Shown in pieces: positions 1-64,000 of a DNA stretch of 64,000 nucleotides. The notes under the pieces were generated by a model. The model ran no database searches and had not been told where the DNA came from. It saw only the letters and a program-made list of their open reading frames with translations. How positions within the stretch are numbered: position 1 is the first letter of the stretch; every line of letters begins with the position of its first letter. This DNA is from Mobula hypostoma (Eukaryota), in assembly GCF_963921235.1 (NCBI RefSeq), contig NC_086097.1, forward strand, positions 129,892,001 through 129,956,000, in the 5' to 3' direction. The translations under genes and the position numbers were made by a program.

Positions 1-89
1 GAGTCAGCAGCTTTAAATTCCAGGGCATTAACAAGAGCAGAACTGGGCCCAGCACGCAGTTGCAATCACAAGGAAAGCAGGTCACCAAA

Positions 90-790
90 CACTCTAACAA
101 ATTCTATGTTTGTACTTTTGAAAGTATCCTGACTGGTTGTATCATGGTGAGGTATGGCAATTTGAATGCAAAGGAATGTAAGAAGCTGCGGAGAATAATG
201 AGCTGTGCTCAATACATCTTGGAGTTAACCCTCCCTGCCATCGGTAATATCTAAATGAGGCAAAAGTATGGATATGTACAGACCATAATGGAAACGTATG
301 TAAAGGATGGAGAGTTATTGAATGGTTTATTGTATATAATTTTATTTTTGAATAAAGTATATTTTGAAATAAAAAAGTATCTAAATGAGGTACTGCCACA
401 AGAAAGCAAAATATGCCATCAATGATCCTGGCATTCTGGGCAATGCCATCTTTTCACAGCTACCATTAAGCAGTGGCTATAGAAGCCTTAAGTTCCACAC
501 CAGCAGGTTCAAAAACAGCTCCCTGCCTTCAAGTATTCAGTAGTTCTTGAACTCACTGTCAAAAACCCTAATCATAACAGCATTATTAGCAACATTATGA
601 CGACTGATCACCTTGCACAAAAATGAACTGTTTCTTTTTGTTTTAATTGAGTTCTTTCTTGTAAAATTTATGATTTTCTTATGAATACAGCTTATATGAT
701 GGAATACACCTGTGATACTGCTGCAAATAAATTTTTAATTGCACCTGTGCGTACATGTAGTTATGCCAATGACAATAAACTTGACTTTTT
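90..790 (+). mobile_element. Rex1/Babar-type LINE 3' fragment, decayed
   Basis: Translation 'FYVCTFESILTGCIMVRYGN...' resembles the Rex RT C-terminus; ends GACAATAAAC like the other Rex tails in the window. Confidence 0.7.
261..377 (+). mobile_element. Short 5'-truncated poly(A)-ended retroelement tail (L1/Tx1-like)
   Basis: AATAAA and A-rich end; flanked by a perfect 13-bp TSD TATCTAAATGAGG (248-260, 378-390). Confidence 0.65.
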
Positions 791-888
791 TTTAAAACAG
801 AAGCTATAGAATGCAATAGCAGGGAGGGCAGTAATTAGCTGGCACTGTGTTTGATACAAACTCCACTGACCAGCATCCTTCAACAGGT

Positions 889-1073
889 AGGAGCAGATGG
901 GCAGTGATTTGGCCACCACTGCCGGCCCACCAACTGGAGAGTGTCATGGTTAAGGGTCGAAAACACTCTGTGAAGGTTGGGAGCCACCCGATGACATTTG
1001 CTCCTGGCTGAAGGCTACAGTTACTTTATAAGGTATCTGGAGAATGCACCCTAACAGGTGTATGTAACAAGTA
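889..1073 (+). repeat. Upstream copy of the ~185-bp terminal direct repeat
   Basis: Matches 5744-5927 with about 9 differences counted by eye. Confidence 0.97.
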
Positions 1074-2571
1074 ATCTCTGTTTTGTACCAGTGGCTTCCA
1101 GGAAAGACTGGATTGCAACCGAGGAAGGTCAGTGACGCTGGAGAGACAGCTGACCTCCAGGAAAGACTGACACGGGCTCACAAGGCTAGCAACCTTGTGG
1201 GCAGCACTCGCAAGAGGGAACCACTCAAGCTACGATTGAACACAAAGAGCAATACCCTCAGAGTCTCCTGAGAGGGAGGGGAGAGGATGAGAGACGCAAC
1301 GGGACGATATACCGGCAATGGCCAGGACAGGAAACACAACTACAAGGAAGCTAAAGCAAACAACACTGACTGGAGAGGAATTCACAGTAAGGTGTCATTG
1401 CAGGAAAGTCTGCAAAAACATCAGAGGGCTCAAAAGATATACCAGAGCAGGTCTAGATGTGGATCAATGGTGACCCAAGTGCAGCACATGGACTTGGTGT
1501 CCGGTGAGACGAAGGAGAATTCCAGCCAGGAAGCATCCCACAGAGCTGAAGATCTCTCCGCACTCGAGTAGCCTCAGCACCGAACAACAGACCAAGTGAG
1601 TTCCCCTTTGGCTACCCCAATCCATTCATCAAGGAAAGGCAGGATCAAATGGCCTAGATCGTCAGACAACGTCACCTGGATGCAACCAAATAGGAGGGAA
1701 AGGGAGGTTCGTCGCTTGAGAGGTGAATTACAGACGCTCAACAAGAGGTTTAAAACCAGCTCACTGACCAAAAGAGAAGGTTTCAAGGACGTAACCAGTA
1801 TGCTGCGGGAAAAGCTGTGCAAACTCTGGAGGGCGGAACATCTACGACAGCAAAGAAGGAAGAAAGAGAAAAGGCGAGCGCAGTTTGTGAGAGATCCATT
1901 CAGTTTCACCAGGACTCTTCTCGGCCAACAAAAATCTGTTATACTATCCAGTTCGAAGCCAGAGGGAGAGGAGTTCCTGTGGGAGGCACACAGTGACCCA
2001 TGGAGGGGTCAGGGACTAGGAACTAATGGGGCTGTGCGTAGACCGGAAAAACCATCAAATGAGCTGAATGTGAAGGAGCCTACGTGGCAGGAAATCCAGG
2101 ACATCATCTGGAAAGCTAAAGCATCAGCTGCCGCAGGCCCAAGTGGTCTACCTTATAAGGTGTATAAGAAATGCCCAAAACTTCTTCGGAAGCTGTGGAA
2201 GGTCATGAGAAAGATCTGGGCCATAGGTACTATTCCATCAAGTTGGAAATTGGCAGAGGGATGCTTTATTCCAAAGGAAGAGGATTCTTCCACATTTACC
2301 CAGTTTTGGACAATTTCTCTCCTAGATGTGGAATGTAAGATTTTCTTTTCTGTGCTCACTAGAAGGCTGACTTCTTACATGACGCAGAACCGCCTTGTCA
2401 ACACATCTATCCAGAAAGGCGGTATTCCAGGCTTTTTGGGGTGTCTGGAACACACCTCAATGATTAGCCATTTGATCCGTGAGGCCAAGCAGAGAAAAGG
2501 CGACCTAACAGTTGTCTGGTTAGACCTCGCGAGCGCCTACGGGTCTATTCCTCATGACTGTTGGAGTGTAT

Positions 2572-2755
2572 GGGGTGTCAGGTAGGGGTAGCACCTCTGG
2601 TGGGGGAACACATTGTGTCCTTTTCAGGGCGCTTTGTCACCTTTGGTCCCCACCTGGCACTCAGCTCTCACCTGTGGCTCCCTGTAGGTGTTTGCATGCG
2701 ACAGCAGCCACACCCTGGGCAACGGCTTTGACAAGCCGGCTAAACCAAGTGAAGG
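2572..2755 (+). ncRNA. HDV-like self-cleaving ribozyme (putative)
   Basis: P1 GGGGUGU 2572-2578/ACACCCU 2710-2716 with G-U at position 1; P3 GGC/GCC; P1.1 CC 2680-2681/GG 2717-2718; P4 CGGCUU/AAGCCG; J4/2 GCUAA with C2740; imperfect P2 2665-2674/2746-2755. Confidence 0.7.
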
Positions 2756-2912
2756 TAGCCGACTGGTCTCAAACTCTCAGTGAGATAGGGAGTTGTCTAT
2801 CCCAGCATGTGAAGACAGACTCCGGCGGATTGAGCGGACGAGACCAATGGTAGGTCCAACGGTCAAGAAGGCAGTCTCCGCAAGCGCCGTGGAACACGTA
2901 GAGCACGACAAG

Positions 2913-3457
2913 ACCATATAACCATATAACAATTACAGCACGGAAACAGGCCATCTCGGCCCTTCTAGTCTGTGCTGAACTCTTACTCTCACCTAGTCCC
3001 ACCGACCTGCACTCAGCCCATAACCCTCCATTCCTTTCCTGTCCATATATCTATCCAAATTAACTTTAAACGACAACATCGAACCTGCCTCAACCACTTC
3101 TGCTGGAAGCTTGTTCCACACAGCTACCACTCTCTGAGTAAAGTTGTTCCCCCTCATGTTACCCCTAAACTTTTGCCCTTTAACTCTCAACTCATGTCCT
3201 CTTGTTTGAATCTCCCCCATTCTCAATAGAAAAAGCCTATCCACGTCAACTCTATCAATCTCCCTCATAATTTTAAACACCCCTATCAAGTCCCCCTCAA
3301 CCTTCTACGCTCCAAAGAATAAAGACCTAACTTGTTCAACCTTTTTCTGTAACTTAGGAGATGAAACCCAGGCAACATTTTAGTAAATCTCCTCTGTACT
3401 CTCTCAATTTTATTGACATCTTTCCTATAATTCGGTGACCAGAACTGTACACAATAC
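2913..3457 (-). mobile_element. CR1 LINE 3' fragment
   Basis: YCVQFWSPNYRKDVNKIERVQRRFTKMLPG...LERRRLRG and TRGHELRV motifs; (TATATGGT)n tail. Confidence 0.9.
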
Positions 3458-3630
3458 ACAAAGGCACAGAAGATGTCCTGGTCATCCACTACGCCTAGTC
3501 TCATCTCCAGCCGTCTCGACTCTTGTCTTGCCACTGGATCCAGATGGGAATTGGGAAGAGAGAGTGAGGCTGACACCGTGCAACTCTCCCTCACTTAAAT
3601 CCAAATCAAGCGTTAGTCTCGGCATCATCA

Positions 3631-3771
3631 GCCGGCTGGTGGCGCAGTGTCAGCAGCGCTGGACTCCAGGAGCGAAGGTTCCCGAGTTCGAATCCAGTCG
3701 AGCTGCTCCCGGGCACACTTTCCATTCTTGCCAAGGTTGAGTGTCGAGCTAGCAACTCGGCATCGTAAAAA
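3631..3771 (+). mobile_element. tRNA-derived SINE (lacks the 3' tail)
   Basis: A box TGGCGCAGTG and B box GAGTTCGAATCC; same head as 34637-34940. Confidence 0.8.
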
Positions 3772-5740
3772 GTACTAATGGCGTCGAGGTCTTCATCAAT
3801 GATGATGGACGAACCTTAATTCCACATGACCTCATCCTGTAAGGACTCGACCACTACTACATCCCAGTGGCTATTCGAGACATGATCACCAGCTACCTAG
3901 GAGGATTCAAACTCAGATTTACATCAGCCCATTTCACAACTAGTTGGCAGGACCTCCAGAAGGGGATTCCAACAGGGTGCGCCATCTCTCCCACCCTATT
4001 TATTATGGGAATGAACCTCCTATTATCAGCAGCAGAAGATGTAACCCGCGGCCCGACGTTGGAGTCGGGCATTGTTCAGCCGACTCTACGAGGGTTCATG
4101 GACGACATCACTATAACAACTCTGGCACATGTCCAAGCAAGATGGGTATTGGAATCCCTGGATGATGTAGCCACTTGGGCGAGGGTGTCCTTCAAGGCCA
4201 AGAAGTCCAGGTGTATGGTGATCAGAAAGGGCAAAGTTACTAGCAAGTTTAGCCTCCAAGTTCAGGGTGAGGTCATCCCTTCCATCAAAGATAACCCGAT
4301 AAAATGCTTGGGGAAGTGGTTAAATGTGTAATTGACAGACGGGGCCAATGTCACCAATACTGTGAAGCAGACAGACGAATGGCTGGAGAAGATCGACAAA
4401 TCCAGACTTCCCAGTAAATTCAAGACCTGACTGTACCAATACAGCATTCTGCCCAGGCTTCTCTGGCTCTTCACACTTTATGAGTTCCCCATGACTGCCG
4501 TACAGGGCATCGAGAGGAAAACCAACAAACACTTGCGGAGATGGTGGGGAGTTCCCCCAAGCTTCTCTTTAGCGGGTGTCTATATTCGAACTGGCAACTG
4601 CAGCTTCCCCTGTCATCTGTTGTGGAGGAATTCAAGGTGGCAAAATGCAGAGCCTTATTACACTTGAGAGATTCCAATGACGTCTTGGTAAAGCAAGCAG
4701 GTGTTACAACCAGATCTGGGTGCAAGTGGGCAGCCAACGCAGCTGTGGAGCAGGCAGTGTGTTCTCTGAAGCTGTGAGATATCATCGGCAACTCCTGCGT
4801 CGAGTGGCAAGGCCTCGGCTCAGTTCACTTCCAGCAGTGGGGAAACGCAAGCATAAGGAACAGGTGAGACATGGTACAGGCAGAAGTACGGATCCGTGAG
4901 GAAGAGAAGTGGATGTCAAAGGCAGTGGAACAAGGGTCCCAGCGTGCCTTGACAAAATGGGATCTGCCCAAGCGCAAGATCTCATAGGCAGAGTTATGGA
5001 GACTGGAGCCCTTCCGTATTTCCTTCCTCTTGCGATCAGTGTATGATACCCTGCCTTCACCATTGCATCTGTACTCATGGGGGATGAGAGCGGACCCGAA
5101 CTGAAAGCTCTGTGGTCAAAAGTGGACACTGGCTCATATACTGTCCAGGTGTAAAACAGCTGTAACTCAAGGACGGTATGGGTGGCTCCTTGATCAGGTG
5201 CTTCTGGCTGTTGCTGACACACTAGAGCGGGAGAGATGCAAGAAGAGGGCGGCTGGCACAGATTTGAGGAAGACCATCACCTTCATCAAGGAGGGAGCCA
5301 GGCTTTTCGTAACCAAACAATCTGCTGCTAACAGCCAGGTCCTGGGAGATGAGGGTCGATGTGGGAAGGAGGCTGCAGTTCCCGGATGTGGTGCACACAA
5401 CCCTACGCCCGGACATTGTACTGTGGTCAACTGAAGACAGGAAAATAATTCTGGTTGAGCTGACTGTGCCATGGGAGGAGGGATGGGAAGAGGCCCACGA
5501 CAGAAAGGCCTTGAAGTACCAGCCCTTACTGCAGGAGTGTAACGAGAAGGGATGGCAGGCATGGTTGTTCCCTGTGGAGATCGGCTGCAGAGGTTCCCCA
5601 GTCAAATCAGCATGGCGGTTGTTGTCAGATCTGGGCCTGGACGAAAGGAGCAAAAAAAGACAAGCAGATCGTAGGATGGGGGAAGAGGCAGAACGGGCCT
5701 CTTGTTGGATTTGGAGTAGGCGAGAGGAGGGAAGCTGGAA

Positions 5741-5862
5741 GCCAGGAGCAGATGGGCAGTGATTTGGCCACCACTGCCGGCCCACCAACTGGAGAGTGTC
5801 GTGGTTAAGGGTCGAAACACTCTGTGAAGGTTGGGAACCACCTGATGACATCTGCTCCTGGC
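5741..5862 (+). ncRNA. Putative non-circularly permuted hammerhead-like ribozyme with kink-turn
   Basis: GAGUGU-C (5794-5800) pairs with GAA-ACACUC (5814-5822); GUGGUU (5801-5806) pairs with AACCAC (5836-5841), directly followed by CUGAUGA (5842-5848); 14-bp closing helix 5741-5754/5849-5862. Confidence 0.7.
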
Positions 5863-5927
5863 TGAAGGCTACGATTACCTTATAAGGTAACTGGAGAATG
5901 CACCCTAACAGGTGTATGTAACAAGTA
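5744..5927 (+). repeat. Downstream copy of the terminal direct repeat (ORF end plus 3' UTR)
   Basis: Matches 889-1073. Confidence 0.97.
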
Positions 5928-6292
5928 TCAAGACAAGAGTAGTGCCTGACAGACCGATGAGGCGACAGGCTGCAGCTAAAGACAATAAAACACAGGAAAT
6001 CAGCACATCAAATCTGCTTCACCCTTCCATCATGGCTGATTTATTATCCCTCTCAACCCCACTCTCCTGCTTTTTTCCCCATAACCCTTGATGCCCTGCG
6101 TAATCAAGAAACTATCAATCTCGGCTTTAAATATACCAAATGGCTTGGCCTCCACAACCGTCTCTGGAAATGAATTTCACAGATTCACCACCCTCTGGCT
6201 AAAGAAATTCCTCCTCATCTCTGTATTAAATGGACGTCTCTCAATGCTGAGGGTGTGCCCTCTAATCCTAGACTTCTCCATTCTAGGAAACA

Positions 6293-7652
6293 TCAGAATC
6301 AGGTTTATTAAGTAAAAATTGTGCAAAAATAGAAAGTTTATATATATATATATATCTAAAAGTGAGGCAGTGCTCACGGGTTCAATGTCCATTTAGGAAT
6401 CAGATGGCAGAGATGAAGAAGCTGTTCCTGAATCACTGAGTGTGTGCCTTCAGGCTTCTGTACCTCCTACCTGATGGCAACCAGATTTGGGAACAGCTTC
6501 TTTCCAACTGTGATAAAACTGCTGAACGGATCCTGACCCAGATCTGGGCCTTACCCTCCAAATATCTGGACCTGCCTCTCAGTTTTTTTGTACTACCTTA
6601 CTTCCCATTTTTCTATTTTCTATTTATGATTTATAATTTAAATTTTAATATTTACTATCGATTTGTAATCCAGGGAGCGGGAAGCGCAGAATCAAATATC
6701 GCTGTGATGGTTGTACGTTCTAGTATCAATTGTTTGGTGACAATAAAGTATAAACTAACAGTGAGAAAGTGGCATGCCGTGGGTGCTGGGGGTCCTTAAT
6801 AATGGACGCTACCTTTCTGAGACACTGCTCCTTGAAGATGTCCTGGGTACTTTGTAGGCTAGTACCCAAGATGGAGCAGACTAAATTTACAACCTTCTGC
6901 AGCTTCTTTTGGTCCTGTGTAGTAGCCCCTCCACCCCATACCAGACGGTGACGCAGCCTGTCAGAATGCTCTCCACAGTTTTTGAGTGGTTTTGTTGACA
7001 TACCAAATCTCTTCAAACTCCTAATTAAGTATAGACACCGTCTAGCCTTCTTTATAGTTGCATCGATATGTTGGGGCCAGATTAGGTTCTCAGAGACCTT
7101 GACACCCAGGAACTTAAAACTGCTCACTCTCTCCACTTTTAATCCCTCTATGAGGATTGGCATGTGTTTCTTCATCTTACCCTTCCTGAAGTCCACAATC
7201 AGTTGTTCTGTCTTACTGACGTTAAGTGCAAGATTGTTCCTGCGACACCACTCCACTAGTTGGCATATCTCGTTCCCGTACACCCTCTCGTCTCCATCTG
7301 AGATTCTACCAACAGTGGTTGTATCATCAGCAAATTTATAGATGATATTGGAGCTATGCCTAGCCACACAGTCAAGGGTATACAGAGTAGAGCTGTGGGC
7401 TAAGCACACACCCCTGAGGTGCACCAGTGTTGATTGTCAGTGAGGAGGAAATATTATCACCAATCCTCAAAGACTGTGGTCTTCCACGTAGGAAGTTGAG
7501 GATCCAATTGCAGAGGGAGGTACAGTGGCCCAGGTTCTGTAACTTCTCAATCAGGATTGTGGGAATGATGATGTTAAATGCTGAGCTATAGTTGATGAAC
7601 AGCATCCTGACATAGGTGTTTGTGTTGTCCAGGTGGTCTAAAGCTGTGTGAA
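6293..7652 (-). mobile_element. Rex1/Babar LINE RT plus 3' end
   Basis: [38 protein letters not shown]; contains a second, + strand Rex-type tail at ~6480-6756. Confidence 0.85.
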
Positions 7653-8409
7653 GAGGCCATCCTCTCCAAATCCACTCAATCTTGTTCTTTCAATATTCAA
7701 TAGGTTTCAATGAGATCACCCCTCATTCTTCTAAACTCCAGTGAGCCATAAAACACTTGTCATATGATAATCCTTTCATTCCTGGAATCATTCTTGTGAA
7801 CCTCCTCTGGACCCTCTCCAATGCCAGCGCATCTTTTCTTAAATAAGCGACCCAAAACTGCTCACAAAATTCCATGCAGTCTGTCCAAACCCTTACACGG
7901 ACTAAGCATTACATCCTTGCACTTATATTCTGTATCTCTTGAAATGAATGCTAACATTGCAGTTGCTTTCCTTACCACCGCCTCAACCTGCAAATTATTC
8001 TTTAGGGAATCCTGCAAAGGACTCCTAAGTCCTTTTGCACCTCTGATTTTTGAACTTTCTCTCCTGTTTAGAAATAATCTATGCCTTTATTCCTTCTACC
8101 AAAGTGCATGACCATACACTTCCCTACACTATATTCCATCGGCTACTTTGGCCATTCTCCCAATCTGTCAAAGTCCTTCTTCAGACTTCCTGGTTCCTCA
8201 ACACTACCTGCCCCTCCACATATCTTTGCACTAAGCCATCAATTCCATCATTCAATCTGTTGAAAAGCAGCGGACCCAATAACAACCCCTGTGGAACACC
8301 ACTAGTCACTGGCAGCCAACCAGGAAAGGGCCCTTCCTCATTCACACTCTTTGCCTCCTGCCAGTCAGCCAATCCTCCATCCATGCTAGCAGCTTTCTTG
8401 TAATATTAC

Positions 8410-9223
8410 TGTAACAGGGTCCTGAAATACTCCTATGAACTGTGCTCGATTACCCCTATGAACTGTGCTTTTGAAAAAACAGAGAGAGAGTTATTTAACA
8501 CCAACATCTTGTTTTTAAGAGACAGAGAGGCGAAGACTGCTCACAGTATATTTACATTTCTACAAGGACACCGCCTTCTTGGAAATTCTTGCAGACAGAG
8601 AAGTGAGGAGCTGTTTGAGTGATAGCTGGTATTCAGCACGGGGAGATAAATAGAAGGTCAGATGATAGATCTCAGACATATGGTTTTGGACACCTAATGA
8701 GCTTTGTTGTGCCCACAGAAAAAGTGGGTTTTTGGAGGATCGATCAGTGGCTCTTGCAGTGTGAACAGGGCGACCGGTGCGGAGTTACTTGTGCGTCCCA
8801 CTCTTGCCTGGGTTGATAGTTCCACCACAGAAGAATGATCCCCTTTGTTGTGGTCACAGTTGGTGACTTTTAAAGGATTTCGGAGGACAACAGGAAGATC
8901 GACGGCGTCAGCTCACCTGAAGACTCAAATCTCTCCCCCCTTTCTCTCCATCACTACTCAACTCAATACCACAAACTGAACTGAACTTTACTCATCATCG
9001 TAAGACTATCTATTTATCCCTAGACTTGAAGAAGCTTGATTTTCATATATTTCCACACTTACTGATATACTTACTTATATCGTTGCTAATCTGTTTGATT
9101 TATCTGCATTTATATTACTGTATTGTGTAGTTAATAATAAACACCATTAGTTAATAACAATCCTGGACTCCAAGGTGTTTTCCATTTCTGCTGGTTCTTT
9201 AACCCGTCACAGGGTACGTGACA
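8410..9223 (+). mobile_element. Solo LTR
   Basis: TGTAAC...GTGACA termini, AATAAA ~85 bp before the end, TTAC/CTAC flanks; cleanly interrupts the CR1. Confidence 0.7.
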
Positions 9224-9350
9224 CTACGGACTCTTATCTTGTTAAGTTGGCTCACGTGTGACATCATGTCAAAGGCCTTCAGAACATCCACTGGCTTTCC
9301 TTTGTCTATCCTGCTTATTATTTCCTCAAAGAATTCCAACAGATTTATCT

Positions 9351-10278
9351 GTTGTACAACCTGCCTCAGAAGCTGCTGATTCAATTCTATTCAGGAATAA
9401 TCCAGTCTGTTCCCTGTTCGTCCATCACTGTCTGGTTTGGATCTGCTACCAAACAAGACAAGAGTAGACTCCAAAGTACTGTCAGGGCTGCGGAAAGGAT
9501 TATTGGTGTGAAGCTGCCCTCGATCCAGGACTTATATGCCTCTAGAGTCAGAAAGCGAGCAAGCAGCATCATTGTAGACCCATCACACCCCGGACATCAC
9601 CTGTTCCAACTCCTTCCTTCTGGTAGGCGCTTTAGTTCACTGTATGCCAGGACAAATAGAACATAGAACATAGAATAGTACAGCACATTACAGGCCCTTC
9701 GGCCCACAATGTTGTGCCGACCATCAAACCCTGCCTCCCATATAACCCCCCACCTTAAATTCCTCCATATACCTGTCCAGTAGTCTCTTAAATTTCACAA
9801 GTGTATCTGCCTCCACCACTGACTCAGGCAGTGCATTCCACGTACCAACCACTCTCTGAGTAAAAAACCTTCCTCTAATATCCCCCTTGAACTTCCCACC
9901 CCTTACCTTAAAGCCATGTCCTCTTGTATTGACCAGTGGTGCCCTGGGGAAGAGGCGCAGGCTATCCACTCTATCTATTCCTCTTATTATCTTGTACACC
10001 TCTATCATGTCTTCTCTCATCCTCCTTCTCTCCAAAGAGGTACAAGAACAGTTTCTTTCCGTATGCCATCAGTCTTATGAACACTTGAATTTTAGTCTAT
10101 TATAAACCAAGTCCACCTGTACATACACAGGTATACCTCATTGTATATAGTTCACGATTATTTACGCTATTGTTTTGTTTGCTTTTTGATTCTGTACAGC
10201 GAGAGCTCAGGGAAACCGGCATCAAATTCCCTATATGTGTCCACATACTTGGCGATAATAAAGGATTCTGATTCTGAT
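9351..10278 (+). mobile_element. Rex1/Babar 3' fragment containing a minus-strand CR1 tail (9657-10038)
   Basis: LPQKLLIQFYSGIIQSV...HPGHHLFQLLPSGRR; (ATTCTG)n tail; the insert translates ERRRMREDMIEVYKI...TRGHGFKV. Confidence 0.85.
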
Positions 10279-11445
10279 TAGGCAAGATTTCTCCTTAAGA
10301 AACCCATGCTGATTTTGGCTGACTTATCATGTGCCTCCAAGTACCTGAAATTTCACCCTTAATAGTGGGTTCCAACATCTTCCCAACCACTAAAGTCAGG
10401 CTAACTGGCCTATAATTTCCTTTCTTCTGTCTTTCCCCCTTCTTAAAGAATGGAGTGATTATCTGCAATTTTCCCATTCTCCTGAACCATTCCAGAATTC
10501 CGTGATTCTTGAAAAGTCATTATCAATGCCCCACAATCTCTTCAGCTACATCTTTCAGAACATTGGGGTGTAGTCCTTCTGGTCCAGCTGTCTTATCTAC
10601 CTTCGGACTTTTCAGCTTCCCAAGCATCTTCTCCTTAGTCATTAGCAACAACACTCACTTCTGGCCCTTGACACTCTGGAATTTCTGTCATACTTCTACT
10701 GTCTTCCACAGTGAAGGCTGGTGCAAAATACTTATTCAGTTTGTCTGCTATTTCTTTGTCCCCCAGTACTGCCTTTCCAGCGTCATTTTCCAGTGGTCCG
10801 ATATTCACCCTTGCCTCTCTTTTGCTCTTTATATATGTGAAAAAAACTTTTTGTATCCTCTTTTATATTATTGGCTAGCTTCCCTTCATAATTCATCTTT
10901 TCTCTCCTTTATGGCTTTTTTAGTTGCCATCTGTTGGCTTTTAAAAAGCTCCCAAGCCTCTAACTTCTCACTAATTTTTGCTATATTATATATCCTCTCC
11001 TTTGCTCTTATGCTGTCTTTGACTTCCCTTGTCAGCCATGGTTGCCTCATCCTCCCTTTAGAATACTTCGTCATCTTTGGGATGTATCTTTCCTGTGCCT
11101 TTCCAATTACCCCCAGAAAATCCAGCCATTGCTGTTCTGCTATCATCCGTGCTAATGTACCCTTCCAATCAACTTTGACCAGCTCCTATCTCAGGCCTCT
11201 GCAATTCCCTTTACTCCACTGTAATACTGATATATCTGACTTTAGCTTCTCCCTCTCAAACTGCAAGGTGAAGTCTATCATATTATGATCACTGTCTCCA
11301 TATGTTTCCTTTACATTTAGCTCCCTCATCAAATCAGGTTCATTACACAACACCCAGTACCAAATTGCCTTTCCTCTAGTGGGTTCAACCACAAGTTCTC
11401 TAAAAAGTCATCCTGTAGGCATTCTACAAATTCCATCTCTTGGGA

Positions 11446-12632
11446 TTCAAGATTTGAGATTCAAGATTCAAAAAACTTTATTGTCATTCTAACCGTTCTG
11501 CAGGGCAGAATGAGACAGCGTTTCTCAGGAGCAGTGCAATCATAACATAACAAACGTAACACTAAATAATAAACATAACAATAAATAGTAAAACACAACA
11601 GCCACATGTCAGTTAAAATCAAGTTATAAGTGTCCAGTGCAAGTTAAAAGTGTCCAAAGCAGAGTCAGGTAGAGCAGCTATTTAGCAGTCTGACCGCCTG
11701 TGGGAGGAAGCTGTTTAGTAGCCTTGTGGTTTTAGTTTTGATGCTCCTGTAACGTTTGCCTGATGAACAAACAGCTCATGGAGAGGGTGTGAGGGGTCTT
11801 TAATGATGTACCGTGTCTTCTGGAGGCATCTACTCTGAAAGAGGTCTTGGACAGAAGGTAGGGAGACCCCAATAACCTTCTCTGCTCCCCTAACCACCCT
11901 CTGCAAGGCTTTTTTGTCAACAGCACTGCAGCTGGAATACCAGGTTGTGATGCAAAAGGTCAGCACACTCTCAACCACGCCTCTGTAGAATGTAGTTAAG
12001 ATGTTAGTGGGGAGTGATGCTTGTTTAAGCTTCCTCAGAAAGTGCAATCTCTGCTGGGCCCGTTTCACAATCCCAGTGGTGTTCCTGGACGAGGTGAGAT
12101 TGTCCAAGATCTGCACCCCAAGGAACTTGATGTTTTCATCTCTCTCCACTGTGGAGCCGCTGATGCTGAGGGGTGTGTGCTCAGGCTGAGACGTCTGAAA
12201 TCGACGATCATCTCCTTGGTTTTGGTGACATTAAGCATTAAGTTGTTATCCCTACACCAGCTCTCTAGGTGTTTGACCTCCTCCCTGTACATTGTTTCAT
12301 CATTTTTGCTGATCAGCCCCACCACTGTGGTATCATCTGCAAATTTAATGATCAGGTTCTCCTTGAATCTGGCTGCACAGTCATGTGTTAGCAGTGTAAA
12401 CAGCAATGGGCTAAGCACACAGCCTTGTGGGGATCCAGTGCTCAGTGTGATGGAGTCAGAGATGTTCCTGCCCACACGGACTGACTGTGGTCTCTCTGTC
12501 AAGAAATCCAGAATCCAGCGACACATGGCAGTGCTAAGGCCAAGCAGCGACAGTTTCTCCACTAGTCTCTGCGGGATGATGGTATTGAACGCTGAACTGA
12601 AATCAATGTACAGGATTCTGGCATAAGTGCTA
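11446..12632 (-). mobile_element. Rex1/Babar LINE RT plus 3' end
   Basis: [39 protein letters not shown]; (TCTTGAA)n tail. Confidence 0.88.
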
Positions 12633-14087
12633 GAATTCATCAACCTGATTTTCCCAGTCTACCTGCATATTGAAATCCCCCACGACCATTGTGACATTGC
12701 CCCTTTTACATACCTTTTCTATTTCCCATTGTAATTTATACCCCACAAACTGGCTATTGTTCGGAGGCCTATATGTAACTCCCATCAGGGTATGCACAAG
12801 GATTCTATATCTTCCAAATCTATGTCACCTCTTTCTAAGGATATGATTTCCTTTTTTTTTAAAACAACAGAGCCACCTCATCCCCTCCAGCTACCTGCCT
12901 GTCCTTTTGATACAAGGTGTATCTTGGATGTTAAGTTCCCAACTATAAACTTATTTCAGAGACGACTCAGTTATGCCCAAAATGTCATACCTGCCAATCT
13001 CTAACTGTGCTATAAGGTTATCTACCTTATACTGTAGACTGCATGAATTCAAATATAACACCTTCAGTCCTGTATTGATCAACCTTTTCGATTTTGCTCC
13101 CATCTTACACTTCAACTCATCCCACTGACTGCAATTTTGCCCCATCATCTGCCTGTCCTTCCTCAGTCTAAAGGTGACTGAATTAAGGAGGTACGGGGGT
13201 CATGAAGCAATTAAAGGATGAGGTGCTTAATAGGAACCACTAGTCGGCCATGAATAATCGAGGAGTGCCTTGAACCATCTACTTAAACTGATACCAGCTG
13301 TGCACTACGGCAAGATTTGCTATACATAACTTATTGAAATATATTTACAGAACGTGGTAAGCTGACAAGGATGGAGCTGGAAGCAGTTACAATACTGGTG
13401 TTTATGAGGCTGTTCAGTAGACACATGGACATGTAGGGAATAGAAAGGTATCTATCGTGTGCAGGCAGAAGTGAACTAGTTTAATTTGGCATCACAGGCA
13501 TCAAATACTGAGGGGCCTGTTCCTGAACCTTGGTGTGTTCTTTGACTGCGACCCCCTATTGTACAAAATGTACCAACAGATCAAGTCGTAAGACAAAACT
13601 GCTGTTCTGAAAAGGTAATTCCTTGGAAGAATAATGGCCAATGTTATTGAGATATTTTATAGATGAGGGAAAAATCGCGAAATCAGGGTAAAGCCAAGGG
13701 TATCTGACACTGTTTACGAGCCAAGTGGTTGCTTCCACTGGCTGGAGTCTAGATCTCATTGGCCCAAACTTAGGATAAAGGTTGCAGTTGCTCTGAACCA
13801 AGATGAAGAGAAAGTTCTTCGGTCAAAGGTGTGTGAATCATAGGAACAACCCAAGAGGGTTGTGGATAGCTAGCTACTTATCCTGCTTGGAATCAAAATA
13901 GTTCTGGAAACAAGAGGTGTATCATAGGAAAGGTGGCCAGTTGGTCCAATGGATCATGCCATTTCTCAGCAGAGGAACTTATCAATCTCATTTCCCTTTC
14001 TCTCTACTCTGTAACATCATCTATGAAAGGCTCAGCAGTTTCCTACATTAAGGGGTTATTTACGTAAGTAAACTAACCTTGTACCAC

Positions 14088-14467
14088 AGAAAACAAGCTG
14101 CTGGAGGAACTCAGCAGGGCAGGTAGAAGAAAATGTATAGCTGATGTTTTGGGCCAAGATCCTTCATTTCAAGGGAGGAGTATGGAACCAAATAAGGGAG
14201 ATCTTTATTTCCTTTCCTCTCCAATTTCATTATCTGTAGGCCTTTTGTTGCATCCATCTATCACCCCCCAACCTCTGTTGCCATTTCTACCTTTCCCTCC
14301 TCCACCTGTTTATTAATTCTCCTTTTCTGCACTCACTTGTGCTTTGTCAGCTCTTGTCCCCACCTTCCTTTCACTTCTTTATACAGGTTATCTCTTTTTA
14401 CTCTTTCAGTCCGGATGAAGAGTTTCAACCCAAAACAGTGACTGTCCATTTCCCTCTACAGATGCTT
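14088..14467. mobile_element. Decayed Penelope-like inverted terminal pair
   Basis: Minus-strand hammerhead remnant ~14139-14170, pyrimidine-rich tract, plus-strand remnant 14408-14443. Confidence 0.55.
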
Positions 14468-15155
14468 GTAGAGGGAAATACAAGAGGAGAAGATGACGTG
14501 ACGCAGCTCACAGCAGCCACTCCGGTGGTGATGGCTTTTATTTGTCAAGTAGGGTGCCGTGCACAATCCTGATTTGATGGAGACAGATGTGAGAGCACGG
14601 AGGAACATCTGGTGAAACTTCTGAAATGCCTGCTTTGCTGCTGCTGCTACTGTGTGGTCCAGAATCTCCGGAGGGGAAGGTCCCGAGTCCTCGGCTTTAC
14701 TCATTGCTCAGTGGCCGGGGTGGGGTTGAAGAGCTCAGCAAAGGATGGTGTTCGGTGCTCAGTGTCGGAGGGCTGGTCGGAGGCTCGAAGTTTTCGGACA
14801 GACTCAGAGTCGGCTACAGTCGGGTGCTTCCAATGGTGCGGCATCAGCAAGTTTGCGGCGCTTGGAGGTTCATGGCAGGGAGAGTTTCTCCCTTCTACCG
14901 TCTGTGTGAGATGATGAGTCTATCGGGACTTTGAGACTTTTTTTAACCGTGCCCATGGTCTGCTCTCCATCAAATTACGGTATTGCTTTGCACTCTTGTA
15001 ACTATATGTTATAATTATGTAGTTTTGTCAGTTTTAGTCTTGGTTTGTCCTGTGTTTCTTGTGATATCATTCTGGAGGAATATTGTATCATTTTTTAATG
15101 CATGCATATCTAAATAACAATAAACGAGGACTGAGTGTCCTCATAATCTGATCTA
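14468..15155 (+). mobile_element. Non-autonomous element with GC-rich head and Rex-like tail
   Basis: Starts near an AAGATGAC motif, CpG-rich body, ends ACAATAAA...ATCTGATCT; no credible ORF. Confidence 0.5.
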
Positions 15156-16572
15156 TACTGTCTACTTTGTGAGCTTCATGTGAACAAGAAATTTCATAAT
15201 GAATCAGCTCCTGCTTCTACTTCCATTCAGTCAGTGGTGTGACTTTGACACTTTGGAGTTCAAAAAGCTCATCACTTACAGTATAGTTCTCTAACAACTT
15301 TAAGCTTGCTTCTCTTTGAAGAATGAACTGTTGATTGTTGCAACCTGCAAATCATTTCATTCCTTTTATAACACAGCCAACTGGATAGATAAGGGCATTC
15401 AAAGGAGATTGTTTCTGAAATAAAACTGTTCTGTCATGAAGTTGCTGTGAATACAATATGCCATGACTTTCACGTATATCTCTGCAAAATCTTAAATTTG
15501 TGAAAGATTTGCAGCCTCCTGGCACAGCTTCACTGTACTGTGAGTAGCCATGAGAAGCAATCATTAAAGTTAGATTAGACCTGTCTCTTCCTATACGTCC
15601 ATCTAATAAATATCCACTGCATGTAACTTGAGAACCAGTATCCTTTTTCTCACAGTTGAAATCTCTAATGCTAGAGGGCACACACTTGAGGTGAGAGGGG
15701 CTAAGTTTAAGGGAGATGTGTGTGGCATTATTTTTTTCTCTTTTTTTTCCCCATAGAGTGGTGGGTGTCTAGAATGCACTGCACAGGTACAGCTGGGGGG
15801 AGGGTGTCAGGTGATGGACAGATGGAGGAGGGAAGAGTGGAAATAGTGACAGAGACTGGGAGGTGAAAGGTGGAGGCAACAAAGGACGACGGATTATAGA
15901 ATCTGATAGAAAATGATCCACCCTTGAAATGAATGTGTCTGAGATGTGCTGGTGCCGAATATCACACGAGTATTTAAGAGGCTCTTAGATAGGCACGTGA
16001 AAAAGCAGGGAATGGAGGGATATGGGCATTCTGTAGGCAGAAATGACTGGTATAGTTAGGTGTTTAATTGCTAATTTAATTAGTTCAACATAACATCCTG
16101 GACCAAAGGGCCTTTTCCGATGCTGTACTGTTTTAAATACAAGAGGGCATGGCTTTAAGGTGAGAGAGGAAAGCTCAAAGGGACTGGCTGGGGCAAGTTT
16201 TGTTTTATTTTTGGGCAGAGTGGTAGATGCCTGGAACTTGCTACTGGAGGAGGAGGCAGATATGATAATGTTGTTTAGGAAGCTTTTTAGATAGACATAA
16301 GAGTACTTAGGGGACAGAGGGATATGGATTATATGCAGTCAAAAAGGATGTGTTTAATTTGGCATTATGCTGGCACAGACATGTGAGCAGAAGTACCTGT
16401 TTGTACGTTATACTGTTCGTCATTCTGTAAAAGTGATGAACGTAAGTATAATGGAAAAAAAATTAGACCAGTTTTAACCTACAGCAATGATCAGTGGCCA
16501 CAGGGAGTAAAACTACCTGTTGCTCAGGGTGGTATCTATTCCTTCTTCAGTGGGGATGTAATTTGCAGCTGT

Positions 16573-16760
16573 CACAAACACAAGAAAACCTGCAGATGCT
16601 GGAAATCCAAAGCAATACAAAGTGCTGGAGGAACTTAGCAGGCCAGGCAGCATCTATGGTACAGAGTAAACAGCTGACGTTTCGGCCCGAGACTCTTCAT
16701 CAGGACTCAATGAAGGGTCTCAGCTTGAACCATTGACTGTTTACTCTTTTCCATATGCTT
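16573..16760. mobile_element. Miniature Penelope-derived inverted pair with two hammerhead motifs
   Basis: Minus strand 16672-16707 reads AGUC CUGAUGA...GAAACGUC; immediately followed by a decayed plus-strand copy (~16708-16740) and inverted flank. Confidence 0.7.
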
Positions 16761-16838
16761 ATGTGTTACATAGATGTTTAGAACTACCGATAACCCAATA
16801 CTGTAGGGGAAGCAGTATTGTCTTTTACGCTGAACATA

Positions 16839-17304
16839 CACTCAGTGGCCACTTTCCTAAGCAGCTCCTGTACCTAATAAAGTGGCTATTGAGTGTATGT
16901 TCATGGTCTTCTGCTGTTGTAGCCCATCTACTTCAAGGTTCAACGTTCAAAGATGCTTTCTTGCACACCAGTGCTGTAACTAACACGTAGTTATTTGAGT
17001 TCCCTTTGCCGTCTTGGCAGCTTGAACCCGTCTGGCCGTTCTCTGATCGTTCTGATTAACAAGGCATTTTCACCCAAAGAACTGCTGCTCACTGGATGTT
17101 TTTTGTTTTTTGCACCAGTTCCATGGTCAAAGTTACTTAGACCACATTTCTTCTGAATTCTGATGTCTGGGTCTCAACAACAACTGAACCTCTTGACCAT
17201 GTCTGCATGCTTTTATGCATTGAGTTGCTGCCACGATTGGCTGATTAGATAATTGCATTAATGAGAATGTGTACAGGTGTATCTAATAAAGTGGTCACTG
17301 AGTT
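16839..17304. mobile_element. Tc1-type non-autonomous element with three TIR copies
   Basis: TA-flanked CACTCAGTGGCCACTTT...; inverted copies end at 16895 and 17304; homologue at 47219-47559 in opposite orientation. Confidence 0.8.
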
Positions 17305-17619
17305 TACACATGATATGTGATACAGGAATAATATACTACTCCTGGGAAGTTGCAATCAAACTCTGAGCGAGAAGAACACAACTAGAAATTTCATCTGTCC
17401 CTGGTGATCACTGTTAGGATGCAGGTGAAATGTATTTCAGCTCACCAGATGATTACAGCCACACATCACACAGTTCAAAAACAACTGCTTCCCTTGAGCT
17501 GGATTTGAGGCCATTTTTCCAAACAATATTAAGAGTCCCTGCAAATGTCACTGAACATGGTACCATCTGACGTAAGAGTTCACACTACTAATGGAAGGGC
17601 ACTCCATTAAGCAGCAGAA

Positions 17620-17812
17620 CAATTCACACTATTTGCTGGAGCAACTTAGCAGGTTGAGCAGTATCTGTGGGAGGAAAGGAATTGTTAACATTTCGGGTCA
17701 AAACCCTGAATCTGGATTGGCAACCTGAAATGCCAGCAATTCCTTCCTCCCACAGATGCTGCTCGACTTGCTAAATTCTTCTAGTGGATTGTTTGTTGTC
17801 CCAGATTGCAGA
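17620..17812. mobile_element. Miniature Penelope-derived inverted pair (decayed)
   Basis: GCAGTATCTGTGGGAGGAAAGGAATTG is inverted relative to CAATTCCTTCCTCCCACAGATGCTGC, around hammerhead remnants. Confidence 0.65.
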
Positions 17813-18329
17813 CCCTTATGACCCTAATTCACAGTGAATTCAGAATTCTTTATAGAAATAAAAAGCAAGCATTTCATGTTTTGAAACAAAATTCCAAACC
17901 ATTAAAACACATTAATACAAAGGATTTTAAATAAATAATATAATGACACACCATGCACACGTGATATTTTATATTGCACCTAATGTTTTGCCTTTAAAAT
18001 AAATGAGGAAGAACAAATTTAGTTGCTGGAACTGCACAGAGCAAACTATCTGGGAATGGACATTGGCAGCTATGGATTTAAGCAAAGTGGGAGCAGAACA
18101 AGGTTCTTCACCACATGTAGTAGTTAAACTCAGTGATCTCTGGCTTCGTTTACTTCGTGGCAGTCAGGGTTGGTGACCTTAAAGACAGATAATGCTTGTG
18201 CAGTAGAACAGTTGTCCATAACAAGGCATTGTTTCACATGTGCTTGTAACAGTTATCCATTATAACTAGGGACAAAAAACAGGGCCAGTTGTTCGACAGG
18301 TTTATTATGGATGTCTCTTGGTGTTAAAA

Positions 18330-18505
18330 ACAGAGACGCAAGAAACTACAGATACTGGAATTTGGAACAGAATCAAACTTGTGGAGGAATTCAGCAGGTC
18401 AAGTAGTGTTTGTGGAGGTAACAGGATGGTCGACGTTTCTGGTTGAGACCCTGCATCAGGACTGGGAGTATAGGGAGAGATGAGACGGAAGGGGCTGGTA
18501 GATGT
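18330..18505 (-). mobile_element. Penelope-like terminal fragment with minimal hammerhead variant
   Basis: Minus strand 18428-18463: AGUC CUGAUGC AGGGUCUCAACCA GAAACGUC GACC. Confidence 0.65.
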
Positions 18506-20047
18506 AACACTCATGGCATTACTTCTGGTAATTTGAACAAAGAGCTGTTTTACAGAGAAGTGTATTGTAGTATTTTGCTAACGTGACTAAAAATGTTCAA
18601 AATGAGAGATAAACTGCAAAATATTTCAGTTTGATGACTTATCCTCATATTCTCTTTTCCTTTTCCCAATTCTGACAAACAATCCTTGGTTAATATATGA
18701 ACATTGCTTTAAGGATTATGTTACAAACAGCTTAAAAAAAACCTGGTATGTCTTTCTTTTTTTTGACTTGAGAGATCTAAAGACCCATGCCCTGCAAAGA
18801 AACTTTGAGCTAAGATCAGGAATAAGCCAACAGAGTATGTACTGTGATCTAGGTTCTCAGTGATTGGAATATACATCACTGGAACATTGTTTTGAAAGTC
18901 TGAAATCTTCTACCTATCGATCATCATGTTGTTAGAGATTCTGGCACTGCATCTTTTTTGTTCCCTTAGAACACAATGCTTTTAAGCGGTTGGCAGTAAA
19001 GGCTTGGGTGTCAGTTCTAACACAAAAGTCAAGATAATTACCTCAACACTAAAGCCTGCCAGTGGATCTACTGGGTGGGGGGGGGGGGTTGAAATTTAAG
19101 AAGTTAATGAGCAAATCTGTCTTGGATAAAGATTAGAATACAAAAGTACAACAGTGTTGAGATATTATGTCTCTTGGGTTTAATTTTAAATTAAGAAAGG
19201 TCAATAGTTTTGGAAGGTTAAAAATTAGTACTTAGGTTGCAAAAAATTGATTTCCAAGTGGCTTTATTGGTTTGGTTGTTGTAGTTTTGGTTTAGATTTA
19301 GGCTTAGGTTATCTTTCCTTCATGGCATCAAATAGAAGGAAAACAACAAGGTTACTTGATTGAAAAAAGTCATTTGTCACTCTCACTGATTATTTCTTTA
19401 AAGAGAACAATGACAACACAATGTTATTTTCAATGGATGTGTGCTCTGGGCTTTGGGAAAGATTGCAACTCGTCTTGACCTGTAATAATAGTGACATATT
19501 TTCATTGCCTGCCGCACTTCTCTAAAAGTAGCATCGGGAGGGCCAGAACCTCAAAGAGCAACCATTCCATTTGTGAGGAGTTAGAAGCTCATATACATTG
19601 CAACGTTTTGTTTCATTACTAATTGAAAGAATACTGGTACAGATCGACATCATACTAGAGGGTCATCAAAGGTATCATCTACTTGCATCAAGGTGTTTCA
19701 GTTTGGCTGTTCCACTGTCTAATTAATGCACTTTTTTGACAGCATCTTCAGCATTGCTTGTTGGATCTTCTGATGAGTGATTGTGGTGCCAGAGGTATTA
19801 GGTTGAGGTTTAAACTCCACTCACTCTCCTGTTATTTGAATAACAGAATTATGCAGTTTGATGAAATTATGGATCACTTTATTGGCTTCAGACATGGCTG
19901 TGCAGATCATCGCTCTTTTACTGCTGAAGGATTGTTTAGGGCAAGAACTTGGAAGATGGAACATAACCTAATGGGTGTCGTACTGGGAGAGGGTGTTCCC
20001 TTAATTTGTGCGGTGCGCTCACATTTTCTTGGGCCCATTCTCTAGAC

Positions 20048-20131
20048 CAGGGTTCCCAGCCTTTTTTTACGCCAATACAATGGACCCACCATTAACAGAG
20101 GCGTCTGTGGACCACAGGTTGGGAATCCTTG
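20048..20131. mobile_element. 84-bp hAT-type MITE
   Basis: CAGGGTTCCCAGCCT...AGGTTGGGAATCCTTG termini; 8-bp flanks CTCTAGAC/CTCAAGAG. Confidence 0.65.
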
Positions 20132-20719
20132 CTCAAGAGAGATGAAGGAAGACCAAGATCTGTATCAGAGTTCAGTCGGCAATACTGGCAGTTAACTTCA
20201 AAAGTTCGGGCAATGGAGAGCTGGAATATTTTTCTGTCCGACAAAACTGCCACTTTAATACAATACTGAGAGAATGCAATATGTCAAAAGGCACCAATTT
20301 TTAAAACCAAGACCCAGTCCGTTCTCTCCGATGCAAAAGATCAGGAAGAAAAGTAGGAGAATTTATTGCATTCCTGGTCAATACCGGTCCCTCAGTCAAA
20401 GGTCATCTGGCCTTTATCTGATTGCTCTGTGAAAGCTGTCTGCACAGAGTGCTTCTGTATTTTCTGCATTATAAAGGCAATTACAACTCTAACGTTTGTC
20501 AATGGCTGCAAAGTCATTCCTGACAGCTTGATGATGTGGCAATGTAGAAATTTAAGTTTTCCTCTTCCCAATGCAATGACAGAAATTAAACTCAAATGAA
20601 AAAAGTGAGAAGAAAATTCAGAACAGTTGGATTCAAAACAAGTGCTTTGAAAAATCTTCTGGTAACTGATGTCCTACTGTGCACTTCTAACATTAGCATG
20701 CTTTTCCTTTTATCTGCAG

Positions 20720-20798
20720 CATTCAGAAAAATGAAACAAAATGCACCGCGAGCCGCTTTTGACAATACAGTGTAATTCCATGGCATTTATGTGTGTTC
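20720..20798 (+). other. Candidate 79-nt cassette exon of an unidentified host gene
   Basis: Branch point TTCTAAC, polypyrimidine tract and TGCAG acceptor, GTAAGT donor; non-repetitive context; CpGs retained. Confidence 0.45.
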
Positions 20799-22639
20799 GT
20801 AAGTCATTCTAGATAAATGTTCAAAATATGTAAATATTGTATGGAATTTATATTTCCATAAGCTACAATTTTCATCTAGTGGCAATTTTTTCAATATTGG
20901 GTGCGATACTAATCAGCTAAACCTTTCTTGATGCATGATCAAATCCATACTTTGCATTTGGTAATGATGAACCATAATGGAGCAGCAAGACCAACGTGCT
21001 TGATCCCAATCTTTGTGGACTGTAGCTGAGTACACAACAGACTATAGCTGATGGAATCTGGAACCAAGAGGGACTGACTGACAGATAGAGACAGGTGGGG
21101 AAAAGGAAGGGTGGAGATAATGACACACGGTGGAGAGGTGGAGATTATGGAGGATGTTTAGAAAGATAGGCGAAAAGTGGAACCAGATAAGGGAGGGATA
21201 ATATGCAGGTGGGAACAGTGGGGGCAGTGGTGATGGGAGTGGGGAAGGGAAGGTGAAAGGTCAAATAGTATAAACTTCCCTCGCCTGCCACAAGCATATG
21301 CAATCAACAGGAAACTGCTTGCGAACATTTACTGAGTGCAAACTGGCTGCTGTTACCATCCAACTGGCTACATGTCAGAAACATTACATTTGCTATGAAG
21401 TGCTTTGAGACAAATGTAAAAAGGTACAAAGTACATGCAACTGATTTTTACATAGTAGTTGAAGTGTTAAGGATAATCTACCACTCAATTGCTTGGAAAG
21501 TATAAACTGGATCCCAATTCAGTAGAAAGTTTTAATGGAAAACATGTATTGCCATTTTACCTTTGTGTAAATTATAGAAGTTGCATGACCACTTACATAA
21601 TCATATTTAACTTATATTACAATATAAATATTAAATATTCCAGACTGACCATAATCACAGAATTGATATCCCTATTTTAGCAAGATGGAATGATTATGCT
21701 CACAGTTCAAGAAAACAAGGAAGATAATTTGATTACTAAATATTTTTTGTTTACTCTATATAGCCTCTGCAATTAGCTCTGTACGCAGTTTATGCGTAAC
21801 TAAATCGCACTGCAATATTTTCTTAGTGACAATTACTGTGGTAACAATAATCCTTCAATTCATTGTCAAAGCTGTAATAAGCAATGTTTTTTCCACATTA
21901 GAATTTTGAAACATTACTTGAAATTAAATTTTTCTTTTTTGACAACTTTCACATTTAATTAACTGTACGAGATTCTACTACCACTGGTATTGTTAAACTA
22001 ATATTGAGTGTAATCTACTGCAGGCACAACATGATGTATTGCATTGTTATGGGATCCAGAATGAAGCAATCTCCAAAACCTCTAATAACATTTTCTTTTT
22101 GAAATTGTGTATAATGCCGTTTTTTTAAAATTTTAAGTACTTTAAAAAAGGAAATTTCAATTTATAGTATACAAAATCATACAAAATTGCATGGTAGCAT
22201 AGTGGTTAAGTTACTGGACTGGTATCTGGAGCTCTGGTCTATTGGTCCAGAAACATGAATTCAAATCCTACTCATCAGCTGTTAATTAATGAAAGGTTTG
22301 TGGGAAGTTTTGTACCTTAGTGACATCTTGATTTATTAGACCAAACTCAATGAGGTTGGGGGAGCTTTTGTTGAATAAAAAAAAATCTGAAGCTTCATTC
22401 TCCAAGTAATTCAGTTCCTTATTAATTCTGAAGAAAACTCTCTTGAACATCCCAAGTTTCATCAGGTCAAACACAACCACAAGGTAATACAAACCATTGC
22501 CTTCTGTCACAAGCTCGGCCATGAGATACAACACGAACAAAAAGCATTCTAGAGTTATTTTGAAAACAACAGATTTGGTTTCTTATGATATTGGAAGGAG
22601 TATTTCACCAGACTCCACCTGCTTATGAATCAGGTTATG

Positions 22640-23665
22640 GGCAGCACAGTAGCATAGTGGGTAGCACAATGCTTTACAGCAGCGGTCCTCAACCACCGGG
22701 CCGCAAAGCATGTGCTACTGGGCCGTGAGGAAACGATACGAGTCAGCTGCAGCTTTCCTCAGTCCCTGTTATGCACTGTTGAACTTGAACATAGGGTTAC
22801 CAACTGTCCCGTATTTGCTGGGACATCCCATATATTGGACTAAATTGGTTTGTCCCGTATTACCCCCGCTAAGGTAGAGCGTTCCTATGAAACCGTTTGT
22901 GCCGAAATGGCGTGAAGCGCAGAAGCAATTACCATTAATTTATATGGGAAAAATTTTTGAGCGTTCCCAGACCCAAAAAATAACCTAACAAATCATATCA
23001 AATAACACATAAAACCGAAAATAAATAACACTAACGTATAGTAAAAGCAATAATGATATGATAAATACACAGCCTATATAAAGTAGAAATAATGTATGTA
23101 CAGTGTAGTCGGGAAGATGAAGGCAAAACCGAGAAAATCGGCACGTACGCGCATGCGCACATCAGATGTGCACGTCACGCATGCGCACACAGGTGCCCAC
23201 GCAAGGCTTCATGGTCATGGTAGTCTTTCCGGGGGTGAAGTGTCCCGGGATTTGACTGCTACTTTTGTCCCTTATTTGGGAGTGAGAAAGTTAGCAACCC
23301 TAACTGTAAAAGGCATGTTGAGGTGAGTTTAACCCTACTTGATCAACACCCTCCTCCCCCCGGTCGGCAGGTCGGCAAGAATATTGTTAATATTAAGCCG
23401 GTCCGCGGTGCAAAAAGGGTTGGACCCCTGCCTTACAGTACAGTCGACCCATGTTTAATTCCCACTGCTGCCTGTAAGGAGTTTGTACGTTCGCCCAGTG
23501 ACCGTGTTGGTTTTCTCTGGGTGCTCCAGTTTCCTTCCACAAGTCCAAAGATGCACTGGTTGGTAGGTTAATTGGTCATTATAAATTGCTCCATGATTAG
23601 GCTAGGGTTAAATCTGGGGACTGCTGGGTGGCGTGGCTCGAAGGGCCTATTCTGCATTGTATCCC
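22640..23665 (+). mobile_element. HE1-like tRNA V-SINE interrupted by a hAT MITE
   Basis: Head GGCAGCACAGTAGCATAGTGG resumes after 23438 with GGAGTTTGTACGTTC...GGGTGCTCCAGTTTCC core. Confidence 0.75.
22680..23430. mobile_element. hAT (Charlie-like) non-autonomous transposon
   Basis: CAGCGGTCCTCAACC...GGTTGGACCCCTG termini; 8-bp TSD CTTTACAG/CCTTACAG; internal second TIR pair 22792-23302. Confidence 0.8.
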
Positions 23666-25850
23666 AATGAATCAACCTACTATCCAATTAATAACTTAGT
23701 TCATTCATTTTATGGGATATACAGTAGATGCTGCTGGCAATGCCAGAACTTGAAATCTATTTCTTCAAAATTATTTTTCATACAGAAAGTAGAGATTATT
23801 TTGAATGAGCAAAGGAGATTGTAGAGGCAGATATAGTTACAACATTCAGAAGGTATTTTGATAGGTACTTAGATAGAAAGGTTTAGAGGGGTATCGGCCT
23901 AATGTAAAAATGGGACTTGTATAGATGGCATTCATGGTTGGCATGGACCAACAGGCCCATTTCTGTGCTGTATGACTCAATAGACTAATTTACTCAGCTC
24001 AATCAATTTCAATAGTCTCCAAGAATTCCCTTTCCATTAATCCGTTCCAAAGTGCTACTGGCCAGAACTATTTCTGTATGCATTTCCGGTTTATTGGTTG
24101 ATTGAAAACTTCTTCCGAAAAGAGTTGGTCAGTCAGAGTGCTCAATCACTCATGCACAGGCACGTTTAACTGTGGGATAACTGATATGCAAGTCTAGCTG
24201 AGTATCTTCTGTGGGCGAGCAGACTCTAATGATGTCTCACTGTTCCATATGAAGCATTTTTGACTAACTAATGCATCAAATCACCTCAACACCGTCATTA
24301 CGTGGGTAATTTGCCCAGTTCCACAGAAACAACTACTCTAATCAGGGCAATAGTTTCAAGTGCTCTGATACAATTCAAATGACTTCAAATTTTTCAGGTT
24401 AACTTTGCTTGACCAACTAATGCATTAAATTGCTACAAGGTGACATGACTCAATAATCTTTATGTGGATAACTTGCTCAGTTCTATAGCTTCATCCCCAC
24501 AGTCACTGACCTGAAAAAAAACCTCAAATATTTCTGACTCCCATGTTTCCCTCAGTCTGCACAAATGTTGTCATATTATTTTTGTTTACTGTGTTGTGCA
24601 AGTTATATATAATTTATATCAATTGAAGTTTCTGTAATTCATGTCTGTCATGTGCCGTGCTGCTGCTAAAAAGGAAATTTTCGTGGCATATAAAAGCCAC
24701 ATGTTGGAAAGAACTCTTCTTCCCGAGAATTCTTCATGAAGCCCATGAACCTTTGTGAATATGAAAATGATTCTATTTCCAAGAAAGCAATAGACGTACG
24801 ATCATCATTCAAACATTTTCTCTTTGACTAAGAAGAGGACAAAGATGCAGAATGCAAATCTTTTCCCATCCTGTGTGACATTTTACTTTAGAGGTTCGGA
24901 ATGTTTACAAGTTAGGAGCCAGAATAAAGCTGGAAAAGCTGAATGCAATTTTCTATTTCTTTGTACTTAAAGCTCTATTTTTTAATTATGTCTATTACAT
25001 TAGAAAAAAAATACACATGTTGATTAATCAAGAACTGTGCAGGAATAGCAGAACTGATTAACCAGCTTATTACCATGTCTGTGGGCACCTGCTGTTTACT
25101 AAATGGCCATAATGTGTTCTCCACTTTGTCAATGGCTACAGTCCAGATGCACTTAATTTGGTTGTAAAGCTCTCCTCGATGTCTTCAGGTTATGAAAGGC
25201 ACAATATAAATGCAAAATTGTTAATGCAATTTTATGAGTGCAGACATGTTTTTAAAAAGCCTCACTGTATTAGAGGTTATCAAATGTAAAATTTTGGAAC
25301 TTGCAGAAAAAAATCAATTTTTAACCCAGGTAGTTTTACATAAGGAAATTAAGAAAGCTACTGGGGAAGTTATGAAGAATAGCCATAAGGTCTAATAGAA
25401 ATTTAGAAAAGAGCAAGGTTAAAATGTGGCCTAAATTGTTGTGATTAAAGACTTGAGCCCAGCATTTAGTCTTAGTTTAATCTGCAAAGCAAGATGGGAT
25501 AAATGAACTTAGTGAAGAAGCTAATAAAAACCATAGGGTTTCAACTAACTCCCAGCTTTCTTTCACTTCTACTGTTCATGGAAAATGAAGGGTTTTGATA
25601 GCAGACAAGGAAAATCTGATTTTGACGAGGACCCTGCTGAATATTTATTCCCTCTGTGTTCTACAGAAAGAACCTACCCTCCAACAATTTAAAGATCTAC
25701 TCAAGGAAATCTCGTGTTTCCTCTTTACTCTCATACAAAAATTTACTGGAAGAAACAAATATATTTAATTATTGCTCACTAACTTGCTTTTCTACAGCAA
25801 TATTAAGCAAAACATCACAAGAATGATTTGACACTATCTTCTGCCATTTA

Positions 25851-26736
25851 CAGTGGCATGCAAAAGTTTGGGCACCCCGGTCAAAATTTCTGTTACTGTG
25901 AATAGCTAAGCGAGTAAAAGATGAACTGATTTCCAAAAGGCATAAAGTTAAAAATGACACATTTCTTTAATATTTTAAGCAACAAAACTCTTTTATTTCC
26001 ATCTTTTACAGTTTCAAAATAACAAAAAAGGAAAAGGGCCTGAAGCAAAAGTTTGGGCACCCTTCATGGCAGTACCCCCTTTGGCAAGTATCCCTGCTTG
26101 TAAATGCTTTTTGTAGCCAGCTAAGAGTCTTTCAATTTTTGTTTGGGGGATTTTCACCCATTCTTCCTTGCAAAAGGCTTTTAGTTCTGTGAGATTCTTG
26201 GGTCGTCTTGCATGCACTGCTCTTTTGAGATCTATCCACAGATTCTCGATGATGTTTAGGTCAGGGGACTGTGAGGGCCATGGCAAAACCTTCAGCTTGT
26301 GCCTCTTGAGGTAGTCCATTGTGGATTTTGAGGTGTGTTTAGGTTCATCGTCCTGTTGTAGAAGTTATCCTCTTTTCATCTTTGGCTTTTTTTTTTACAG
26401 AGGGTGTGATGCTTGCTTCCAGAATTTGCTGGTATTTAATTGAATTCATTCTTCCCTCTACCAGTAAATGTTTCCCGGGCTGCAACACAAGCCCAAAGCA
26501 TGATCGATCCACCCCCCGCCCGACCCCGTGCCTAACAGTTGGAGAGGGGATCTTTTCATGAAATTCTGCACCCTTTGCTCATTGCGGCCAAAAAGTTCAA
26601 TTTTAACTTCATCAGTTCACAGGACTTGTTTCCAAAATGCAACAGGCTTGTTAAGATGTTCCTTTGAACCTTTTGAATAGCTATTCACAGTAACAGAAGT
26701 TTTGACCACGGGTGCCCAAACTTTTGCACGCCACTG
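25851..26736 (-). mobile_element. Tc1 transposon, internally deleted
   Basis: TA-flanked TIRs CAGTGGCATGCAAAAGTTTGGGCACCC; transposase C-terminus [15 protein letters not shown] (26014-26319). Confidence 0.93.
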
Positions 26737-28060
26737 TATGTCTATGTGTTCCAACAATATCACAGTTCTCACACTGCTCTTATCTGTAACCTACTATCCT
26801 GCCAAGCTGTACTTCACCAATTCTGGCTTCTTGAGTATTCTCTATTTTCATGGCTCCACCTTGTATGGTCAGACACTCAAGTTCTGGAACGTTCCTTGAC
26901 ACACACTCTGTGGTCTGAAGAGCCTACTTCCACATTGTATCACTCTGCCTGTGGTTCCAATGTATGCAATGGGAAGGGCTTTCACCAGTGGCTTTGCCTC
27001 ATCTTGTCTATAAGGAACAACAAATCATTAGGCAAAGCCCCACATTTTTAACTCTTTACACTGGCTATTTCCTCTGGCTTTCAGTCCAGGTGAAATGTCT
27101 CAACTTGAAACATCGACTGACTATTTCCATCCAGGTCCCTAACTCGCTGAGTTCCTCCAGGTTTTTTATGTGTTGCTCCAGTTTCCAGCACCTGCAATCT
27201 CATATCGCAAAAATGCACACCTGAGGCATAGTGAAATTAAGCTAACAATGTCCACCTAATGATCTGCCTTCTCTTTGCTCACCTTTGACACTAAACCATC
27301 TCATGCAGCTTGTTATTTGGCGCATATTTGCCTAATATTTGGACCTCAAAATGCTTTCTAAGAGAGAGAAACAAAGCTGTGTTGCCTGTTTCTTCAGACG
27401 CACACTTTTCTAAGGAAGCAGCATAATTCCCTCAGCAGCAGTAGAACAGGTTACATTTTCAGATTGTATTTCAGATTTCCACCATGTGCAATCTTTTGAC
27501 TTCTTTTGTTCATTTTTTTTCTTGCAGCTTGTAAGCAAAATTAATGTACATAGTAAGGTTCACCTTGCCCCAAACCAACTTTCTGTTATCCAATCCTATT
27601 CACTTTTTCTTCTATTCTTTCCTTCTGGATCTAGCTTTGCCACAAATAGGTGCAAAGTCTCTGTGGAAGCCAGATCAATATTCTCATCACTCTCTCTGGG
27701 TAAAAGAGGTTATGCCTGAAATCTCGGTTAGATTTACTAATAAAGATCGAATACTCATGTCATATCACCTTTCACTAACAAAAAGGCCTGGCGGAGGATG
27801 TATTTCTTGTGGCATTTGGCAAAACTCCATCTTCCTGGGAACATACTGGTGTAATTCTACATTTCCATTATAGAGCGTTTTCTCACATCAGCCATTAACC
27901 TCTGGGTTGGTGCAGCATTCTCTCACTATATACGATATACCACAACAAATTCCTCACAAATGTAAATGTATATGGTGAATAAAGTTGATCTTTGATGACG
28001 TCCCCACATGAAGACACAGTCTGTACATGTCATTCAACCCCTTAAGAATTTTAGCAATCT

Positions 28061-28235
28061 TAACTGGCTTCTTGATACATTTGTGACAAAATACAATGAT
28101 TTATAACTGGCTTCTTGATACATCTGTGACAAAATACAATGATTTATAACTGGCTTCTTGATACATCTGTGACAAAATACAATGATTTATAATTGGCTTC
28201 TTGATACATTTGTGACAAAATATAATGATTTATAA
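28061..28235. repeat. 43-bp tandem repeat, 4 copies
   Basis: TAACTGGCTTCTTGATACATYTGTGACAAAATACAATGATTTA starting at 28061, 28104, 28147 and 28190. Confidence 0.97.
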
Positions 28236-29564
28236 AGCATAGCTTTTACACATATGAGTTTTATCACTGCAAAGCCTTTATAAACTATGAAATATGTGTG
28301 CAAAGTATGCAGGTGACTGTAGTAGCTCCAAACTTGCTACCATTCCCAATAAGCTTTGGCAACCGTACATTCAGCTTATACAATGGATATTTCAGCTCAT
28401 TGTAACCACTTAGGTACAGACTTAGTGGGACAACTTACACACACACACAAACACTTTGATAATCAATTTTACTTTGACTAAGGCTGGATTTTACATGTGT
28501 CATGAGAGGGTTAACCAAAACTTTTCTACTTGGTCTCTGAGTTTGAAACTTGAACCTGCAGGCACATAGATTAAAGAAAAATGGAGAGCTATGTGGGAGT
28601 GAAGGGTTAGATTGATCTTGGGGGGTACATCAAAGATTGGCACAACACTGTGAGCCAAAGGGCCTGTACTGTGCTGTACTGTTCTATTTTCAATGTTCTA
28701 CCGGTGAGATGAAGTTGTTGTCCACTGTGCTGCAGCTGATACTTTAAAGGAGAGATGTGGAAACACACCAGTATGCCATGACAAAATACATTAGACCCCT
28801 CATTGTCTCATATAAGAGAGAAGGATGGTTGCTTCCATTTTACCTTTGGCTGTATCCCATTATCAGACAAACAAGCATTCCTGGTGTCAAGTGAAACTGC
28901 AAAGAGGTATGGTCCAGAAAACGATTAGACCAATCAGTGCCTTCACTTTTATGCCACTGAATAAAATCATGCCTGATTTTATATTTTGATTTGACCTATT
29001 TTCTTGTTTGGCTTTCAAAATGTTTGCTGAGCCAAAAGCTCTTTAAGAACTTAAATCTCTGACATGAATATTCAAATATTTGGTTTCCACAGCTCTCTGG
29101 GGGAAGAGAATTTCAAGGAAATATAATTTGTGTAGCTGTGGATTTACATGAGACTGGAATTGTTGGAAAGGTGCTGAGAATAATCCAGCAATCATCATGC
29201 TTGTTTTGTGAAGTTGCTTGATGTTTCGTTCTTTTTTATATTCAGGTGGACATATACGTTTACATCTCCCTGGGTTGTCTACATGTGAAGCAATTTTATT
29301 TCTGAAAGCTTTCAGAAAGAGAAAGGTTTGTGACAAGAGGAGAAGTACGTGTTTGACATCTCGCATAATAGTGGACTAGTAGCAGCAGGTCTATTTGTTG
29401 ATGAGGAATCAGCCCTATTCTGAACTAATTTCAAACTAAAAGGGTAAATGCAATCATCCAGGGCATTAACACTAATGCTGTCAAAAGTTCAGAAACTAGA
29501 ACTCACAACTAAAACATATTATGTGTAGCTGTAAACCTGGTGAACTAAACATCACATGCATACA

Positions 29565-29566
29565 TA

Positions 29567-29605
<39 letters not shown>
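29565..29605. repeat. (CA)n microsatellite
   Basis: Directly visible. Confidence 0.95.
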
Positions 29606-29606
<1 letters not shown>

Positions 29607-30899
29607 CGTATATATGAGCAGGAGTGGGCAACCAGTCCCCTCAAACGTGCCCAGTCATGGTTAGTGTTGCTTTCCTTGGAATAGAGAAGGCTGACAGAAG
29701 ATTTTACAGCACAGCATAAAATTATATATGAGGTACCAATATGGATAGGATGCAGCTGCTTCCCTTATATCGTCATGCCTGGCTTATCCTGGCTTCAATA
29801 TCTGTTCTGTGCCAGTTCCCCTAAAGCCTTAAATTCCCCTATCTTCAAAAAATTTATTGACTTCCACCTTAAATACTGCTGATGATCTAGTTTCCACAAT
29901 GCTCTGGGGTAGAGAATTCCTGAGATAGGATAAAGAGATGTTGTCTTTTTAGTAAATTGACTGTAGATAACATATTTGGGGTGGCTCCACAGACTTCTAA
30001 TGGAGTCAGCTCAGACTGCTGCTGGAACTAGCTTTGTTTCATACATTGTGGGGCATTTATAATGATAGGGGTGGGGGTGGGGGGGGGAGAATACACACAC
30101 GTGGTGGCACTTCCAGTACTCCTATACTATACAGGATGCGCATTACCATTCTGCATAGGCAGCCTGAAAGAAATTGAGCAGGAAGTTAATCACCAGTTGC
30201 ATAAACTATTAGCAATTACAGTCACTGAGTCATACAGCAAGGAAACAGCCCCTTTGCCCAAACTCTCTGTGCCGACTAAGCTCCCCTTCCAAGCTAGTCC
30301 CATTTGCCAACATTTTTCCCATATCCCTTGACAGCTTTCCTATCCCATGTACCAGTCCAAATGTCTCTTAAAAGTTGTTAATGTACCAGCCTCAACTACT
30401 TCCTCTGGCAGTTCATTATGTGTTAAACTAAATGTTGCCTCTCAGGCGCTTAAATTTTACCCTCTCAATTAAACCTATTCCTTCTAGTGCCTGATTTCCC
30501 AACACTGGAAAAAGACAGCGTGCATTAACCCTAGCTATGCCACTCATGATTTATACACCTCTGTAAGATCATTGCTGAGTCTGTGGGGTAATGTACGGGG
30601 TGGAAACATATGCATAATTCACAAACTCTGACGTGATGACATAATAATGTGAAGTTTTTTTTTAACCACGCTTTATGTTCTGTGTTTGGATGACAGCAAA
30701 GTGAGTTCTTATGGTTTTCCTTAAACTTAAAAAGCCTCTGCCATTTTACTTATGAAAACCTACACATCTCCTACACTCCAAAAAAATAAAATCCTAGCCT
30801 GCCCAACCTCTCCCAAAAACACAGCCCCTCAATCCTTTCTAGCTTTAATTGCATCTTCCCCGTAGGAAGGTGGCCAAACCTCAACACAAATAATCTAAG

Positions 30900-31440
30900 T
30901 GATGAGGCCACACTCAGGATGGAGGAGCAACACCTTATATTCCATCTGGGTAGCCTCCAACCTGATGGCATGAACATTGATTTCTCAAACTTCTGGTATT
31001 GCGGCCCCCCCCCCACCCTTCTTCACCATTCCCCCATTCCTGTTTCCCTCTCTCATCTTTTCTCCTTACCTGCCCATCAGCTCCCCTGGTGCTCCTCCTC
31101 CTTCCCTTTCTCCCATGGTCTTCTACCCTCTCCTATCAGATTCCCCCTTCTCCAGCCCTTTATCTCTCTCACCAATCAACTCCGCAGCTCTTTACTGTAC
31201 CCCTCCCCTTCCTCTGGTTTCACTTGTCACCTACCACCTTCTACTTCTTCCTCCCCTCCCTTCCACCTTCTTGCCCTGACCTCTCATCTTTTTACCCCCA
31301 GTCCTGATGGAGGGTCTCGGACTGAAACGACAACTGTTTACTCCTTTCTGCAGATGCTGCCTGGTCTGCTGAGTGCCTCCAGCATTCTGTATGGGTGTCA
31401 ATTGGATTTCCAGCATCTGCAAATTTTCTCTTGTTTGTGG
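30900..31440 (+). mobile_element. Penelope-like element 3' end
   Basis: EEQHLIFHLGSLQPDGMNIDF C-terminus, pyrimidine-rich UTR, decayed hammerhead at ~31300-31335. Confidence 0.8.
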
Positions 31441-32854
31441 CAATACTCAGTACCGCCTCACTTGCCTGCACCACGACCTCCCACTGTCTATATTCAATGC
31501 TCTCTTGAAGGCCAGTATCACGAAAGCCTTCTCTGTAGGCAAGGTGATAAAGTGATTATGCATTACATTCTTCTTCAGAAATTTGATTCCAATGATTTCA
31601 AGTACATGCTTGGTGCAAGCAAGCAACAGAGAACAAGCTTCCACCACCCTTGGCAAAATATCGATCTGCATGACATTCTGTGACAAGTCTTGCAAAACAT
31701 TGTGCATCATTATCCAGTCTTCTGCCATTACCCAAAGCATATGTTACAAGACTGCTGCCAATACTGAAAACTAGCTCTACTGTTACATTGGGATGGGAGA
31801 GAAAGAAATATATCTCTGCAAGAAAGGGAAAAGTAAAATCATGGTTAGTTTGCACATGGAGGGAAATGGACAATTGACACTTCAGGTTGAGACTCTTCAT
31901 CTGGACACAGTGTAGGTACCTCCTGATCCACTCCAGCAATTCGTGCGTTGCTCCAGATTCCAGTATCTGCAGCCTCTTGTGTCTCTGCTCGTTTGAACTT
32001 CCTCAGAAAAGAGAAAACAGTTTTTCACCAAAAAAGCAATGCACGGTGCCTTTTGTATTCCAGTTATGAGGAAATATCGGAATAATTGGTATCGCTTTCC
32101 TTAAGGTTGTGGAGGCTGAGAGGACATTTAATTGCAAGAGCCTGAAATTCTGAGACATCTTCATAAATAGGATGGAGTTACTTCCCCCAGTGAAGGAGTC
32201 AGCAATGAAGGGGCATGGATTTGTAGAAGATTTAGAGAGAGGATGAAGACTCCAAGGTCTGAAATTCACTACTCTTAAGGGTGATGGAAGCAGAACATCT
32301 CACTACATTTGAACAGTACCTCGAGGTGTAATTGACAGCCATAGACAAACGTACATTAAATCCCCACTGACTATTAGTCACCCATTTATACTAATCTGCG
32401 CTAATCCCTTTGCGTTATTCTCCTTATTTTCCCCATCAACTCTCCCCAGATTCCACCACTTACATACACACCACAGGCAATTTGTAACTGCCATACATTT
32501 GACCAACATGCACATCTTTGGGACATGGGAGGAAACTGGAGCACTTGCAGGAAACCCACAGAGTCACAGGGAGGGCAGGCAACAGGGGTCAAGATTGAAC
32601 CTGAGACAGTGAAATTGTGAGACAGCAGCTCTCCGAGCTGCACCACTCTAACACCAAAGGGATACAGGATTACCAAACCATTCATCTATCACGATGGATA
32701 CAATAAGGATGAATGCCTTCTTTCTGTGGTGCAAACTTTTCTATGATTCTAGTGACAGCAAAAGAGATAAGAAATTAAGCTACAGTATACTCCATTAACT
32801 CTGGCTATACTTTCCACTGATTCTGGAAAGTAGCCAACGTAATCAAAAAAAAAA

Positions 32855-33478
32855 CATACAAAACGCTGGAGGAATTCAGCAGGCCAGGTGGCATCTATGG
32901 AAATGAACAGATAGTCAACATTGCCCCCATGGCGCTTATTTGGGGCTGAGAAGGAAGGGGGAAGATGCCAGAATAAAAAGGAATCTGACAGGAGAGGAGA
33001 GTGGATGATAGGAGAAAGGGAAGGAGGAGGGGACCCAGTGGGATGTAATAGGCAGGTGAGAAGAAGTAAAAGAGGTAAAAGGGTGGGGAATAGAGGAAGG
33101 GAAAATCGATATTCATGCCATCAGGTTGGAGGCTACCCAGATGGAATATAAGGTTTTGTTCCTCTATCCTGAGGGTGGCCTCATCTTTGCACAAGAGGTG
33201 GCCATACACACACTGGAACAGGAATGGGAATTGGAATTAAAGTGTTTGGCCACCTGGAAGTCCTGCTTGTGGCGGATTGTATGGCTGTTCTTACCAATGA
33301 AGAGGAGGCTGCATTGGGAACACCAGACACAAGAGACGACCCCAGCAGATTCAGCGGTGAAGTGTTGCCTCGTCTGGAGGGACGGCCTGGGGCCCTGAAT
33401 GGAGGTGAGGAGGGAGCTGTATAGGCAGGTGTACTTAGGCTACTGGCAGAGATAAGTGCCAGGAGGGAGATTAGTGGG
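32855..33478 (-). mobile_element. Penelope-like element, decayed GIY-YIG region plus 3' end
   Basis: Reverse translation SLTSIQGP..QHFTAESAGVVSCVWCSQCSLLFIG and EEQNLIFHLGSLQPDGMNIDF. Confidence 0.8.
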
Positions 33479-34636
33479 ATTAATGCCAGTACTCAAACAC
33501 AAAATAAGTTAAACAGTACAGCACAAGTACCTCCTCTCTTTTTATCCCTACTCCAGTTTTAAGAGCTACTCAAGTAATATCCAAACCCCTTTCTGGGCCA
33601 ATAATTTCTTCTGAACAAGCACTTGAATTGCCAAGACATAGGAAGCCTAATACAGACAAACAGGATTAGTGTAGATTGTACTATGGGCAGCATGTGCATA
33701 GTGGACTGAAAACCAGTTTCTGTGCTTTGTGAACTTAAATGGCAAGGCTGAAATAATAAGAAACAAAAGAGACAACTAGTTAAAAGTAATAACAATGTTA
33801 AGTTGAATATACAGACATTCATCAGTTTTTACACCTTAGTCACAGTTACGTGGTACAGGTCTCACGGCCCACCTACCCCACAATGACCACCGTGAACCCA
33901 TTTATACACATCCTACACTAATACCAACATCTGAAGACAACAGCAGCTGTTAACGATGCATTCTGAACCGGTACTTAGAATGTTTTTACTGCTACATCAC
34001 TCACTGCAGAAGGAAACTATTCCTCAAATTCAACCTTAGCATGATACAGGTAACATTTTTGCACTCAGTGCATGCAGTGGGGAAAGATACATCACTCTTC
34101 ACTGAGATGCACAAGTCAGGATCTGTTTGTATTGCAGCAAAAGATCATTATGCATTATCTGCAGTGATACATTTACTTTAAAGCCAATGAAAATCGTGGG
34201 ATTGTGAAAGGTTCTGTGAAAATGCAAGTCCTACTTTAACAATAAGCTGAGCTTATTGAAGGATCCTGATGATTTGAAGCCATAATGAATGGCAATGGCT
34301 CAGGCAAACAAAACTGCACTAAACTCCAAGTTTCCCCATGTTCTTTTCAATCCTCCTGTTCAGCATAGGATTATAGTCCAGGGAGTTGGGGAAATGATCT
34401 TATACAGATGTATACAATCATAAGGGGAACAGAAAAGGTGAATGCACAGTATTTTTTTCCAGGTACTGCAATTGGCCTATCTGCAAAAAAGGTATATCTA
34501 CGATGGATGCCATCTCCCTTGCCCTGTACTCATCTCTGCAGCATCTGGACAGAAAAGCCACTTACATTAGATTATTGTTTATGGACTATACCTCCACCTT
34601 CAATATTATAATTTCCAGCAAACATCACTAAATTTC

Positions 34637-34940
34637 TTTTTTTTTGGCATGTGCATGCATGTGCGTCTGCATGTGTGCATCCGTTTGTGTGCAATGTTGG
34701 CGGGATGATGTCTTTTTCATGCCTCTACAAGGCGCGGAGCAAGAGAGAGACTGTGTTGCCGCCACTCCTCACACAGACCTTTTGCAGTATTTTCCCCTTT
34801 ATTTTATGAGGTCGAGTTGCGATCTTGACACTCAGCCCGGCATGGATGGAAAGCGTACTCGGGAGCGGCTCCGACTGGATTCAAACCCTGGAACCTTCGT
34901 TCCAGAATCCGGTGCTGATGGCATTGCGCCACCAGCCGGC
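34637..34940 (-). mobile_element. Full-length tRNA-derived SINE
   Basis: A/B boxes on the minus strand, A-tail, 15-bp TSD AC(A/G)TCACTAAATTTC (34622-34636, 34942-34956). Confidence 0.88.
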
Positions 34941-35039
34941 CACGTCACTAAATTTCAAGTATACGTAGACAACACCAAATTCATCTCCAACTTTCAGACA
35001 ATAAACACAAGACTTACAGAAAGGCAACAACACCTCTGC

Positions 35040-35880
35040 CATGATTATTCTCAACACTAGAGCCCCAGAAGGCCATGTCCTCAGCCCTCCTACTCTATTC
35101 CCATTACAGTCATGACTGTGTGGCCAGAATCTGCTCTAACTCCATTTTTACAAGTCTGGGGATGATATCAGTATCGAGAGCTGTATTTCAAATAATGAGA
35201 AGTCGGAGTACAGGAAGTAAAAAGAGAGCAGAGTAACATAGAGTCATGACAACAACCTTTCCCTCAATGTCAGCAAAACAAAAGAGCTGGGCATTAACTT
35301 CAGGAAGGAGATGGTTAATATGCTCCTGTCTTCATCAGTGGCACTGAAGTTAAGAGGGTTGAAAGCTTCATGGTCCTAGGAGCCAACATCACCAACAGCC
35401 TGACCTGGTCTAACCGTGTAGATACCATAGCCAAGAAAGCTCACTAAAATGCCTCTACTTTCTCAAGAGGCTAGAGAAATTTGGCATGTCCCCATCGAAC
35501 CTCACCAACTTCTATTGATGCACCATAGAAAGAATCCTATCTGGATGCATCAAGGCTTGGTTTGGCAAATGGTCTGTCCGTACTGCAAGAAATTTGCAGA
35601 GTTGGAGACACAGCTCGGCATATCACAGATGTGTGTACAGTTCTTGTTGCCTCAGTAAAGCAGTCAGCATAACTCAAAACCCACTCATCCAGACATTCTG
35701 CCTTCTCCCATCAGGCAGAAGATATGAAAGCATGACAGCACATATCACCAGGCTCACGGACAGCTTCTGTTCCACTCTTAAAAGACTACTGAATATCTCC
35801 TTGTACGATAAGATGGATTTTAACTTCACAATTGTTATGGATATTGTACCTTCTTGCCTACCTGCACTGCACTTTCTCAT
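35040..35880 (+). mobile_element. Decayed Rex1/Babar fragment
   Basis: Nucleotide similarity to the other Rex RT/3' regions (LNVSKTKEL, LLPSGRRY). Confidence 0.7.
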
Positions 35881-38562
35881 AATCAGAAGAATCAGAATCA
35901 GGTTTAGTCTTACCAGCACGTGTCGTGAAATTTGTTAACTTTGCGGCACAGTTCAATGCAATACATGTTAATATGAACTGAATTACAGTAAATATATTAC
36001 ATATAAAAATAGCTATAATAAATAAGTAGCGCAAATCAAAAAAAAAGGAATAAAAAGGTAGTGAGATAGTGTTCATGGGTTCAATGTCCATTCAGAAATC
36101 GGATGGCAGAGAAGAAGTTGTTCCTGAATTGTTGAGAGTGCCCCTTCAGGCTTCTGTATATCCATCCTAATGGTAACAATGAGAAGAGGGCATGCCTTGG
36201 GTGATGGGGGTCCTTAATGATGGATGCTGCCTTTCTGGGGGACTGCTCCTTGAAGATGCCCTGCCTACTACAGAGCTATTGTACTTTATTCTGTAATCTA
36301 TTATTGTTTTACCACCAATGCACTACTTAAGAATTGATCTGTATTAACAATATGCAAGACAAACTTTTCACTGTATCTCAGTGCATGTGACAGTAATAAA
36401 CCAATTCCAATTGCAACCAGAGGGCACAGGTTTGTGGTGAGAGGACCTGTGGGGAAACTTGCTCATACAGAGGGTGGTTTATATATGTAATGAGCTGCCA
36501 GAGAAAGTAGCTGAAGCATGGACAAGAGCAACACGGGAAAGCCATGTGGACAGGTACATGAACAGGAAAGGTTATATGCCTCATCTGGGCAAATGGAATT
36601 ACCTTAGTTGGGCATCTTGTTCAGCATGGACGAGTTGGGCTGAAGGTCTGGTCTCCATGCTTTATTACTCTATGGCTATATAAGTACTTACAAGTCAAAA
36701 CACTAGGACTTATTGGGAAAGGCTTAATATGGATTTTTCATGATCTTCACATATGCAAATATACCTAGCGCACATATATATTTACTGAAATGTTCTCAGC
36801 GTGTAAAACACAAAATATGAATACATTTTAAGGGGAAATTAAATATACTTACAACAAAGAAAAGAACAGAAGCTTATAGCATTAGATTAGATGTAGAAGG
36901 ATGGGAGAAGGTTTGCTTGGAATTGAATGGTCTACTGTACTGTGATTTCTATGCTGTGAGATTCATGTACACTTAAGGCCACAGTATGCCTGTGAAAGAG
37001 TAGGATTCTACATAACTACAGTGCTGTATCACAGTAAAGTGCGGGGAAGGGTAGATCATCCAGAACCAGCCCAATGTCCAGTTTGCCATCCTAGATCCCC
37101 ACCCAATAGGCATACTTTATTTGGATAAGGACAGGCTGTAAACCAGATAAAGTAGACACAACAGATCGGGTAGGTTTATTCACAGGGTTCACCCAGGAAT
37201 GTTCTGGAAAATCTTTGGGAGCTTGATAACTGTCAAAACGCTTTGAACAATTTTAAAATGCTTCTGATAATCCTCCTAAAATATTCAACAGATTTAATTA
37301 TCAACCTATCAAAAAATCAAATTATTATAAACATTAAGCACTTATCTTCTTTGACATGATCAGTCACCCCATTCACAGCTCTGTAAAAGTAAGGGGCCAG
37401 ATGTGAAGGGCATCCTGCGCATATGGAATTCCAAGACTAGCTTAGGCACAAACTGCTGAGGGATGGCGGCTTCCTTGGCAATTACCAACTATCCTCAGCT
37501 TGATTTGATAAAGGAATTTTCTTCTTTTCTGAGACTCTGCTCTCTAGTCCTAGGCTCCCCCACTATAGGAAATATCTTTTCATGTCCACTCTATCTAGAC
37601 CTTTCAGTATTCAATAGGTTTCAATGAGATGCCCCCTTCTTGTTCTAAACTCCAGCAGTCCTTCTAAAATGCTTACAATTCTCCAAGTGCGGTCAAATCA
37701 ACGCCTTATAAAGCCTTAGCATGACACCCCTACTTTTATATTCTAGTCCTTTCAAAAACAAATGATAACATTGCATTTGCCTTCCTTACCATTAACTGAA
37801 CCAGAAAGTTAACTTTTAGTGAATCCTGCATGAGGACTCCCAAGTCCCTTTGAATCACTGCTCATCACTGGCAGCCAATGAGAAAAGACCCCTTTATTCC
37901 CACTCGTTGTCTCCTGCCTGTCAGGCAATCTTCTATTCAGTCAGCCAGTCAAAGATTCAGGTCAAGACCCTTCATCTGGACTGAATTTCTGCAGCATCTT
38001 TATTACATTACTCCCAATTTCTGAAATACCACAGATGATAGCTCCCAGCTGTGCTTGATTTAGTTGCTTTGAAAACATGAAGCAGAAGACAGAGGATTGT
38101 TTACATTTTATTGCCTTTCTGTGTTAGACAAATCTTGTGAAAGCAGTAGCTCCTGTGAATAGAAAGCCTTGATATTAAAAATCTATATTCTGTAGGCAAA
38201 GAAAATATCTCACTTTAATAAGATCCTGGGTTTGATCTTTACAAAGGATATTTATGTAATTCAGAAGGTTGACTGCTGTCAATAAAATTATACTGAAGAG
38301 GGGCCGAGGCCAAGTCATATCTATTATCCGCAAAACCTCAGGACACTGGAGTCTAGTCCATCAGCTGTTCAGCATTTATGATTCAAAAGTCAAGGAACTT
38401 TCAAACACAACTTCAATATTGCACTGACATTGTGGGACACTTTCTAAAATTCAAGTTTGGATGAGAAATGCCATAATGAACTCATTTTATAACCAGACCT
38501 TTCCCTAACAAATAAAACCACATTTCTGCATTTATAGTCTAAAGCTAATCTGAAAAGTTTTA

Positions 38563-39030
38563 AAGACAAAGAGATTCTGCAGATGCTGGAAGTCCACACA
38601 CAAAATGCTGGAGGAAATCAGCAGGTGAGGCAGCATCTGTGGAGAGGAATAAACAATCCACTTTTTGTGCTGAGACCCTTCATCAGGACTAAAAAGGAAG
38701 AGGGAAGAAGACAGAATAAGAAGGTGGGCAAGGGGAAGGAATACGTTAGAAGATGATGGGTGAAGCCAAATTAGGGGGAAGGTAGGTGAGCGTGGGAGGG
38801 GGGATGAAATGAGAGGTGACAGGTGGAAAAGATAAAAGGGCTGAAGAAGAAGGAATCTGATAGGAGAGGAGAGTGGACCCTGGGAGAAAGGGAAGGAGAA
38901 GGGCACCAGAGGGAGGCGATAGGCAGGTAAGGAGAAGGGGTAAGAGAGGAGCCAGAATGGGGATGGAAAATGAGAGGAGGAGGAGGAAGTGAGAGAAATT
39001 ACTGGAAATTGGTGTTAATGCTGTCAGTCA
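38563..39030 (-). mobile_element. Penelope-like 3' end
   Basis: Same terminal sequence as 30900-31440, with a CUGAUGA hammerhead remnant at ~38660-38690. Confidence 0.75.
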
Positions 39031-40814
39031 TGCGAAATTTCAGCTGAAACAAACTAGTCAGGGAACTCTGAATATCCAACTGAGGCAATTATGTTTAACA
39101 TGGTTAAAATCGACTCGAGTTTCAGTGCCCCTGACTGACTGATACAATACTCAGTACATACAAGTGAAAGCAACAATGATCCTTGATCAGGAGTATAGCC
39201 ACTAGCAAGTAATTTTGTGTTTCTCCGTGATAGGTTTTTAAACAACAACCAATTGAAGACTTTGCTGTCAGTTGTTAAGAAAGAATGGTGAAATCAGACT
39301 CAATGGTAATTTTAAAAACATGAAGGAGGAAAAAATTGAGAGGCTCTAGGGAAATAGCAGAGGATGCAGTGTTGAAGAACTAGCAGAATGGGGCAAATAG
39401 CCTCCTCTTTTATATCATAAGACGCAATAATGCTTTAAACAATATGGTTTGTGTTTTAAACTATCCTCATTCTAATGCTGGCACATCAGGCAGCTGTATG
39501 TGAACAGATTTACTAATACTAACTTAAAGTAAAATGTTTGATTTTGTTGCCATCTCTTCATCTGAAAACATCTGCAGGGGACAGTACAGGGTACATCCAT
39601 CAAGTAACTGGCAGCAATAGTTCAGTGAGTTGCACACGCTTCTCCATGCTAAAAAGCCTCTGGATTTTAGACACTTGAGCACATAATCCAGTGAGAGGTA
39701 CTGAGGGGTGTGCTGCTTTGTCAGCAACACTAACTTCCAAACGAAACATAAACCAAGTCAGTATCAGACGGATGGCACCATTTGAAGAGCAAGGGAGCTC
39801 CCTGAATCCTGGGAAAACATTCATCCCTTAATTAACATCACTGAAGCAACTTATTTATTGAAGATCTCAGCATCCAAGGTTTCTTCTATTAAGAAGTTAT
39901 TCAATTAGAAATTGCCATGCTCTAGCAACAATGCAGTTCAGAAACAATTGCTGCAGACTTTAACTTAGCTTCAACATGAAAAATTATCATTTCATGCAGA
40001 ATATTAAGCTTATTATCTGATTTATGACACAATGTCCTCAGATGGAAAGCCTAGAGTTTACCTTTTCAATTTAATTTTTGAAGCATATCTGAAATGTGCT
40101 TCTTCATTAACACAACAAGCTCTGCTTCTTCAAAAAAGGAAATTCACAAGAATAAAAACCCAAGTACCAGAAAACATGAAGTGATCTTTTTGGTTTTATC
40201 AGTGGAAAGGTGGTGATAACAAATTATATATCCAAAAAGAATTACTTTACAATACTGGAGATAGAAAAACTAAAAGGCACAAAAGAAGCCCATTTTAACT
40301 GTTCCATTTAAAAAAAACACAAGATGGAGGGACAGGAGTAGAACAACCACTACCTCAAGCCTACATCGCCATTCAATAAGATCATGACTAACACCTGTCT
40401 TTCTGTGGATCTCCTCAAATGCACCGACATCATACAGTACCCCAGGCATGGAGACACAGGATATACCCCAAATCAGGACCCCCATAGCGGCTCTGATCTT
40501 CCAGGTTGCTTCCAGGCACAGTGTTATATTCAATAATTTCTTAAAATGATTCTGTTTCCAATTTCTCTTGGACCATCATTTCTTCCTTGTCCATTATCAA
40601 CTTTTGTTTTGCATCATTATCATTTTCCCATTTAATATCACATCTTCTTTTAAATTTGTTACCTGCTTTGCATCTTAAAACACAGACAGAGATAGATAGA
40701 TAGATTTAAGGAGGGTGGGGGGGGGGGATTCCCAAAACTAAGATTCCAGGAAACAGAAGACACAAATGCTGGGGGTGAGTCCACTGAATTCACTATTTGT
40801 TACCCTGCCATTAA

Positions 40815-41520
40815 TGGGTCCTCTTGTCTTCACCCGGCACCCCATAAGCCACCACAACCAATACACATTCTCTGCCACTTCCGCCACCTTCAATGGGACC
40901 TTACCACAAAACACATCTTTACCCTCTGTTTTCTGCAGGGATTGCTCCCTACGTGATTCCCATGGCCATACACCCCTTCTCTTTGATCTCCCTCCTGGCA
41001 TTTATCCCTGCAAGTGACTGAAATGCTACACCTGCCCATTCACCTCCTCCCTCACCTCCATTCAGGGCCCCAAACAGTCCTTCCAGGTGAGGCAACACTT
41101 CACCTGTGAATTTATTAGGGCTGTCCCCATTCTGGTTCAGAAATGTTGGTCTATGGCCTCCTCTTTTGCTACAAAGAGACCACACTCAGGGTGGAGGAGC
41201 AACACCTTATATTCCAGCGATGACATGAATGCCTATCACCTCCCTTCCTCCGATGGTCCACTCTTCTCTCTGAACAGATTCCTTCTTCTCCATCCTTTTT
41301 GTGCCTTTTCTGCCTATCACCTCCCAGCTTCTTACTTCACCCCCCCATCCCACATGACTTTATCTATTAGCTTCTAGCTTTCCCCTCCCCCCTACCTTTT
41401 TATTTTGGCATCTTCCCCTTCCTTTCCAGTTCAGATGAAGGGTCTCGGCCTGAAATACTAACTATTTCCATAGATGCTGCCTGACCTGCTGAGTTCCTCC
41501 GGCATTTTGTGTGTGTGTGT
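40815..41520 (+). mobile_element. Penelope-like element: Cys-rich linker/endonuclease remnant plus 3' end
   Basis: PGIYPCK*LKCYTCPFTSSLTSIQGPKQSFQVRQHFTCE; EEQHLIF; hammerhead remnant at 41428-41463. Confidence 0.78.
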
Positions 41521-42329
41521 CGCCTTGTGGTGGTCTTGCTTCCCCGTTGGATTTCAGTTGATAATGCCATGCCATTCAGAGGAAATGGTGCCCCACCAGA
41601 GGTACCTTCATTGTGATGAACCCTCAAGTGATTGGATGCTTGCCTGGTCAGACAGATATACACGAGCTGGGGTAATATAAAGGATAGGCAACTTGATAGA
41701 AGCAGATGATCTAGCCCTTGATTCATGGAACACATCAATGGGCAAGCTGGTACTCTGTGCTCTGTCACACAATATTAAATTGATCTCCAAAACACAACCA
41801 GGAATGCTCAATCGACTCTGACCATTTTCAGAAATATATGCCACACCCGATCATATCCCCCAGTCAATTATGTAAGGAAGTGTGGAACAGCCTGCTTCTT
41901 ACCCATGAAGTATGGAGAAAGCTTTGAACCAAAGTCTGTCATTGGAAATAATTAATGAACTTGGGATGTGAAACTGTGGCAGGAGAGGAAAATCTTTGCA
42001 AGTGACCTTTGCATGGGTGTTTGCAGTGGATGAGGACAAAATGAAGATGGTTTTGTTTTGGAACAATTGATTTATCAAATGTTGTTTATCCTTGCTGGTT
42101 GTATAATGCTGCTGCAACAATTCAACTGATTGCTTAATAATTCAACTGATTAGGTCACTCATTACCTCAGGTTACTGTGGACCCTGAGTATTCCTGTTTA
42201 ATAAATGGTAAATGAAAAATTATGAGATATTTCAAAATGTCAATGAAATTATCCCAGGGCTTCATGGTTATTAGAAATGGCAGGGCTTCAGGTCATTTGG
42301 CTAATCTAACGAAAAGCATTGTCCATCTA

Positions 42330-43772
42330 CAGTGCCAATAAAAAGTATTCACCCCGCCTTGGAAGTTTTCATGCTTTATTCTTTTACATTAAACCACACT
42401 GGATTTAATTTGGCTTTTTTGACATTGATCAACAGAAAAATACTCTTGTGTCAAAGTGTGAACAGATCTCTACGAAGCGATCGAAATTAAATACAAATAT
42501 AAAACACAAAATTCATTGCATAGTATTCACCCCTTCAAGTCAGTTTTTAGTAGATGCATCTTTGGAAGTAATTACAACCTTGAGTCTGTGTGAATAAGTC
42601 TCTTTTAACTTTGCACATCTGGACACTACAATTTTCCTCCATTCTTCTTTACAAAGCTGCTCAAGCTCTGTCAGATTGCATGGGGATCGTGAATGAACAG
42701 CCCTTTACAAGTCTAGCCACAAATTCTCAATTGTATTGAGGTCTGGACTCTGACTTGGTTCCTTCAGGGCATTAAATTTGTTGTTTTTAAGCCATTCCTG
42801 TGTAGCTTTGGCATGATGCTTGGGGTCATCGTCTTGCTGGGAAACAAATCTTCTCCCAAGTTGCAGTTCTCTTGCAGACTGCATCAGGCTTTTCTCCAGA
42901 ATTCCCTGTATTTTGCTGCACTCATTTACCATCTACCTTCACAAGCCTTCCAGAGCCTGCTGCAGTGAAGCATCCCCACAGCGTGATGCAGCCACCATCA
43001 TACTTGATGGTATGTTTTTGATGATGTGTAGTGTTTGGCTTACACCAAATATGGTGTTCACTCTCCCATAAAGCTATGACTGGACAAATACCCAGGCAAC
43101 AGTTGTATGTGCAGACTCTCCCACCTCAGCAACTGAAGCTTGTAATTGCTCCAGAGTTGTCATAGATCTTTCGGTGACCTCCCTCACTAGTCCCCTTCTT
43201 GCACGGTCACTCAGTTTCTGAGGATGGCTTGCTCTAGGCAGATTTACAGCTGTGCCATATTCTTAACTGATTGATTTAACTGTACTCCAAGGGATATTCA
43301 GTGACTTGTAAATTTTCTTGTGTCCATCTCCTGACTTGAGCTTTTCAATAGTCTTTCAGCAGAGTTGCTTGGGGTGTTCTTTTGTCTTCATGGTGTAGTT
43401 TTTGCCAAGATACTGACTCACCAGCTGTTGGACTTCCAGATACAGGTGTATTTTTACTACAATCAGTTGAGACACCTTGACTGCACACAGTGATCTCCAT
43501 TTAACTAATTACGTAACTTCTAAAACCAATTGGCTGCACCAGTTACAATTTGGTGTGTCATATTAAAGGGGGTGAATGCTTATGTAATCAATTATTTTGT
43601 GTTTTATGTATTTAGATCACTTTGTAGAGATCAGTTTTCACTTTGACATGAAAGAGTCTTTATCTGCTGATTAGTGTAAAAAAAAGCCAAATTAATTCCA
43701 CAGTAATTCAATGTTGTAAAACAATAAAACATGAAAACTTCCAAGAGGGGTGAATACATTTTACAGAAACTG
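42330..43772 (-). mobile_element. Tc1 (IR/DR type) transposon, decayed
   Basis: TA-flanked ~200-bp TIRs with internal GTATTCACCCC repeats; QQDDDPKH...[14 protein letters not shown]. Confidence 0.92.
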
Positions 43773-44044
43773 TATGTAGCTCTACCTTGTGACTGATGGT
43801 GGCTAAAAGTCATGTTTCTTTTCAAGTCACTGTTCATATTTTAAGCCCATTAGGGAGGCATGGTGGCATTGCTTCAAAACTCCAGAGACCACTTCTGAAT
43901 CTGATTTGTCTGTGTGGAGTTTGCCCACTGTAACAGCCTGGGTTGTCCCTGGGTGCTCCAGTTTCTTCCCACATTCTAAAGACATGATTTATCAGTATAT
44001 TACCTCTCCGTGCAAAAGAAAAAAAAGGAAGTTTATGGGAAGTG

Positions 44045-44600
44045 AAATTATGAAGAAAGCACAACAGCACCTCTACTTCCTTAGGAATTTGCAGAAATTC
44101 AGCATGATATCTAAAACTTCGACAAACTTCTATAGATGTGTAGTGGAGAGTATATTGACTGACTGCATTACAGCCTGATATAGAAACATCAATGCCCTTG
44201 AATGGAAAATCCTACTAAAAGCAGTGGAAACAGCCCAGCCCATTCTGGGTAAAGCTCTCCCTACCATTGAGCACACTGACATGAAACACTGATTCTATCC
44301 CGCAACCATCAGGTGCTTGAACCAAAGGGGATAACCTCACTCGCCCCATCATCGAAATATTCCCATATCCAATCGACTCACTTTCAAGGGCTCTTCATCT
44401 TACGCTCTCAATACTTGTGCTTATTTAGTTATTATTATTTCTTTCTTTTGTATTTGCACAGTTTGTTGTCTGTTGCACACTGGTTGAGTGCCCAAGTTTA
44501 TGTGGTCTTTCATTGATTCCATTGTGGTTATTAGGCTATATGTGTATGCCCGCAAGAAAATGTATCTCAGGGTTGTATATGGTGATATATATGTACTTTA
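44045..44600 (+). mobile_element. Rex1/Babar 3' fragment
   Basis: KKAQQHLYFLRNLQKF...FYRCVVESILTDCITA. Confidence 0.8.
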
Positions 44601-47218
44601 ATGCTTGAAGTTCAAAGTAAATTTATTATCAATGAGGTCAATTTACAGCAGGGATACAGGGAATATAAACAGAAGGGGAATGGGACTGATGAGCTTGCTT
44701 TGTTGGTAACTACATGGACCCAATGGCTTGATTGGCTTCTACATGAGTTATAATAAATAACTATTGGTTTAAAATACAAAGGAACAGTGGGTGAAAGAAA
44801 TTCTAACCATATGCCATAGCTGGGAATGGGATTTTGCAATGCATATGAATCAATCAAGAATAAATCCGGTCCGAATTCAGAACGGACTGCTCTGCCCAGA
44901 GAACATGGAACTCTGCCTATACAGGGAACTGCATGATGGAGAAAGGAACAATAAAATATACTGACAGATTTAGGAAAGGAAAATCCAAAAACACAAGGGA
45001 TTCTGTAAATGTTAGAAACCATGGGCAGCACAACAAAATGCTTGAGGAACTCAGCAAGTCAGACAGCATAAGGTAAGTAAGACCAGTTTCTGTGGAGAAT
45101 ATACACAGGCATAAGACCAGTTTCACTGAATAGCCTGTTTCTATACCAAGTAATGAAGATAAATCAAGACTAAAACTTAATTTCTATTTTTCTTCATAAT
45201 CTTCCTCCCTCTGTACACAAATTTTAGTGATTCAATATTTGAAGAGGTGCAGTCTTCCATGGAGTCATTTGAAAGTACTAATGCTTGGCATATGGGAAGA
45301 GATTTGCTGATACATTTGTCTCCCCAGCAAGTACCTCCTCTTCAAAGGTTCAGTTATTATCAAAGTATGTATCCATATACAGCTCTGAGATTCATCTTTT
45401 CCAGATAGCCACAAAACAAAGAAGGAACATGAGAGTCACTCAGAGAGAAACATCAAACCCACCCCGCTGCACAAAAAAGAATGGCACGTCGATCATCAAC
45501 TCCCAAACCCCCTCCCCCACACAGAACAGAGCGAGAACATCGAACCCCAAACCCCTCCACTTGCACAACAAAACAGAAAGCAGCAGGAGAAAAATGCACA
45601 TATAAAAACCATAAGTTTGAAAAAAATCCACAGTCCATAAGCGCAACAGTCTAATCCATAACACAGAACCATGATAACATACTCCATCATTGAAAGAGAG
45701 AGACAACACACGAGTGCAGAGGCCTACCAGCCTGCCACAGTGAGTCACACAGCAACAGGCTACTCAAAGACTCCTTCTCTGGCAGCAATCAAAAGGAAGG
45801 CAGTCAGTGTTGAACTCTTGCTTGCCTTCTGCGTTCTCCTTGATGTCTCAACCTTCCTTGACACATTAACTGGCGATTAATGGGCACTTTAATCGGTGAA
45901 ATGGAGTCGAACATTGGCTCATGCCCCACCTCCAAGTTTCGTTGCATCAAGGCCATTCAAGTACGCGCTCACTTCCTGGAGACAACGAAGCACTGGATCA
46001 CTCCATTCACTATCACTCAGATGTACAACCACACAGTTTCTCACATCTCCCAAAAAGCAAAAAGCAATACTAGCTAGAAATCTGAAACAAAAAAATAGAA
46101 ACTGCTTGAAGCACTCAGCAGGTCAAACAGCGCCAAGTTAAGAAAGAAGCAAAGTTAATGCTTCATGCCAAATCTGCTTGCCACTCCACTGATATATACT
46201 GTTTTCTTTTCCATTGAAGTTGTGCGACCTACTCATAATCTCCAATATATTTATTTCATTTCTCTATCGGTTTCTGCATTGAGATTTTGTTGCTGCTTTT
46301 GGCAATTGAGCTGACAAAAATTATGTAACTATGGCTATGTGTTTGCAATATAAATAACATAATTAAAGGACCTTTTCATCTAAATGCATTCCCAGTGCAA
46401 TGTTCTGAACTCACTAAGGAATCTATCATTTAAGAGTGACTTTGATTTGGCATGACTGGAACCAAATACCTCACTGTCTGGAGTGGGTCAAGCAGCTGAA
46501 ATCAGGATGATTTTTAATAGTTCTTAATGAGCTTCTGACTTTTACTTATTAAATATTAAAAATGGGGGCCATTTACTGAAATGTTAGAGGTACTGGTGGT
46601 AGGATAATATATGTCAGTCAGGAAATAATAAGTGTGTTTCATCATCAACAAAACATCAATGCACACACACATTATACATGTATTGTTAAGACTCCACGTA
46701 ACCTAACATTAACAAAAATGTCTCTGAACTCACTGCACCCATAACAACCAAAACATTGCCAGCCCTCCTCTCTCTCACTGGGTAGAAGCTGCAAAAGCTT
46801 CAAAGCTCTTACCACAGGGCTCAATGACAGCTTCTATCATGTTATTATAAAAATATTAAACAGTTTCCTAGAGCAATAAGGTGGACTCTTGGTCTCACAA
46901 TCCACCTCATTATGACTTCGCCCTTGTTGCCTTCCTGGACTACACTTCCTCTGTAACTTTAAAACGTTATTCTGCATTCTGTTATTGTTGTACATTGTTC
47001 TATCGCAATGCATGGTTGTTATGAAGCTTTTCACTGTACCTGGGTACATGTGACGCTAATAAAAAAAATTTACCTGTATGGTCCACATGCTATAACCACA
47101 CCCAGAGAGTAAGAACTAAAATTGAGAATTCAACCAGGCACAATAGATAAGACATAACAATCACTTTGCAATTTCATATTCTGTGCTTTGCCTGACATAT
47201 GTACACACTTGTAATATA

Positions 47219-47559
47219 CACACAGAGGCTGTTTTATTGGGTACACCTGCTCATTAATGCAAATATTTAATCAGCCAATCATGTGTCAGCAACTCCATGC
47301 ATGAAAGCATGCAGATGTGGTCAAGAGGTTCAGCTGTTGTTCAGACCAAACACCATAATCGGAAGAAATATGATCTAAGTGATTTTGACCGTGTAATGAC
47401 TGTTGATGCCAGACAGGGTAGTTTGAATAGCTCAGAAACTGCCGATCTCCTGGGATTTTCACACATAACAGTCTCTAAAATTTACAGAACACCATGAGCA
47501 TACACTCAGTGATCACTTTATTAGGTATAGGAGGTACCTAATAAAGTTGCCACTGAGTG
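47219..47559. mobile_element. Tc1-type non-autonomous element with three TIR copies
   Basis: Reverse-orientation relative of 16839-17304; TIR doublet at 47503-47559. Confidence 0.8.
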
Positions 47560-50424
47560 TAAATTATGGGTATAGAGTCATACAGCATGGAAGCAGGACC
47601 TTCTATTCAACAGGTTCATGTTGACCAAGAGTCCAATCCAAGTAGCTCCATTTGCCTGTATTTGGCCCATATGCACCATATATGGAGTCCTGACCAGCTA
47701 CAGTATCACCAAATGGCAGAACAATAAAGCTGGGGGCGTGGGGAAGGGCAAATGCCTCATCATTTCCCATATCCATTAGAAACTGGACATTGGACTAAGG
47801 TTCTGCTAGCGCAATTTGTATGACAGAGGCTGCTCAACACAGTGGTGTAGCACCATACATAGTCACTTGAAAGCATGGTCATCATTTTAATTATTTGTAT
47901 AATGATTACTTCAGAACAAAATTTAAGCAAATTACTCTACTATGAATGCAATCCATACGAATTATTCAAGGTTTTATTCCTTTTTAATTTAACACACATG
48001 GTATTAAATTCATAATAAATGCTATCTTCTATCTCTGCAACTTGTAGAGTCATAGAGCAATAAGGCACAGAAACAGACCCTTCAGCCCATCTAGTCCATG
48101 TTGAATTATTATTCTGCCCAATCCCTTTGACCTGCACTAGGACCATAATCCCCCATTCCTGGACTTCCTCTGGCCCCCTGGATCTCCAAGAATACAGCTC
48201 TCTCATTGTGATCTTCTATTCATCACCTCTATCCCTGATGGATGTACCTTCAGATGAAGAATGAGTGAAGGTATTCAAACATACAGGATCCTTAGTGGGT
48301 TTGTCAAAGTACATGTTGAAATGTTTTCACTAGTGGGAGAGTCATGAACAAGGGGAAAGAGCTACAAAATAGGGGGCTGATCATTTAGAATAGGAATCTC
48401 TTCTCTCAGAGGGTAGTGAATCACTGAATTCTCTGTTCAAAAGTGGTAGAGGTCAGATTATTAGATCTATTTAGGACTAATATGGATGAACAATTGAAAG
48501 ATAGAGGAAATGAATGCTATAGGGAAGTGTAACAGAAGAAGAATTTACATCAGTATAGATCAGCCATAATCAGACAGTATGGTGGGACAGGCTTGAAGGG
48601 CCTGGTGACCTGCTGCTCCTATTTTCAGAAGTAAAGGATCAAAACCTTGGAAATGCATTCCTAATCATCTTTCTCTTGCTTCTTTTAAGTGCTCCTTAGA
48701 ACTCATCCCTCTAAGCAAGCTTTTTGTCCTGAGTGCCACTGTTTCCTTTGTCTAATTTGACATTTCTGTCAAGCACCTTGGGAAATCAAACTAGGTTAGA
48801 GGAAGTGCCACGTGAATGCACAAGCTTGCAAAACACAGCATTAGTCTTGAATAAAGTAACAGCAATGGACGGATTAAGCTGAAATGCCACCCAGCGGAAC
48901 CAAGGAGAGCAGTTTTCTTGCTGAATTATTCCAAAGGGAAATTATATTCTGTGCAAAATTGTCCTTTCATTAATAAGTGCAGGCAAGGGAGTCTCCATAT
49001 GTCTATATTCTCTCATTATCTCACTGCATAAAGAACAAGTAATTAAATTTGATATTACATCTGAAATGTCTAAAATATGATCCTTATTATTTCATGCTCC
49101 TATTACAAGTGATTAGCTGAAAGTCAACAGTATGTATCCTTGGAAAGTACAAGATTCGACCTTTTATATAATACTGACCTTATAGAGGGATATAAAATCA
49201 TGAGGGGAATAGATAGGATGAATGCACACATTTTCCTTCTCCCCAGGTTCGGGAATCCAGAACTACAGGGCAGAGGTTTAAGGTGACACGGGATAAATCT
49301 AACAGGAAATCAAAGGGTAATGTTTCACCTGGTATCAGTGGTCAGTACGTGGATTGAGCTGCCAGAGGAAGTAATTGAGGCAGGTAGAGTACATTAACAA
49401 TATTTAACAGCCACTTGGACAGGTACATGGATAGGAAAGGATAAGAATGATATGTGCCAAATGGGATTTTTGGTTGGCATGGACTAGTTGGGCCAAATGG
49501 CCTGCTTCTGTGCTGCAAGACTTAATGATTCTGTAATGTAAGGAACAGGTGTGGACTATCTGACCATTCAAGCCTGTTCTGCCGATTGTTATGGTCTTGA
49601 CTGATCTTCTCACTCAGCCATTTTCATGCATTATCCCTGTACCCTGGATTCCCCTAAATTCCAGCCATGTAGTAATCTCCGTTCTTAATGAACTCTATAA
49701 CCATGCTTGCACTGCCTTCTGGGGTACAGAATTCATTCTCTGCATGAAAACTTTCTACATCTTAGTCCTAAATGTCCTACCCCTTAATCTGAGAGTGCAA
49801 TATCTGTTCTAGACGGGGGAAGCATCCACTCTGCATACACCCTGTAGGAATTCTTTTGGTTTCTACATTAGCTGCTGTTAACAAAAAGCTCAATGTTCAT
49901 TCATTTAGTGTGTGTGGAGACCACTGACGTGCCAGCATTAATTGCCCATCCCTTAAGTGCCCTTGAGAAGGTAAGCTGGTCACACCCTGATCCCTCCTTC
50001 CCACAAATCATTCCATCTGCTGTCCTATTTTTTTTCTCTCTGCCTCTGTCCATGATCCATCTGCCTTTGACACTGGACTTCCAGTAAGATGGTAGTGCGT
50101 GTGAATGCAGAGGCCACTCGGGGGCCAGCCAAATATGCTTTTTTCTTCATAGAATTTGTTTTTTTTTTATGATCCAAAGACAATTCTACTCCAAGAACAT
50201 CTGGTACTGCAGTGGTACACCACCAATGTGTTGCTTGTTCATGGGAGTAGCTGGTCTGGTGTCGGCAGTGGATCTGGCCGAGGTGTCGAAGGAGTTGGCT
50301 GAGATAGTGGAGAACGAGCCCGCTGATCTGTTGGAGGAGCCGGTTTGAGTTCGAAGGAGCTGAACTGGCTGCCGACCTTGTTACTGCCCGCTACTCAGAA
50401 GCATCGAAGTTGGTGCAGTATAGA

Positions 50425-50640
50425 GAACGTTGACTCAGACCATGAGAGGCCTGCGTCGGGCATTTTCATGCTTTACAAGGCGCAGATTGGAAGTCTGTGT
50501 GGGGTGCCACTCCTCTCACAGACTAGAGTAATGTGTGATTAAGTGCCTTGCTCAAGGACACAAACACGCTGCCACAGCTGAGGCTCGAACTAGTGACCTT
50601 CAAATCACTAGACGAACGCCTTAACCACTTGGCCACGTGT
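50425..50640 (-). mobile_element. tRNA-derived SINE inserted in a larger non-autonomous element (~50085-51185)
   Basis: Minus-strand TGGCCAAGTGGTTAAGG A box, GTTCGAGCC B box, GTGTCCTTGAGCAAGGCACTTAA core. Confidence 0.75.
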
Positions 50641-52136
50641 AACACAACCGTGGGAAAATGTCTCGAACATTTCACTTGTGATCACAAGACTCTGTTGGGC
50701 AGTGATACTGTAAGTTGGTGCAGGCCTGTTACCCTTGTCTGGTGGAGAGACAGACGACATGGGAGTTGCGTAGCCTTGGTTGTACCCAGAACTAGGTCTC
50801 AAGCCTTGGGCTTGCCTGCCACTGCAGACCAGGTGAGACACAGAAGCGTTTACAGCGTGGCATCCAAACTTGGTTGGGGCCTGGCCTCTCCTATTGGTGC
50901 TGCCCTCCTGTGTTTCAGTGGTGGAGTGACAGGCTGGATTGCATCAGTCTGTACCATCGATTACTGGATATTGTTGCTCAGGGTCTTGGACCATACTTAT
51001 GTTATTTTTCCCCAAGTGAATTTATGTCGATGTTCACTATTTTGAATTACATTACTCGCTATTTTTGAATGATTGATTGCTATTTTGAATGTTTTACACC
51101 TTGACCCCAGAGGAACGGCATCACATTCAACTGTATCTATGTATGGTTTGAATTATAATTAAACTCGATTTTGATTTTATTTTTGATCCCAACTCCAGCC
51201 CTCCCTCTCGCCTACCCCGCACAAACTGCCCATCATCCTTCACTCCTTCTCAGTTCATCAATCAACCCATGCTTCTTTCTCAACACTCCCCATTGTATTG
51301 ACCATCTCCTCTCTCATTCCTGAGGTAGGGTTTTGACCTAAAACATTGACAATTCTTTCCTCCCCCCCACCACAGAGATGTTATTCGACCTAATGAATTT
51401 CTGCAGCAGATTACTTGTTGTTGATGGATTAATCTATTCTCTTTTCAGATGTCAGTGTTATTAATATATAAAGCCAGCTCCTAAAAGTTACAGTAGGCTT
51501 TGGCAAATGACACTCTTGTTTTAAAACCACAGTGGTTTCCAACTTGGGGAGGATGACCTTTTCGGTGGCTAGTGTTGAGGTCACCAAAATTACAGGCTTT
51601 AATTTTATCAAGGTAATTTAGGTAAGAAGTTCATTTAAAAAAAAGAGTAAAACTACACTCATCAAGCTGGTCGCCTGAATCCCCAAGTTTTAAAAGCATG
51701 ATCTGTGATGACATCAGTGTTTCTGGCAGGGGGTGGGAGAAGGTGAATACATACATGAACAAGTGCGTCTTGGGGTGGCATGATGGAGTATCTGGTTTCA
51801 CAGCTCCAGCGACTGGAATCGATACTGTGTGGAGTTTGCATGACAGTCTGGGTTTCATCAGGTGCTTTGGTTTCCTGCCACATTCTAAAGGCATGCAGGT
51901 AGGTTAACCAGCTCCTGCTACACTGCTCCCTAGGATAGAGTAATGGCAAAAAGAATCATGGGGGAGTTGATGGCCAAGTACAAAGGAGAGTAAATTTCAG
52001 GGTCCTGGGAGGTAAGGAGAGGGGAAATGGGACAAAGAGAAAATAGCATGGATCCAACGTCACCATGAGTATAAACATGACATTACAACATTAAAAGTTA
52101 CACAAGGAAAAAGTATTTGTCTAGTATATTCCTCAG

Positions 52137-52356
52137 GGGCTAGCTGATGGCATAGTGGCATCAGCACTGGACTTCAAGGTGGATGGTCCTGAGTTCAAAT
52201 CCGGCCGGGTCCTAACCTGGGCAGCAGCAGTATCTGCGTGGAAGAAAGGCCTGGAAATTACATCCGTATCTTGCCACGAAAACTCTATGAACAACTACAC
52301 TATATATAGGGTTGCCATGAGCTGACGGCGACTTGACAGCATTCAACAGCAACAGC
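52137..52356 (+). mobile_element. tRNA-headed SINE with RTE-type 3' tail
   Basis: A box TGGCATAGTGG, B box GAGTTCAAATCC, tail GGGTTGCCATGAG..CGACTTGACAGCA plus (CAACAG)n; 11-bp TSD ATA(T/C)TCCTCAG. Confidence 0.82.
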
Positions 52357-52867
52357 ATACTCCTCAGAGTAAACACTATCTCCAATGGGTTGGTGCTATT
52401 TTCTCTCATTATATGTGAGCAAGAATATTGTGATACTAACACAATGTCATGAAACTAACCATGCAATTTATGTCAGAAAACTATTGTTCATCTGCCTATC
52501 AATACATAAGTATATACACCAGATGAATGGTTTCTGTCTGTGAATTCCTTTAATTGTGTTATTGCCCTCAAAACATGTCACCCTTTTGACCACAAGGGAA
52601 TTCAAGCTCAGGTGCCAGCTGCCTGCATTACTTCAATCTATTAGTTTTGCCATTGTTTTGCTAGATTCTTATTGAGCTCCCACTACACCCAATCTATCTT
52701 CATGAGATGCGATGCTAGATTTAAGATAGTGCCGCAGAGTAAAACTAGGCATACATTCTACATTAGTTTATTCAAATAAAATGGGGAAAGATTGGATCGG
52801 CTAGGCTTATAATATTCCTACCAATTTCCCTGGAGGTTTAAAAAATATTAATCAGGTATTGGCCAAT

Positions 52868-54330
52868 CAACAGTGGTGATGAATCAGCATACAGGAGGGA
52901 GATTGAAAATCTGGCTGAGTGGTGCCATAACAACAACATCTAACTCAATGTCAGCAAGACCAAGGAGCTGATTATTGACTTCAGGAGAAGGAAAGCAGAT
53001 GTCCATGGGCCAGATTGCAACGGAGGGGGTCAGCAACTTTAAATTCCTCTGTTATTTTTTCGGAGGACCCATCCCAGGCCTAGCACACAAGTGCAGTTAT
53101 GCAGAAAGCACGGCAGTGCCTCTACTTCCTTAGGAGTTTGCAAAGATTTGGCATGACATCTAAGACTTTGGCAAACTCCTATAGATATGTAGTGGAGAGT
53201 ATACTGACTGCCTAACTCACAGCCTGGTATGAAAACACCAATGCCTTTGAACAGAAAATCCTACAAAAAGTAGTGGATACAGCCCAGTCAATCATGGGTA
53301 AAGCCCGCTCCATCACTGAGCACAAGTACATGGAGTGCTGTTGCAGGAAAGCAGCGTCCATCATCAGGGACCCCGACCACCCAGTACATGCTTTCTTCTT
53401 GCTGCTGCCATCAGGAAGAAGGTACAGTAGACTCAGGACTCACACCACAAAATTCATGAACAGTTACTACCCCTCAACCATCAGGCTCTTGAACCAAATG
53501 GGATAACTTCACTCAACCCATCATTGAAACGTTCCCACAACCAATGAACTCTCTTACAAGAACTCTACATCTCACATTCTCTATATTTATTGCTTATTTC
53601 TTTCTTATTATTATTTCTTTCTTTTTGTATTTGCAAAGTTTGTTATCTTTTGCACACGGTTGTATGTCCAAGTTCATGCAGTCTTTCATTTATTCTGTTA
53701 TGGTTACAACTCTATGGATTTATTGAGTATGTCTGCAAGAAAATTAATCTCAGGGTTGTATAATGATGACATATGATGGTTAACAACAGATGGTGCAATC
53801 CTGGTCATATTACGATCAAGGAACGTGCTTGTAGCCCGGATATTGAACTTTTTGCTGTTGGCCTCCGGCCATATTATTTACCAAGGGAAATCTCACATGC
53901 AATTGTGGTTGTTGTGTACATCCCTCCCTCTGCCAACCTGACGTTGGCGTGTAACATCATTTACACAGTTGGGCACAGGAGTACATTCAGCCAGAGACTC
54001 ATTCCACTGAGATGCAGCACTGAGCGTCATGGGAAGTCATTCCTGCCTGTGGCCATCAAACTTTGCAGCTCCTCCCTTGGAGGGTTGGACACCCTGGGCC
54101 AATGGGCCGGTCCTGGACTTATTTCTGTCTGGCATGGTTTACATATTATTATTTGATTGTTTGTGGTTTTGTATTGCTATGTTTGCACTCTGTTTAATTG
54201 AGTGCACATGCACTGTTCTTGGTTGGTGCAACTGTAACAAAACCTAATTTCCTTTGGGATCAATAAAGTGTGTCTATCTATCTATCTATCTATCTATAAT
54301 TGATAATAAATTTACTTTGAACTTTGCTTT
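52868..54330 (+). mobile_element. Rex1/Babar 3' fragment with a nested, internally deleted Rex copy (53775-54297)
   Basis: RKAASIIRDPDHP..LLPSGRRY; the nested piece joins the APE-region LRPYYLPRE..VYIPP to the C-terminal SFLPVAIKL and a (TCTA)n tail. Confidence 0.8.
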
Positions 54331-55599
54331 ACTTTGAAATTTCTTCTTCAGGATCAGGGCATTACTGGCAAGGCCAGTGTTTCTTACCCATCCTGAAGTG
54401 TTGAGCTACCTTATTGAATCATTTCAGTCCTTCAGTTGAAAGTCCCACCAAGGCACTCTTGGGGAGTTCCAAGATTTGGATCCAACAATTGGGTGAAGAA
54501 TGGATGATGTGTAATTTGGATAGGGATATTCAAGTTGTGGGGTTCTGGTGCACTTGTCAGAGATCACAGAATTGAGAGGTAATGAATTGACACACAATTT
54601 GCATGACAGCTGTAGTATGATGTTATAAGAGTCAGTACAGTGTAACAACAGGCCTTTGATCCACTGCACTCATACTGGCCACTGCACTGAGCTATATTAA
54701 ACCCATTTACCTACATTAGATCTGGGCCTTCAAAGCCTAGATGACTCAAATAGTCTAGATGTTTCTTAAATGTGCTAACAGTATTTGCCTTCACCACATC
54801 CTCAGGCAGTACATTCCAGACTCTAATTACCCTTTGGATGAAAAAAATTCCCCTCAGATGCCTCTAAATACCTCTGAGCTCTCAAATTAAACCTATACAC
54901 TCCACAAATGTCATGGTAAAAATGGAGACACAGGAGATTAGAGATGCTGTAATCTGGAGCAAAAAAAACAAATTGCAACATATTCTGTCTGGGTAGTCTA
55001 CATGGCACGGAATACTGTACTTTCTAATTTCAGGTGATCTTCATCTCCTACGTTTTCCTCTCCTTTTCTTCCCAATCCACCTCCCTTCCTCTCATTTTTT
55101 CCCTTTTCCATACCTCCATTACACCCCTCCACATGATCCAATTACATATTTTTGTTCCCTCCTTGATTCCATCCACCCACTACCCACATACTTCCCCCAC
55201 CATGTTCCCTCCCCAATCTGGTTCCATTTGTTCTGATCTCTCTCCAAGGTTTCTGATTCTCAAAGTAGTCCTAAACACTTGCGGCCCCCCCCCCCGTTAT
55301 TCTGGGAGACAGCTCCAGCAGCTAATTCCCAACTTTGCTGCTCATCCCTCCCAACGAGCTCCATCTACCTGACATCCTTCACCCCTTCTTGACCCAACAA
55401 TTACCTACTAGCCCCTGTCTTAGCACTTCTTCTCTCTTCTTCATAGTGGCCTTCCTTCTCTATTTTTAGTCTGGATGTAGGGTCTTGACCTGGAACATCA
55501 ACAATTCATCTTGACCACAAATGCTTCTTGACTCATTGAGTTCCTCCAACAGTTTGTTTTTTATATCATAAGAAAACAGATTTTTCCACTATCCATTTA

Positions 55600-55856
55600 T
55601 TTATTTATTTATTGAGACACAGCGTGATTATCTTTAAGCCGCACTGCACGGCAACCTCGATTTAACCTTAGCCTAATCACGGGACAATTTACAATGACCA
55701 ATTAACCTACTAACCAGTATATCTTTGGGCTGTGGGAGGAAACTCATGTGTTCACGGGGAGAACGTACAAACTCCTTACAGGCAGCTGTGGGAATTGAAC
55801 ACGGGTCGCTGATACTGTAAAGTGTTGTGCTAACCACTACACTACTGTGCCGCCCT
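55600..55856 (-). mobile_element. HE1-like tRNA V-SINE
   Basis: Reverse complement of the GGCGGCACAGTAGTGTAGTGGTTAGC head; same family as 22640. Confidence 0.75.
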
Positions 55857-56108
55857 ATCTAACCTTCTCATAATTTTGCATACTTCTATCAGGTCACTCC
55901 TCAGCTTCCTCCACGTCAAACCCAGTCTATCCAGTCTCTTCTTAAAATGCTGCAAACTCAGCAATATCCTGGTGAATCTCTCCAGCACAATCAAATCCTT
56001 TCTATAGTGTAAACAACAGGAATTCTGCAGATGCTGGAAATTCAAGCAACACACATCAAAGTTGCTGGTGAATGCAGCAGGCCAGGCAGCATCTCTAGGA
56101 AGAGGTAC

Positions 56109-56144
56109 AGTCGACGTTTCAGGCCGAGACCCTTTGTCAGGACT
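56109..56144 (-). ncRNA. Minimal type I hammerhead with core mutation
   Basis: Identical to 56923-56958 except CUGACAA (G8 to A). Confidence 0.8.
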
Positions 56145-56922
56145 AACCGAAGGAAGAGTTAGTAAGAGATTTGAAAGTGGGGGCGTGCGGGGGGGAGATC
56201 CAAAATGATAGGAGAAGACAGGAGGGGGAGGGATGGAGCCAAGAGCTGGACAGATGATTGGCAAAAGGGATACGAGAGGATCATGGGACAGGAGGTCCGG
56301 GAAGAAAGACAAGGGGCGGGGGGGACCCAGAGGATGGGCAAGGGGTATATTCAGAGGGACAGAGGGAGAAAAAGGAGAGTGAGAGAAAGAATGTGTGTAT
56401 AAAAATAAATAACAGATGGGGTACGAGGGGGAGGTGGGGCATTAGCGGAAGTTAGAGAAGTCGATGTTCATGCCATCAGGTTGGAGGTTACCCAGACGGA
56501 ATATAAGGTGTTGTTCCTCCAACCTGAGTGTGGCTTCATCTCAGGTTGGAGAAACAACACCTTATATTCCGTCTGGGTAGCCTCCAACCTGATGGCATGA
56601 ACATCGACTTCTCTAACTTCCGCTAATGCCCCACCTCCCCCTCGTACCCCATTTGTTATTTATTTTTATACACACATTCTTTCTCTCACTCTTTTTCTCC
56701 CTCTGTCCCTCTGAATATACCCCTTGCCCATCCTCTGGGTCCCCCCCTCCCCTCCGTGTCTTTCTTCCCGGACCTCCTGTCCCATGATCCTCTCGTATCC
56801 CCTTTTGCCAATCACCTGTCCAGTTCTTGGCTCCATCCCTCCCCCTCCTGTCTTCTCCTATCATTTTGGATCTCCCCCTCCCCCTCCCACTTTCAAATCT
56901 CTTACTAACTCTTCCTTCAGTT

Positions 56923-56958
56923 AGTCCTGACGAAGGGTCTCGGCCTGAAACGTCGACT
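56923..56958 (+). ncRNA. Minimal type I hammerhead ribozyme
   Basis: AGUC CUGACGA AGG-GUCUCGG-CCU GAAA CGUC^GACU; intact core and palindromic ACGU stem III. Confidence 0.88.
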
Positions 56959-59769
56959 GTACCTCTTCCTAGAGATGCTGCCTGGCCTGCTGCGTTCACC
57001 AGAAACTTTGATGTGCGTTGCTTTCTATAGTGTGGTGGACAGAACTTCACACAATACTCAAAGAGCAGCTGAACAATTATCTTAAAAAGTTGCTATCAAA
57101 TCTCCTGTTTGCTATGCCGCGGCCGATGAAGGAAAGATCCCAAACACTTCCTTCACCACCTCATCCACCTGTAGTTCCACTTTCAAGGATTTAAGGACTT
57201 GTTCCTGGGACCTGAACACAATAGCAAAGATGTACTGCTGATGCTTTACGAGGCTTTGGTCAAACCACATTTGGAATTTTGAAAAGGGTCTAGAAGAACT
57301 TCACAAGAATGAAGCCAGGAACAGAAGCTTAACCTAGTCAATGGATCTCAGAATGAGGGGCGATTTCAGTGATACCTACAGAATACAGAAAGCCTGATTA
57401 GAGTGGAGCTGGAGAGGATATTTCCATTAGTAGGAGAGTCTAGGACATGAGAACTCAGAATAAAGGGATGCAAAGAATAAGATGAGGAGGAATTTCTTCA
57501 GCCAGAGGTGAAGCTGTTGAATTTGTTGCCATAGAGGACTATGGAGGCCAAGTCATTTGGTGTATTTATGGCAAAAATCAATAGGTTCTTGATTGGCAAG
57601 GAGTTTAATGATTACAGGAAGAAGGCAAGAGAAAGTGGATGGAAAGAAGATTAGCCATAGTTGAATGGTGGAGCAGATTTGATAGGTCAAGTGGCTTAAT
57701 TCTGCTCTTATAACCCATAGTTTATGGTACTCCAAAGGCTTACTGTGCATCAACATTCCTTATAGGTCCTATGATTTACTCTGTTTACCCTACTCTAGTT
57801 TGCCCTCCAGCATGATGTATTTGTGTCAGTATAATGTTTACTTTAGTTTTTAGGACATAAATATTCAGAGGTACAAGAGGTTAAATTCTCATGAAAGTAA
57901 CTCAAGCTAAAGAGCTGCGAACTTCAAAATGGAGCTTCACTGCATGCTTGTCAGCAAAAGGGAATCACAGGTGCCTTAAGGAAAGAAAGAAAGAATTCCT
58001 TTACTTTAAGAATCACAGCAAACATGTTTTAAGTTACTGAAAATGAAATGAGGATTGTGTTCAAAATGTTTTCCACCTCCAGTAAAATGTGCAGGAAGTG
58101 ATTAAACAGAGCCGTTAATTCTGTTTGTCTCAGTGTGATACAGACTGGCTGTTGGCGAAGAAACAAGCAAACCCATTCCAAAAAGGAAGAATGCCTTGAC
58201 TGCTTAAAATTCAAATCTGATTGAAGGACAAGTGGTAGAGAACATGCATTCCTTGTGATTTAATTCAACGTGTGAAGAATGTCCACACTGCCGTGTTTAG
58301 AAGAGAAATTAAAACCATGCCCAACCAGCAACTCCCAGAAACATACAGCATGGAAAGTGAAGCCTTCAAGTCCACTATCAAGCACCCACTCTATGCTCTC
58401 AGATCCTACCACACACTAGGGATGATGTACAGTTGCTAGTTAACCTACCAGCCTGCACATTACAGTCACACGGCATGGAAACAGGCCCTTCAGCCCATCG
58501 AATCTGCACAAACTCTCAACCATCGATTGCTGCCAATCCCAATTTATTCCTCCCACTCCCCCCACCCCAGTTCTTATCAACTCCCACCAGATTTCTATAG
58601 CTCACCTACACACCAGCAGAAATTTATAGTGGCCAGATTACTGTCTTTGGGATGTGAGATTAAACTAAAATACCTGAGGAAAGCCAAAATATTAACAGAG
58701 AAAACATGCAAACTTCACACAGTTAGTATGAAGATCAAAAACAAATCCAGGCTGCCGATCTCCTAGCTGTGCAACTGTGTGACTCACTAAATTTTAAAAA
58801 AACGAATTGCCTTTCCCCATTGTGAAATTTTCCTTGATCTCCTGCTTGACTGTTTAGAACCTTACTCATTATATCAAATAATACCATTACAAAAAGTACT
58901 CAAAACCCAGGAGACCCGTGTAGCTTTAAACAACACAGCATTTATTCTGCTAGTAAAATTCACGATTACACCTCTACAATAACTTGTATTTGTCTAGTAC
59001 CTATAGCAAAGGTAAACGATCTGTGGAACTTCACAGCAGGGTCACTGACACCAAGGAACATGATGTTTTCACAGGGCAATGTCAGTAATGCCAAGAGATT
59101 GAGGGAGTGAATTCCAGAGTTTAGACCTTCGACAGCTGAAGACAATGACGGACCAATTCAGTCTGGAGAGAACGAAATTAGAAAGGTGCAGGGATTGGAG
59201 TAGAAGAAGTTACAGAGGCAGGATAGGGTAAGACCATGGAGGATTTGAAGACAATTTTTAAAATCAAGATTTGTTTAACCAGTGGCCAGTGGAGGTCTGT
59301 TCATGCAGGGTTGATGGGACTTGTGCAAGTTGGGACACAGACAACCTGAAATTTATGGAAGCTTGAATGAGGGTTTCTTACATTAATGGAAATAATTATC
59401 AGGAGTATAACAGTCAATAGTTCACTGCTGAGCCTATACAAACCTTTGGTGATAGATACATTCTCAAGTAAATAAATAATCAAGTTCTGTTCCAGAAGTA
59501 TCACATCACAGAAAGGTTCAGTAAAGTTTTTTTTAAAAAAAAAAGTCACCGCCTGAGAAACTACTGAGATATGAATTATTGAGATGTACTGAAATACCCC
59601 ACTGATTAAATGCAAAAAGCACCTCCATTTACCAGCGTTTAGCAATAAGCAATAATATCAGACAATCAAGATTTTCTTCAAATCTAACAACACCAAATCC
59701 ATCAAATGTTTAAATTCTCACCTTCCTGACTTTTCGCTCAAATCGGTCTGCAAGCCAAAAACATTTAAT

Positions 59770-60900
59770 ACTACACAGAAACAGGCTCTTCAGTCTAGCT
59801 CATCCTTGCTGACCATGTTGATCAGCAAGCTAGTCCAATTTTACTGCATTTGAGCCATAGTCCTCCAAACCTCTTCTATCCAAGTATTTAGCTAGATGGC
59901 TTTTAAATGTTGCTAACATACCTGTCTGAACCACTGTTTTTGGCAGCTCGTTTCAAATATGCATCAATCTTTGCATGAAGAAGCTGCCCGACATCCTTTT
60001 TAAGTCTCTTGACTGTGATGTTAAAACTATGCCCTCTTGTTTTCAGTACCATCTTCCTGGGAAAACAAACGTGCTGCAGTTTCATCCTGTCTATGCCCCT
60101 CATGTCACCCTTCCATCTCCTAAATTCCAGGGAATAAAGTCCTAGTCAACACAACCTCCCTTTGTAGTTCAGGCTACCAAGTCCAAGCAACGTCATGGTA
60201 AGTCCAAGCACGGTTTCTAGTTTAATGACACCTTTCCTATAAAAGGGTGACCAAAACAGAACACAATACTCCAAGCGAGGACTCATCAACTTCTTGTATA
60301 ACTGCCACATAACTTCCCATCTCCAAAACTTAGTCCTGACTAATGGACACAAGCATGTCAAATGACTTCTTCACCACCCTATCTATATGAGATACTGCTT
60401 TCAGTGGACTATTTTACTCCAAGGTTTCCATGTTCTACACCACGCCCCTACTATTCAGTGTACAAGTCCTACTCCGATTAGATCACCCAAACTGCAATAC
60501 CAATAATTTATTTGGATTGAAAGACATTTGGCAGAACTCACCCACTTCCTTAGCTATAAGACCATAAGATATAGGAGCAGAATTAGGCAATTTAGCCCCT
60601 TGAGTCTGCTCTGTCATTTCACTAAGGCTGATTCATTTTTTCTCTCAGTCCCAAGCTCCTATCTAATCTAGATAACCCTCACTAATGTCAAACTCAGTGG
60701 CCTGTAGTTTCCTGGCTTGTTCTTGCTACCCTGTTTTAACAGTGGTATATAAGCCACTCTCCAGTCCTCTGGTACAGGACCTATGTCCAGAAATGAAGCA
60801 AAAATCTCCAAGTATACTGTAATTTCTTCTTTAGTTTTTCACAAGGTCCAGAAATGCACCAATTCTGGATCTGGGGATTTATGCACCCCAATGCACCTCA
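59770..60900 (-). mobile_element. Decayed CR1 fragments
   Basis: LYKKLMSPRLEYCVLFWSPFYRK and TRGHSF motifs. Confidence 0.75.
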
Positions 60901-61624
60901 AGGCCTTCAATACCCCATCACTTTGGACCACCAGACACTACCGACATTTCCTTAGCTTCCATCATTTTCTCCTCAGCAAACACTGAAGAGAAATATTCAT
61001 TAAAACTCTGGGTTCCAAACACAAATGGCCATGTTGATCTTTAAGATGACCTACTCTTTTTCTAGCCACACTTGTATTCTTAATATACTATATAATTACT
61101 CAGGATTTTGCCTCACCATGTGTGCCAGATTCTCAGACATATAAAGTTGTAAGACTAGAAAGAAACTGTAACTTAGCCATAATGGTAGTCTTTACAACAC
61201 CTTAAAGGTGTTGTGAGATTTTCCTAAAGACAAATGGATTTCGTGGTTCTGCAAAGTGACGACTTTCAAAGTACAGAATAGTTTACTAAGTTTGTGGAAG
61301 GAGTTTCAAAACTAACTCTCAAGAGCAACTGGTAAATATTTGAGAAGGATATATCTGCAGGCAATGAGGAAAGAATAGGGCAAGTGGCAGTAATTAGGGA
61401 GTACTTTCAAAAAGCCAGCACAGGCCCAAAAGGCAAAGGGCTTCTTGAACTACGTGCACCAGACAGCACCCTTCAAAGTTTTTAATGTTTATTGAATTTT
61501 TTTCCAAATTAGTAGTATCCATGCCCTTCCACTGTAGTTCAAACAGTTTGTAATAGCTGTGCTGTGCATGAGATGTGAAAAGTTTGCCATAGCTTTCTCC
61601 TCAGGAATGTCAGAAGGAACACAC

Positions 61625-63030
61625 AAGAAATAATTGCTAACATTGCATTTGCCTTCCTCACCACCAACTCCAGCTGCAAGTTAACCTTTAGGGTGTTCTG
61701 CACAAGGACTCCCAAGTCCCGTGGCATCTGACTTTTGGATTTTCTCCCCTTTTAGAAAATAGTCTGCACATTTATTTCTACTACCACAATGTATTACCAT
61801 GCATTTTCCAACATTGTATTTCATTTGCCACTCTCTTGCCCATTCTCCTGATCTAAGTCCTTCTGCCTCTTTCCTCAACACTAGCTGCCCCTTCACCAAT
61901 CTTCACATCATCTGCAAACTTGGCAACAAAGCCATCAATTCTGTCATCTGAATCACTGATAACAGCAGAAAAAGAAGCAATCTCAACACCGACCCCTGCA
62001 GACCACCACTAGTCACTGGCAGCCAACCAGAAAAGGATCCTTTTATTTCCACTCACTGCCTCCTATCTATTAGTCAACGCTCTAACCATACCAGTAACTT
62101 TCCTGTAATACCATGGTTCTTAACCTGGTAAGCAGCCTCATGCATGGCACCGTCTGAAAGTCCAAATATACAACACCCACTGTATCCCCTTTATCTATCC
62201 TACTTGAAATCTCCTCAAAGGTTCGTCAGGCAAGATTTTCCCTTAAGGAAACCATGCTGACTTTGTCCTATCTTGTTCTGGGTCACCCAGTACTCCATAA
62301 CCTTATCTCTAACAATTGACTCCAACATCCGTGGTTGGACTAACTGGTCTATAATTTACTTTCTGCTGCCTTTCTTAAAGAGTGGAGTGACATTTGCAAT
62401 TTTCCAGTCCTCTGGCACCATGCTCGAGTCCAATGATTTTTGAAAGATCATTATTAATGCCACCACAATTTCTACCACTACCTCCTTCAGAACCGAAGGG
62501 TGTAGTTCACCTAGTACAGGTGACTTATGCACCCATAGGTCTTTCAGCTTTTTGAGCGCCTTCTCCCTTGTAATAGTAACTGCACTCACACCTCTTCCCT
62601 CACACCCTTCTACATCTGGCAACCTGCTAGTGTCTTTCCCAGTGAAGACTGATGCAAAATACTCATTAAGTTTGTTGGCTATCATTTCCCTGGCTTCATT
62701 TTCTAGTGGTCCTATATCCACTCCCATTTCTCTTTTATTTTTTTTTTACATACTTGAAAAATCCAATATCCACTTTGATATCATTTGCTAGCTTGCTTTC
62801 AGATTTCATCTTTTTTCTCCTAATGATTCCTTTAGTTGCTCTCTGTAGGTTTATAAAAGCTTCCCAATCCTCTATCTTCCCGCAAATTTTTGCTTTGTTG
62901 TATGCCCTCTCTTTGGCTTTTACATTAGCTTTAATTTCCCTTATCAGCCATGATTAAACTATTTTACCATTTGAGTATTTCTTCATTTTTGGAATACATC
63001 TATCCTGAGCAATCTTCAGACAAGTTATGA
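61625..63030 (-). mobile_element. CR1 ORF2 fragment
   Basis: LNEYFASVFT, VPEDWKIANVTPLFKKG, WQMKYNVGKC, RDLGVLV. Confidence 0.88.
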
Positions 63031-63309
63031 AATGCTCCTGTATCCTACCACATCCCAAAGGTATCCAGGTTGGTACATTATCTGGCCACTGTAAATTGCC
63101 TCTGATATATAAATGAGACGGAATTTGGGGCAAAATTGGGAGCAAAATAGCAGCATCAAAATGGTCCACTAAAAAGTAACTGAGCACAACTTGATATTTT
63201 AGGGGAGCAGAGATTCTAGCCTCATAAAATGAATATTTTGAAATGATGTAAAGTTTCTCACCACTTGAAAGTAACTGATCTTCAAGAACACTGCCCTACC
63301 TAGTTGATC

Positions 63310-63750
63310 ATAAGACAATGGAGCAGAATTACGCCATTTGGTTTATCGAGTCTGTCATGGCTGAGTTATTATCTCTCTCAACCACATTCATCTGCCTTCT
63401 CCCCGTTATCTTTGATGCCCTTACAAATCAACAATCTATTAAACTCCACTTTAAATATACCTAATGACTTGGACTCCACAGCCATCTGTGGCAATGAATT
63501 CCATTGATTCTCCACCCTCTGGCTGAACAAGTTCTTCTTTATCTCGGTTCAAAAGGGAAGACTTTGTATTCTGAGACTGCGCTCTCTCATCTTAGACTCC
63601 TTCCATTTTAGGAAACATCCTCTCCACATCCACTCTATCTAAGCTTTTCACTATTTGATAGGTTTCAATGCGATCCGTGCCTCATTCTTCTAAATTTCAG
63701 CCCACAGCCATCAAATGGTCCTCTTAAATAATCCTTTTATTTCCGGGACC
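63310..63750 (-). mobile_element. CR1 3' end
   Basis: Similar to 6000-6290 and other CR1 tails in the window. Confidence 0.75.
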
Positions 63751-64000
63751 ATAATTATGTAATTTGCATCCACTGCTTTAATTTAAAATCTGGTGCTATG
63801 CAGACACTGTCATGCTAAGAAATTGTTGCAGGGTCTCCTAAAACACACTTGCTGATTTGGTCATATATAGATTTGTTCCTGTAATTTGCAGGAAAAATCT
63901 TTCTCAGAACACCATTAGCGTTTCTCCATGCATTCATCTAGTAAGTCTTTAAAATTAATGCCATTAAAATTTCTTGTCAAAACAATTACTTCAACGACTA

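Follow-up and report, generated by a model that had tools for sequence, protein, structure and literature searches.

R2 retrotransposons belong to the same protein family as the element described here, combining a reverse transcriptase (RT) with a restriction-like endonuclease (RLE), and they use self-cleaving RNA. R2 carries a 5' HDV-like ribozyme, inserts into a fixed 28S target, and has no terminal repeat. Penelope-like elements encode a GIY-YIG nuclease and a telomerase-like RT and are described as having pseudo-LTRs and hammerheads (PMC11167929; PMC4209133), the hammerhead being of type I and located near the ORF start. In retrozymes, which are small and non-coding, hammerheads within the repeats are reported to yield circular RNA templates (PMC4918200, PMC7229834). 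A tandem structure appears in the title of the report on Zebulon from the pufferfish Tetraodon (Bouneau et al. 2003, PMID 12805276). Among ribozymes, the non-circularly permuted hammerhead of type-SGC was reported to cleave in vitro by Eckert et al. 2023 (PMC10085705), whose authors also raised a geometric puzzle; its variants (33 rows) come from metatranscriptomes or metagenomes, and the paper names no retrotransposon host for them.

We analysed a window of 64,000 nucleotides from Mobula hypostoma, which contains a retrotransposon copy on the forward strand at positions 889–5927. The element shares partial tandems, a hammerhead within the repeat, and an apparently internal reverse-transcription start with Penelope-like elements, but it encodes RT-RLE in place of the GIY-YIG nuclease and telomerase-like RT, and its hammerhead, of a new topology, lies at the ORF end. 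Unlike retrozymes, it has a unit size of 3.7 kb with its own RT and endonuclease, and unlike R2, it has no Rfam match in window positions 1–8000 and its insertions are dispersed.

The element and its upstream repeat

A single ORF encodes the RT and a C-terminal RLE. The Tetraodon polyprotein AAN12398.1, which we take to be Zebulon, shows 45–48% identity in two segments, and similarity to R2 proteins is detectable (E 1e-27). In a quick tree built without R2, NeSL, or R4 outgroups, the RT falls in a 46-row clade with AAN12398 and BAC82599 (BAC82599.1 is presumably HEROTn), with an SH-aLRT of 95. On this protein similarity, the window element is a HERO/Zebulon-type RT-endonuclease retrotransposon, in agreement with the initial annotation. 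Zebulon and HEROTn have the same single ORF, lack target specificity, and form partial tandems. The partial-tandem structure is therefore not new, and the RNA motif is the new part.

The ORF is broken in the window copy. Its first part (1182–2558), encoding the N-terminal region and the first half of the RT, has lost about 145 nt at 1684; it is followed by a later foreign insert of 1,260 nt (2559–3818), missing from other copies and flanked by a 12-nt near-duplication (2547–2558/3819–3830), and then by the remaining RT, a zinc-knuckle region, and the RLE (3819–5762), whose motif we presume to be of the PD..E.K type. With about 10 stops plus frameshifts relative to the relative P0006, the window copy is, by its coding region, a dead element. 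Its 5' UTR (1074–1240) contains a conserved array of UGAC plus small hairpins whose loops are of the GA(A/G)AGA type, repeats that were identified by eye and matched by regex in 14 metagenome loci and the window.

Positions 889–1073 repeat the terminal portion of the element (5744–5927), as had been annotated; over 185 aligned columns the two copies are about 95% identical, differing by 8 substitutions and a single 1-nt indel. Neither a poly(A) downstream of 5927 nor a target-site duplication was found at the window copy, where the duplication score of 20 equals the control median. The 5% divergence between the repeats might suggest that a truncated copy happens to adjoin the window copy. The family refutes this reading, in line with the annotation: at least 10 nt of the own 3' end stand upstream in 68 of the 82 same-family copies that retain their 5' end, a set from which 12 sister-family or fragmentary loci and one duplicate were removed.

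The annotation had also proposed a fixed pseudo-LTR whose edge coincides with a structural boundary. The upstream repeat of the window copy does begin 3 nt within the outer helix (5741–5754/5849–5862), at the equivalent of 5744, but only 1/82 copies, the window copy itself, starts within 5 nt of this point. Because repeat lengths vary continuously among the family copies, from 11 to over 2,100 nt, position 889 is a random stop rather than a structure boundary, and the idea of a fixed repeat with such an edge has to be abandoned. The tail-to-head junction (1066–1081 in the window) is seamless, with an identical 20-nt spacer in 62/69 readable junctions and three others mis-anchored. At 3 of 69 loci tested for target duplications, a tally that includes a sister family, duplications of 35–64 nt lie flush around repeat plus unit. 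Since repeat and unit share a single target-site duplication there, copying beyond one unit does occur. Among the loci tested, short target-site duplications were not the rule.

The 3' tip (5863–5927) forms two hairpins and ends without poly(A) at 5925–5927 in 62 of 76 mapped ends, sister family included, which places the start of reverse transcription there. Among 100 listed 3' ends there is no poly(A), 87 are flanked by unrelated DNA, about 31 carry short re-duplications (counted by eye), and similarity between matches fades within 1–3 nt past 5927. With dispersed insertions and unrelated flanks, the family has no sequence-specific target. New 5'-truncated copies might insert exactly before existing full-length copies; such self-targeting would yield repeats of another haplotype, and the upstream lengths do resemble ordinary truncations. 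However, junctions are uniform although the other listed 3' ends vary over 5924–5927 and are often re-duplicated, most of these ends lie in unrelated DNA, and the repeat agrees with its own tail far more than random pairing would give (0/3,000 permutations). We consider self-targeting largely refuted and very improbable.

Beyond the family, an end-to-start repeat at a spacing of about 3.6–3.8 kb occurs in 11/73 metagenome loci with relatives of the element, one of which joins two different families. No relative was found in viral contigs. In assembled contigs of mostly presumed-RNA runs, we observed one joint going back to the start, at a depth of 2.4 in a single run, as DNA tandems would also give.

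A rearranged hammerhead at the end of the reading frame

The ribozyme-like RNA noticed in the 3' region is a rearranged hammerhead of 122 nt (5741–5862), with the GUC site as previously named. Its parts are the outer helix P0 (see above), hairpin Pa (5755–5778), which contains the stop codon (5760–5762), stem II (5779–5783/5809–5813), the I-II helix P4 (5785–5790/5829–5834), stem III (5794–5799/5817–5822), and stem I (5801–5806/5836–5841). Every nucleotide of the hammerhead core is present, including GAAA (5814–5817) and CUGAUGA (5842–5848), and by analogy with this core, self-cleavage is predicted between C5800 and G5801 (GUC/G). The core of the 3' copy is intact in the window element. The upstream copy, with its would-be cut at 945/946, is damaged by CCGAUGA at 988–994, an additional A in GAAA, and a G>A change immediately 3' of the cut site.

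Covariation demonstrates the six helices and the full core. In total, 91% of cells are paired, 33 of 36 pairs changed on both sides, and 0/500 shuffles were as good. For stems I, II, and III, 96%, 96%, and 98% of cells are paired, with double changes in 5/5, 4/5, and 5/6 pairs. Thirty-four motif sequences were chosen by a core regex, and further held-out matches were obtained via a covariance model. The core pair U16.1-A15.1 is found in 34/34 sequences and G10.1-C11.1 in 32/34; the triplet before the cut conforms to NUH in 33/34 (GUU 12, GUC 9, GUA 7, AUA 5), with a single GUG. Variable N7 and mixed triplets are the hammerhead pattern. Of 40 loci that could be tested, 37 carry a covariance-model match next to the ORF end, 11 of the 37 being held out from the training set, and motif-bearing loci extend to the deepest-branching lineages in the RT tree; no motif was found in two relatives, L132 and L166. 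On these grounds, the motif is very probably a working ribozyme.

The strand order is crossed and corresponds to none of the type I, II, or III connectivities. The 5' strand of stem II lies upstream, with perfect Watson-Crick pairing in 27/34 sequences versus 53/1,036 controls. P0 and hairpin Pa are inserted as a four-way junction that interrupts the link between CUGAnGA and stem II. A canonical stem II following CUGAUGA was rejected, as its first pair forms in 1/28, covariation does not exceed shuffles, and a G directly follows the CUGAnGA core in only 1/34. A Pistol-like reading, based on sequence likeness, was discarded once the hammerhead core and covariation were found. Across 10 relatives, Rfam models gave one chance-level match.

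K-turns consist of a 3-nt bulge followed by tandem G.A/A.G pairs between two stems. Such a consensus joins stem III and P4 in the window (5791–5828; bulge 5823–5825; G5826.A5793, A5827.G5792, and A5828.G5791). The 3-nt bulge is present in 20/34 sequences; a 5-nt bulge in 10/34 is likely the same motif in a shifted register, and bulges of 0, 1, 2, 4, and 6 nt occur in 4, 1, 1, 0, and 2 sequences. With type-SGC, the motif shares the order of site, GAAA, and CUGAnGA, a short linker between stems I and II, the I-II helix, and similar local sequence. In type-SGC, however, stem IIa follows CUGAnGA in a block assumed to be unbreakable (PMC10085705), whereas here stem IIa lies upstream, and stem III is connected to the I-II helix by both strands.

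A single motif might fold into a nested rod of P0, Pa, P4, and stem III, exposing a head loop with the cut site, stem Ia, stem IIb, and GAAA on the one hand and a socket of stem IIa, stem Ib, and CUGAUGA on the other. Our rough estimate of the reach, a back-of-the-envelope sum and not a structural model, is 26–32 Å, compared with 39–42 Å required for closure within one molecule. We therefore lean, on this rough geometry, towards cleavage that needs two docked copies, the head of one repeat docking into the socket of the other; a circle with one motif would thus be stable. Hammerheads that depend on dimerisation have been reported (Lunse 2017).

The template for reverse transcription

Cutting at both C5800 sites would release a 3.74-kb monomer, whose ends might be kept together by P0, P4, and stem III and then ligated. 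The RT would initiate internally, at 5925–5927, about 125 nt beyond the cut site, and after one round reach the junction, where its own synthesis had been primed. There it could stop, or displace its own cDNA and continue, which would give a repeat identical to the tail, or move by homology onto a second RNA, which would give a different one. Overrun of one round would rebuild the upstream repeat. An R2 RT performs rolling-circle reverse transcription in vitro (PMC11331410), which counts for a circle; for a Penelope element, the hammerhead could be dispensed with in vitro and reads ending at the cut site were absent (PMC11167929), which counts against it. From the sequences, we consider the chances evenly balanced that both repeats are cut to give a unit-length circle with the RT passing one round, and judge it an equally even question whether circular RNA is the main template.

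The cut site itself has left a weak trace, as 3/82 copies start at 5801–5803 (p about 0.02), one copy of the sister family starts at the cut site, and two solo tail fragments among 100 listed matches begin there. A larger cluster of 5 starts within 4 nt is found at 5845–5848, where no cut is predicted. Of 217 diagnostic sites, 170 (78%) match between the upstream repeat and the element's own tail, compared with 55% at random and about 95% expected for the same template. Linkage of the element body is stronger with its own tail than with the neighbouring repeat (swap test p 0.06 and 0.01). Crossing over between joined RNAs at the cut site was rejected, since the expected repeat-to-body linkage is absent and the opposite was found; because site 5890 has the strongest linkage to the body among all sites, there is no sign of the repeated crossover expected of circles from mixed repeats. 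On these haplotypes, a strict single-circle model fails. The 78% agreement implies frequent template switching by the RT at the junction, and together with the linkage of body and tail, it is the reason for the switching step in our model. Of the Penelope- or retrozyme-like cycle proposed in the initial annotation, copying past one unit thus stands, and a plain single circle is weakened.

Switching might also occur on linear RNA. Transcription would start from the junction (about 1070–1078), and the RT would copy to the 5' end before using a short stretch of matching bases to jump onto the 3' end of an element RNA, either the one just copied or a different one. The ribozyme would have a secondary function, for instance the cleavage of read-through transcripts or the dimerisation of RNAs. 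R2 RT is known to jump end-to-end, copy starts peak at the junction (8/82, Poisson p about 0.0006), where stops of a circle-borne RT and a transcription start fit equally well, body and tail are inherited as a block with a repeat often of another haplotype, and the switch occurs at the junction rather than the cut site. However, end-to-end jumps are usually imprecise and this junction is seamless. A catalytic core preserved throughout the clade, 125 nt away from the 3' end, would be left without main use, and cutting there would strip the RT start off a linear RNA. The missing poly(A) at the listed 3' ends also speaks against this alternative, which we regard as possible but the less likely course.

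Still less probable is that tandem or partial-tandem source loci are read through. Uncut RNA would then span two units, with reverse transcription beginning at the second tail, so that the upstream part is inherited and truncated, and the 5' end would be trimmed by the upstream ribozyme in the manner of the R2 ribozyme. This would account for the seamless junction, for the mixture of haplotypes, and for the small number of starts at 5801–5804; long partial tandems exist (L061, L073, L074, L248), and the main substrate of a Penelope element is reported to be uncut RNA (PMC11167929). Without a renewing step, however, repeats could only shrink, no multi-unit array occurs among the fetched loci, and the expected dominant stop at 5801 contrasts with 39 of the 44 copies reaching 5801 (39/82 overall) that extend well beyond it.

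Implications for the Hero clade

More tentatively still, and with the odds against it, the entire Hero clade, in fish, molluscs, and further groups, might be autonomous LINEs replicating through circular RNA, with a split hammerhead that is active only when two repeats dock head-to-socket and rolling-circle RT switching between paired RNAs. A hammerhead of new topology would then both dimerise element RNAs and trim them to unit length, and RNA switching would restore the terminal repeat and recombine lineages, like retroviral dimers.

R2-like enzymes are under development for gene insertion, and an enzyme starting internally on a circle would be of practical interest there. For ribozymes, the motif gives non-circularly permuted hammerheads a genomic animal host and represents a natural break in a block assumed to be unbreakable; pattern searches would miss it because the block of CUGAnGA and stem II is split. 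The two-copy model offers an answer to the geometric puzzle of the type-SGC authors. Our literature searches turned up neither a ribozyme nor a circular RNA reported for the Hero clade, although the 2003 Zebulon paper, known to us by its title, may discuss mechanisms. If true, the circular model would place a hammerhead, and possibly circular RNA, in the R2-like LINE lineage, where we found none reported, and would provide a mechanism for the tandem structure of Zebulon noted in 2003.

Identity and state of the window element

The element at 889–5927 is a decayed retrotransposon with a reverse transcriptase (RT) and a restriction-like endonuclease (RLE). Against the relative P0006, its ORF is interrupted by about 10 stops and by several frameshifts. 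The window copy has also lost about 145 nt at 1684 and gained a 1,260-nt insertion at 2559–3818; the unit is about 3.74 kb long. The foreign insertion interrupts the RT, is bracketed by a 12-nt near-duplication and contains a minus-strand fragment at about 2990–3460 that we take to be LINE-like. The deletion at 1684 is common to another locus (L061, G000:C1:127436567-127446566), which is laid out as a 1,684-nt repeat, a unit and then 99 nt of further 5′ UTR. The initial annotation had reported the 3′ end repeated upstream with about 5% divergence, without poly(A) or a clear target-site duplication; indeed, 889–1073 matches 5744–5927 at about 95% identity, no poly(A) follows 5927, and no target-site duplication was found at the window copy. 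In a first look at the 3.48-Gb genome, the 3′ end yielded 1,474 candidates and the 5′ UTR 256.

Among the best 120 of 346 homologous proteins (E 1e-20 or better), fish, lancelets and bivalves were the sources. For two segments of the window, identity to the Tetraodon polyprotein AAN12398.1 is 45% and 48%; this polyprotein falls in the same cluster as BAC82599.1, and we presume the two to be Zebulon and HEROTn. R2 proteins matched far more weakly (E 1e-27). In an RT tree built by a quick method from 77 rows, with no R2, NeSL or R4 outgroup, the family and the Tetraodon proteins shared a 46-row clade (SH-aLRT 95). The Hero clade itself, partial tandems and the SGC order are already known.

Directly 3′ of the junction between repeat and 5′ UTR, the window (1088–1240) and 14 metagenome loci have a conserved array of UGAC and hairpins with GA(A/G)AGA-type loops, which could be protein-binding or translation-entry sites. 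In one sister-family element, the 59-nt unit of this array has grown to about ten tandem copies (L263, G000:C45:87651846-87652339). Elsewhere in the window, nested inverted repeats (93–98%) form a near-palindrome of about 1 kb at 56044–57023, and a 43-nt tandem repeat of about four to five copies lies at 28018–28232.

A putative hammerhead with a split core

The motif at 5741–5862, with a predicted cut between C5800 and G5801, is also present in the 3′ UTR of relatives. The 34 instances chosen by core pattern have the triplets GUU (12), GUC (9), GUA (7), AUA (5) and GUG (1); position 7 of CUGAnGA varies, and U16.1–A15.1 is kept in all 34. When 28 of these instances were aligned independently with MAFFT, 91% of cells in six helices were paired, with both-side changes in 33 of 36 pairs. 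None of 500 shuffles reached the observed value, and slid controls gave 35–42%, over which a structure drawn from the window copy has an advantage. A covariance model detected the motif in 37 of 40 loci whose sequence extends far enough past the ORF end, 11 of them outside the training set; locus L141 matched by pattern alone, and L132 and L166 by neither, despite enough 3′ sequence. Motif-bearing loci extend to the deepest branches of the RT tree. L148, at 66% identity to the Tetraodon protein, has the full motif; L159, at 63%, has one with a damaged GAAA. Rfam has no model for the motif.

The canonical stem II pairing after CUGAnGA was rejected, as it showed no covariation; a G directly follows the core in 1 of 34 instances. 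The fixed upstream segment forms five Watson–Crick pairs with stem IIb in 27/34, compared with 53/1,036 for segments of other families. The segment from stem III to the I–II helix fits the K-turn consensus in 20/34. The strand order, from cut site through GAAA to CUGAUGA, is that of the type-SGC non-circular permutation, which Eckert et al. (2023) obtained from metatranscriptomes and demonstrated to cleave in vitro (PMC10085705). These authors took CUGAnGA and stem IIa as inseparable, whereas the two are apart in the Hero-type motif, where P0 and the hairpin Pa occupy the gap as a four-way junction. They also place the far ends of stem III and the I–II helix far apart in the crystal structure (PMC10085705), and in the Hero-type motif both strands connect these helices. 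A rough geometric sum gives a reach of 26–32 Å against the 39–42 Å needed, which suggests that the nested single-strand fold would be inactive. Instead, one repeat might dock its head loop (cut site, stem Ia, stem IIb, GAAA) in the socket of another (stem IIa, stem Ib, CUGAUGA).

A literature search with limited coverage of subscription papers, Repbase notes and preprint supplements turned up no publication that links Hero or Zebulon to hammerheads or to circular RNA; passages of two 2026 preprints do not mention Hero. As far as searched, the candidate clade-wide hammerhead in an RLE retrotransposon appears new, and so do the splitting of its core block, its four-way junction and its K-turn consensus.

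The upstream repeat across copies

We fetched 95 loci, 40 via DNA similarity to the 5′ UTR, 49 via exact 5′ UTR patterns and six via the junction pattern, the last a selection biased toward repeats; 82 were analysed after leaving out a duplicate and 12 loci that were fragmentary or belonged to the sister family. At least 10 nt of the copy's own 3′ end lies upstream in 68/82, with lengths from 11 to over 2,100 nt, making the repeat a family trait of variable length; eight copies begin within 4 nt of the junction (about 1066–1081) and six inside the UTR. The proposed match between repeat and structure boundaries is a chance one, because the window copy alone (1/82) starts within 5 nt of the point equivalent to 5744. 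The junction is seamless: its spacer is equally long in 62 of the 69 cases where it was readable (sister family still included). Of the 76 mapped 3′ ends, 62 fall at 5925–5927. The first 100 of 410 exact 3′-end matches comprised 13 junctions, about 31 short re-duplications of the last bases (counted by eye) and no poly(A). Duplications of 35–64 nt bracket repeat and unit in 3/69 loci; a fourth match lies in a minisatellite.

Among metagenome loci, 11/73 repeat at a spacing of about 3.6–3.8 kb, in assemblies that may collapse repeats. In one metagenome contig (L101:85-7266), members of two families with 68% identity follow each other head to tail at 3,739-nt spacing, which could reflect a mixed tandem or a chimeric assembly. 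The genome of the window also contains a sister family (L204–L206, L208, L211, L217–L219, L225, L227, L259) that matches at 76–86% in the 5′ part and has a different 3′ tip; several of its loci share the same tail-to-head junction. Loci L095 and L216 (G000:C18, about 42 kb apart, opposite strands), with the same insertion and flanks, are a segmental inverted duplicate.

Possible cleavage and the origin of the repeat

Three of 82 copies start at 5801–5803 (local p about 0.02), and one copy of the sister family starts at 5804. Among 100 of 122 matches listed, two solo tail fragments begin at the cut site; a second pattern gave no further such start among 100 of 172 listed. These starts are a weak hint of possible cleavage, because a larger cluster at 5845–5848 has no predicted cut. 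Where the repeat reaches the cut site, 39 of 44 copies run well beyond it, so most templates were intact there, ligated or uncut.

Over 27 diagnostic non-CpG sites in 50 loci, repeat and own tail agreed in 170 of 217 comparisons (78%). Permuted pairs gave 55%, with a maximum of 69% among 3,000 permutations, and a background mismatch of 4.7% would predict about 95%. Long repeats form two classes, near-identical and mixed. Linkage of the body is stronger with its own distant tail than with the repeat next to it (r2 0.20 vs 0.12 and 0.17 vs 0.06; swap p 0.06 and 0.01). Together, agreement and linkage refute a strict one-circle rolling model and indicate that a large share of repeats, which a simple mixture calculation puts at about 40%, derived from another RNA, the change occurring at the junction and not at the cut site. 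The initial interpretation was partly right: it holds for a Hero-type element with a ribozyme-like RNA, does not hold for the structure-matched edge, and is weakened where it implies a plain single-circle cycle. Haplotypes are mosaic along the whole unit, with four gametes in 63–70% of site pairs more than 50 nt apart (sister family included).

A linear RNA starting at the junction, followed by a homology-guided jump, accounts for the haplotype and linkage counts as well as a circle with a switch does, but would give the ribozyme no principal role. A Penelope RT has an internal start and did not require its hammerhead in vitro (PMC11167929), and an R2 RT makes concatemers from circular RNA (PMC11331410). 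Cleavage, two-copy docking and circles are predictions for the window's family. The data fit a scheme in which the template would be circular and the RT would switch to another RNA on meeting its own primed start, which would be why copies stop at the junction.

Follow-up and report, generated by a model that had tools for sequence, protein, structure and literature searches.

The locus considered here lies in a stretch of 64,000 nucleotides of the Mobula hypostoma genome (contig NC_086097.1, positions 129,892,001 to 129,956,000 of the forward strand), referred to below as the window. It raises the question of which element nucleotides 2563-2756 of the window belong to, whether they can fold as an HDV-like ribozyme, and where such a ribozyme would cut. 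A preliminary description had proposed an HDV-like ribozyme with a large J1/2 domain and an expanded L3, cleaving before G2572. Taking all evidence together, we consider it quite probable that 2563-2756 is the 5' end of a non-coding, high-copy retroposon of ~565 nt (family A), related to full-length RTE-type LINEs, and that its RNA takes the predicted HDV-like fold and is cut before G2563.

The element was delimited by means of its target-site duplication (TSD; Table 1). The insertion interrupts an older reverse transcriptase (RT) element, whose RT frame (1572-2582) breaks and whose RVT_1 similarity resumes at 3843. By its TSD the insertion begins at 2559, so that G2572 lies 13 nt from its 5' edge, as previously described. 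When nucleotides 2555-2800 were used to query the own genome (3.48 Gb), 3,653 first-look candidates were obtained, of which 40 were scored; these best 40 comprise, besides the window's own copy, 39 copies that are 91-93% identical. The length of family A, its lack of an ORF, its (CAA)n tail and its TSDs were established on 30 fetched loci. Being short, ORF-less, flanked by TSDs, ended by a microsatellite tail and present in many copies, family A resembles bipartite non-autonomous RTE elements in these respects.

Several pieces of this region have a history of their own. The repeat nested in the element is presumably a CR1/L2-type 3' end. The SINE-like piece displays A/B-box-like motifs, but no tRNA was found in 3631-3770 by ARAGORN. 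Of the first 30 family-A loci, 4 carry it, each at the same 5'/3' joint, which suggests a composite subfamily of family A, and a free copy of it lies at 34802-34940 of the window on the minus strand. At the 3' joint of family A (~3620-3630 / 3775-3790), the end of the 5' part is complementary to the start of the tail, and a hairpin spans this joint in the copies without the SINE piece. The host RT element carries terminal direct repeats of ~185 bp (889-1073 and 5744-5927, 95% identical); from its RT and CCHC-like 3' part, we take it to resemble R2/Hero/NeSL-type elements. A hammerhead candidate in its terminal repeat was dropped after folding.

Table 1. Features of the family-A insertion and of its predicted ribozyme (window coordinates).
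Feature	Position	Strand	Remarks
Left TSD	2547-2558	+	12 nt; right copy 3819-3830, one mismatch
Four extra bases, TSD to element start	2559-2562	+	likely untemplated or from slippage
Repeat unit 1, predicted P1 5' strand	2563-2569	+	GGAGTGT in window copy; predicted cut 5' of G2563
Linker P1 to P1.2, 3 nt	2570-2572	+	from folding; G2572 is the first nucleotide of the preliminary description
J1/2 peripheral domain (P1.2), ~90 nt	2573-2662	+	basal helix 2573-2582 / 2653-2662, formed with repeat unit 2
P2 5' strand	2664-2675	+	pairs with 2744-2756, one bulged C; 12/12 invariant in four family majorities
P3 5' strand	2676-2678	+	pairs with 2707-2709
Canonical L3 core	2679-2686	+	U2679, U20 equivalent; C2680/C2681 in P1.1; G2684, G25 equivalent
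Extra L3 hairpin, 19 nt	2687-2705	+	stem 5-6 bp, loop 7 nt
P3 3' strand, P1 3' strand (2710-2716), P1.1 GG (2717-2718)	2707-2718	+	from sequence and alignment
P4 hairpin, 6 bp	2723-2738	+	three pairs with compensatory changes between families
J4/2	2739-2743	+	C2740 at catalytic C75 position; C in 57/57 other family-A copies
P2 3' strand	2744-2756	+	G>A at 2748 and 2753 in window copy
Hairpin directly 3' of ribozyme	2759-2780	+	predicted in majorities of families A, B and D; none in C
Remainder of RTE-like 5' UTR part, first piece	2781-2914	+	from sequence comparison
Nested insertion of another repeat, 546 nt	2915-3460	.	other copies without it
Element body, second piece	3461-3630	+	~76% like 5' UTR of RTE family E
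SINE-like piece at 5'/3' joint	3631-3770	+	also in L002, L020 and L027
Element 3' tail	3775-3818	+	82% over 28 nt to RTE family E 3' end, E=0.41, weak

In the predicted fold, the helices occur in the double-pseudoknot order P1, P2, P3, P1.1, P4, and the 3' strands of P3 and P1 adjoin each other, with GG after them. P2, with one bulged C, reaches 12-13 bp and is directly continuous with P3, and J4/2 keeps its usual spacing. All pairings named in the preliminary description can be found in the sequence (2572-2578 with 2710-2716, P3 2676-2678 with 2707-2709, P4 2724-2728 with 2733-2737, the J1/2 helix, and P1.1 between C2680/C2681 and G2718/G2717), together with C2740 and a 28-nt L3. The HDV-like features given in the available text of PMC3386971 and PMC6326823 include, in L3, a U20 and a G25 that lie five positions from each other, and C21/C22 for P1.1. 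Among the 57 other family-A copies, the equivalents of U20, G25, C75 and A78 are present in 57 and P1.1 in 54. C2740-U-A-A2743, that is the catalytic-position C and three bases ending in A before P2, is likewise found in 57/57; the base after the catalytic C is U in family A as opposed to R in the descriptor printed in the available part of PMC6326823. P1 formed with unit 1 has 6 of 7 pairs in the window copy and 7/7 in 27 of the 57 others. At its base G2563 pairs with U2716; the G-U first pair that had been described for P1 does exist in this copy, but as a copy-level decay, position 2716 being C in 48/57 others.

The window copy differs from the family majority at 16 positions of 2563-2756. 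Its lesions comprise G>A at 2565 (an A.C mismatch in P1), C>G at 2688, which breaks one pair of the L3 hairpin, and the two G>A changes of P2, which bear out the partial decay of P2 noticed earlier. The complete set of core features was found in 43 of the 57 other family-A copies; with 9 of 11 P2 pairs, the window copy falls outside this set. Judging from these changes, its own ribozyme is probably slow or dead.

Chance origin of the fold was assessed with a descriptor written after the sequence had been seen. The intact copy L014 passes it, with 0 of 2000 dinucleotide shuffles matching at a P2 of at least 9, whereas the window copy passes only at a P2 of at least 2 (reached by 23 of 2000 shuffles) and fails at a P2 of at least 6. 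The shuffles reject chance for the family, and do so weakly for the window copy alone. No match by E-value was returned by Rfam in 1-10000 of the window, nor on the better-preserved copies L014, L015, L133, L213 and L202. On the strength of the modelling, we predict that family A RNA folds as an HDV-like double pseudoknot; the earlier proposal of an RTE-type element whose 5' end has an HDV-like fold with a large structured J1/2 is supported to that extent. In our proposal this RNA would cleave just before G2563, with P1 made of 2563-2569 and 2710-2716, a 3-nt linker, a P1.2 based on the second GGGGTGT unit and a long P2.

Relatives of family A were reached by two routes. A protein search with an RTE-type RT, followed by 20 region fetches, led to L120, which has an RT frame (RVT_1) and a 5' end 75% identical to family A over 302 nt; its family (B) consists of full-length APE+RT elements with copies of ~4 kb. 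Families C and D were reached via variant letters in sequencing contigs (1,105 pattern matches, 0 for the control; 30 loci aligned), and one family-D copy continues into an RTE-like ORF. The same HDV-like core is found in families A, B, C and D, whose majorities were derived from 58, 30, 21 and 9 copies, respectively. A fifth family, E (27 loci), is 70-77% identical to family A over positions 232-510 of A (~280 nt). Its copies are ~96% alike with a very GC-rich 5' end, and L111 (2264-5404) and L061 (2260-5313, minus strand) are RTE-type with open frames of 1,047 and 1,018 aa (APE + RT).

The autonomous partner of family A was looked for among these relatives. Family E (L111-like) was not established as the parent: it has the downstream UTR in common with family A, but 0 descriptor matches were obtained at its GC-rich 5' end, with 900 nt upstream searched. 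The 3' end of family A matches L111/L112 weakly (82% over 28 nt, E=0.41), and the tail of family B differs from that of family A. The exact autonomous parent was not found among the own-genome RTE-type loci compared. DUF6451-bearing RTE loci were rejected as partner: in 50 of them, neither a similarity to family A (best E=0.38) nor a strict descriptor match was seen. From the single APE+RT ORF, retrieval with a DUF6451-bearing element and the kind of tail that RTE elements have, we infer that the partner would belong to RTE. Among the 120 metagenome pattern-scan loci listed, no homologue of the element was detected by BLAST. One metagenome locus unrelated to family A, L223, lies in GC-rich DNA; having a 10-bp P2 and a short L3, it satisfies the HDV-like descriptor, a match that may be due to chance.

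The predicted cut depends on the register of P1. GGGGTGT occurs twice, 9 nt apart, as unit 1 at 2563 and unit 2 at 2572. To avoid selecting on the 5' end, we searched the genome using the element's 3' half and obtained 29 new family-A copies. Unit 2 is reached by 23 of them; 20 keep unit 1, 1 keeps part of it and 2 (L178 and L181) start at unit 2. TSDs could be called in 17 of the 23: 13 end within -10 to -6 of G2572, 3 further upstream and 1 at unit 2. Since unit 1 is common to most copies and, in families A, C and D, departs from unit 2 beyond base 7, it must be templated by the RNA. If G2572 were the only cut site, unit 1 would be lost; G2572 as the main site, as first proposed, is not supported by these copies.

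When the four family majorities are folded freely, unit 2 enters the basal helix of J1/2 (P1.2) in each of them. Under constrained folding, unit 1 gave the lower energy in 45 of the 46 family-A copies able to form it, by -9.1 kcal/mol on average, pseudoknots being outside the energy model; for the window copy the values are -52.4 for unit 1 and -47.3 kcal/mol for unit 2, i.e. 5.1 better. The modelled cut is likely to fall before G2563, 9 nt upstream of the site first proposed, and the P1 of the preliminary description is probably misplaced. The first G of unit 1 is also where one RNA-seq contig of another organism (G) starts, behind 17 loose letters, which we take to be an Illumina adapter end. 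This contig is a hint at a G2563-type 5' end, coming from one record of one run that could be a PCR duplicate or DNA. X20 and X18 have 2 contigs each, those of X20 running upstream into unlike sequence, and X15 is probably DNA. In the raw DNA runs X21-X23, the matching reads numbered 0, 0 and 1.

The alternative that survives best, possible though on the unlikely side, is that two registers work, P1 forming with either unit and the RNA being cut before G2563 or G2572, the second site serving copies without unit 1. Unit 2 does pair with the P1 3' strand at 7/7 in 50 of 52 family-A copies, and unit 1 carries subfamily mismatches in 17 of 52, G6>A in 12/52 and G3>A in 5/52, with the P1 3' strand unchanged; yet a P1 made with unit 2 sacrifices 6 bp of P1.2 and ~8-9 kcal/mol, and has no spacer towards P1.2. 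On an alignment of 38 copies from the four families, the P1 3' strand pairs with unit 2 in 88.4% versus 75.0% for unit 1, because many B and C copies are without unit 1. L178 and L181 fit a cut at unit 2, but such starts were seen in only 2 of 23 family-A copies. Family B keeps unit 1 in only 9 of 25 copies. When 20 of its 30 copies were fetched, chosen so as to be enriched for those lacking unit 1, the TSDs were found to abut unit 2 in 7, unit 1 in 4, and to lie just upstream of unit 2 in 2, the remaining 7 having no usable TSD. The two units of family B are identical, however, and slippage or microhomology collapse at integration produces equally bimodal junctions with no need of a second cut. 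Either a second register or slippage between these units would explain the B junctions. For R2, the available text of PMC3774820 reports 5' junctions made variable by microhomology and untemplated bases where the cut lies at the element end.

Two other traits were observed at the 5' junctions. L009 and L182 carry a partial third 9-nt unit between TSD and element, as RT slippage would give. Position -10 from G2572 is T in 14 of 23 family-A copies, with no G; this T is part of the TSD in most of the copies for which a TSD was called, and looks like a target or microhomology preference.

A more far-reaching reading, which we hold to be decidedly doubtful, is that these RTE elements bear an active subtype of HDV-like ribozyme, not described before, whose L3 forms a third peripheral domain and whose tandem 9-nt P1 strand acts as a backup of the 5' end. 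The cut would occur at either unit and RT slippage would rebuild a lost unit, a view prompted by the partial third units of L009 and L182 and by the identical units and bimodal junctions of family B, so that slightly truncated copies would still self-process.

The predicted L3 was then compared with that of known ribozymes, in which it usually measures 7-8 nt. The window copy departs from this size with its 28 nt (2679-2706), made of U-C-C-N-N-G-U-A, a 5-6-bp hairpin and one base before the P3 3' strand. A genome-wide search with flanking motifs gave 2,842 long versus 4 short L3, the 4 being mutually unlike; by these counts a long L3 is the family state. The L3 insertion initially proposed is thus a variant fixed in the family, but as a core plus hairpin rather than a loose 28-nt loop. 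The first four pairs of the hairpin are formed in 96.5% of the alignment cells, with one-sided changes only, and family D has a different, shorter insert. The hairpin lies just on the 3' side of the G25 equivalent. The base found there (after G28) in the antigenomic HDV ribozyme is bulged out or flexible and one of the least conserved, as stated in the available part of PMC3386971. Since the HDV base bulges out there, the hairpin would by analogy likely point away from the active site and project into solvent, leaving the active site unaltered. As a separate observation, its loop contains a 6-nt palindrome (2694-2699) in families A and B, missing from the family-D majority, which could allow kissing dimers.

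Next, conservation was compared between the core and the periphery. Across the four families, invariant positions amount to 12/12 in the P2 5' strand, 17/18 in J4/2 with the P2 3' strand and 12/13 in the P3 3' strand, P1 3' strand and GG, and are fewer in the J1/2 interior (25/50) and in J1/4 with P4 (9/20). The covariation alignment contained 38 copies (the window copy, 10/57 A, 10/30 B, 9/21 C and 8/9 D) picked for closeness to their own family majority. In this alignment 90.6% of the cells are paired. Cells changed on both sides number 62 against 28.8 +/- 4.4 in shuffles, a count that is inflated by the related families; the 11 pairs with a double change are not above the shuffles, 342 of 500 reaching 11. 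The double changes are located in P4 (3/6 pairs) and in the inner J1/2 helix (4/5), whereas no informative one was found in P1, P1.1, P2, P3 or the L3 hairpin of these 38 copies, the core being nearly invariant. The core helices are uninformative for covariation because they barely vary. A covariation test, as initially suggested, consequently speaks for P4 and the inner J1/2 helix and is silent on P1 and the other core helices: at the sequence level, the periphery is supported by covariation, whereas the support for the core is that of conservation and spacing.

A core that is invariant rather than covarying would also suit an inherited relic, or a scaffold for protein binding or translation, whose L3 hairpin blocks the active site and whose 5' ends are set by an internal promoter or by RT stopping at a stable structure; we consider this quite improbable. 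The catalytic C, U20, G25, P1.1 and the P3-P1-GG spacing are kept in four families while J1/2 and P4 drift, although in families A and B the L3 core finds other partners when P3-L3-P3 is folded freely. Positions 23-24 of L3 are AA in families C and D, versus the C fixed there by the design descriptor in the available part of PMC6326823, and family E has the downstream UTR in common with no descriptor match at its 5' end; the 5' ends nevertheless fall on the G1 predicted from P1, and no short-L3 subfamily was amplified (4 unlike matches versus 2,842). It is very improbable that cleavage occurs at G2572 alone and that the 13 nt upstream are flank or were added without a template, for although unit 2 pairs at 7/7 and unit 1 only at 6/7 in the window copy, 9 of these 13 nt are common to most copies and templated, and the cut would remove them.

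The predicted HDV-like ribozyme has known counterparts. In the available parts of the corresponding papers, HDV-like ribozymes are described at the 5' ends of the non-LTR retrotransposons R2, R4, RTE, L1Tc/Ingi and baggins (PMC3774820, PMC6765202, PMC4035085), those of RTE cut at the element 5' end (PMC3774820, citing Ruminski 2011), and the 5' ends of RTE, R2 and L1Tc are processed (PMC3774820, PMC6765202). The predicted ribozyme resembles them, as they are presented there, in its 5'-end position, P1-P2-P3-P1.1-P4 order, U20/G25, catalytic C, large J1/2 and tolerance of mismatches at the top of P1. It differs from them by the conserved 17-19-nt hairpin of L3 (26-28 nt in total) and by the tandem P1 5' strand. 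drz-Agam-2-1, a ribozyme from a mosquito, combines a short linker, P1.2 and a 12-bp P2 and is fast, and has no activity when the P1-P2 spacer is absent, according to the available text of PMC4908430. Family A likewise has a short linker, a stable P1.2 helix and a P2 extended to ~12 bp; its P1.2 base, unlike that of drz-Agam-2-1, duplicates the P1 strand, and an L3 hairpin is not mentioned for drz-Agam-2-1 in that text. In the literature searched, we met no description of an L3 hairpin in HDV-like ribozymes or of a tandem P1 strand; the figures and supplements of Ruminski 2011, Webb 2009, and Webb and Luptak 2011, which lie outside this survey, may show an L3-hairpin variant.

As an element, family A is close to the bipartite non-autonomous RTE elements RTESINE, WALLSI3 and RTE-N2_Lch (PMC5786205) and to the R2 SIDEs (PMC3414825), whose ribozymes have been shown to cleave. 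As far as the available portions of these papers describe them, ribozyme-headed internally deleted elements exist, and family A has in common with them a LINE 5' UTR joined to a short, putatively LINE-derived 3' end, no ORF, TSDs and a 5' ribozyme, here a predicted one, but it belongs to another host lineage and another family. RTE 5' processing and bipartite parasites are already established, and the L3 hairpin and tandem P1 strand are variant features.

With the predicted cut, element RNA would be released out of host read-through transcripts, and an RTE protein would recognise the 3' tail and copy family A RNA in trans. The corrected cut site bears on assays: a construct starting at G2572 would be in the wrong register. 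A search with L3 set to 7-8 nt would overlook vertebrate copies by the thousand, and Rfam missed all those tested. If the ribozyme cleaves, L3 would be a third site, after J1/2 and P4, that accepts an added helix, in this case beside the active site, which would be useful for ribozyme engineering.

What the first reader, a model, noticed from the sequence alone, without database searches (positions are those of the whole stretch)
5741..5862. Non-circularly permuted hammerhead-like RNA with a kink-turn at the element's 3' end
Seen: stem III GAGUGU 5794-5799/ACACUC 5817-5822 with GAAA at 5814-5817 and a GUC site at 5798-5800; stem I GUGGUU 5801-5806/AACCAC 5836-5841 followed by CUGAUGA 5842-5848. 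GAAA comes before CUGAUGA and both lie 3' of the cleavage site, an order no circular permutation (types I-III) produces. Stem II is replaced by three abutting helices: 14 bp 5741-5754/5849-5862, hairpin 5755-5761/5772-5778 (over the stop codon), and GGCCC 5779-5783/GGGUC 5809-5813. Stem III continues through a Kt-7-like kink-turn (UGU bulge 5823-5825, G-A/A-G/A-G pairs) into CCAACU 5785-5790/GGUUGG 5829-5834. Established: natural non-circularly permuted hammerheads have been reported; I cannot check whether this family is among them. Inference: self-cleavage after C5800, possibly modulated by an L7Ae-family k-turn binder.
Basis: partly seen in the sequence, partly recalled or inferred. Interest (0 to 1): 0.92.

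Follow-up and report, generated by a model that had tools for sequence, protein, structure and literature searches.

The report
Rewired hammerhead ribozyme in retrotransposon tail
The end of a jumping gene's coding region and the start of its 3' tail fold into a hammerhead self-cutting RNA whose parts are wired in an order not described before, and the same design is kept in relatives from many marine animals.

Summary
Window 5741-5862 carries every hammerhead core nucleotide in block order S-G-C, the non-circular order of Eckert et al. 2023. In 79 of 80 distant relatives of this retrotransposon, fetched from metagenome contigs, the same RNA follows the ORF on the coding strand.

On 69 aligned sequences (26 clusters at 70% identity) six helices are 92% paired, against 65% in shuffles. 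Stem I and helix 5779-5783/5809-5813 covary although the search model did not contain them. All 12 core positions are canonical in 57 of 69. H17 is never G and N7 varies freely.

The canonical stem II of type SGC is rejected. The 10.x strand comes from upstream, starting with a conserved G that pairs with C11.1. The backbone break between A9 and G10.1 is bridged by a 14-bp helix and a hairpin, giving a perfect four-way junction. A k-turn consensus in stem III leads to a helix that closes a second junction.

Genomic copies whose 5' ends lie at 5799-5803 are over-represented, which suggests cleavage in vivo. Cleavage itself is untested and the biological role is unknown. I found no prior description.

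The parts
5741..5754 (+). Helix a, 5' strand. It is the last codons of the ORF and pairs with 5849-5862.
   Evidence: Nine modelled pairs, all with changes on both sides, 86.3% of cells paired. Also recovered by RNAalifold on a MAFFT alignment.
5755..5778 (+). Hairpin arm of the four-way junction (stem 5755-5761/5772-5778). It holds the stop codon TGA 5760-5762 and a palindromic loop UGGCCA 5765-5770.
   Evidence: 6 of 6 modelled pairs covary, 91.8% paired. Stops of long ORFs mostly fall at alignment columns 32, 35 or 40, inside this hairpin. Loop palindromes were counted.
5779..5783 (+). Stem II (helix b), 10.x strand supplied from upstream. G5779 takes the place of G10.1.
   Evidence: Pairs with 5809-5813. 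90.8% paired, 4 of 5 pairs change on both sides. The first pair is G-C in 49, G.U in 6 and other in 14 of 69. The first letter is G in 62 of 69. This helix was not part of the search model.
5784..5784 (+). Single purine linker between stem II and the NC helix, in the distal three-way junction.
   Evidence: Always one nucleotide: A in 36, G in 29, C in 2 and U in 2 of 69.
5785..5790 (+). NC helix, 5' strand (pairs with 5829-5834). It corresponds to the helix that bridges stems I and II in type SGC.
   Evidence: 4 of 4 modelled pairs covary, 96.7% paired. 25 distinct strand pairs.
5791..5793 (+). K-turn, non-bulged strand: G5791 (3n), G5792 (2n), A5793 (1n).
   Evidence: G2n in 48 and A1n in 53 of 69.
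5794..5799 (+). Stem III, 16.x strand, ending in U16.1 = U5799.
   Evidence: 96.1% paired, 5 of 6 pairs change on both sides. The A15.1-U16.1 pair is U-A in 66 of 69.
5800..5801 (+). Predicted cleavage site: C5800 (H17) | G5801 (1.1).
   Evidence: H17 is U in 26, C in 23, A in 18 and G in 0. 5' ends of truncated copies cluster here and not at six control places.
5801..5806 (+). Stem I, 1.x strand (pseudoknot partner of 5836-5841).
   Evidence: 96.0% paired, 5 of 5 pairs change on both sides. Not part of the search model. 33 distinct strand pairs.
5807..5808 (+). AA linker from stem I to the 11.x strand of stem II.
   Evidence: The linker columns are A/U-rich in relatives: A 190, U 119, G 13, C 18. 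Type SGC has a linker of typically three nucleotides here.
5809..5813 (+). Stem II (helix b), 11.x strand, ending in C11.1 = C5813.
   Evidence: C11.1 is C in 54 of 69.
5814..5817 (+). G12 A13 A14 A15.1.
   Evidence: G12 in 64, A13 in 69, A14 in 68 and A15.1 in 68 of 69.
5817..5822 (+). Stem III, 15.x strand. It is the C helix of the k-turn.
5823..5828 (+). K-turn, bulged strand: bulge U5823 G5824 U5825, then G5826 (1b), A5827 (2b), A5828 (3b).
   Evidence: L3 is U in 51, G1b in 60 and A2b in 60 of 69.
5829..5834 (+). NC helix, 3' strand.
5836..5841 (+). Stem I, 2.x strand.
5842..5848 (+). C3 U4 G5 A6 U7 G8 A9.
   Evidence: C3 in 69, U4 in 67, G5 in 69, A6 in 69, G8 in 69 and A9 in 68 of 69. 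N7 is U in 39, C in 16, A in 10 and G in 4.
5849..5862 (+). Helix a, 3' strand. It starts directly after A9, where a canonical hammerhead has G10.1.
   Evidence: The letter after A9 is C in 27, U in 27, A in 7 and G in 6.
5863..5925 (+). Rest of the 3' UTR: a small hairpin (about 5874-5891) and the terminal GUGUAUGUAACAAG 5912-5925. The element ends at about 5925.
   Evidence: Identity among 30 copies is lost after about 5925. A hairpin plus UGUAU motif recurs after helix a in many relatives (rows, read by eye).

Best explanation
Window 5741-5862 is a hammerhead self-cleaving ribozyme of a new topology. It spans the stop codon and the start of the 3' UTR of a non-LTR retrotransposon with a restriction-enzyme-like endonuclease. 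The catalytic core is canonical. Stems I and III flank the cleavage site C5800|G5801. Stem II is helix 5779-5783/5809-5813, with G5779-C5813 standing for G10.1-C11.1. The 10.x strand of stem II is not joined to A9. Instead A9 runs into the 14-bp helix a, whose other strand leads through a hairpin into G10.1, so the core, helix a, the hairpin and stem II meet in a four-way junction with no unpaired nucleotides. Stem III continues through a k-turn into the NC helix. The far end of the NC helix joins the far ends of stems I and II in a second, three-way junction. Formally this is the type-SGC hammerhead of Eckert et al. 2023, circularly permuted with the break inside their 'block C'. Shown here: the structure, its conservation, and the cluster of 5' ends at the site. 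Inferred: cleavage after C5800 giving a 5'-OH at G5801, and that the two products stay held together by about 31 base pairs (helices a, b, NC and III). Because the stop codon lies inside the fold, a terminating ribosome should unfold helix a and the hairpin; this too is an inference. The role in the element's life cycle is unknown. My best guess is that the fold is also the handle the reverse transcriptase recognises, and that cleavage takes part of the RNA out of the template pool.
For: The locus fits the published SGC descriptor except G10.1, and there were 0 descriptor matches in 40 Mb of random sequence. The scanner hit 37 of 80 metagenome loci on the coding strand and 0 of 80 on the other strand. 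The covariance model hit 79 of 80 loci, and the eightieth contig ends 13 nt after the ORF. RNAalifold on a plain MAFFT alignment gave compensatory changes in 24 of 25 pairs. On 69 sequences the six helices are 92.1% paired against 64.6% in shuffles (0 of 500 reach it). The covariation score is 0.714 against 0.223, and slid controls give 32-43%. Stem I (96.0%) and helix b (90.8%) were not in the model. All 12 core positions are canonical in 57 of 69, H17 is never G, and N7 is free. The 69 sequences form 26 clusters at 70% identity. For 5' ends, five fetched copies start at G5801 with unrelated upstream DNA; three are unambiguous and two could start at 5799. Further candidates lie at 5799, 5802 and 5803, judged from 5 flank letters only. 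That makes about ten distinct copies within 5799-5803. Six control places gave one true truncation in all.
Against: No cleavage assay was done. A hammerhead with the backbone interrupted between A9 and G10.1 has, as far as I know, never been tested. No Rfam hammerhead model matches, even at E up to 10. Of 30 copies found with 5801-5925, 26 run on gaplessly past 5690 and only one ends near the site, so most new copies come from uncut RNA. Contigs of runs from four other organisms often show A at G12 (302 of 426 depth in X13) and A at G8. Both sit in CpG sites of decaying copies, so this is confounded, but it is not support. One lineage of about eight contigs has A at 11.1. Two lineages lack the k-turn consensus. 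The sequences are related, and the alignment for four helices was fitted by the model. A benefit of cutting the template 125 nt from its 3' end is not obvious.
Confidence: 0.8

Rival explanations
1. The fold is real and derives from a hammerhead, but it no longer cuts. It would serve only as the structured 3' UTR handle that the element's reverse transcriptase binds to start target-primed reverse transcription.
For: It makes up nearly the whole 3' UTR and lies next to the 3' end. Most copies were made from uncut RNA (26 of 30 run through the site). The break between A9 and G10.1 is untested for catalysis. R2-type proteins are known to bind structured 3' UTR RNA (PMC10499050 and PMC12222951, seen as search listings and abstract starts only).
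Against: Catalytic nucleotides are kept across 26 clusters, G is absent at H17 (0 of 67), and N7 is free; this is the pattern of working hammerheads. 5' ends of truncated copies cluster at the predicted site. The two roles do not exclude each other.
Confidence: 0.13
2. It is an ordinary type-SGC hammerhead in which stem II forms between GGGU 5809-5812 and AUCU 5850-5853, with a tolerated C.C at 10.1/11.1.
For: In this copy four pairs (A-U, U.G, C-G, U.G) can be drawn, so the locus passes the published descriptor apart from G10.1.
Against: Across 69 sequences this helix is 51.1% paired against 49.2% in shuffles. The 10.1/11.1 pair forms in 2 of 67. Both strands covary with upstream partners instead.
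Confidence: 0.03
3. The hammerhead motifs stand by chance in a structured 3' UTR.
For: The scan covers very many windows, and one descriptor-like match somewhere is conceivable. No Rfam match.
Against: 0 matches in 40 Mb of random sequence. The same motifs and wiring occur in 79 of 80 distant relatives, with covariation.
Confidence: 0.01

Closest known systems
Type-SGC hammerhead ribozymes (HRIMA-1 motif and variants), Eckert, Friedrich, Weinberg and Weinberg, NAR 2023 (PMC10085705; sections 7, 13, 14, 15 and parts of the supplement read)
   Same: Block order is S then G then C. A short linker runs from stem I to the 11.x strand. A helix ties the other sides of stems I and II together; here that is the NC helix. 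The core is identical. Even the local run UUAGGGUCGAAAC recurs in some of their variants.
   Different: Their stem II uses the strand directly after CUGAnGA(G); here that is rejected. The 10.x strand and the following NC strand lie upstream of the S block, so this form is a circular permutation of SGC. The break is inside 'block C', which the authors assumed cannot be interrupted. The break is clamped by helix a and a hairpin in a four-way junction. A k-turn joins stem III to the bridging helix. Their RNAs come from metatranscriptome contigs with hairpin ribozymes. This one sits at the stop codon of an animal retrotransposon.
Classic hammerheads, types I, II and III
   Same: Same core nucleotides, the same three helices around it, and the same predicted cleavage site after H17.
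   Different: The strand order cannot be reached by circular permutation. There are two layers of pseudoknots. Stem II is not closed by a loop or by the ends. No Rfam hammerhead model matches.
Minimal hammerheads of Penelope-like elements (Cervera and de la Pena 2014; Lunse et al. 2017; both known to me from reference lists and recall, not read here)
   Same: A hammerhead carried by an animal retroelement, present in the same genome (earlier notes).
   Different: Those are type I minimal motifs in terminal repeats and act as dimers. They belong to another class of element, have no permutation, and do not overlap an ORF end.
HDV-like and twister-variant ribozymes at the 5' ends of non-LTR retrotransposons (recalled for R2; PMC8501958 seen as a listing only)
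   Same: A self-cleaving RNA built into a non-LTR retrotransposon transcript.
   Different: Those cut at the 5' end to free the element RNA from a co-transcript. This one would cut between the ORF and the 3' UTR, a place for which no role is established.
Kink-turn (Kt-7 type; consensus recalled, not from a call)
   Same: A C helix, a 3-nt bulge, tandem G.A/A.G pairs, a third A.G pair, then an NC helix. In the window these are 5817-5822, 5823-5825, 5826-5828 and 5791-5793.
   Different: It is set inside stem III of a hammerhead. It is not universal in the family: G2n in 48 and A1n in 53 of 69. Kinking and protein binding are untested.

Membership tests
Hammerhead ribozyme | Conserved core: C3 U4 G5 A6 N7 G8 A9, G12 A13 A14, A15.1-U16.1, H17 not G | tested here: met
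   Present in the window. All 12 positions are canonical in 57 of 69 relatives. H17 is U in 26, C in 23, A in 18 and G in 0. N7 is free.
Hammerhead ribozyme | Stems I and III flank the cleavage site and are supported by covariation | tested here: met
   Stem I is 96.0% paired with 5 of 5 pairs changing on both sides. Stem III is 96.1% paired with 5 of 6.
Hammerhead ribozyme | Stem II starts with G10.1-C11.1 next to A9 and G12 | tested here: inconclusive
   A covarying helix with a conserved first G-C pair abuts G12. Its G is not joined to A9; the letter after A9 varies and pairs elsewhere. The feature is met in space as drawn, but not in backbone.
Hammerhead ribozyme | Site-specific self-cleavage after H17, giving a 2',3'-cyclic phosphate and a 5'-OH | not testable with these tools
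   Indirect only: 5' ends of truncated genomic copies cluster at 5799-5803, against one true truncation in six control places.
Hammerhead ribozyme | Match to a curated Rfam hammerhead model | tested here: not met
   No match at gathering score in the window. No hammerhead match at E up to 10 in 5600-6000. This is expected for a permuted form.
Type-SGC hammerhead (Eckert 2023) | 5'-to-3' order of blocks is S, G, C | tested here: met
   S is 5794-5806, G is 5809-5822 and C is 5836-5848.
Type-SGC hammerhead (Eckert 2023) | Stem II forms between the strand before CGAAA and the strand directly after CUGAnGA, with G at 10.1 (descriptor in their Supplementary File 1) | tested here: not met
   10.1 is C5849. 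Across 69 sequences this helix is 51.1% paired against 49.2% in shuffles, and the first pair forms in 2 of 67.
Type-SGC hammerhead (Eckert 2023) | A helix binds the other sides of stems I and II | tested here: met
   The NC helix 5785-5790/5829-5834 follows the 10.x strand and precedes the 2.x strand, and it covaries (96.7% paired). Its strand order on the sequence is reversed relative to type SGC.
Kink-turn | C helix, 3-nt bulge, tandem sheared G.A/A.G, NC helix | tested here: met
   The sequence pattern is met in the window. In relatives G1b is in 60, A2b in 60, A1n in 53 and G2n in 48 of 69.
Kink-turn | Tight kink in three dimensions; binding of L7Ae/15.5K-type proteins | not testable with these tools
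   No RNA 3D or binding tool was at hand.
HERO clade of non-LTR retrotransposons | Phylogenetic placement of the reverse transcriptase with named HERO references | not tested
   Only the general type is shown. The ORF has RT pieces and a C-terminal domain with invariant PD...E...K residues. Homologues carry Pfam RVT_1 and zf-RVT, and some are auto-named R2.

The most novel reading that the evidence does not exclude
The caged hammerhead could be a switch that is gated by translation and by dimer formation. It overlaps the stop codon, so terminating ribosomes keep it unfolded. Once translation stops it would fold, bind the newly made reverse transcriptase, and cut or re-join its own backbone. 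The palindromic hairpin loop would pair two element RNAs by a kissing contact, so the enzyme can cross the ribozyme nick or switch templates, much as retroviruses use dimeric genomes. If so, one ancient RNA machine would set the split between messenger and template in a whole clade of animal retrotransposons.
Probability: 0.12. Interest if true: 0.95.

Novelty: new variant of a known kind. Interest (0 to 1): 0.88.

Why it matters
It shows that a ribozyme core can survive more than the six block orders considered so far. The conserved CUGAnGA-stem II block itself can be split, with the missing strand brought in from elsewhere through a four-way junction, and a k-turn can solve the resulting problem of connecting the helices.

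Descriptor and model searches built on uninterrupted blocks miss such forms. None of Rfam's models sees this one, although it is present in more than a thousand copies in one vertebrate genome and in relatives that protein names place in teleosts, amphioxus and bivalves.

It is also, by my searches, the first non-circularly permuted hammerhead tied to a defined gene context in animals. That context is the stop codon and 3' UTR of an endonuclease-bearing non-LTR retrotransposon. This opens a testable question: what does a self-cleaving RNA do between the ORF and the template end?

The compact, fully cross-braced fold may also be useful as an engineered RNA device.

Tried and rejected
- **Rfam.** A scan of the whole window and a permissive scan of 5600-6000 gave only a chance snoRNA hit at E 3.7.
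- **Earlier findings.** Look-ups by sequence and by words returned nothing on this element. The genome's other hammerhead notes concern Penelope-like elements.
- **Young copies.** The 60 copies in the same genome (98-100% alike) carry no covariation signal.
- **First pile-up test.** Among 30 copies found with 5801-5925, only L059 ended near the site. The finer pattern test was needed.
- **Public runs.** All 24 runs offered are kept as contigs, so RNA ends cannot be read. The four laid runs gave variants confounded by CpG decay, and no contig ends piled up at the site. Stretches without cover say nothing.
- **Canonical SGC stem II.** Rejected.
- **Chance.** Rejected (and the comparative data).
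- **Technical failures.** A MAFFT run on 1.6-kb flanks timed out. Alignment A2 held one locus on the wrong strand and was replaced by A3.
- **Literature.** Searches for a prior description found only Eckert 2023 for 'type-SGC'. They found nothing for hammerhead + HERO + non-LTR, and nothing fitting. A November 2026 paper's introduction still names only types I-III plus 'additional helices or alternative permutations' (passages).
- **Limits of the literature check.** Subscription journals are not in the library. bioRxiv supplements were not seen.

Full report
**The observation.**
- Stem III is GAGUGU 5794-5799 / ACACUC 5817-5822.
- The site is G5798 U5799 C5800.
- Stem I is GUGGUU 5801-5806 / AACCAC 5836-5841.
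- G12-A15.1 is GAAA 5814-5817, and CUGAUGA is 5842-5848.
- A 14-bp helix joins 5741-5754 to 5849-5862.
- A hairpin 5755-5761/5772-5778 covers the stop codon TGA 5760-5762 of the frame 5313-5762.
- GGCCC 5779-5783 pairs with GGGUC 5809-5813.
- CCAACU 5785-5790 pairs with GGUUGG 5829-5834, beyond an internal loop with GGA on one side and UGUGAA on the other.

The nested helices are the minimum-free-energy fold (-61 kcal/mol, z -3.85). Rfam has nothing here.

**The setting.**
The stretch lies at the end of an ORF whose C-terminal domain has the invariant PD...E...K residues of restriction-enzyme-like endonucleases. Reverse-transcriptase pieces lie upstream.

The element is very abundant and young in this 3.48-Gb genome. 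The first look found 1418 candidates, and the 40 scored were 98-100% identical. The copies end at about 5925, so the 3' UTR is about 163 nt and the finding fills its first 100 nt. An older subfamily exists (89 exact matches to a pattern with A or G at 5800). It has GUA at the site and CUGACGA in the core.

I did not test the label HERO.

**Relation to the published permutations.**
Eckert et al. 2023 divide the hammerhead into blocks S (site), G (GAAA) and C (CUGAnGA). They describe the non-circular order S-G-C (section 13). Their search descriptor (Supplementary File 1) is met by the window in every element except one: the letter after CUGAUGA is C5849, not G.

A scanner written to that descriptor without stem II finds only this locus in the window. 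It finds none in 40 Mb of random sequence.

**Relatives.**
The endonuclease domain has 164 database relatives at E up to 1e-5 among 783 candidates. Where named, they are from teleosts, Branchiostoma and bivalves.

An alignment of 24 of them drew 80 loci from metagenome contigs, 43-81% identical in protein.
- The scanner hit 37 of 80 on the coding strand and 0 of 80 on the other, always just after the ORF.
- RNAalifold on a plain MAFFT alignment of 36 sequences recovered helix a, the hairpin, the NC helix and stem III, with compensatory changes in 24 of 25 pairs.
- A covariance model built from that alignment matched 79 of 80 loci. The last contig stops 13 nt after the ORF.

**Covariation.**
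The counts use the 69 matches with E up to 1e-12. These form 26 clusters at 70% identity, and their median identity to the window copy is 55%.

The six-helix structure is 92.1% paired against 64.6% in shuffles (0 of 500 reach it). The covariation score is 0.714 against 0.223, and slid partners give 32-43%.

| Helix | Cells paired |
|---|---|
| a | 86.3% |
| hairpin | 91.8% |
| b | 90.8% |
| NC | 96.7% |
| III | 96.1% |
| I | 96.0% |

Stem I and helix b cross the other helices and were not in the model, so their support is not produced by the fitting. The four nested helices are fitted, which leans the counts towards them. One search is the unfitted check for those.

**The core.**
All 12 core positions are canonical in 57 of 69 sequences. 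C3, G5, A6, G8 and A13 are invariant. H17 is U in 26, C in 23, A in 18 and never G. N7 takes all four letters. The 12 deviants are mostly single changes, four of them G12 to A at a CpG.

**Stem II.**
The canonical pairing of the strand before GAAA with the strand after A9 fails. It is 51.1% paired against 49.2% in shuffles, and 10.1/11.1 pairs in 2 of 67. Instead:
- The strand before GAAA pairs with the strand that directly follows the hairpin. Its first pair is a conserved G-C (G in 62 of 69, C in 54 of 69).
- The strand after A9 pairs with the last codons of the ORF (helix a).
- The last pair of helix a, the first pair of the hairpin, the first pair of helix b and G12/A9 are adjacent, with no unpaired letters.

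So the core's G.A platform, helix a, the hairpin and helix b form a perfect four-way junction. I read helix b as stem II, with G5779 in the place of G10.1 and a backbone break between A9 and G10.1. This last step is inference from the conserved G-C and the strand polarity.

**The far end.**
Three short links connect the distal ends of the helices.
- The 1.x strand runs through an A/U-rich linker (AA in the window) into the 11.x strand.
- The 10.x strand runs through one purine (65 of 69) into the NC helix.
- The other NC strand runs through one to three letters into the 2.x strand.

Stems I and II therefore span two junctions, and stem III plus the NC helix form the third strut.

The loop between stem III and the NC helix has the k-turn pattern: G1b in 60, A2b in 60, A1n in 53 and G2n in 48 of 69, with the third bulge letter U in 51. 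A sharp kink is what this connection needs; that is my inference.

Two lineages lack the pattern. One has a 7-nt bulge on the other strand, and one has UC in place of GA.

Compared strand by strand, the NC helix matches the helix that ties stems I and II together in type SGC. The whole RNA is then type SGC with its last segment (10.x strand plus bridging strand) moved to the front. That is a circular permutation opened inside block C.

**Signs of cleavage in vivo.**
A first sample did not show a pile-up. Of 30 copies found with 5801-5925, 26 run on gaplessly past 5690, three lose register further upstream, and one ends near 5797-5801.

A finer test used patterns of 22 element letters preceded by five letters that must differ from the element, with up to one mismatch.
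- **Start at G5801:** 10 matches. Five are small internal deletions. The other five, fetched, are true truncated copies with unrelated DNA upstream that run to the element's end. Three are unambiguous, and two could start at 5799.
- **Starts at 5799 and 5802:** five further candidates, two at 5799, two at 5802 and one at about 5803. These were judged from five flank letters only.
- **Six control starts (5781, 5791, 5806, 5811, 5816, 5826):** 13 matches in all. After fetching the four plausible ones, one is a true truncation at the tested place.

That is about ten ends within five positions, against roughly one expected. When the enzyme reaches G5801, all partners of the upstream strands have already been copied, so a structural block to the enzyme is unlikely there. 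A template that ends at G5801 explains the cluster better. The numbers are small.

**Against, and open.**
- Cleavage was not measured.
- The split between A9 and G10.1 is untested.
- Most insertions derive from uncut RNA.
- Contigs from four other organisms carry many copies with A at G12 or G8, though at CpG sites.
- One lineage has A at 11.1.
- After cleavage, the two pieces would stay joined by helices a, b, NC and III. The consequence of a cut is therefore unclear, and re-ligation is conceivable.
- The stop codon lies in the hairpin in most long ORFs, so terminating ribosomes should unfold helix a and the hairpin. Whether this gates the ribozyme is speculation.

**Prior knowledge.**
In the searched library 'type-SGC' occurs only in Eckert 2023. 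No paper joins hammerhead, HERO and non-LTR. Four broader searches gave nothing fitting. Their alignments in the supplement hold no sequence with the window's G-block strings, apart from generic GGGUCGAAAC in canonical SGC variants.

**Verdict.**
This is a real, deeply conserved hammerhead of a new topology in a new context. It is very probably a self-cleaving RNA. Its function is open.

Noticed in passing
window 5765-5770 (loop of hairpin 5755-5778); alignment A5 columns 36-64: The hairpin loop holds a Watson-Crick palindrome of 6 nt or more in 43 of 69 relatives, against about 7.5 expected from shuffled loops. The palindrome changes between lineages (UGAUCA 22, UGGCCA 6, GACGUC 5, UUGGCCAA 4, UGUACA, UCAUGA and others). 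That is the pattern of a kissing-loop site for pairing two RNAs. In some lineages the UGA in it is the stop codon.
   Followed up: partly
window 881-1012: A second, decayed and 5'-truncated copy of the same RNA (88 bits with the model; CCGAUGA in place of CUGAUGA) lies upstream on the same strand.
   Followed up: partly
window 5863-5925; rows: After helix a, many lineages have a small hairpin followed by UGUAU(G/U)A close to the 3' end (window: GUGUAUGUAACAAG 5912-5925). One copy, L007, repeats GTAACAAG. This is likely the terminal recognition or priming motif.
   Followed up: no
L118, L124, L134, L130, L107, L160, L164, L155: A lineage of about eight contigs has A instead of C at 11.1 (GGAUAGAAA) while keeping G at the first place of the upstream strand. 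It may be an inactive branch or a tolerated G.A pair.
   Followed up: no
L128, L129, L133, L154, L166, L117, L153 and L119, L122, L143, L149, L158, L141: Two lineages lack the k-turn pattern. The first has a 7-nt bulge on the opposite strand. The second has UC in place of GA and a short hairpin with a 4-nt loop.
   Followed up: no
own genome: Four copies share an internal deletion that joins CCAAC to TGGTT (about 5790 to 5802), at a CTGG/GTGG microhomology that spans the cleavage site. Whether they are one duplicated event or recurrent is not known.
   Followed up: no
window 2585-3843: The element's reverse-transcriptase region is interrupted. ORF pieces on the minus strand (2993-3594) look like part of another retroelement inserted there.
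   Followed up: no
window 5813-5814, 5846-5847, 5800-5801: Two catalytic Gs (G12, G8) and the cleavage site sit in, or derive from, CpG dinucleotides. The older subfamily has CUGACGA. Dead copies therefore lose the core fast, which explains many 'mutant' cores in genomic copies and in contigs of other organisms.
   Followed up: partly
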